A DNA stretch of 43,292 bases, counting the filler, from Polymyxa betae A26-41 (taxonomy: Eukaryota > Protista > Endomyxa: Phytomyxea): assembly GCA_003693705.1 (NCBI GenBank). It is 2 parts of 2 records of this genome, joined end to end, with 100 filler letters (N's around TTAATTAATTAA, not from the genome) between each part and the next. Parts side by side here need not be neighbours in the genome. Positions count along the whole stretch, not along the records: positions 21,016 to 43,292 come from RBZT01000314.1; 1 more part is not named here. One strand, 5' to 3'. Position numbers and translations under genes: made by a program. The notes under the pieces were generated by a model that saw only the letters and a program-made list of their open reading frames with translations, was not told where the DNA came from and searched no databases. Each line of letters opens with the position of its first letter. Positions within the stretch are counted from its first letter, which is position 1. Positions 1-43,292 of this stretch are shown here, piece after piece.

Positions 1-429
1 GGTGAGCTGCTGCATTCGATGATCTGGTTTCCACCATGTTGGTTGCTGGTCGTGAGCAACTGGGACTCTTAATCTGCTAGACGGAGTCGAGTTTGGAATT
101 GGGAGAGTTTAGAAGAAGTGAAGTATTTATCATAATATTGAGATATATCAAGGTTGTCAAGGGCGTGTGCCCTTTGGTACGGTCATCAACAGTGTCGTGG
201 CGTATCTTCCTTGACATGGCGTGTTAGCAGATGAGCGCTATTAGATCAATCTCGAGATATCGATAGCGTTGACTCACGCTAATTCAACCGGAAGCATTGC
301 CTTCCGCTTGCATACTAAGAAATAAAACACTTCTTCAAACACATTCCAGTTCAAAACCCTCTCCCGTCTAACATGGCGTTCATGAGTTTTCGATTTTGAA
401 AGTTCTGTATTCGTGAAATGATGAATGCG

Positions 430-1678
430 GATGTGAATTTTTGGCATTAAGGAAAGTGGATCACAAGTTTTTTAGAACACAGATTCGACTTCGGCTTCTA
501 TCATCCAGTCCAGCTAAGAAATATATACCTATTCTGTGATTTCGGTACTGTTTTCTGCTCAAATCGTAAATGCATTAAAATGCTGAAAATGAATTCAACG
601 AGTCTCGCTGCTCCCAGATAACTAACGGTTTGAAGGAAATCCAGATTCTCAAACAAATGCTTTTCGTAGACCTGATCCTGATTACAAGCCACGGAAATAT
701 CTGGATGCTGAATTCTGATGACTCGTTTCCTGTGGTAAAGAACCCAGAGCGAATACCCAGCTTGCACGAATGAATGAGTTCATAAAAAAAACCTTGAAGA
801 TCAACCTGGGAAAACGCCATGCTCGCATTCGTAACAAACTGTTAAAAAGACGGCTGATTCAGAAACTGTTCGACCCATAATTGGGGTATCCCGCTACTTA
901 TCGATTAATGACCATTCCGTCTTCTCAGAGGCTTTTGTAGCGGATTTTATCGTATCCAGATGGATTTTGCACGCCCAAAGTGAAACAATTGTGCCATGAC
1001 CTCTCTCGCAGGGCGAAGAACCAATCTGTAACAAGCATTGTGTCCTTGGTATGTCCTGATAAGGAGATTATGACGCCAGCCACCGGATCCCAAAAGCATT
1101 CGCGTACTGTATGTGAAAGACCCATGCGTATGGAATCGGATGAATTTCCGGATACTGAACCAAAGTGGGCAAAAAATTCAAGCCTTTCAAAGGAGCAACG
1201 AACTTCAATTCGAATCAAATTACCTAAAGATATACGGGAAGATATCTTTTCTCACCAATTTTCATGCAAGCCTGAGGAATTTACTGAAGTTCTTGGACCA
1301 ACTGTTACCTCGAGGTAGACAGGTATACGATGCCAGTGACCTGATGAGGACTGCAACCTAGTGGCCTGCATAAGAATCCCTGATATTGCTGTTATATAAT
1401 CAGCTGAGGCGGAAGTTGTCTCTTTGAATACAAGCGGGTTTGTCACATGGCAGATCGTCCTACCATCGCTAAGGATCTGTTCACCCTTAATAACTTGAAA
1501 TCAATAAGCCCTGAGAAGGGGTGAACCCATCCCCGATGTCCGCGTCATCGATCATCTGTGGAATTGCGACACCGATGGTATCGTAAAAAGCGTCGCCACT
1601 GGGTGTCCAGTCGCCTTCATGGGTATCGACGCGGTTGTCCTGTGGAACGTGTCCAGGCGACATGATCGACTGGGCCAT
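430..1678 (-). CDS. Multi-exon hypothetical protein (boundaries uncertain)
   Basis: ATG at 1678 (MAQSIMSPGH...), followed by a chain of same-strand ORF pieces (1487-1678, 1252-1446, 925-1218, 575-820, 501-767) separated by plausible GT..AG introns. No family recognised; weak SPRY-like 'VYLEVTV...IRMGLS' only. Confidence 0.35.
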
Positions 1679-1793
1679 GGTGTGCTCCCAGTCGACCCTA
1701 GGGTTCTCTGATTATTTAAGCGTCGCCAGCCTTAGAGTTTTGATCATTCTACAGTTGGAGTGTTTGCGTTTGCATCAAGTTTGATCAACCAAG

Positions 1794-2864
1794 ATGTTCA
1801 ATTTGAGCTTTCTGCTGGCTGCCGTAACGCTTGCCGCAATTGTCCTAGGGCATGTCGATGACTGCAATAAGGGTGTAAGCATTAAGATACTGATGAAGTA
1901 TGAGAGGCCTGATATATACTTATAGAATGAATGCAAGCCTTACAATCCATGTATTCCCGGGCCGTGTGATTATGAGCCGCCTAATGAGGACTATCGGCCG
2001 GCTGACGAATGCCCCAAGAAGAAATATGAGAAGCACCCGAAAGGTATCTACAAAGAAGTGAAGGTCAAATACTTCCAGGAATCCGATAAGAGTAAGAAAT
2101 CATGTCCTTCATCCTCATCGTCATCCTCTTCCTCCTCATCGTCCTCATCGTCGTCCTCCTCAAGCAATCGACATAAACGCCGGCATCATCGGCGCCATCA
2201 CGTGAGAAAGCACAAGCGCAGTCATCATCGATCAGATTCTTCCTCTTCGTCCTCATCGTCCAGCGACAGCGACCGTAACCGTCGTAGACATCGTATGAAA
2301 CGTCGACATCACCGAAGGCATCGATCTTTGTCGAGTGACGAGGATCGTCGACGTCAACAAAACAGACGCCATAGACGTGATAGGTCCAAATCCCCTTCGT
2401 CGTCGTTTTCTTCAACCGACGATGAGCGACGACACCATCGAGGAAAGCACCACCACAAGAAGCACCATAACGATCGCTCATTCTCCTCTTCATCCGATTC
2501 CTCTTCAGATCGCGAAAATCGCCGACGTCATCACCATAATAATGATCATCACAAGAAGCACCATAACGATCGCTCATTCTCATCCGATTCCGATCGCGAA
2601 AATCGCAGACGTCGTCACCATAATAATGATCATCACAAGAAGCACCATAACGATCGCTCATTCTCATCCGATTCCGATCGCGAAAATCGCAGACGTCGTC
2701 ACCATAAAAAGGATCATCACAAGAAGCACCATAACGATCGCTCATTACCTTCATCCAATGACTCTGATAATGATCGCAAACACCACAAACGTCATCATGA
2801 GAAGAAGCGACGCGACCTGAAAGCATTTTTTCAAAAGAAGAACAATCCTTACAAATACGACTGA
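1794..2864 (+). CDS. Secreted His/Ser/Arg/Asp-rich low-complexity protein (~339 aa, 2 exons)
   Basis: ATG 1794 gives a hydrophobic signal peptide MFNLSFLLAAVTLAAIVLG. Intron 1875-1925 (GTAAGC..TATAG, 51 nt). Exon 2 from 1926 is in frame with ORF 2058-2864: Cys/Pro-rich segment, then poly-Ser runs alternating with RH/KH-rich blocks. Confidence 0.85.
2448..2752 (+). repeat. Coding tandem repeat, ~84-bp unit (DHHKKHHNDRSFSSDSDRENRRRRHHNN), ~3.5 copies
   Basis: Near-identical recurrences of cacaagaagcaccataacgatcgctcatt and gatcgcgaaaatcgc. Confidence 0.9.
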
Positions 2865-3254
2865 GAGTAGTGACAGTATTATCCCACTTCCTGTATATGG
2901 ATTTGGATGTCGTAATAGCTTCAGTTTCATAATAAAAATATCCAATGTTTCGAGCTAAGACGAGTTTGTGGTAATGACAGTATGAAATTTCTTTGAAACA
3001 AGATTTGAATGTGTTGGAGCTCAGAAAACGACGCCAAGAACAAGCGGTCTAAGATGAGATCCAGCAGAAAACCTATACAGGCCGAATACTATAAATAGTC
3101 GAAGCTTTGCAGGAAAGATGACAATGAAACCAGATAGCGCCGTGAGCACAATTAAAAGCAAGCACTACAAGAACATCATAACCAGGAATCGCCAAAAAAA
3201 ATGTGTCCAGAAGCTTTACAGAAATGGTATTATAATCCAATTCGAAACAACGAC

Positions 3255-5908
3255 TTATGATGAGTGTTCCGAATCTTGATGACCTAAGATTCGGTGCTCT
3301 TTCCATTTATGGCAATAAACGTAATCCTGATATTGAGTTCAATGATAAAAAGTTGATTTAAGATTAGGAAACGTTAACCAAAAGCAGGCCTAGAACTCTA
3401 AAAAAAGATAGAGCCAAAAAATTACCGTATGGACATGGGCAATTTCAACGTTGGGAAGCCCTTCAAATTTGATTTGGAGACTTTCACCGATGTCGTGACT
3501 TTCCCTCAGTTGCATCTCTTCAGGAAGCCCAATATGAACTTCCACCTGCACAAACCTATTTATCTGAGAGAATCGAACTCGAATTGCTCTTACCATAAAA
3601 TTTTCCCCAAAGTGTACGGCTTTGACATCGTCGATGTATTGAATACGAGAATCATGGCGAAGAGTGAGATAAATTAGCTGTCGAATAAACCGCTGACCAG
3701 CGCTCTTCCCAACTGCCGTGGATTGTCATTTTTTTCGAGATTAGAAGGTCAAGCAAGATTACCAAGCTGTTGAATGTGCATACGAGCATCCGCAATCCAT
3801 TTCACAGCAACATAAACAGATAATAGTACAGCAACGCTAGGATCCAAAAACCTGCAATTTTCAATTACGACGGAGGAAAGTAGCAAGGATTGAATCATAT
3901 TGCGGATAGCCGTAAATTCAAGACCATAAATAATCCAACGCATTCCCGACAGCGAATTGGAATGAGTTGCGAAAAGACGTAAAAATTGAAATAGCCCAGG
4001 AGGATAACGGGAAAAGAGATAAACCGAACCCATAAAAATTTTGCTACCAAAGATCAGATTTGGAGAAGGAAGAGAGAATTGCAGCAGCGAAAGTACCAGT
4101 ATAAGTAACTGCATATTCGATCAGTAGTACAATAATGCATTCAAATATACATACAGAGATCGTAGCGTTGTTCTTTGGCCACGGTAAGACAGGTCGAGGC
4201 ACCGATAGTAGCCTTAGACGCCACCAATTTACAATACGAGATGACAGTCAGCTTGACAAGAAGATTCACGCCATACATTAGCAGCAGTATTGATACTTGA
4301 ACATGATCCTCTAACAGCACTCATAAAAGATTATTAAACAGGTAGTTTAAAAAAAGGTTAGATGACTCAGAAACCAAAGGGCATTGTTAGACAAGAACGT
4401 ACCATGAGGTCCTGGAGCTCCAGGCCCGAGAGCCAACCTTTCAACTGATTCACCGACAATAGTTAATGACGCCATTCCCATAATAACTGGAAGATAGTCA
4501 ATTGAAGAAACACAAAGCTAAAAGTGATAAATATCAAAAGTGGAATGACAAAGAGCAGAAACGCATATTTACAAACTGACCTGCAAATACAAGGATTCCA
4601 ATAGGCTCCAAGCGGGTTCTTCCATATGGATAATTGTATGGGTCTGGACGACGTCGAATAGCTGTTGCTCCATAGAGCATACCCGATGTGATTAGATCCA
4701 GAAATGTATCAACCGTCGATGTTGCAACCGAAAGCGAACCGGTTTTCAATGCCAACCAACCGTTCATTCTGAAAACAGTGATGGGCGTGAGAAGAAATGG
4801 CAGTGTGACAAAAGGGTTGAAGAAGCAAACCCAAGAAGTTTAAAAGTGTAGGCAGAAAAAACAATCACAGGAGCTGAGATGAACACCAAGAGGAAAGTGG
4901 AAAGAGAGTAGAAATTGACATTACAATGCAAGGAAGAGATTTAAACAGGTGCAGGATATAACAGCATAGAAAACCTGGCCATTCCAAAAACTCTTCGATC
5001 TGCGAGCTCTTGTTGGACTAATTGATTCTACATGAAGTTCACATACAAAAAATATCACCGATGGGTAAATCTCACCATCATCACTATCAGTAGGGATCCT
5101 TAGAATCGCGTTATGATAATGAAACGCATCTATCACATCACTTTTGTTGTCGCGAATCTACAGAACAGTCATAAAGAGCACACAAAATCCAGCGAAATGG
5201 AGAAACACTTGAAAGCCACTGAAAACTTCTGCAGAGTTTCATCCATAGCAACAAGTGGCATAATACAAAATACGAGAAACAGACATCGAATTTGATAATA
5301 AAAAGAGGCAACAAAGATACTGACATCTGCAGTGATACTATGCATATACTGTTCCATACGAATTAGGTCGTCAATTAGGGCATTCTGTTCGCAGTAGAAC
5401 TTGGAGAGATGTTTGGGCATTTCGTATCTCTTGCTAGAGGGAACCCTCAAGTTCAGCAGCTCTAAGAAGGTGTAAGTGATGCAAAAACTATGAACATTAG
5501 GTCCCAGCTTGCCTGTTGCTGTTGGATACTTCATAGTACCATCATGCGACCTGTAAAACTCGCCTCCGTATCCCTGTAAATGCATGCATTAATATGAGCA
5601 AGAGCAACGGCCGTAGGGATTCAATAAACAACTTCTGAAGAAACCCCCATTCGAGTCACACAGATTTGTTATCAAAATAATAACGCATCGTACTGTGCAG
5701 TAGCTATGTCATGACATTTGAAAGCGAAATTGTTGTGCAATCCAATGAAAGAAATTTGCAGGCAAGCCAGAAAACAACAACAGCGAGGGCCAAATGCCCC
5801 AAGACATCGACTACGAACCTGCCGATCCAAGACCTTGCCTGCAGGCAACTCCTTCGAGTTCCGAACTAACAGACTGCATTCCAGATGTCGAATGCCGGCG
5901 TAATCCAT
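3255..5908 (-). CDS. Cation diffusion facilitator, Mn-CDF/MTP8-11-like metal tolerance protein (multi-exon)
   Basis: Exon translations: FYCEQNALID; TGSLSVATSTVDTFLDLITSGML...PYNYPYGRTRLEPIGILVFA; LDPSVAVLLSVYV; VEVHIGLPEEMQLRESHDIGESLQIKFEGLPNVEIAHVHT|DYVYCHKWKEH, stop at 3255-3257. DxxxD in TM2 and these motifs are typical of Mn-CDFs. Start at 5908 is tentative. Confidence 0.88.
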
Positions 5909-6289
5909 GGCGAATGTCGCCTATGTGTATGGAACTGGGATTATTAACAGAAGTGATGAGATAATACTCCCCGGTCTGAGTGTATCATCATGAGACATTC
6001 CGCTAATCAGGATCCGTCTCACCCTCGCAGATTAATTCCATCTTTATCCTACTACAAAATCACAAGGCGCCAGGCATCACTTGGCAAAGGTGAAATGAAA
6101 TGTTGCCTGCAGCGCGAGTTTACAGAAATTCACTGATCACGTGTGTTGGATATTCGGTGCATTTTCCATTTATAGATAAATAAACATTGTCCTAGTACGA
6201 ACTGATTTGATTGATGAAGAAAGACGTTTAACACGATGATAAATATTAATCCATGATAAACAACAGACAAATCGGATTAATAAAAGGCA

Positions 6290-7400
6290 AATTACTGCAA
6301 GAACATGGGGCGATTACCACGCTTGAAAGGCCTTTAGACTTGATCTGAAAGCTTTCGGGAAAATCATGGCTGGGTTTGAGCCGCATTCCCCCAAAAAGTC
6401 CATTATGAACTTCAACCTAAGCGAGCCATTTGATCGATGAGCGAAATACCAAAAAAAGCATACTTCTCGCACCATGAAATGTTGTCCAAAGTGGACGACA
6501 ATGTCGTCATCTAAAGCTCTAATTGGATCATCATGGGCTCAAGGCGAAGTGTAAGATAAATCAGCGGTCGATGAATTACTGGCTGGCGGTTTTACCCATT
6601 TTATCGACTATATGAAGAACGATCAATTTGAAGAGACCTCTAAAGTATAACCAAATTGTTGGCTGTGTAATCGTGCATCACCAATCCATTCCAGATCGAT
6701 TGATACTAATACTGAAGTTTGCTTCGCTAGGACACACAGAAATAAGTAGTAAGCAAATAATGAGAATTGATATACCAATGTGCATATGAAGATTCTGAAA
6801 CCGGAAACAAAAACCGTCCAAAAGCGAAAGAAATCGAGTAGAAATACCAAAGCTCTGATTTCATGATTGATGATGAAAATGTGAGCAGCGAATGTGCTCG
6901 TATAAGTCACAACATAGATCAATATGACATACAAAGATCGTAACTCTGATCTTTGAAAACAGTAAGGCCAGTGGATTCACAAATAGTAGCTCTTCATAGT
7001 AATATTCTGCAATACACAATTGCAAATCAGCATCCCCATAAGGTTGACGGCATACGTTATAGCCTGTATGGATCAAAGATCTTGAAACATTAACGACAAT
7101 ATATTATTATTTAACAATTGGAAATCCTCAGTCTGAATAATCTCGAAACACAAAGAAACATTTGCAAACGTAGCTGTCTGTGAAATCGGCCTGAAAGTAA
7201 TTGATATGAATGAGACCAATTGAGGGCTTAAACAAGGATGTCAATGGGCTCTAGACAATTTAGTTTAAATGATGGATTGCAACTATTGGTCGTAAATAGC
7301 TGCAATCCCATTTAACACAACAGATGTGATTAAATCCAGGAACGTATTTGATGTCGCAACCGAAAGCGATCCAGTAAAACGCCAGTTAAGGCGTTAATAC
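6290..7400 (-). pseudogene. Degenerate tandem duplicate of the Mn-CDF gene
   Basis: Minus strand reads TGSLSVATSNTFLDLITS (~7320-7375), LEPIDILV* (~7228-7255) and GMRLKPSHDFPESFQIKSKGLSSVVIAHVL (~6300-6390). These match the neighbouring CDF but carry a deletion, a stop and loss of conserved residues. Confidence 0.75.
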
Positions 7401-7901
7401 ACCAAAAAATCAATGAATTATTTGCAGCATTATTTAAACGCAAAACAAGACGACTACAGAAATGATAGTGTTGGCCATGTTTACGTAAGCGTATTAAAGT
7501 TTACCGGATTTCAACGAAACCGAAACCGAGAGAACCAGAAAGATGGAGCAAAAGACAGACAATTCAGCAATAGGATGTCTATTACATGGCAACTAGGCTT
7601 GAAATTTTGAACTTTCTCTCAATTCAAATTTCTTTGTAATTTCGTTCACCTTTCTTTACTTTATTCGTAATTTACATAAATCCGCTACGACATGTTGAAC
7701 TGTACTCAGATCTAAAATTTCATATTTTGAAGGATTACGTAAATACCTACTGACTCAATCTGTCATTTACGGAAATGTGCGAGTGTTGAAACTGCGTGAG
7801 CGGCCTCGTCTCTCGTGGAAGAAATAGATCGTCCCTTTTAATATAATCATCCCGAGGTAGAACTTATCATAACGCATCTGGCGATTGTTCATGGATTCTT
7901 C

Positions 7902-10189
7902 ATGGACGATGACGATCTGACGCGTTTGGAATCGCTCCTTAACCGAAATCGAAGTGCTCAGACTCTAATTCGACGACAGCTACAACTGGTAGATGACCGG
8001 TTGAGGCGTATCGAGCAGTTGCGAAAGGCCCAGTTTCTTGATCGCCAGGTGCTCAGTAATCAAGTGATCTTCTCTCAGGATCCTCTCAAGGTTTATTCTG
8101 CAAACCCTCATCACTCTCATCTGTTTAATGCCTGCATTCAGGATGATCATGGACATTTCCCATCGAAGTCAAAAGAAGCGAAAAGCTTTGAAGTATACAT
8201 TGTTTCAATTTTGAACGTCTGAGAAAGTCGACCTAGTTATCTTCACCTTTTAAACTTGTTTTACTGTTTCAGTTATTCCTTACAGATTATCTTGTCGACG
8301 ATTCCATTCCGTCACCAACCTGCTCTCTGGTCTGCTGAAGAGCGTATCAACCTTCGCAATGGCGTTATCCATCAGAATCGGTACGTGTTTTTGCAATGGC
8401 TTTGATGGTGCTCTGACATTTTTAAAGAGTACTTTTAACTCGAGCCGTTCTGAAGGAAGCCGCCGAACTACCCTCTGGCCCTGAACGTACCGCCCTGACT
8501 AAAGCGAAGCTAGATACCATTCGTAATATGTCGCCCGAGCAGCTTTTGTTAAACACCAACAATTTTGATTGGAATAGTAAGCTGTCTTTCTATCGATTGG
8601 CTCAATGCTATTATTTTTGCCTTTGATATGTTTCTCTGGTCTGTTGCTCAAAGTTTGGTTTTACAGCTGTTTCAATTCCTGGTTTTTCTGACACATTCGC
8701 TTCAGCTGCTATCGTATCCTAATTACGATATTGCATTGAAATCTTGCATTATAGTCGTAATATATCGTCTATATGTCAGCGTATCTTCTTTATTTCATTC
8801 ATTTTTGCTCAATTGCTCAAATATTTCCACCTGGGCCCAGATTTTCGCCTTTACCGCATTGTTTTCCTAGTTCATTGCTTATATGGATCAACTTAGGCAT
8901 CTCGTTGACGCATGTCAAAAATAAAAGCGGCTCCGACTGCCAGATTCAATGGATGTGCAACGATGATCCGCGAATAAACAGGAATAACGAATGGACCGAA
9001 GAAGAGGACCAGGCGCTGCTGGAGCTACATGATCAACAGTATCATGGTTTCGAGTGGGTCAGGACTGCCAGGTTGGTGATATTTTATGCTAATTTGAGAT
9101 TTAATGCATTTTTCGTTGCCGAGCTCACCTGTTTGAAATTTGTTACTGTACGTTTTCTTTCAATCAATTATCTATTGACGTATTGTAGTGATCTTGGTAC
9201 CCGTCGTACGGCCATGCAGTGCTTCCAACGCTACAGATTCCTTCAATCCAAGCAGCAAGGCGATTCTTGGACCGAAGAGCAGGATCGGGTTCTGAAAAGT
9301 CTAGTTGAAAAATTCGGGACGTCATATTGGTCTCATGGTCAGCTTCGTGAATCAAAGCTATCAGCATCTGAATTCCCTCTGTTGTTTAGTCGCTCTCTTT
9401 TTTCCCAATCGAACGAAGTATCAATGTTCAAATCGCTATGGGAACAGCGTTCAAGATTGGATTCGTGGTGGTAAATGGAGCGCCGAAGAAAGTCGCCGAC
9501 TTGTCTTGGCTTTTGAGGCTTATGGGCCGAAATGGTCTCGGATCGCCCAACATGTAGCCTAGACGATTATCTATTCGTCCTGATTTTCTATCAAGCCTTG
9601 CTCGGATCTCTGTTATTCCTGCTGTGACACGTTTCATTATTTGCTTTATGTTTGTTCGAGATTTATTTTTCTCATTGCGTCTAAATGTAGGTGCCTGGAA
9701 GGACCCAGACCAAATGTCGCGAGCGTTATTTTAACGAATTTGATAATGGAGCTGCGAAACGGTTTGATGCTCTAAAATGTTTTTCTTCAATTTTAATGAC
9801 TCGAGTTGCAGACAACGGTTTACACCGTTAGAAGACTCGGCTTTAGTAAAAGCTGTTGAGCAATTTGGTGAAGGCAATTGGTCACTGATCGCCGCTCATC
9901 TCAAGGGTCGCTCCGATTCACAGGTTTTCTAGTTTGGTTCCTCTTGTCTATAGATGAAAGCTTACAGTTTCATAGTACCGTAGACGATACGGTCGCATTA
10001 TCGCCAACAGAGCTAAGCAGAGCGTCCAACAAGCGGAACAGAGTACCGAACATCAAGATCAGGTACATGCTATAAACAGTTGCAATGTATATTTTGCTCA
10101 TGCTAATTTAATGTAAGGTTGTCGTTCCTAGGCGCAAGAAGCGAGCCAGAACTAGCAGCCTTCAAAATGTAAATACTGTACAACAATAA
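7902..10189 (+). CDS. SNAPC4: snRNA-activating protein complex subunit 4 (SNAP190)-like multi-repeat Myb protein
   Basis: N-terminal coiled coil, then WSAEERINLRNGV, FDWN..ISLTHVKNKSGSDCQIQW..DDPRINRNNEWTEEEDQALL, RTAMQCFQRY, WTEEQDRVLKSLVEKFG, RTKYQCSNRY..GKWSAEESRRL, RTQTKCRERY, FTPLEDSALVKAVEQFGEGNWSLIA. This is the 4.5-Myb-repeat layout of SNAPC4. Confidence 0.85.
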
Positions 10190-10446
10190 ACTTCATTCAC
10201 GATTTTGGGTTGAAACCGGTGATGTGTCTGACAAATCCTTTTGATTCCCTCTCGAACAACAAAGTGAAAGATAGAAACGACGTGTTTCTGACCGTACTTT
10301 GACAATTGACCGTTTCTGGACTGCCCGTGGCCTTTCAGTACTTCGTTCGGCCCCGTCGCTCAGTCACGCAATCCGTGGTGGACATCCATGAAGTCCCCTC
10401 TGTCAGGGCTGCCACTCTCTTCTCCTTCATCCTTATTCGCTAATTC

Positions 10447-10842
10447 ATGGTGTTCTCATACAATATGAAAACCATCAGTTGCTTCTTGCTTCTAGCTTTG
10501 CTGTCAAGCGTCTACGCCTTCGATGAATACATCGATAGCGCCGCTGCATCTCTGTGTCCAAGTGGAATGTCACCTCGAACTCCAACCTGTCTACGCCTGT
10601 CTAAGTCCGGACCCACTATTCGCCCTTCGCCTGCTTTCAAACATTTGAGCAGCCAAGTTGAAGAAGGCCCTAATTCTCGCGATTCTGCTTCCAAAAACGT
10701 GCTGTCCACAAAGAAGCCCACCTTTGGACTTGAATCGAAGATGGAACAACACCGAATGATGTTCTTGCCTTCTGATCCGGTCCCGTTTATCCTTCCAGCT
10801 CGCAAGTTGCCTTCGAAATCTCGCAGCAAGAACGTAGTGTAA
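10447..10842 (+). CDS. Small secreted protein, intronless (candidate effector)
   Basis: 131-aa ORF; from the second ATG it reads MKTISCFLLLALLSSVYA-FD (classical signal peptide). Mature part is basic and Ser/Pro-rich with 2 Cys. Confidence 0.65.
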   Translation: MVFSYNMKTISCFLLLALLSSVYAFDEYIDSAAASLCPSGMSPRTPTCLRLSKSGPTIRPSPAFKHLSSQVEEGPNSRDSASKNVLSTKKPTFGLESKMEQHRMMFLPSDPVPFILPARKLPSKSRSKNVV

Positions 10843-11310
10843 CGCTTGAGCTGTCTTCAAGTCATTGCATCGTTTTAAGGTTTCAGATATTGTATTTACT
10901 GTCATTTGTTTGTCTCCCAATATATCTTTATTTCAGGCAAGTTATTAAACTTTAGCAGCAAATGCGTGAAATGATATCCAAGCGCTCTGTGTATCGCCAA
11001 GAGATGGTGCCAGGAGTGTTGCTGCTTATCCTTGAGATGGCATCGTTCCGCTTCGTAACCTGTTGACAAACCATGAACGCTGAAGAAGCTTCTTGCTCAT
11101 GAGAGGATTGCTTTTCGAATGTGACATAGGAACGGGTCCGAATGATGTGATGACTTATCAACAATAGCCAGCTAGTACAACAGGTCGGTTTAGATGTCTC
11201 GAACTGGACTTCGACTAAGAGAGAAGCTCGCCATATCGCTTCTCTAACCGATAAGAGTGATAGGAAGCGATTGAAGCGATGAGGTTGAAACGGATCCTGT
11301 CAAAACTTGA

Positions 11311-11383
11311 ATATTGTTACATACTTGGATATCGTTACATGACTTGGATATCGTTACATGACTTGTAGTTCGTTACATAACTT
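11311..11383. repeat. Short minisatellite, ~19-bp unit (gatatcgttacatgacttg) x~4
   Basis: Direct tandem copies visible in the sequence. Confidence 0.8.
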
Positions 11384-12053
11384 TGTGTCAGAATCTCCAT
11401 TCATGCCATGACCCCTTCAGCCATCCCATTAGAGTAGCAGCGTCTTCCTGCACCCATAATGCTCGTTGAAATGATTTTAATACGATGCCGCTAAACGGCT
11501 GACAATGCTGTCGACATACAGAAATGGTTTAGGCTACCACGAATACTAACATCAGGATATGAGTTGAATTCGTTAGTTGCATCCGCCATCGCATTTGATG
11601 ATGACGAAGCGGGAGCTTCCCCATTCACTCAACTTGTACATTGTCGCAGGCAGCCCCGGAATTGATCCAAGCAACAGCCTGCATAACCTCATGCTTAAAA
11701 AACGAGAAGAGTCACTGCCCGAACTTCACAGGACATTGACAACTATATTGGCTCTCTGCATCTCAAGTGCCCATCTCCACCCTTTTCACTTCAAGTTTCT
11801 CAACTATCTTTGTCATCTTTATTTTGGTGCTCCAGTCGCTGCTTAAGCAACAAACATCTTCTGTTGTTACTGACTTCACAGAATGTGAGTTATTATCTAG
11901 AATGATAATCTTTTTAAAAATCGAGGGTTCCGTATGCGCTTGCAAACCAACGAATCGCCATTGAAAACAGAACAATCAGCGATGGATATTTTTTATATCA
12001 CGACCGAAAGATTTTCGCCTGTTGGTCACAAACGAGTTTTATAAACGTACTGA

Positions 12054-13651
12054 TTAAGCAGCATTCTTCTTAGGTCCCGGTTGGGATTCCAGCAAATCTT
12101 TATCTTTTAGTTGCTCGTCCCTCCGACCATGTACGGTCTTGTAATAATTTTTGGTGAACTAAACTCAAAGTCAGCAACAATAACAAACACAGTAGAAGCA
12201 AACGATATCAAAACCAAAATCTCAATTGCCTGATCAGAACGTATTAATCTCAAGCGCCTTCCATAGACGTTGATGACGTTCCCAATTCCCAAATCGGCAA
12301 CCGTTACGTATTGGATACGATCTGATTCTTCAGTGCCAATCTGGTTAGTGCCAGACTGTTTGAAGTTTCTGAATCAAAATGAGAACCTGGCCTGAATACA
12401 GTGAATTATGCAGACTTGGGCAATGGCTGTCGTCGCAGCAACATTGTGGGCATATCGTAACCCAAGCTGGCATCTCTTTCACGACAAACTTCCAAGGTAT
12501 CGTCAGCAACGAAGAACCGAACTTGAAACAACGGAGCTCTGAGGAACATTTAGAGAATATCATCGCAAAACATCGCCATTTGCATTACTCGTTTGAAGAA
12601 GGATTTTCCATGACGGGCCAGAACCGTAATACGGTATGCATATTTGCCAGCATTTTGAACGTCCTGTACAGACAATTAATATGAAAACCCGAAGCAGTTT
12701 CGGGACTGCACACTTTTTCAACATTGTCTTCGTCGGTTTGCCTTTGGCAGCTTCGGCTAATCGCGAAACTGATGCCACCGATTCATTCTGACGTTCGTTA
12801 ACAACGACCTGTGCGATGCATCTGACTTCTTACCGAAACCGATTTTGCATTTTTTGAATGAAAAGGATCGAGTGGGACAGCTTTCTCTCCCTCAATGGAT
12901 AGAATGTTTTCCGATAATTGATGCTTCTCCATCCCTGCAATCAAATGTCATTAGAAAGCAACATAGAAATCGTTTCTATCTATACATTGCTTGGTCCATT
13001 CATCTGCATCGTAGATGTGCAGCATTCGACCGTAAAGATTAATATCGCCCCATTTTGATATGATCTGGGCGAATAAACTCCTGAGGACTGTTATTAAGAG
13101 GTATACGATGACGCTTTAGGGCGTATTCGCTCTGCGATAAACCGCTATTGGGTTCCAGGATCTCGCTCACTTGAATGGATCCATCCTCAAGATAAAGCAA
13201 AATGACGCAACGACGAGCACGCCTGGTTGAATGATTAACAGATAGATGGATAATGGTTTAAAACATTCCACAATTGACTTTCTAAATAGGCGAAATGAAA
13301 CATGACCCAAATTGCATAAGCTTACCAGTTTTCCAATGAACTTTCATGAACCGCTTCTTTAAAGAAAGCATAAAACCGCAACACATGATTAGAGTGACTA
13401 ATCCAGGTGGGAAGTGTAGACATTGGATACTGTGAAGACGACGGCTTCTTCTCATATTGAGACGTCTTGTTAACGGTGTGATTCACTTGGGCCTGGATGG
13501 TGATCGAAGGTGTTGACGATTTCGATCGCAGCTCATTGAATGTTTGAATACCATTTTTAATTTCAAGCGTATGCGATCGAGGAAATGATTCAGGCTGGTT
13601 TAAGTTAATGCAATATCCGGGCAGCTTCGGAAGCTGGAAATGATTCGCCAT
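12054..13651 (-). CDS. DM10-domain (EFHC1/EFHC2/Rib72 family) axonemal protein; two DM10 domains, one apparent frameshift
   Basis: MANHFQLPKLPGY...PTWISHSNHVLRFYAFFKEAVHESSLENW|RARRCVILLYLEDGSIQV..EPNSGLSQ..LKRHRIP; INLYGRMLHIYDADEWTK; VLRFW..FFVADDTLEV..LLRRQPLPK; DLGIGNVINVYGRRLRLIRSDQ|FTKNYY...PKKNAA* (stop 12054-12056). Confidence 0.8.
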
Positions 13652-14199
13652 TATAGAATGAAAATCAGAAGGTTCAGATATTCAGCCACGTTCCTATCAA
13701 GGCACGCTCCCAGTCCATGATCAAGAATAGGACTGGAACACATTTGGGTCCACCGAAAATCTCGGAAGATGTTCAATGGATCTGAAACGGCTTTAGTCAT
13801 ATTCTGATAGCCAGCCTGAGATCGAGGAGTCAACAGCTGATTCAGGTCCAGGGCCGCTTATTGCAACCAGAAAGTGGGGGTGAAAACCTTGAAGCAGGGT
13901 CCCATTGGTGCTTCCAGCCTCCAGGTGAGGAAGTAAAGCGAGACGAGCAATCATCCAATCAAGGCAATAGTGAATACTCGCTCATGTCGTCAGCGACACA
14001 GGGTCTCGTAGTTGATCAGCCAGGTAAAAGAATTACCTAATTTTCTTTGGTGGATAGAAGTACAATTATACAGAAAAATACAGCAGCAATCATTCTCTTT
14101 GTGTATCAGCGAAAAATCGCGGTTGGAACGTTTGTTTGTGCCATGAGGTACAGATTTTAGATGCCGAACCTAAATATTATCGAGATGCTCCAATTACAT

Positions 14200-14605
14200 T
14201 CAACTATATGGATCGAAAACGCTCTTGATGAAAGCTTGCCTGATTCGGAGAACTTGTTGACGCAGCTCATGGACAAGAACTAGAGCCTGTTTCCTGGATA
14301 TATCTTTGAGTTCAATCCAGGTCTCCTCGAATGGGCCTTCTTCATAATGAATCTGAATTTGAGAATCATTAAGCAGGACGACGGCCACAATAGCCTCCAT
14401 AGCAATTTCAACTTTCTGCAAACTAATCAGACGTGACAGGCATATTCTCTGCATTCTAACCGACCGGTTCGCTTTCAGCAAGCAGGCAACTCAGGCGGCG
14501 GTCGATGATTGTAACAGATACTTTATCGGGATGAAGAGAAAGCTCGGCCGCCCTCCAGATTCCGCCAAATAAACTCGGCCGCAGGAGCTTCACTCTTCTA
14601 ACCAT
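14200..14605 (-). CDS. Small hypothetical protein (~118 aa, 2 exons), possible PH-like fold
   Basis: ATG 14605 (MVRRVKLLRPSLFGGIWRAAELSL...). A 49-nt GT..CAG intron at 14416-14464 joins in frame to KVEIAMEAIVAV...HELRQQV...PYS*. Beta-strand pattern followed by a C-terminal amphipathic helix. Confidence 0.55.
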
Positions 14606-15198
14606 GACGACTGCTTTCAATTACATATATAGGTCATTGTGACTTGACCGAATTCAAATCTTCAGCAATTGAACTCCCGAAAAATACGAGGCTTTTAAAG
14701 ACGAGCGAAGTCCTTAGACGCTTATACAGAAAATATATCAAATAATTGCCAGTCATTACAAAAGCATTTCAGCCCAGATATTCGCAGAAATCGCATCGTT
14801 GAAACATGTTTTAAAATAACATCAGATCACAGAATAGCCCGTTATTGGGTCTCCTCTTTGGCCATCTGTGACGACTACGAATCTCCTACCTCACTATAAA
14901 GAGAAAGGAGAACGTCAAGCATAACAAAGGCGACATGAATTCATAGCTCCATGGTGGCTGACAACCTGTACAGTAGTAGCAGGTCTATCAATATCAATGA
15001 TAAGACATGACTTAAGAGAGCCCAAAGATATCCGACAAGTGAGCGCGGCCTCAACTTGTGTCGGATCGGATAGTGGCTCAAGGATAAAGATAGCCATTGG
15101 TTCACATCAGAAGCTAAATCCCAAATACTTACTGCTTGAATCAAGCTTCCAGGCGTCTTTTCTGTATGCCGCGCTGAATAGTCTTTTATTCCTTCAAG

Positions 15199-15776
15199 AT
15201 GGGTCGCAAGAAAATTCCAATCGAGAAGATCGAAAATGTAAAAAACCGAGCTGTAAGCTACCTGTATGATATAAATAGTTTGGAAATCAACTTCGAGTTT
15301 AGGTGACTTTCCGAAAAAGGCGACATGGTTTTTTCAAGAAGGCAACAGAACTATCGAAACTGTGCGATGTAGATATATCTATTATAATTTCCAACAAGAC
15401 TAAACCGGGAACCGTTCCAGGCGTAATCGACCAAGAAAGTCCAGTTATCACATACAGTTCAACCAATCTCAATCGGCATTTGACCAGCACTCTGGAGTAT
15501 CGAGGTGAGACGGCACATTTCGATGCCGACCTGCAAAATGTCAAAGCGAATTCGTTGGCGGCAAACTTTTTAGAATCCCCTCCTCTGGCAGAAGATGGCA
15601 TGGCACCACAACAGCATCAAGCAAGTCCTGGAAATCAAGCCACTTGTAGCTCAGCTGTATCTGTGCCTGCAGTTATTGTTCCTTCCTTTGAAGTGCTGCG
15701 ACCAATACCGAAACGAATCCCTGCACCAATGAAATCATCAAGTCAACCTATGGGTTCGCAGCCATTTATAAGATGA
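15199..15776 (+). CDS. MADS-box transcription factor (MEF2-like N-terminus)
   Basis: MGRKKIPIEKIENVKNRA | intron 15253-15302 (GTAAGC..TTTAG) | VTFRKRRHGFFKKATELSKLCDVDISIII: a canonical MADS domain. Confidence 0.93.
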
Positions 15777-15832
15777 GAAATGATGTCCTATGTATATTGT
15801 GTATGTACTATCTACCAGGTAAATATCTGCAA

Positions 15833-17780
15833 TTAATAATCGTCGTCGCTGTCGCTGGTTTCATCATTGTCTTCCGACTGCTGCAAGGCGATTCGAGAAG
15901 AGCGAGTTTTGGCCAGTGATGCTATTCTGCAGCGGCAGATCTTGCCACCACAGAATTTGTTAATATGGTAAATAAACAGAGCGAGCGTATTGAAAAGCAC
16001 GTGTCGCCCAGCGAGCGGATGCGTCTCCGATATCTTTCCGCAATCGTTCGAGACGAGTACGAAATACGGCGGAACGATGCTCATCTGCTCGATCATCACT
16101 GAATTTAGGATCTTTCGCTGTGTTTTGGACTACGAAATCCTGAATAGATTGGCAAATTAATAGAACATTCTTCTTACATGAGCTGGGCGATATATGAGGC
16201 ATGTTCTTGAGAAAGAACCCTGAGGTACGACTTGCCCATCAATCCATTTGGCGAAAATATGCAGCAATATTTGTGTGTCAGTTGGGGCAATATCTGGGCT
16301 CCAGGCTTTGCCTGCAGCCATATTAGAATTCAAACATCCTGGAAAAAGAGAAAGCATCACCTTTATAGGCGACACCTTTATCCCAAAGGTAAACGCCCAT
16401 CAGCGAATCGGAAGATAGCGCGAATAGCCGTGCACGAACATATTCAGCTGGGAAATGGGATTCAAGACCTGAAGGCGATTCTTCTGCAAAGCGAGGAATC
16501 GTCAGAAACTTGTCCAGCATGCGCCTTTTCTCCATCAGCGGCTGCAGTTGAGGTATCGAACCTTCAATGAAGAATCAACAGAACTGTAGCTTTAGAGTCT
16601 CTAACTCGTACCAAGATGTTCGCGAAACCTTTGGGCGATTTCCACAGAATTGTTTGGAGAGCAAGAAGCGATAGCTGTTCCTGCAACTGTTTGCGAAAAT
16701 TGAGGATCTTTAAGCAATGCTGTCCGCATCTCGACGAATTCGGCATCGTTCTCCCGAAGCTGATTGCTCAGCGGCCGCAGAATGTCTTGAGCCAAAAAAC
16801 CTGTAGAATGCGCTGAATAGAAACCAAAAGTGAAAACACCAGAGGGCGGTGTACTTCTCATATGTTCGGCCATGGTCTCCATTCTTCGAAGTGTAATATG
16901 CATGCGCTTAAGCTCCTGAAGGGCCAGATCGTGTAACACGACTTCTTGAACATCGTTATTGACATTTTGCCCATCAAGTTGTGATTCTTCTCGAACCGAA
17001 CACTGATAGGTAATGCCACTATATGGGCTCATATGATGTAGTGGCAACGACACTGGAGCGTCATAAATGTTGGGGAATCATTGCAGAGAAAGGAACGAAC
17101 AATTTGCTGGAGGCGTGGCCGAAAAAGACGACGAAAATTTCGACCTGGTGGACATTAAGGGCGAGCTAACTTGATAGGGCTGAGGTGGTGTTGCTGATGC
17201 ACTATAAGCAGTATATCGATTCTGTGAAACTGTTAGGGTTTAGGGTTAATTACCAAACCAGAACATCACATCAACAATAGACTGAAGAGGCAGATTTATA
17301 AAATAAAAGAAAGCAGTACTGTATAGAAATGGTTCCAAATGATTACCGGTGTTGAGGCTGATTGGGGCGAAACAACACTAACTGTGCTTGAGCCCAAGAA
17401 ATGCCCTCGATGTTTCGATGATTTAGGGGTGGCGATCGCCATTTCAAATTTATCTGCAGCTCGTTTGACGAACAGATACTCAATAGAATCGGCAATCAGT
17501 CTAAAATTAGGGCATGACATCAATACGGACCGAGAGAACGGAATGCCCTGAAAAACCTCATAGAGATCACGCCCATAACTACATAGCGAATTAGAACGTG
17601 ATCGATCTGGAGCCAGATGGCGACTCCGAGTGCCAGACAATCGGCAATGACGAGGCCCAGTCCCATATTAACGATGAACTTCCGCCACCGCTCAGGAAAT
17701 CGTCTGCGCAGATTTACGATCAAAATATCAGACAAAGCACCATCATCATCATTAAGCGATATGTTTGCAGTTTGCATTCC
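15833..17780 (-). CDS. TMEM209: TMEM209-like nuclear envelope protein (CytochromB561_N family), multi-exon
   Basis: C-terminal WSPDIAPTDTQILLHIFAKWID...PPYFVLV...GRHVLFNTLALFIYHINKFCGG matches the TMEM209 signature (W..LPTD..l.H.F..ylD ... PPHy.l ... GRNNmF.tl.lFly.ik). Two hydrophobic segments at ~17540-17680 and a Ser/Pro-rich middle region fit the family layout. 5' end uncertain. Confidence 0.75.
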
Positions 17781-19044
17781 ATTCTCAACAACATTTGTGA
17801 TTTGTAATGATGGCACCGAACCAGTAACTGTTACGAATAAACGAAGCAGGGTGCAATCATTGAAAGATGCAACTAGTTTTACACTAACCACGTTTATATT
17901 GAATTCGAAAATTTCGCTACTTTTAACTAAATGCTGGTTTTGCCGAATGTATTGGTTCACAATTTCACGACCCTTTGTGTTAGTCGCCGAGTCAGATTAT
18001 GTCATGAAAAGCTTCTCGATGCAATCATGTGACATTGACCGAATTATGAATACATTGACCATGTTTAGAGCAGAGTTGTGCTTCTAAGCATTGATCATGA
18101 TACAGACATGGTCTACAGCCTTGCATTCCGATCTGGCAGAGGTCTGGCCAGGCATCTCCTTTCATGGTCGTGTTCACCAACATCATTGCAGCATTCAGAC
18201 TATCGAGTTCAGCATTCACCACCTTCGTCTTGGTTGTAAACCCCAATCCCTCTTTCACCCTTATCGTCATATATTGCTGCTGTTAACGGTAGTAATGGTT
18301 TATTAACATTATCATCGACAATGTCAAAACTTACAAGATCTTCCATAATACTGCTCTTGTAATTCCAATAACGATATTACTGGTGCATTAACATTGTTAA
18401 TATTAACTGGTTGGTAATTGGTATGGAAAATGTCATGAATAAACCTCTTCAACCCCTATCAAAATTTATCATTTGCAACAAGACTCTATGAGAGTGACGG
18501 ATTTTCTAATAATGTGATTTCGACCTCAGTTGAGACGGGATTCTTGCCAATTTCCAACAGAGGCATAGCTGTAATCACTGCAATTCGTTTGATGTGTAAA
18601 CAGACTGAAAATTTGTAACGAGGAACGCTTCTTTCTGTTTGTAAATTGTGAAGATTTATGGTTGGCCTCTGAATGAAACAAGAATTGTCAAGATGTTCAA
18701 GCATCTTTCTGGCCATTTACAGTATCAGATTCAGCTTTCATTGCAAGACGATCCGGGCGATTTATTTAAAATTTCACCAGAATAATGACGGGTGCATGTG
18801 TTGGGATACTTTGTAAATTTTCATTCAGGGCAAAGAATATTATAGCCGCTTGATCAAGTCGCCAGACTAATCAATTTTTTGGAAATGTTGAAGCTGATTG
18901 AGGATACCATCATTAATTTCGCCTCGTTTAAATTGTGAAAGCGCGAATGCAGGCTATGCAAAACGAATTGTTGCCCGTAGTGATACTCTTGTTGGAAGCT
19001 AAACTCAAAAGTGAAAACTGTCAGGAACTACAGCGCAGCCTTAA

Positions 19045-20915
19045 GGGTCCCTGGATGTTGCCTTCTTCTACTGTAAATACGTTACAATACATATATGACT
19101 AGAAATTGAACTGAGGATAGCTCAGCTCAGTTCGGTAAACGCCGTTATTGAACCAACAACCTTCTGTTATTTCGTCGTCGTCGTTTTTGGTTGATCGGCA
19201 TTCTTTCCAGGTGGCTGGTCTGTTCCGCTTTCGTATTCTTCCTGCTTCAGCCCGTGTCCCGTTCGATACCCAAAATCTTCTTGTCTTCATTTAGTTGTTC
19301 TTGACAAAAATCACGGCAACTATACTCCATACGAGCGTATTCAATCATTATTTCATCCGCAAGTAAATCAGGGTTGCCATTGCCCTCCCAGATGAGGAAT
19401 TCCAGCAATTCGGCAGAAGGAAACCGATGGGAAATCGATATTACGTGTGGCCATTTCTCACAAATCGATTGTAAAATAAAATCCTTCGGCCAGTTAATAA
19501 TGGCAATCACCTGCAAGGTTTCGAACGCTATTGAACGAGAACGACTGCATAGACGTTGTCGCCAGATCCAAGGCGCCCAGATATCAAAAACACGAAATTG
19601 AAGGTCGCTTCTTGCGACCCAGGGGCTGCAATCGGATATGGATAGCAAACGTATTTCGAGCAACCATATGCAGGATCGCCATAAATACATTTCCCGTCAA
19701 AAATCTTGGCAGGATGAGATTCTAATTTCTACAGTAGACGGCTTTCAGCCAACATTGTCGAATCATGCCTTCGACCTTCCACAGGGCCAAACATACTAAC
19801 AATGATACCGTCTGGCGTTGTCACTCCTTGCCGGTTCAAGCAATGACGATGCGGATGCCCATTATAAACCGCACGCTGCAAGTTCTCATACGCGCTCTGC
19901 GGGTTATCCCGAGGACTTGGCCAACAAATGTACTGCTTGGTACCGTCGATGAACGCCCAGCATGAGCGCAGAGGTGCCCCAGCAGATAAACGGCCTCGCA
20001 GTATCGGCCGATATTTTTCTCAACCAACTTGACATTAAAATATATAACAGAGCTTGATATCGAGAGTATATGATATCGACCGTTTTTAAGATGATGCGAG
20101 AGCAGGCTGAGACTGAGCGACCGAATTCATTCGCCACGGTGAAGAGACGGCTAGGCTCACAGAAGCGACGGCAGACAAGAGCAAGCGCTTCGATTCCACT
20201 GGAGACGTCTCCACGTTTTGTTCGGACAACATCTGGGACTCCTAAAGCAATGCGAAGTCGATGCAGTTGATCTATTGTGAAGCGAAATCTGTGTCGAGCT
20301 GTCTCTGGATCTAAATCAAGAGCGAACGTGTTGGAACGGTCGATTTGCAGCGCTTGGCCTGGGCGAATTTTGAAGATGCCAGATTCCATTAAAAGCATCA
20401 TTATCTTGACGAATCGTTTAAAGTTGAATTTGCTAGCGCGTAGAGTGAAAACCATTAAGGCGAAGGCCTCTTTATCGCCCAGAGCTCGAAATCGGGCCAT
20501 ATACGTATATTTACAAACAAGGATATAGAATTTCGATCTGATCGTCTGACGCGGGACCAATCTGAAGATTCTTCGTCTCACTGTAGAGGGTCAACAGCCT
20601 GTCATAGGCTCAAACTCAAACTCAAAATGCTTCGAAACACTGGTTTCTGAATACTTGAGTTTGAGATTCTGTGACGGCGGACGAAACTCAAACTCAAACT
20701 CAAAAACGCTTCGAAAGTTCTCTAATAGAGACAATTCGGTGCGCCAGATTTGTTTTTGAGTTTGAGTTTCCTGCCGGTCATACAGTCGCTGATCAAACTC
20801 AATGCATGCAGTCATAAACTCAAACTCAACGATTGCTGAGAAAGCGCAACCTGTTGCTCAACAGAAGATTTTCGTTGAGTTTGCCCGTCTCAGAGTCACA
20901 AACCCTAACAAATAT
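19045..20915 (-). mobile_element. PIF/Harbinger DNA transposon, disrupted DDE_Tnp_4 transposase (~19130-20581)
   Basis: FRFTIDQLHRLRIALGVP...GIEALALVCRRFCEPSRL..FGRS; CWAFIDGTKQYI; AVYNGHPHRHCL..QGVTTPDGII..FGPVEGRRHDSTML; IYGDPAYG. Frameshift near 19985 and in-frame stops. Possible TAA|GGG terminus at 19042-19047; the other end runs into the gap. Confidence 0.85.
20610..20885. repeat. (AAACTC)n direct and inverted motif cluster, likely transposon subterminal repeats
   Basis: aaactcaaactcaaa at ~20611, ~20684, ~20815; gagtttgag at ~20657, ~20758, ~20878; all upstream of the Harbinger transposase. Confidence 0.65.
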
Positions 20916-21015
20916 NNNNNNNNNNNNNNNNNNNNNNNNNNNNNNNNNNNNNNNNNNNNTTAATTAATTAANNNNNNNNNNNNNNNNNNNNNNNNNNNNN
21001 NNNNNNNNNNNNNNN
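20916..21015. other. Artificial contig-joining spacer (44 N + TTAATTAATTAA + 44 N)
   Basis: Exactly 100 bp, symmetric, with a six-frame stop linker in the centre. Confidence 0.95.
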
Positions 21016-21681
21016 CAGGACCTGATACGACGAGTCCGAATCCATGATTGGATTACGGAAAATTCCGAGATCCTCAACCCGCTAACGACTATGATCCAAG
21101 AATGCGAGTCCCCAGCGACTGGTATCAAGGAAACTCCGCAACTACACCAGAGTGTCAAATCCTGACTAAACGAATTCGTCTAGAGACCGATGCCGTACTG
21201 GCCCATTTGGGAGACCGTCGCCAAGTAGCGCTATCTCCAAAAGACTGATCCAATTACGTTACAATCCGGATATCAACCTCGGGCTCTGCGTTATGGACAT
21301 CCGGAGTTACGAAGACATGGTCTGGATCCACCTCCGAGACACCGTACACTATGAGATTATCATTATGGATATCGGCTATTACGGCAGTCCTGACTGGATG
21401 GTCGTACTGGCCCAAATCAAGAAGGCGAACGCAGCCCTGTTAAAATGGCGATCTCTTCCGGACTTCTTTCTGAACAAGCCAAGAAATTCCTTTCGATCGT
21501 CAACACGGACCTGCCGAAGTTTCACATCCTCCCGAAACTGCATAAGAAGACTAAGCCGATACCGTCACGGCCTATTATCGGCGCAGTTATTTGGATCACT
21601 ACCAACTGGTCCATCTATCTTACTACTGTGCTGGAAAAGATCGAATGCGAACTCACGTTCAAGAATAGCTTCAACGTCTAG
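21016..21681 (+). mobile_element. Penelope-like retroelement reverse transcriptase fragment (frameshifted, truncated)
   Basis: DINLGLCVMDIRSYEDMVWIHLRDTVHY (DKNLG..vmd...Y....hL.D...Y) and LPKFHILPKLHKKTKPIPSRPIIG (P.fy.LPKiHK...p.RPIvs) are PLE RT N-terminal motifs. Confidence 0.8.
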
Positions 21682-21699
21682 ATGAAGGTGCTGTCTCTG

Positions 21700-22812
21700 A
21701 TGTTACATATTAGTTTTTAGGGAGGGGTATCTCCTCACGACGGCAACATATTGCACTTTATTGCATCGATGGGTCCCGATTGCCTTCTCCTGGATCCATG
21801 GATTAACACGAGAGCATTTTAAGGCACACTTTAATGCTGTTCTTAGAGCAGTGACATGACAGATTGCCTCATTTAACTGTGGTTTTGATGAGAAGCTTGC
21901 TCTATATATATTACAAAGCCTGTGGAACAGTGATGGATTTCTTTCAGGCACAGAGAGAAGGTAATATCGACGCCTTTGTCCTGATTACGTCCAGATTCAT
22001 GTGAGCTAATTATGTCATGTGTGGCTCACTTCATTTAAGTTGAAGGCGGAATCCCTGATGAAAGGATGTCAAGTTCATTTCGTTTGCTCTGCAAAGAGGA
22101 TTAGTCGAAACTATGCCATCGTAAGCCGTGGAGAAAACGGTCAGTTCATGAATATTGTGATGAAAGCAGTGAGAGAACCTATGCTTGAGGCATTTAATGA
22201 GTGTATTCTGATAAACCACAAACCCCAACGATATCGCTAGCGACTAAGTGTCATACAGCACATCACGGATAGTATGATTGCCAGCAGCGGATCAATGCCT
22301 TTGCAGACAATTCCTGAAAAGCTAACAGGTTCCGAAGGTGCTCAGTTCAGACTAGCAAGAAGCTGCCAGGATGAAGGATGCAATGAGGTGAATACACACT
22401 TAAATTTGAAACTTGCCCTGCTGTCGCTATGTAACTGAACGTTAACCACGATCTTGATGAGTACATCAAAATTGTTAATCTTCCATCTAATGTCTTGTTC
22501 ATTGAGCGTGGACAGAGTGATAATCAACTGGAAAAACGATTTGGTACCATCGATTCGGGCAAAATTAATTCCCCTCAGAGAATCAGAGTCAACGACAATG
22601 ATTGGATACTCACTGGAAGAATTAGTTCAACCAGTCAAGAAGGCAGTCACTTCACCACCCATGTTCAGCGATTGAACGGACGAATATCTGATGGATACTA
22701 TTATTTCGATGCTCTTCACAATCAAGGACGAGCGACACATGTTGACACGGATCTCTCGTTCCGGAAGTGGTCATTCTACTTGGTGTATACCAAAAGCAGC
22801 GACACACTGTAA
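21700..22812 (+). mobile_element. Degenerate MULE-type transposase remnant followed by a USP-like protease C-terminal fragment
   Basis: LMKGCQVHFVCSAKRISRNYAIV resembles the MULE GCxxH signature. Downstream WILTGRISSTSQEGSHFTTHV...GYYYFDAL...FYLVY resembles a USP His-box. Many stops. Confidence 0.4.
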
Positions 22813-22917
22813 CGAGAATGCACATAGTCAGATGCACATTGAATACAGCATGAGATCATACAGCTGAAAGTATTATCCTAAGCTAGACTGTCTAGTCGTT
22901 CGCTAAAATAGATAGTA

Positions 22918-23651
22918 GGGGGTATCAAAATTAAGCGGAGAATCGATTCTCCGGGGGTCCTGACTCCTCAAAGGTGCTGGGCAATCGATTCTCCGGCAGT
23001 CCAGAAAGGTGCGGGAGAATCGTTTCTTTTGGCGGGGTTATCAAAATTAAGATGGTTCGTACTACGAGATATTGACCAAATCATTCGCCTCCTTGCTATA
23101 TCCAGCTTTTCAGCTATGGTAGTAATCTTCTTACGCTATTAACGAATTCGGCAAGCAACTTGTATCCAGACATTTTGGTCAATTTTTGACCAGAAACTAC
23201 TGACTTATTCTTTGCCGCTGTATTTACCTTCTAATAAAGAGAAATTTCCGGGCTTCTCGATAAATGTAACCATTGTTAAACATTCTTTCATACTGTTGTG
23301 ACAACGTTTGTCGTTAGCATCTTCATGTTTGGTGATCGTAATGACTCTACGAGGCGCTTTAGCAGCCAGAGCACGTGGCTGCGAAGCGGCAGCTTGGGAA
23401 ACAGGTGATTCATAGCAGAAATGGATAATGTATTCGAGACAGAAACACAGACGTATATCCCATTATGACCAGATCAATCCCAAAAATCGGTCACGCTATT
23501 TCAACTCCGTGATTTTCCCGGGAGAATCGATCCTCCTTTGAGAATCGAAAATTATGCTGAATCTCGCGGGAGAATCGACTCTCCGGGGGTCTCAAACATC
23601 CTCGGAGAATCGATTCTCCGGGAGCGCACAAAATCGAATTTTGATACCCCC
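22918..23651. mobile_element. Non-autonomous DNA transposon, 734 bp, TIR GGGGGTATCAAAATT, TA-flanked
   Basis: ta|GGGGGTATCAAAATT ... AATTTTGATACCCCC|ta. Subterminal copies of the 16-bp palindrome GGAGAATCGATTCTCC at both ends. Confidence 0.85.
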
Positions 23652-23689
23652 TAGTGTCTAGCAAGCGCAGCCCACAATACAATTGTCGG

Positions 23690-23852
23690 GAGGCTGCGCT
23701 CTACCGGTCTACCTAGGGTTTTTGCGCCCATGCCAAGCCTGTCTACCTAATTCTGTAGCCCACCATTAAAAAGGTAGACAGGAAGTGGTAGACACCCTCG
23801 CATTTCTCTGCCTGTCTACCTTTTGCCTGTCTACCTTTTCTGTAGGCCCTTA
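23690..23852. repeat. Cluster of GTCTACCT/GGTAGAC motifs, probable MITE or transposon end
   Basis: About 6 copies in both orientations within ~160 bp. Confidence 0.55.
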
Positions 23853-23911
23853 GATAATAATCAGGCGCCCTCCTTGATGTGATTTAATAGATTATATAGG
23901 GCACGAGATCG

Positions 23912-24830
23912 TCAAGTCTTGGTTGGCTTCGCAACAATTCTCGCGGCGAAATTGACAGCTTGGGAATCGGGCCGTGTACTGTTCGCGATATAAGCCACAC
24001 TCCCAACAACCTCCAGGTAATGGAAGTCGCAATCGTCCGTGCTGTCGCTGTCGGCTGCTGGATGTTCTTTTAAAGAAGGAGTCTTGACGGGATTCGCGTT
24101 CTGCATTCGGTATCGTTCCAAAACTCGAGTTATGTATGAGCCGTGCGTCACGAAAACGGCTCCGTCGCGGTTTTTGCTAATCTGTCAGCCTAGGATGTGT
24201 TGGCTTTTTCCCAATATCTTCATGCGGAAACGTTCAGAGAGGCCTTTCTCAATGTCGTGCATCAGGTCTAAGCTTTGCGAAGCAAATGTGATGTCTTCAG
24301 CGTAGATGGCGAGGACGATTGGCGTGCGGCCGCTTTGACGAAAAGGCAGCAATCGGCTGGCGATTTGCTTAATTCAGGTCAGTTAACAATGCCGTGATGT
24401 GATTGTACCATGCTAAGCCCGCTTGTTTCAGACCGTAGACTGCCTTATTGTGGCGACAAACAAGTGGCTCTCCCTGGCTGTCAGCTGCCTCAAATACTTT
24501 GGGCTGTGAAACGAAGAGCCCGACGTCGATCGTATCGACATCCATATGTCTCACTTGCCAATCTTCTGCAAACAGGCTAATCAAAGTCCTTATCGTCGTC
24601 AGGCTGGCCACTGGCGAGAATGTTTCGTTATAATCAACATCGTGACGCTATGAGAAACCTTGCGCTACTAATCGAACCTTCTATCGGTCACCAGTCCCGT
24701 CGGTCTTGGTCTTCGCCTTGAGCACTCATTTGGTCTTAATCGCTTTTCGTCCTGCCGGCAGTCGACACATCGTCCATGTCTCGTTTCGTATGAGTGAACC
24801 ATATTCCGAAATCTCCGATTTTTTTGAGGA
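23912..24830 (-). mobile_element. Ty1/copia reverse transcriptase pseudogene
   Basis: EYGSLIRNETWTMCRLPAGRKAIKTK*V..KVRLVAQGFS..VDYNETFSPVA; HMDVDT; KAVYGLKQAGLAWY; IYAEDI (degenerate YVDD); YITRVLERY..NPVKTP; YLEVVGSVAYIANSTRPD. Confidence 0.92.
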
Positions 24831-25287
24831 ACAAATCCATGGCTTTATAATGGGATTGATATTTCTTGATAGAGTTGATCGCCAATGGACGGGTCTTGAA
24901 GAGAGATGCGGCCTCGGGAGACCACTCCAACTACAAACGTGCCAAGACCATGTCCAGCTGCTCGGAGACATAACACTCCTGCTCCTCAAATAACGAATCC
25001 ATTGTCCGGGATGTTGATACGCGAGCACGTCGAATCTCCTCCTTAAACGGCACAGAGGCCGATCCAGCAGCAGCTTGAGACAGAGAGGGGTCTTCATTCC
25101 ACAGGTTCAATAGGGCTCTACTGGGGCTCAACAACCATTTCTTTATATTTCCATACCGAACGACGGTAATATTCCCTCTTATTGCCTCAGGGTTAACGAT
25201 CAGGGGGACGACCGCATTAATGAGAGGTATCAGGGTAGGGAGTAGCGGCGCCGGGGGTACGGTTAATGCTTCATCGCTCGCCTCCAT
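24812..25287 (-). mobile_element. 5' fragment of a transposon ORF, possibly a tyrosine-recombinase (Crypton-like) N-terminal region
   Basis: ATG 25287 ORF with one stop, ending RPLAINSIKKYQSHYKAMDLFLKKIGDF. This is reminiscent of the (S/T)xxxY..h...l..F core-binding helix of YR integrases. Abuts the copia RT. Confidence 0.3.
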
Positions 25288-25529
25288 GTTGGGGACTTTG
25301 GTGTGAAGTGAGCACAGTGACAGCCAGAATGACTGAATTATGGCGGCCAGAGCAAATTTATATAAGGGATTTTATATTAGGCCAGGGGTCATATATTACC
25401 TCGCCACTGAGGCCGACACTGTGCTGACTCCGTCCCAGTGGAACGTCGCCTGACTGGTGTTGTCAAAGTTGCGCTTTCACAATGAAATGTTGCCAGGGCT
25501 GCGTTCTGTCAGTGGCGGGCCTTCACAAG

Positions 25530-25990
25530 GCGCAGCCCACAGGCGCATTGCTCTTCAGATAAATGATGCCAGCAGGTTGAATTCTGCTCACAAACTTTAT
25601 ATGCAGCACTCACGCCCGGAGCCATCCAGTTGACGAGATCGGGAAAAGATGCATCAGCATTGGCCCCTTATGCCACCGGAGATTGGCATTTCCGCTGCAG
25701 CATGATTAGTTACTGAGACAATAGCAGGGTCGTCCACTTCAACCCTTTATAAATTTCATTGCAATGTCCGATCGTATCAGACCTTAGTAGATTCGCAATT
25801 TCTTACTGCAGGAAATGCGCGCTGCTTAATAATTTGGATGCTAAATCCTCGTGATCATTCAAAAATTGCCGAAGGGCTTCCAGATGTCGTGTCATTTGTC
25901 TTGGACAAGGTAAATGAGTAGCGAAAACGTCGACCGAGTTCGGAGTGTAATGTCTCTTCCTAGGGCACGTTAGACATCTCTGTAATGACT
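25530..25990 (-). mobile_element. Diverged copy of the copia gag 3' region at 29330-30040
   Basis: Shared blocks: cagataaatgatgccagcagg, gcatcagcat..gccac(c/t)ggagattgg, aattgccgaagggcttcca, cgtcgaccgagttc, gcacgttagacatctctg. Confidence 0.75.
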
Positions 25991-26847
25991 TAAAGGCCCG
26001 TTTGGATGCCGCCGGAAACTTCAGTTGGTTGGTGAAGGAATTCCGATTGACAGTCGTAGCGGAATTTTCCCGCGCGCTGCTCCTTTCGAACACCTTCTGT
26101 GGGCGCGTTTGGATCCCGAGTCGGCGAAACTTAAGATGTCCAGAGACGAGATTCTGTAGCTTGGGTGGTACTGTTTAAGTAGGCCCTGGACTAAAAGCTG
26201 TGGAGGTATTGTACCTTTCGGTCAATTAGTTGCTGTGAAGTCCAGGCGCAGTTTCCTACAAAAGCTGCTGCTGCTTCATAGTCAACGTCGCAATTAATGC
26301 ATTGCCTGCTCTGTTAGAATTGAACAAGAAGCTTTCTAAAAAAACTCCAAAGCATTACTTGGGCGTCTCGGGCGAGGACTGGGTGAATCATTTTCAAGAG
26401 CCACAGACAAATCGCCATTTCAGCAACAGAGGGCTTCAATTCTGTCATTTTCAACTAAAGCGATTAGTCATTTCCAACTATAGAGATAAAAATAGCAATA
26501 TTCCCACGCACGTTACTTACTCCGGCGATTTTGGTGACATCCAAACGGCAGAGCGAAGCCAAACTGCGAGCCAAGGACTTTTCGGCTCAGAAATTATCCA
26601 CAATGCCGAAGTTAACATCTGAACGCGCACATTTTGTTTGGTTGAATAAACACAAAAACCGAGCTTTTGGATTTCCAGCCAAACATTAAGCCACGGGCTT
26701 AGCCGCAGAAAATGATTGAGCGTTGCGCCTTGCTCATCAGTCATCATGTCGATGTCATCATTTTCACGGGTCTAGCTAAAATCTCCTAATCGCGAAGCGC
26801 AGAAATTATAAAACTGCGTGAATGAATCTGCGATCGCTAAATGGCCT

Positions 26848-26970
26848 GCTTAAAGGGTTTTTTAAGGGCTTTTGTTAGGGGCTTTTTTTAGGGCTTCTGT
26901 AGTTTTGTTAGGGGCTTTTTTAGGGGGCTTTTTAAGGGGCTTATTTTTAGGTGCTTTTTTTTAGGGAATT
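26848..26970 (+). repeat. Degenerate T(4-8)AGGG(G)C tract, telomere-like
   Basis: About 9 imperfect units such as tttttttagggc, ttttgttaggggc, ttttttttaggg. Confidence 0.6.
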
Positions 26971-27395
26971 TGTATTGTATGCCACCTACCGAAAACAAAT
27001 TTCACATCAGCGGCAACTTGGCTTTATTATGGGCAGACTATACTGTTGTCTGTGACGGGCTGTTCGAGTTGCATTGAGGTGAATCTTTTTTCAAAGGATT
27101 GAATCCCTGACGTCCCGACGACTGCGCTCAGCTCTGGAGATAGCTTGACGCCATTTTCACTAGAATTGCAAAATGGTCGAGGGAAAATCGTGGACTGCTG
27201 GGGAAAGCATGACTCTTGCCCGGTCTGTTGTTTACATTAGTCATGAACCGCAGACAGGGACCTCTTATTCTGCTGAGCAGTATTGGACAGCAGTTTGTGC
27301 TCAATTTCAACCGTAGCTCGATCCATGCGAGGGACATTCATTTTTGGAGCAACCTAAAACACTGCGCACACGTAGTTTGTGGTGTTTTAGGTGCG

Positions 27396-28118
27396 TCATC
27401 AAAGCAAATATGCGTTGCCTTCTTCTACAATTGCAAGAACTTTTCGAAAAAAACTTTCAGTTAAATAAATCATTCAAGGTTCTTATATTCTATAATGATT
27501 CCTCTAATGAGATATGACAAGTCCATGGATCATGACTTTCTATGAAAGGACATATTTCGAGGTCAGTTTGTGTAGGTAAGGGGTTCACTCTGTGGTATAT
27601 GCAAAAACGAAGGTGTTACAAGGAGAGGCTACATTATTAACATTATGGAAAGGTAATGGGCAACCTCGTGCTGTTGAAGTTTTTATCAGTGACAAGCGAA
27701 AGAACATGAAGAACCTCTTGATATAAAGAATTATCTACTCACCTTAAAAGTAGAACAATGGTATATATGTACCTTCTATGAATGTGATGGTGATACTACA
27801 CCACAACAGAAAAGACTTGTCATAAGGCATTAATTAGAGAAGAATTGGGATGACGAATTAAAGGGGAGAGAGTGAATAAGATGGATAGTGATGATGCATA
27901 TAGTGAGAGCAAACAAGAACAAGATCCTCCTATTATTGAAATCCCAGTAAAAGTAATTAACTGAATCATTACTTAATATACTTGTATTCAAATTTAGAAC
28001 AATCAATTTCATTTACCTTCAATAGTCAGCAAATAGAGAAGTCTTCTGATCTATTGAGAACGTTACCAATGATGATGAACTGGGCTCGCAAGCGCCAATT
28101 GTGCATCGCCTTGTGGCA
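27396..28118 (+). repeat. Dispersed repeat copy A (~700 bp), direct repeat with 30919-31582
   Basis: Colinear homology by eye, ending in the shared gatgatgaactgggctcgcaagcgccaattgtgcat(c/t)gccttgtggca. Confidence 0.85.
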
Positions 28119-28148
28119 ACTCGCTCTGTTTATTGTTTAATCGCACGC

Positions 28149-28303
28149 GAATTCGAAAGCTGACTGAAGGCTGCGTTTCTGAAAATATCTTTACTCTGCA
28201 GCCAGTTAACAGCCAGTTATATAGTTGGCTTATTGAATGTTTGTGGATTCAGGAATAAAAGCTCAGTTCGTTGTAGTGTTGTTATATAGTGTACCTATCT
28301 TAA
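28149..28303 (+). mobile_element. Solo/partial copia LTR, inverted copy of the LTR at 30550-30908
   Basis: ctgactgaaggctgcgt...atatctttactctgcagccagt...tagttggcttattgaatgtttgtgga...tagtgttgttatatagtgta matches the reverse complement of 30565-30900 minus the MITE. Contains AATAAA. Confidence 0.8.
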
Positions 28304-28329
28304 TCGACTATGCTTCGACCCGAAATGAG

Positions 28330-29125
28330 TTTTTTACAGTGGTTGCATAGGATGATTCATTTCAATACAGTTGTCCTCGGGTCTCTGTTCGAGGTAAGTT
28401 TTCTACCCTTTTCTGCATCGAGAAGTCTATTTGTGAGATCATCAATCGTAACTGTCTCTAGTTACTCAAACCGTTGCGCTACATAGAGTTGGTGAGAGCG
28501 CTGTCTAGCATTGTAGCAAGAGAACAACTTTGAAACGAGCTCTTTTTCCGGTTGACGTTTTCTTCTAAGCCTGTCTTCTTCCCGTAGAATTCTGAGAACA
28601 TTTCGGCTGCAGAATAATCTGAAGATTTTCCAGCGATACAATTCTAATGTGTTCCTACATTGTGTTGCAGATCTGTTTCTTCAAAGCTTCGTCTTGATAG
28701 ACAACGCTGAGTCTGTGCAGAAGATATCCTCTAGCAATTTTAACTTCCCTTTCAATTTGTTCCGCTGGATCTGATACTAAATATTCGTCGAGGCCTTTAG
28801 CTTCGAATGCTAACTTGGCTTGTCGTCCCAGTTCACGAAATCACCTACTCCGGTTGGGAATCTTGGAGAGTAACTTTTCAGCTCCTACCATCTTGACAGA
28901 TCACTGGGCTCATAACCAACTGAAGATGGCAAGCGAGTTTATATATATCGTTCTCTTTAAAAGATATCAACTGTAAAAGACTGGTCTGGAAGCTAAATTG
29001 GTATTTAACTGAAAGCATTTATCACTAATCAAAACTTTCCTTGTCTCCACATAGTAATCCAGAACGACCTCTCATCTTCTCATGATCGAAATATTAAACA
29101 AATATAAAATGTAACAGGCAATAAG
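28330..29125 (-). mobile_element. Second copia 5' end: LTR end (..TCTTCA), PBS at 28904-28917, degenerate gag from ATG 28891
   Basis: PBS GGTTATGAGCCCAG; gag-like QAKLAFEAKGLDEYL with stops. Left and right limits approximate. Confidence 0.65.
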
Positions 29126-29249
29126 TTGAAACCCAATCGTTGTAAGGTTCGACTTTTAGGAGCTCCCCATCGATTCATAAGACTTTCTATCAACCGACAC
29201 TTGTGGGACGACGAACATATATATGTGCTCTGCCGACACCGGTACCAGT

Positions 29250-30908
29250 CATTCGAAGAACCAAAGCCACTTCAGAATTGCGGCAACCCATGGCAAAACA
29301 TGCCACTGTTGGTTTGTGATTGAATGTGCTTGCTCATCAGATAAATGATGCCAGCAGGTCGAGTTCTGCCCACCAACCTGATTTTGAGCACTCACGCCTG
29401 GAGCACCATGAGCTGAAGCAATCATCCAGTTAATGAAATTGGTAAAAGAAGCATCAGCATCGGCTCCTTGTGCCACTGGAGATTGGGGCATTCCAGCGCG
29501 GCATGAATTGCTGCACGATTAGTTACTTGCGCCACAATCGCAGGATCGTCTTGTGTCAACATTGTGAAATCGTATCAGAAGTTAGTAGATTGGCAGTTTC
29601 CTTTATACTGCAGGTAATATTGCTTGATAATTTGAACGCTCCATAATTCGGGATCGTTCAGGAATTGCCGAAGGGCTTCCAAACGTTATATCTTTTGTCT
29701 TGGACAGGGTAAATGAATAGCTCGGAGACGTCGACCGAGTTCAACATGTGATAGCTCTTCCAAACGCACGTTAGACATCTCTGCATGGTAAATGACTTAA
29801 GGAGACAGCCACAATCGCAGGATCGTATTGTGTCAACCCTTTGAGTAACATTGCTTGATAATTTGAACGCTCCATCTTCGGGATCGTTCAGGAATTGCCG
29901 AAGGGCTTCCAAACATCATATCAAAAAAAACATCATACCTTTTGTCTTGGACAGGGTAAATGAAAAATAGCTCAGAGGCGTCGACCGAGTTCGGAATGTG
30001 ATAGCTCTTCCAAAGGCACGTTAGACATCTCTGCACGATTTGGTACTGATGATTACAGCCTACGAGAACAGCAGCGACGAGCTCATACTTTGAGACTGCA
30101 TGGTCGCCATCTTGTAAATACTCCATGATTACTCGCTTTTCAAAGATGTAAAGTGTTATCTTTTGGCCAGGTCTACGCATAGTCGACCAGAGCTTTGCTT
30201 TCATCGTGGCAGCCGTCAAATTAGTAACTTTTGCTAAAGCTTTGTTGAGCTTTGCCCACATAACACTAGAGAATGTATAAATTCTGAATTGTGCCCATAT
30301 TGATTCTTCCATGGTAGCTAACAGAACAGCTGCAAGCTGTTCTTGTAGCTTCTTGCGATCCGTCAGCGATTGCGTTGTTACCCCTTCTTCTCTGATATCA
30401 TCTTCCAGGTGATTATATACGCGAAACATTTACCTAGATTTAACTTTGGACGTCCATGTCGTAAAATTGGATTCTCTTTTAGTTTTGGTTGAATAAAAGG
30501 TATGATATTTGAAGGATCAATATTTGGTAGTGCTGAGCCCATCACCAGTTGAAGATTGTTACTTCTTAAGATAAATACACTATATAACAACACTAAAACG
30601 AAATGAGCTTTTTTCTTGATTCCACAAACATTATAGGGGGTATCAAACAGGCGCTTTCCGTAGCTTTTAACGTCTGCTTTTAAAGGGTCTTAATTAAGAA
30701 GCGCTTTAAAAATTTTAAAGCATCTCCCGAGGTGCTTTTGAGATTTAGAAGCGCTTTTAAACCGATGCCACGGTCAATTTTAAAAGCGCTTTTAAAATTC
30801 TCCGGAACTCCAACTTTGATACCCCCTATTCAATAAGCCAACTATCACTGGCTGCAGAGTAAAGATATCTTCAGACACGCAGCCTTCAGTCAGTTTTCCA
30901 ATTCTAAA
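29250..30908 (-). mobile_element. Ty1/copia 5' part: LTR 30550-30908, PBS 30533-30546, gag (UBN2-like) ~29833-30500 with internal ~230-bp tandem duplication
   Basis: LTR ends ..ATCTTCA-act-GGTGATGGGCTCAG. ORF has AAVLLATMEESIWAQF..SSVMWAKL..KAKLW..PGQKITLYI..ELVAAVLVGC..YQIV (gag pattern). 29610-29790 is duplicated at 29850-30040. Confidence 0.8.
30636..30826. mobile_element. MITE, 191 bp, TIR GGGGGTATCAAA, inserted into a copia LTR
   Basis: ta|GGGGGTATCAAA ... TTTGATACCCCC|ta with internal AAGCGCTTTTAAA repeats. Absent from the sister LTR at ~28230. Confidence 0.9.
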
Positions 30909-30918
30909 GGAGACAAGC

Positions 30919-31582
30919 CATCAGATCAGAACATGAGTTGCCTTCTTTTATAATTTGAAGAGTTTCTTTCTGTTAAGTAAGTCATACAAGATTCTTTTTT
31001 TTATTCCTGTAAGGAAATATGAAAAGTCCCTGAAAGATGACTTTTCTTACTGGGTCTGTTTGTTTAGGTAAGGGTTCACGCTGTGGAAATTGCAAATAAA
31101 GGTGATAGATGGTGGATTCCAAGGAGAGGTTACACTATCAACATCATGGAAACTTAATGGACAACCTCGTGATGTTGAAGTATTTATCAGTAATAAGCGA
31201 ATTAACATGAAGAACATCTTGAATATAAAGAAATATGTACTCACCTTGTAGAACAATGGTATCTATGTACCTTCAATAAATGTAACGATAACACTACCGC
31301 AAAACAGAACAGACTTGTCATAAGACATCAACTAGAAGAATTGGTTGGGAGAGAATGAATAAGATGGATAGTGATGATGCATATAGTGAGAATAAACAAG
31401 AACAAGATCCTCCTATTATTTGTCAAAGTAAATGAATCATTACTAATATATTCAAATTTAGGACAATCAATTTCATTTACTTTCAATAGTCAGCAAGTAG
31501 AGAAGCCTACTGATTTATAAAAAACGTGACCAGTGATGATGAACTGGGCTCGCAAGCGCCAATTGTGCATTGCCTTGTGGCA
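30919..31582 (+). repeat. Dispersed repeat copy B (see 27396-28118)
   Basis: Colinear homology; the left end is cut off by the copia LTR. Confidence 0.85.
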
Positions 31583-32700
31583 GCTCCAGTATTAGGCCCA
31601 AAAATCCCTCACCTTTAGGGCACAGATTGCCCTCTTACCAACGATGTCGCCCTGCGCGACCATCTTGCTGTCAGCAACGACGCGTATTTGAAGCAATGAT
31701 GACGCCTCCAATCAAGACGCTGTCGCAAACACAATGATGCCGATGCAATCGATGCCAGCAAAAAAATTTTCGTTTGAAATTTGGCAATATCTTTTTTTGT
31801 TGAGCGACATATTAAGTGTTTTGGATCTGACGGAAAAGGGAAAATTTCGTGTCGTTGTTGCTGGTTCTAATCCAGTCGAAAGACTTGTCCCTGTTCAAGA
31901 GAATACAAAACTTCCATTATCTTATTGAGAGTGTGCTCCCATTGCTGTCAGAGGACTGTCTTTTATTGGGCGTATACTGCTCGAAGAAAAATAGACTGGT
32001 GTTGAAGTTGATTTAAATTGTTCCATCGAACCTGGATAGCACAGGTTTATTAAATCAATGTTAACCTCTGAACATATGGGAAACGTGGAAGGACATGGAA
32101 TGAAAGAGCACGGGAAGAGATGATGGGGAGGGAATGGAGATCGGAGGAAAAGGAATAGAACAGACTGGATCAGTCCCGGAACAGATCATGGAGATGGTAT
32201 AGAAAAAGAGTATGGATGGAGCAATCTAAGCAAGTTTATTACAATAATATATATTTTTACTGGACAAGTGCTACAGAATCATGGTTGCCAATAGAAGCGA
32301 TACCATTGTTTACGATGGAAAAAATTATCGCTGACTATAGGACAATGTCACAGAAACACAATACAACAGGATACCTAGCTGGCCGTCCACAAAACTGTTT
32401 TGCAAACAGATTTGCTGTATCGGACCGTGTTCAAGGACGTCGCCAACTCCCAACGTACATTCCAACTGAACTGTCGCATATCGATATAAACTATGAAACT
32501 AGGTATTCGATTTGCGAATCGGTTTAATCAGCCATGAATGATACTGCATAATTACGAAGTTCCCATGACTTAAGTTGAATATAGGTATGCAAAAATCAGG
32601 TAACCGATTATAGACGAAGCATGCTTGTAGTGAACATGGTGGTACTCACAATAGTATTGGATGTGTATTAGTATGTATTACATCCAGTGCAATAAGGTTC

Positions 32701-33865
32701 TCAAAGAAAAAGGAGAGTAAACATGGACATCAAAGCGATGACGAAGCTGGGAGCGGAAATCGACAATCCTGATGACGTCGGTGCTGGAGTCGGCGCCGTA
32801 CCGGTCGGAGCTGGCGTTGGTGCCACTGCTGGAGTGGGAGCTGGAGTTGGAGCAGGAGTTGGGGCTGGTGTCGGTGCTGGGGTAGGAGCTACCAGGACCT
32901 GGGTCCAGTACTCGAGATCACAGCAGGCCACTTTACTTCCAGCAGCTTCGTGAATAACGATCGATTTCGACACATTCATGTTCGAAAGACGAGGAGAGTT
33001 GGGCATCAGGTCGTAAACCGTATAGACGGGTGGTGAAGTGATCGTCGTCGACAAGTTAAACCAGAGCTCATTGGTTTGAATGGCGCCGCTGATGGAAGTA
33101 TTCGCCTTGACGTGACCGCCAGCTCCCGCAGAGCAGTTAGCATTGTGGACATGTGCATAGAAAGGTGTTCCGGGATTGTAGGTCTTGTTGTTGTAGTAGA
33201 TGGCAGCAACCAGGTGACCAGTTGTTGTGGTCGCCAATTGTTGAATATAGCTCCAGTCTTTTCGAATGACTGTGTAATTCGCGTTGAGAGAAATCCATTC
33301 GTGCAAGCATTTCCAGCGGACGAGAAGGTTGCTGGCAGTTGAAGGAGCTGCAGTCGTAGGGGCGCTTGAGGCTGTAGCCTTCGAGGTAGACATTTTACCG
33401 GTAGTAGTCTTTTTGGTTGTTTGGGCTTTCACAGTTGTAGGCTTCTTCGTTGTGGCCTTCTTAACAGTGGTAGGCTTTTTGGTTGTAGCTTTCTTAGTAG
33501 TAAGCTTCTTAGTGGTAGCCTTCTTTGTAGTGGGTTCCTTAGTAGTAGCCTTCTTTGTAGTGGGCTTCTTTGTCGTAGCCTTCTTTGTAGTGGGCTTCTT
33601 TGTCGTAGCCTTCTTTGTAGTGGGCTTCTTTGTCGTAGCCTTCTTTGTAGTGGGCTTCTTTGTCGTAACCATCTTTGTCGTTGGTTTTTTCGTGGTTGCT
33701 GCCTTAGTCGTCGCTTTCTTCGTGGTCGCCTTCATTGTGGTTGCAGCATCGGTTTGATAGGCGATCGCAATGATTGCTATCAAAGCTGCATAACAATCAG
33801 TCCTGTAAGTGTGGACAACATCAGCCAAGCTCACCAATCAGCATTATCAACTTGGTCCACTTCAT
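32701..33865 (-). CDS. Secreted, probably GPI-anchored mucin-like protein with TTKK repeats and a Cu-only-type SOD-like domain
   Basis: ATG 33865 MKWTKLIMLI|ALIAIIAIAYQTDA (49-nt intron 33786-33834); ~20 TTKK[A/P]-type units; AHVH..C..GGH..NELW..SIVIHE..SKVACC; (APTP)n stalk; SSG plus hydrophobic C-terminus PSFVIALMSMFTLLFL*. Confidence 0.85.
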
Positions 33866-34464
33866 CGTGCTTGTCGACAATTGATTATGTCAGCAACCTT
33901 CAATCGACAAAATGAGCAAGCAATGGGATCATGTGCCGGGAATGGGAACATGGACGTGCTGCTCCACACAGATGAGTAAAGGCGTTTGCAGTCACTGTGT
34001 TCTTATCAACCATTCCCAGAAATTTCTGTGACGTCGACCTCCAGACCCTCATTTCCATCTACGTTGACGAGTTTTCGCTTAAAACCCTTGGTTATGCTTG
34101 TCGGCGAGCTGACAAAAAGCATGTTAACATCAATCCTATCTGAATGGTAAACGATAATAAAGAGCTGTGTATTGTTAACGACAGTAACATTGTACAAAAC
34201 CATTAGAGTGATGGCCAGCGAAATAACAGCAAACAGACGTAAGCTGTCAAGACTTGCTTACAGAAAGGAACTGCCAGAGACAGGTTCGCTTTGATGGAGG
34301 CGAAAGAAATCTGGACCCTATCACAAATGTGCGTAAGCTCGGTCTGCTAAGTTAAAAGCGATACGGTTGGAGGCATCCCGGATCCACCTTTGTTTCTAAT
34401 CAATATCGTGCTCTACTGCTGCTGCTGTCGTTCATCTCTGCTCTGTTCGAAATTAGCGATAATA

Positions 34465-35223
34465 ATGGCGGGATTCGGCGAGGTTAGATACTTGTTTCGA
34501 TGCCTCACTCGAAAATTCATACACAATAAGTAGCTGGTTCTTGTTTTGGGTGATATGCATATTCCAAGCAGGATTGACAAACTTCCTTCTCAATTCAAGA
34601 GCCTTCTAGTAAAAAAAATTTTTCGATGATTGGCCTTTTTAGATTCATTTTTTTAGGTTCCGGGAAAGATGCAATACATCCTCTGCACCGGAAATTTGTG
34701 TTCTAAGCAGGCTTTGGATCACCTTAGAACGATTGCATCTAATGTCCATGTCGTTAAAGGCGATTACGATCTAGAAGGCGACTTTCCTGAAAATGACATC
34801 ATCCGAATTGGTGATTTCAAGATTGGACTCATGTACATCGCTATCGACTGGAAAGACCTGATGCTCATTTGTTATTAGTCATGGTCATCAAGTCCTGCCA
34901 TATGGTGACGCTGATGCCCTATCAGAAATTCAATCAAAGCTTGATGTGGATATTCTCGTTTCTGGACATACACATAAGCAAGAGGTGTATCAATATAATG
35001 GCAAATACTTTGTCAATCCAGGATCTGCCACAGGAGCGTACTCGCCGGGCGAAAGGTCGAGCTCATTCCTAACAGTTTAATCAGCTCTTGACACCCTCTT
35101 AGTGATGTTATTCCAAGCTTCGTTTTGATGGCAATCAAGGATGACAGAGTGACAACTTATGTCTACGAACTTCGTGATGGTGAAGTGAAGGTCAGCAAAT
35201 CCGAACATACCAAGACTAAATAA
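34465..35223 (+). CDS. VPS29: Vacuolar protein sorting 29 (retromer subunit)
   Basis: MAGFGE|LVLVLGDMHIPSR..LPSQFKSLL|VPGKMQYILCTGNLC..VHVVKGDYD..FKIGL|HGHQVLPYGD..LDVDILVSGHTH..FVNPGSATGAYS|PSFVLM..TYVYEL..VKV, stop 35221-35223. Confidence 0.96.
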
Positions 35224-35308
35224 ACTGGAACCATCTCGAACATTTACCAATTGGTACATTTCCGGAATCTCTCCCGTTGCCATTAAGCATTTCGTAGTCT
35301 CTGTAAAA

Positions 35309-38244
35309 ATGAGGAAATTCTCCATTCTCCCGCCTACGATGCAGCCGCCAACGACATCGTTAAGCGAATTTGAGCTAACTGTAAAGTCGATGGATGATCC
35401 CGGCCAAGTAAACGAGGCCGAACAACCTTTCAAATATTCGTCGATTCAAGAAGCTGATCCATTCCTTTGGAGGGCAAAGAACCCTCGTCTGAACACAACC
35501 GCTGCGATATTAGTTGTCGTAACAATGTATAACGAAGGTTTGAATAGCGACTCTTTTCGTATGCTTTCCAGTACTTTGGAACAGGTGGCGACGAATTACT
35601 CTTGACGCTTCGAGCTATCGCGAAGAATGTCAAACAAATGACAAGGCGGCTGCGTCGACCGACTTTCTGGCAGTCCATCGCTGTTGTGATCGTCAGTGAT
35701 GGTCGATCTAAGGCCTCGTCATCAACATTGCAGGTTGCCAAGGAGCTGGGTATTTTGAACGCTGCTGTTATGGCCAAAGCAAAGCCTACCACGCAGGTAC
35801 ATTTGTTTGAAAGCATTGTGAAGATGGTCGACAATGAAGCTCGAGGAACACGATTCCCTCCCCTTCAAGTTTTATTCGCCATGAAAGAGCGGAATTCTGG
35901 AAAGCTGAATTCGCATTTGTGGTTCTTTGAGGGATTCGCTCACGTAATTCAGCCAAAATATACCTTCTTACTGTAAGCTCAGTTCCTTTCGCACATCCAG
36001 CTCTGCCTTTTATACCCTTTTTCTCGTGTTTGCATTATCTAATGTTAATGATTCAGATTATCTTCGCCATGCTACTTTGTAAACCGATTTGATTTTGCGA
36101 GATTTACATGATGATTTCTGAATTCCATAGCGATGTTGGGACAGTTCCTCGGGACCTTTCGTTTCTCGGATTCTATAATGAGCTGGAGAACAACGACAAC
36201 GCTGCTGGTGTATGTGGGCGGTTAACTACACGATCAAACCATCCAATCGAATGGCTTAATCCTGTCATTTCTGCTCAAAGGTCGTTCTGTTGCTGAAGTT
36301 ATCCCATTTATCTGATCTCATTTTAGGTTCGAATATCAAGTGAGCAGTTTGCTAGACCTATCATTCCAATCTATCTTGGGCTATCTGGCTGTATTGCCTG
36401 GTGCTTTCTCTGCATATCGCTATGAGGTCTACGCCCTTGCCACAATGCTATTGACGTTGACTTGTTCAAAGGCGCTCCGAGGCGAACCCTTGCGACAATA
36501 TTTCTCTCAGCTTGGAGTTGCAGATCGCGATCTAAACCCATTCGTCACCAATATGTGGGTTGCATCATTAATTTGCATTGCGTTCGATTCATGTTTCTCG
36601 CTCGACTAACCCTTTTTGAATCAGGCCACTGCAGCGTGCTGTTTGATCATTAGCCTATCAATGATAACTGCTGACTTCTCTATAGGACTTTAGCAGAAGA
36701 TCGTCTATTATGCTATGAGCTAATATCAAAGAAGGATTGCAGCTACACACTGTCGTATGTGAATACAGCAGTAGCAGAAACAGACGTGCCCAGCGATTTA
36801 GTGGCTCTTCTGAAACAGCGACGTCGTTGGCTGAATGGATCGCTATTTGCCCTTCTCTATGCATTAGCTCACTTCTTCACATTCTGGGGTCAATCTGGAC
36901 ACACGTATGCTATTGCTAAAATGGTCTCTTCTTGCCTGACGTCTTGTCAGTCTTTACAGGAAATTTTGTATATCATTCCTGTATTTCTTCTTCGCTATCT
37001 CAGTTACTATACAATGGCTCGCTATGGGTATGTTCTTCCTGGTTATTGTTCTAGTTAGTCGGGCACTGGGCGTCTTGCCAATCTTCTATGTCGCTTGTGG
37101 ATCAGCATTCCTTATTATCGTCATCGTACAGTTTGTTCTCAGCATTCAGAACAGACCCCAGGTATCAGCAATCATGCAACAATTTTAATTTAAGCAGGAT
37201 CCCAGATTTCGTGAATGTCATTAATGTTTTCAAACAACTCCCTAATCAGAATCTCAGGATCTGCGAATAGCCTACAACTTTACATCAGCAATATTAAGTG
37301 TTATTACGGTTGGACTATTGGTGCTGATTGTCCAGTTTGCTTTGGTCCAGTTCAGGAAGGGCGATATCCTCCTTATCCTCACAGTTAGTACCTAGAAGAA
37401 TCGCATTTATGGTGCTATAAATTCTCTGCAGTTCTTTATTGCTTGGGGAGTTTACTTGGCTGCTGGGTTGCTTCATGGGGCTTTTGTGGCGATTTGCCTA
37501 TCGTTGCTACCGTTCGTTGCTATGACCCCTGCATTTTTGATTGTGTAAGCAAAATCAGTGCTGGAAATTTTAATTTAGCTGTTTATTAGATTTCCCATTT
37601 TCGCTTTATCAAACACCCATGATGTCAGGTAATTCCCCTTTGTTCGTCGATGTTAAAAAAGACTGAAGAATGCCAGCTGGGGAACAAAGGATTTGAATAC
37701 AGTCGCTCAGCCATCGGATGAAGCTACGAAAGAGATTGTTCGTCGTCGCTTTCAAAGGTTTCGAACTCTTGTTGTGGGAGTAAGTAGACCTGCCTCGCTG
37801 CTTCACTTTCTGATATCCTCTACAGCTTTGGCTATTATCAAACATCATTCTCGTTATACTGGTGTTCTATTTCGACATAGCAGATGCATTCCTTCTGGTT
37901 ACAATTCTTTCTGTCCTTTGTAGGCCTATCTTTGTCACACCTTCACATTGATGACATGGCATAGTCTTGAATGGGGCACGATTTATTGGATCTGTTCTTT
38001 ACCTAACAGGAGGCAGTGCTAACTCCTCACTTTTTGTATGTCTAATGTCAACACAATGACCTGATTAAGACTTGAGCAACAGGTGAAATTCTTTGTGTCG
38101 CCGATTACTATTCGTGCCTATATGGCGTTGCTGAAGTTGCCATTTTCTCTCCTGGCGTCTTTTGCATATATGCTCATAATGCTGTTTACGTTTTTTCTGC
38201 CTGATGAACGGGTATATAAGCCTATTGAAAGAATGTCTGAATGA
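35309..38244 (+). CDS. CHS: Chitin synthase (GT2, division-1 / fungal class I-III and oomycete-like)
   Basis: [28 protein letters not shown]|[43 protein letters not shown], then multiple TM exons and NTHDVSWGTKG. 3' end approximate. Confidence 0.95.
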
Positions 38245-38442
38245 GTTACTGGGCATAGGGCAAGAAGCTAATCCACTCCGTTTCGGCTTTTGAAATACGA
38301 TTCACACATGCTCTGTCGTCAAGGTCCTCAGTTCCAACAAAGAAAGCGCTAGCATCACTAGAAGTTCGTAAAGATGTTCACTATGTTGTCAAAAATGATG
38401 AAAACCGACGTCTGGATTTGAACAAGTTTGTTTGCAAATCTG

Positions 38443-41400
38443 CTATTGGGGCTCAGCGTATTCATCGTGTTTCAGAAATCGGCGATACTTTCTCTTGTTT
38501 CGATGGATGGTAACTTCCATTATTGCTATCATTTGGATTCTCTTCGTAGACTTAACAGTCATCGTTGCATCTCTGGGGCGGAAGTCAATCTGGTTTAGAT
38601 GTGCAGCATCATGTACAAATGCCATTGCGGTCAGAAAATCAGGGATTCAAATTTTTCTTAATTGACGTTTTTACAGAAGCTAAACCTGGTACCGTTTCAG
38701 ATTCCAGCACTGGTTGCAGCATTATTCGTATTGAATATAGCCTGGGCTGGAGACGATATTATAAGGATGCTGGCAGTGAAGCAAGCTCCTATTCAATAGT
38801 TTTTTATTACATGGTAAATTATCGATAAAGGAAACGTCCGAGATTGCGCTCGTTGTCATATATGAAAGAAATCAATGCCTTATTAATGTCTCTCACGACG
38901 TCTTTCGTAGCACAGCCCTCCAGTGTTGAGAAATCAACATTGATGCCTTTGACAGTATCAGTTGCTTGCTTTGTTACGAGTTTTTGGACTCGCTGCTGCA
39001 CTAAAGATCTGGCTCTCAGTAGCAGATTTGGAAACCGATCATGACGAATTGGGGCACTCCAATCATCCAGCAAATACTCTGCCAGATCAGCTATTTTGTT
39101 CTGAATGAACCATAAGCCAATGATTTGTTTGAGGTGGATAATTTAACCTGGGCCATCTGCTGATCAATGTTGTTCATAAATGATATTGGAAGTCCAACAA
39201 ATTTCTCTAATTGCATGAGATCACGCCCAGAAATAGGTGACCCGCAGAAGGTAACTGAAATGACACAGTTCATGTGATCAACGGCAACTTTCACAAGACG
39301 TTGAGCTGTATCTGTTCGTAAATCTCGGACTGCTGTTTTGAACGGCATATAACTGCGAAACAGCACATTCGAATCACCTATCAAATAAGACTGACAGCTT
39401 CCATCGGATGTCATCAAATAACCTGGAATAACAAGGAGCTGTGTGCAGGGCTGACAGAATGTTAGTGAAGGCGCTTTATCTTGTAGAAGTAAAGGTATCG
39501 AAGGTATGGCAACCGGAATTAGTGATCTGGCTGCTAGTGCTCCTGCTTCACATGCGTTGACTCTTATTGTTATATCAGTAAACGACGATTTTTGAAACGA
39601 CTGTATACATACAAACTGAGATTGATGCTATTACCACCGTCCGTCTTCCGAAATTGTACTACCGACCCGGCAGCATAAACAAATCGGTCACTAGTCCGAA
39701 AGAATCGGTCGACAATTACGCCACGATCTATTGCGACTGGGTCGTGGGAAAGCGCTTTTCGCATGGTTGGAGAGATCTAGGTCGATTTAAAGACGAGCCA
39801 GACAAAATAAACAGCGACCGTACAACTTTATCGGCTGTGTTCATTAAGGCAAAACAAGGCATCGCATACGTATCATCACTAGCTACTTGTAGCCGTGGTG
39901 ATCCTCCCGATCCTTCAATTTGACGTCATACTCCAACATGAAAAAATTTCAGACCATACCTTTGACGTTCACTTGTTGCAGAAGGACAGTTGGTGACAGA
40001 TGGTACGAGACGACGTGATTGGGGATAACTTCAACTCCTAGTTCGCCCAAGATCTATGTTGACAAAGTCAATGCCACAAAACAATCTCATCCAAAGGGAG
40101 ACCTGATTGATCCGATTGACAACATCCATATCGCCCCTTGCCCATTCGTGCTCTTTCCCAGGATAGATCCAACATATTTTCTGAATTACCCAGTCAGATG
40201 ATTTCAGTAAAGCATGGCAAAACAGATACGCTCATATCGAAGTTTCTTTTTTCAAATTCAGCCAAAACAGCCAACGACTCCACAGAATCCCCATTAACAA
40301 CTATACTTTCGGATGCGATCGCATTGCCGTTCAAGAATCTGAAAGCCGCTGACCACGGATGGTGACCGGTTTTATGCCTAAAGAACCTTCAGTCAAAATT
40401 CCCTTTACGAATGACCTTCTTACACAGCACGAAATACACCCGGAACATGAGCGCCGTATCTATCTAACCAGTCGGCGGTCTCCAACCCGGTAGCAATTAC
40501 CAAATAGTCATAGGGAACTTCGTATGATTTCAACTCGGAAGATGTGCCGGTTGTCATCCGAATGGTCTTCTTTCCATAGTCAACGTAGGTGACTTCGCCA
40601 CATACGTATTGGTGTCGCAGAGGTGCATTGATCACCGAAGGCAGAGCCGATGTACTGATCTGTGTAATCTGAACCCGAAATAAATCCATTTCCTGGATAT
40701 TTGCATTCTGTCAGCATACATGAGTAAATATGACTCTTGGCAAGTGTCGGATCAGCTCAGCTAAGAAGCCTCCAGCAGCCGTTGAAGCACCAATCACGAC
40801 AATTCGAGAATTGACAGCCGCTCTGGTATATGCAAAACCGATTATACTTGGCGTCATCATTAGGAAGATTTCAGATGTCGAATGACGTGCTGGCGCTTCC
40901 AGTGCGAGATCAAGCAGATCCAAAACAGGATCGGACATAGCAGGGTAGATTGCAATAGCAATGTTTAAACGCAGCAAGGCTTCGGTGAGGATCTCTTTTC
41001 GCCAAGAGCGATATGGAGATGCGATGTTAAAACGTGTTATGATGCCAACGTTTTCACAAGACGTGAATGCATCGATGTTGAGTTTTGCGTCAAATACTAG
41101 AATATCATCAGCAGACAGCGAATGAGCACTAAATATTCCAACGCATTCATCATCCACCTTGAAAACGACACTATTCTGAACTGCAATATCTGTATTGCCT
41201 GAATATGTCACTCGTAAAAGAAACGAAAACTATTCCATACACGCTTACCGAAGTATTGCTGAATGCAACTTTGATCGTTACTGGAAGCTAACCGGACGGT
41301 AGGCGGAGGTTGCACTGTAGCACGATGGCAAATGTAGAGAACATGATCGCAAGCAACTTCAGCCCGTGCAGGGATGATCGCAAAGTCACGTAGCAATGCA

Positions 41401-42447
41401 ATCTAAAACCAGAGGAAATAAATCTCAAAAGTTAAGCCCTTAGATAAAGTTGTACTGGTTCGGCAGAGTGCGGTAAAGTCAGCAAAGCATATCGCCTTTC
41501 AGGATACAGCGAAAACATGGCATCCAGCAGCGACAGATTTGCTAGCGGTTCAATATCACGATCTAGACATGTAACCGTGATACATATTGCATTTGTTGCA
41601 GCCAGATCTGGAAATGTGGCATCAATGCTGAAGAAGTCTTGCAGCGCCTCTGCTTTGATATCGGTAGTGATGCACATCATGCCTGGACACTAATTAACTT
41701 TGGGCATTTTCGAAAATTTCGATCATACCTTTGGGCTGATTATCCTTCAATAACACAATGGCCGCGTTGCTCTCATTTTGAGCCTCAATGAGCTCAGCAA
41801 GAAAGAAGGGACCATGCGTTTCCTGTAGCACTTGGCTCTGTTCAGAAAAAATTGGCTCGAGGTCGTCAAAGTCCTCAACGCAGGCAATTCGGGCTGTAAG
41901 CGTTCCAATCAGCTCGAGCCTATCCAAAGTATAGATCTGAAAACGTTGAGGATTACAGATATTTGATCCACGAGCATTACGTCATCAATGTTGGCAGATG
42001 CATGTACTTGCTTGAAATGACTTAATTGAATTGGAGGAGCAGAAACTGGATGGGCATAGGCGATACGAGCAAGATGAGTAATTGATGCGAAAACATGACG
42101 ATAAAGACAATAAAGGTCACCCTCTGAACATGAGTAATGGAGGAGGCGCAGCCATGTCGTATCGTAATATTGATAAGGGTTGCCTACATTGTGCAACGTT
42201 TCATCATTTTCATTACAGAAGAGTTGGTCATTATCATACTGCTATCTGCATATTTCGGGCAGGGTCCGAATGCAGCAACGGCAACGATATCGCCGCCCAA
42301 TCGGGCGATAAGGAATAGGGTCGACCAGCGCTTTAGTTCGTGTAGTGATTGTATTTGGAATCGGTCAAGAACAGAGTCGAAGACATCGCTTAGGAACGAT
42401 TCGATATCGGCCAAATCGGTAGCGGTTATAACGCTGCTGATGTTCAT
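38443..42447 (-). CDS. CFAP61: Cilia- and flagella-associated protein 61 (radial spoke / calmodulin-spoke complex)
   Basis: EDFDDLEPIFSEQSQVLQETHGPFFLAELIEAQNESNAAIV; MFSLYPERRYALLTLPHS; HVLYICHRA; VNSRIVVIGASTAAGGFL; VPYDYLVIATGL; GVIVDRFFRTSD..VYAAG; WSAPIRHDRF. Ends approximate. Confidence 0.88.
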
Positions 42448-43058
42448 CGTCCTGTCTGATGGCAATCGATCCTAAATGCCTAGGGTATGTATCTATCTGC
42501 CAGTCATATAATTTGTTAAAGTTTCACTCGGTCTAAAATTGCTGCTAGTTTAGGTTCCTTTGATTACTAAAAGACATGTGATCTCAAATGGGTAAAGGTC
42601 CCTGTCAACAACTGTCCTGGCTTAATCAATCCCCAAATGTTCCAGAATCGTTTAATTTTGACTGTTGTTCGGTTTATTTATTCAAGTACATTCTAAGCAA
42701 GTTTTTATCTTGAAATGTCCTATGTGGCTGCCAATGGATCTCCTGATATTACCATTGTGACTCGGAGGCGATGTAAAACCGATCTTGATAGGCTTCTTAC
42801 GCTGCCGAGCAAGATGCTGTGCGACGACAATGTTGTTGTCGAGAATGCACGCCAGGTGACTTCGCAATTCCGCGTCATTCGATTCTGGCTCGATCTGGTG
42901 GTACCCGGGCCAGTACCTCTTTGTCGGTGACCCAACGAGATCGATCGACTCTGTGATACGATGTCCGCCATGATGGATCGAATTCCCTCACACGTGTACT
43001 TCCAGTTCGGATTGACATTAGAATCATTCTGTCATCGGCTGTTTGATTAGCGGTAGTC

Positions 43059-43292
43059 ATGAGGCTATCAATGAAGCTGATCATCTTCGCCTTGCTGGCA
43101 GGAGTAATTCTATTAGCATGTGTTGCCGATGCTCAATCGACGACGATGAGAGCTACCACAAAGAAGGCTACAACTACACACGTCGTGAAGGCAACAACCA
43201 AGAAACCTACCACCAAGAAGGCTACAACTACACACGTCGTGAAGGCGACCACCAAGAAACCTACCACCAAGAAGGCTACAACTACACACGTC
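43059..43292 (+). CDS. Secreted TTKK-repeat mucin-like protein, 5' part (runs off the window); paralog of 32701-33865
   Basis: MRLSMKLIIFALLAGVILLACVADA-QSTTMRATTKKATTTHVVKATTKKPTTKKATTTHVVK...; 54-bp (18-aa) repeat unit. Confidence 0.8.
   Translation, partial: MRLSMKLIIFALLAGVILLACVADAQSTTMRATTKKATTTHVVKATTKKPTTKKATTTHVVKATTKKPTTKKATTTHV

What the first reader, a model, noticed from the sequence alone, without database searches (positions are those of the whole stretch)
32701..33865. Surface-anchored Cu-only-type SOD with a long polycationic TTKK arm
Seen: signal peptide, ~110 aa of Thr/Lys repeats, a compact domain with H-V-H, C..GGH, SIVIH and xxAC, a Pro/Thr stalk and a GPI-like tail. 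Known: Cu/Zn SODs use H46/H48/H63/H120 for Cu, H71/H80/D83 for Zn, a C57-C146 disulfide, Arg143 and an electrostatic loop. Cu-only SODs (Candida SOD5 type) lack Zn ligands and the loop. Here all four Cu histidines and the Cys pair appear retained, Zn histidines are absent, only 8 residues separate the last His from the Cys (no electrostatic loop), and the Arg143 position is Lys (SKVAC). Inference: an extracellular enzyme against the host oxidative burst, whose Lys-rich arm could replace the missing loop by concentrating superoxide, or could tether the enzyme to anionic host wall polymers. I do not know of this architecture being described.
Basis: partly seen in the sequence, partly recalled or inferred. 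Interest (0 to 1): 0.8.

Follow-up and report, generated by a model that had tools for sequence, protein, structure and literature searches.

The report
Protist surface copper-only superoxide dismutase
A root-dwelling protist makes a cell-surface protein with a zinc-free superoxide dismutase domain, of a lineage shared with predatory bacteria and not previously reported in this group, plus a long positively charged arm that probably acts as a tether or coat rather than helping catalysis.

Summary
The gene is real, spliced and polyadenylated (minus strand, ATG 33865, 49-nt intron, 371 aa). It encodes a signal peptide, a 122-aa Thr/Lys arm (net +40), a 142-aa domain, a Pro/Thr stalk and a GPI-like tail. 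The domain has no direct Pfam or PDB hit. A profile of 140 homologous domains hits Candida SOD5 (E=2.8e-6), and a confident model (pLDDT 94.5) matches only SOD-fold structures at the top. Four Cu histidines, the disulfide pair and a loop VII as short as SOD5's are kept; Zn histidines are absent. It belongs to a distinct lineage with an N-E-x-W motif, found in Rhizaria, other eukaryote-like proteins, and bacteria (mainly Myxococcota and Bdellovibrionota, mostly as three tandem repeats). A 2026 review lists open-site Cu-only SODs only for fungi and oomycetes. The host is probably a plasmodiophorid such as Polymyxa betae (inferred). Lys at the Arg143 position is ordinary (69 Lys, 68 Arg in the family). 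The arm persists in close relatives that lost their Cu histidines, so it is unlikely to replace the electrostatic loop. Activity and copper binding are untested.

The parts
33835..33865 (-). Coding exon 1 (start codon, first 10 codons of the signal peptide)
33786..33834 (-). 49-nt GT..AG intron inside the signal peptide
   Evidence: spliced joint 33785/33835 in run X3
32701..33785 (-). Coding exon 2 to the stop codon; no further intron (RNA-derived contigs cover 32645-33574 without gaps)
33959..34010 (-). 52-nt intron in the 5' UTR; the transcript reaches at least 34306
33745..33865 (-). Signal peptide, aa 1-24 (split by the intron); basic start, hydrophobic core, small residues at -3/-1
   Evidence: sequence and hydropathy; no predictor run
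33379..33744 (-). Thr/Lys arm, aa 25-146: 41 Lys, 48 Thr, 1 Glu, net +40, 16 TTKK units
33331..33378 (-). Uncharged Ala/Ser/Thr linker, 16 aa
32905..33330 (-). Open-site Cu-only-type SOD domain, aa 163-304. Cu His at 33151-33153, 33145-33147, 33112-33114, 32950-32952; disulfide Cys at 33133-33135 and 32923-32925; conserved Glu 33067-33069; Lys at the Arg site 32932-32934
32776..32904 (-). Pro/Thr/Ala stalk, 43 aa, uncharged
32704..32775 (-). GPI-signal-like tail: small residues (S-S-G), short spacer, uncharged hydrophobic end
   Evidence: sequence and hydropathy; no predictor run
32643..32700 (-). 3' UTR ending at a poly(A) site near 32643
   Evidence: loose end in run X6
43071..43292 (+). Start of a second gene with a signal peptide and a TTKK-type arm, cut off by the edge of the piece; whether it carries the same domain is unknown

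Best explanation
A secreted, GPI-anchored surface protein of a flagellated, chitin-making root protist, probably a plasmodiophorid such as Polymyxa betae (inferred). Its domain is an open-site Cu-only superoxide dismutase of a lineage separate from fungal SOD5. It is held off the membrane by a Pro/Thr stalk, most likely picks up copper outside the cell as fungal Cu-only SODs do, and turns superoxide at the parasite surface (for example from the plant oxidative burst) into H2O2 and O2. The Thr/Lys arm is a separate module shared by a small family of surface proteins: a probably O-glycosylated, extended, positively charged brush that binds anionic surfaces (pectin, mucilage, the parasite's own wall) or forms a coat, whether or not the attached domain has copper. 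Shown: gene, splicing, polyadenylation, homology, predicted fold, residue conservation, arm retained in His-less relatives. Inferred: localisation, copper binding, catalysis, the arm's ligand, the organism.
For: Spliced, polyadenylated transcript. Family profile hits SOD5 chains best in the PDB, E=2.8e-6; 22 of 140 members hit Pfam Sod_Cu, best 3.7e-6. Model pLDDT 94.5, pTM 0.89; Foldseek top hit is SOD5 5cu9, prob 1.00 though E=0.011; the top 15 VIA rows are all SOD-fold, Z 7.2-10.1, rmsd about 3 A over 93-128 residues, then unrelated folds at 6.1. All four His are kept in 136 of 140 domains, including the query. Loop VII length equals SOD5's. Arm present in P0001 (126 aa, net +40; K/H/V/K at the His sites) and P0010 (H/N/H/D). 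Fungal Cu-only SODs are GPI-anchored or secreted and load Cu outside the cell (PMC13017621); Fusarium Sod5 contributes to plant pathogenicity (PMC7960929). Human SOD3 binds matrix polyanions through an ionic matrix-binding domain (PMC6959284). Neighbours CFAP61 and chitin synthase, GC 43.7%, root and rhizosphere RNA runs, nearest kin on a small scaffold of a beet assembly and in Leptophrys.
Against: No member of this lineage has a measured activity in anything I could read. Only one conserved acid (E88) stands where SOD5 has E110 and D113, and two weak alignments put it at either place. The loops around the site are shorter than in SOD5. Three of the four closest relatives have lost Cu ligands, so this clade tolerates loss of catalysis. 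Bacterial neighbours show no copper or redox context. No ligand evidence for the arm.
Confidence: 0.55

Rival explanations
1. The domain is a structural or adhesive coat module, or a copper sink, built on the SOD fold. It may bind Cu but dismutation is not its main job; the family is a set of surface coat or adhesion proteins.
For: Three of the four nearest relatives lost 2-3 Cu His but keep fold residues, Cys and architecture. The E110/D113 pair is incomplete. Six N-glycosylation sequons in 142 residues, one next to the disulfide Cys. CSRP repeats without Cu sites are known (PMC13017621).
Against: This copy and P0003 (50% identical) both keep all four His while about half the other positions changed. 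Across 135 more distant domains only one lacks a His, and Lys/Arg is kept at the catalytic cation site in 137 of 140.
Confidence: 0.25
2. One reading: the Lys-rich arm replaces the missing electrostatic loop by concentrating superoxide near the copper.
For: Net +40 next to a domain with a short loop VII; a 122-aa flexible arm could reach the site; both His-intact close members (query, P0003) have an arm.
Against: The arm is also on His-less relatives (P0001, P0010). Among about 240 fetched proteins only these close relatives have a Lys-rich stretch; the other family domains are net negative (median -5) and have the same short loop. Fungal Cu-only SODs need no loop for near diffusion-limited rates (PMC13017621).
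Confidence: 0.1
3. It is an active SOD, but its purpose is developmental: making H2O2 locally from the parasite's own superoxide to cross-link a cyst or spore wall, with the arm as a wall component.
For: A SOD makes H2O2 by definition; Lys/Thr-rich repeats suit cross-linking; the organism builds chitin walls.
Against: No stage-resolved expression data could be read; contigs give no levels. The chitin synthase next door may be coincidence.
Confidence: 0.1

Closest known systems
Fungal Cu-only SODs (Candida albicans SOD5, PDB 4N3T/5CU9; Fusarium oxysporum Sod5)
   Same: SOD barrel, four Cu His, disulfide, no Zn His, 8-residue loop VII, signal peptide and GPI-like tail.
   Different: About 15% identity; N-E-x-W motif instead of the E-x-G-D-L segment, so one acid rather than the E110/D113 pair; shorter loops between the second His and Cys and after the third His; a probable second disulfide; a 122-aa polycationic arm; not a fungus.
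[quoted passage not shown]
   Same: Open-site Cu-only domains, extracellular, some repeats without a Cu site; relatives of this domain also occur as 2-15 tandem repeats.
   Different: This protein has one domain; no CSRP came up in the searches; the tandem relatives found here are bacterial and protist-like.
Bacterial 'superoxide dismutase family protein' of the N-E-x-W type (Actinomycetota singles; Myxococcota and Bdellovibrionota triples), unstudied
   Same: True sequence homologues, 25-40% identity, same invariant residues.
   Different: No arm, stalk or GPI tail; exported or lipoprotein; below the Pfam Sod_Cu cut-off; no function measured.
Mycobacterium tuberculosis SodC and Deinococcus radiodurans DR_0644 (bacterial Cu-only SODs)
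   Same: Zn-free SOD fold (VIA Z 9.8 and 7.2).
   Different: MtSodC keeps the full loop VII (PMC13017621); DR_0644 has three His and is part of an S-layer complex (PMC9823218).
Mammalian extracellular SOD3
   Same: An extracellular SOD with an appendage that binds anionic matrix ionically (PMC6959284).
   Different: Cu/Zn enzyme with a full loop; short C-terminal binding domain; no GPI anchor; unrelated appendage.

Membership tests
Cu/Zn SOD superfamily (fold) | Greek-key beta barrel of SOD type | tested here: met
   Model pLDDT 94.5; top 15 VIA rows and all top Foldseek rows are SOD fold
Cu/Zn SOD superfamily (fold) | Sequence homology to Sod_Cu / solved SODs | tested here: met
   Query alone: no hit. 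Family profile: SOD5 E=2.8e-6; 22/140 members hit PF00080
Canonical bimetallic Cu/Zn SOD | Zn ligands H71, H80, D83 | tested here: not met
   No His between H73 and H127
Canonical bimetallic Cu/Zn SOD | Full electrostatic loop VII | tested here: not met
   8 residues from last His to Cys; 8-10 in most of the family
Fungal-type Cu-only SOD (SOD5) | Four Cu histidines in sequence | tested here: met
   H60, H62, H73, H127; first two and last align with SOD5
Fungal-type Cu-only SOD (SOD5) | The four His converge on one site | tested here: inconclusive
Fungal-type Cu-only SOD (SOD5) | Intramolecular disulfide | tested here: met
   C66 and C136 conserved in 139 and 138 of 140; the bond itself is inferred
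Fungal-type Cu-only SOD (SOD5) | No Zn site and abbreviated loop VII | tested here: met
Fungal-type Cu-only SOD (SOD5) | E110/D113 pair | tested here: not met
   One acid only (E88, 139/140); three residues on is hydrophobic or Pro; register ambiguous
Fungal-type Cu-only SOD (SOD5) | Extracellular, GPI-anchored or secreted | tested here: inconclusive
   Signal peptide and tail fit by eye and hydropathy; no SignalP or GPI predictor
Fungal-type Cu-only SOD (SOD5) | Cu binding and SOD activity | not testable with these tools
   Needs recombinant protein
CSRP | 4-12 tandem Cu-only domains on one chain | tested here: not met
   One domain in this protein and in the piece; tandem forms occur in relatives

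The most novel reading that the evidence does not exclude
An unrecognised third lineage of open-site Cu-only SODs (N-E-x-W type) spans bacteria and protists, has its own CSRP-like tandem forms in predatory Myxococcota and Bdellovibrionota, and in plasmodiophorid root parasites has become a family of GPI-anchored coat proteins: one active enzyme plus pseudo-enzymes, each with a polycationic arm that attaches the parasite to anionic root surfaces and places ROS defence at the contact site.
Probability: 0.3. Interest if true: 0.75.

Novelty: new variant of a known kind. Interest (0 to 1): 0.52.

Why it matters
A 2026 review states that open-site Cu-only SODs occur only in fungi and oomycetes and arose in opisthokonts (PMC13017621). 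A lineage with the same design in Rhizaria and bacteria, including tandem-repeat forms, would revise that history and supply a natural test of whether the E110/D113 pair is needed. Pfam misses the domain, so genome annotations miss it. For plasmodiophorids, vectors of crop viruses whose surface proteins and root attachment are poorly understood (PMC9944879), it names a concrete expressed surface antigen and a candidate attachment module for disease control work.

Tried and rejected
The primary SOD5 papers and the 2022 Polymyxa genome paper were not held. Rejected: histone H1-like HC2 and extensin hits on the arm (below cut-off, composition only); the TTG start of the 378-aa ORF (splicing shows the true start); three other intron choices; Lys at the Arg site as special; CHRD or fn3 folds (5-6 weak members against 22 for Sod_Cu, and the fold search); recent transfer from bacteria (the quick tree puts the clade among eukaryote-like domains, apart from bacterial ones, with no root). 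Contig depths were not used to rank expression. The large protein search was used once, after the word search and family scans were blank. All database searches used exon 2 by reference; the joined spliced model was not searched and was used only for local composition counts.

Full report
Gene. The finding lies on the minus strand. The long open frame 32701-33837 lacks its own start. An ATG at 33865 joins it through a 49-nt GT..AG intron. Contigs of run X3 skip exactly 33786-33834, and also a 52-nt intron in the 5' UTR; run X6 ends in poly(A) at 32643; contigs cover 32645-33574 with no gap or mismatch. These runs are not labelled RNA, but splicing and poly(A) show they are. The product is 371 aa: signal peptide (1-24), Thr/Lys arm (25-146; 41 Lys, 48 Thr, net +40), a 16-aa neutral linker, a 142-aa domain (163-304), a 43-aa Pro/Thr/Ala stalk and a GPI-like tail. 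Database searches used exon 2 by reference; the joined model was not searched.

Organism (inferred, not shown). Neighbours are a CFAP61 flagellar gene and a chitin synthase, introns are about 50 nt, GC is 43.7%, and root and rhizosphere metatranscriptomes hold part of the sequence. The closest protein (60%) is a partial gene on a 775-bp scaffold of a Beta vulgaris assembly, probably a contaminant; the nearest named eukaryote after that is the rhizarian Leptophrys vorax. Polymyxa betae has 45.1% GC, Spongospora subterranea 45.7%, Plasmodiophora brassicae 58.5% (PMC6328671). A plasmodiophorid, most likely P. betae, fits best. The sources of P0003, P0010 and P0011 are not named.

Domain identity. 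Alone the domain hits nothing in Pfam, NCBIfam, the PDB, the word search or the Atlas. An exhaustive phmmer search found 128 representatives, carrying 332 domain copies. In an alignment of 140 domains, H60, H62, C66, G71, H73, N87, E88, W90, V125, H127 and C136 are at least 90% conserved. The query scores 79.7 bits against a profile built without it and its four nearest relatives. The family profile finds Candida SOD5 first in the PDB (E=2.8e-6; only the two ends align) and then Cu/Zn SODs; 22 members hit Sod_Cu; a bacterial member's nearest Atlas clusters are Sod_Cu. With this alignment AlphaFold gives pLDDT 94.5. Foldseek ranks SOD5 first (E=0.011, probability 1.00). VIA ranks 15 SOD-fold chains first (Z 7.2-10.1, rmsd about 3 A) before unrelated sandwiches at 6.1. 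These Z values are moderate alone, but sequence and structure agree.

Active site. SOD5 uses H75, H77, H93, H153 and the pair E110/D113 (PMC13017621). The query has four matching His, no His between H73 and H127, and 8 residues from the last His to the Cys, as SOD5 has. The Arg143 position is Lys in 69 and Arg in 68 of 140 domains, so the Lys is unremarkable. Only one conserved acid, E88, is present; two weak alignments to canonical SODs put it at the H80/E110 or at the D83/D113 position. The pair is therefore not met, and the protein should not be filed as SOD5 proper, though it most likely works like one. The review notes that not all CSRP repeats keep the pair. C8 and C137 probably form a second disulfide (inference).

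The wider family. A DNA motif scan of GTDB genomes found 52 loci, mostly Myxococcota and Bdellovibrionota; 37 of 51 frames carry three tandem domains, and such proteins mostly start with signal or lipoprotein peptides. Single-domain forms occur in Actinomycetota and others, some named 'superoxide dismutase family protein'. Eukaryote-like relatives carry 2-15 repeats, several with transmembrane or GPI-like tails. No neighbour is conserved. A quick, unrooted tree of 86 rows and 131 columns groups the query with its four nearest relatives (SH-aLRT 99, with one long-branch row) inside a set of eukaryote-like domains separated from the bacterial ones (95); the careful search did not finish, no canonical SOD was included, the eukaryote labels are mostly my inference, and no donor or order of events follows. 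The 2026 review says open-site Cu-only SODs are found only in fungi and oomycetes. Another paper says homology searches found single-domain Cu-SODs in bacteria too (PMC12217663), and Deinococcus DR_0644 is an assayed Cu-only SOD (PMC9823218). Bacterial Cu-only SODs are thus not new as such; I found no description of this motif type, of bacterial tandem forms, or of any in Rhizaria, in eight searches of an open-access library.

The arm. Among all fetched proteins only P0001, P0003 and P0010 have Lys-rich stretches. P0001 has a 126-aa arm of net +40 but K/H/V/K at the four His sites; P0010 has an arm and H/N/H/D; P0003 has an arm and all four His; P0011 has no long arm and L/H/R/Y. In this small sample the arm does not follow the copper site. 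Relatives without any arm have the same short loop and net negative domains, and fungal enzymes are fast without the loop. That argues against electrostatic steering. A second gene with such an arm starts at 43071 and is cut by the edge, and runs X3 and X6 hold a further arm variant. The arm looks like a shared surface module. A tether to anionic polymers has a precedent in SOD3 (PMC6959284), and pectin affects zoospore attachment in oomycetes while the basis is unknown in Spongospora (PMC9944879). This is inference only.

Verdict. Best reading (0.55): a GPI-anchored Cu-only-type SOD of a distinct bacterial-protist lineage, with an independent polycationic tether or coat arm. Rivals: non-catalytic coat or copper sink (0.25), loop replacement (0.10), developmental H2O2 supply (0.10). 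New variant of a known kind; interest 0.52.

Noticed in passing
window 43071-43292 (+): Start of a second secreted protein with a TTKK-type arm built of a 54-bp unit (96% match), cut by the edge of the piece; likely a member of the same surface family.
   Followed up: partly
L002-L053 (GTDB loci), e.g. L018:4629-6296: Exported or lipoprotein chains of two to four tandem open-site SOD-like domains, mainly in Myxococcota and Bdellovibrionota: a bacterial parallel to animal CSRP, below the Pfam cut-off, with no conserved neighbour.
   Followed up: partly
L057:5001-12161: A 2386-aa protein (P0022) with about 15 repeats of the domain on an unassigned metagenome contig; in the quick tree its repeats fall among bacterial domains.
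   Followed up: no
L001:1-775: Gene BVRB_030240 of a Beta vulgaris assembly is 60% identical in protein and 66% in DNA over the domain, on a 775-bp scaffold; probably protist contamination annotated as a beet gene.
   Followed up: partly
P0011: A close relative without Cu ligands whose stalk is made of TTYAAS-type repeats, recalling oomycete cyst germination repeat proteins (from memory, not tested).
   Followed up: no
window 34465-35220 (+): A multi-intron gene that reads like Vps29 (recognised by eye), head to head with the SOD gene whose 5' UTR reaches at least 34306: a very short shared promoter region.
   Followed up: no
window 35189-37900 (+) and about 38800-42470 (-): Chitin synthase exons (PF01644, PF03142) and a CFAP61 flagellar gene (PF16092).
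   Followed up: partly
window 23900-24650, 29833-30429 (-), 21394-21678 (+): Decayed copia-type retrotransposon pieces (RVT_2, gag) and a further reverse-transcriptase-like fragment without a Pfam hit; the left half of the piece is mostly transposon remains.
   Followed up: no
window 32804-32890, runs X3, X6, X13: Several other transcripts in the same runs carry similar Pro/Thr stalk DNA, suggesting more stalked surface proteins.
   Followed up: no
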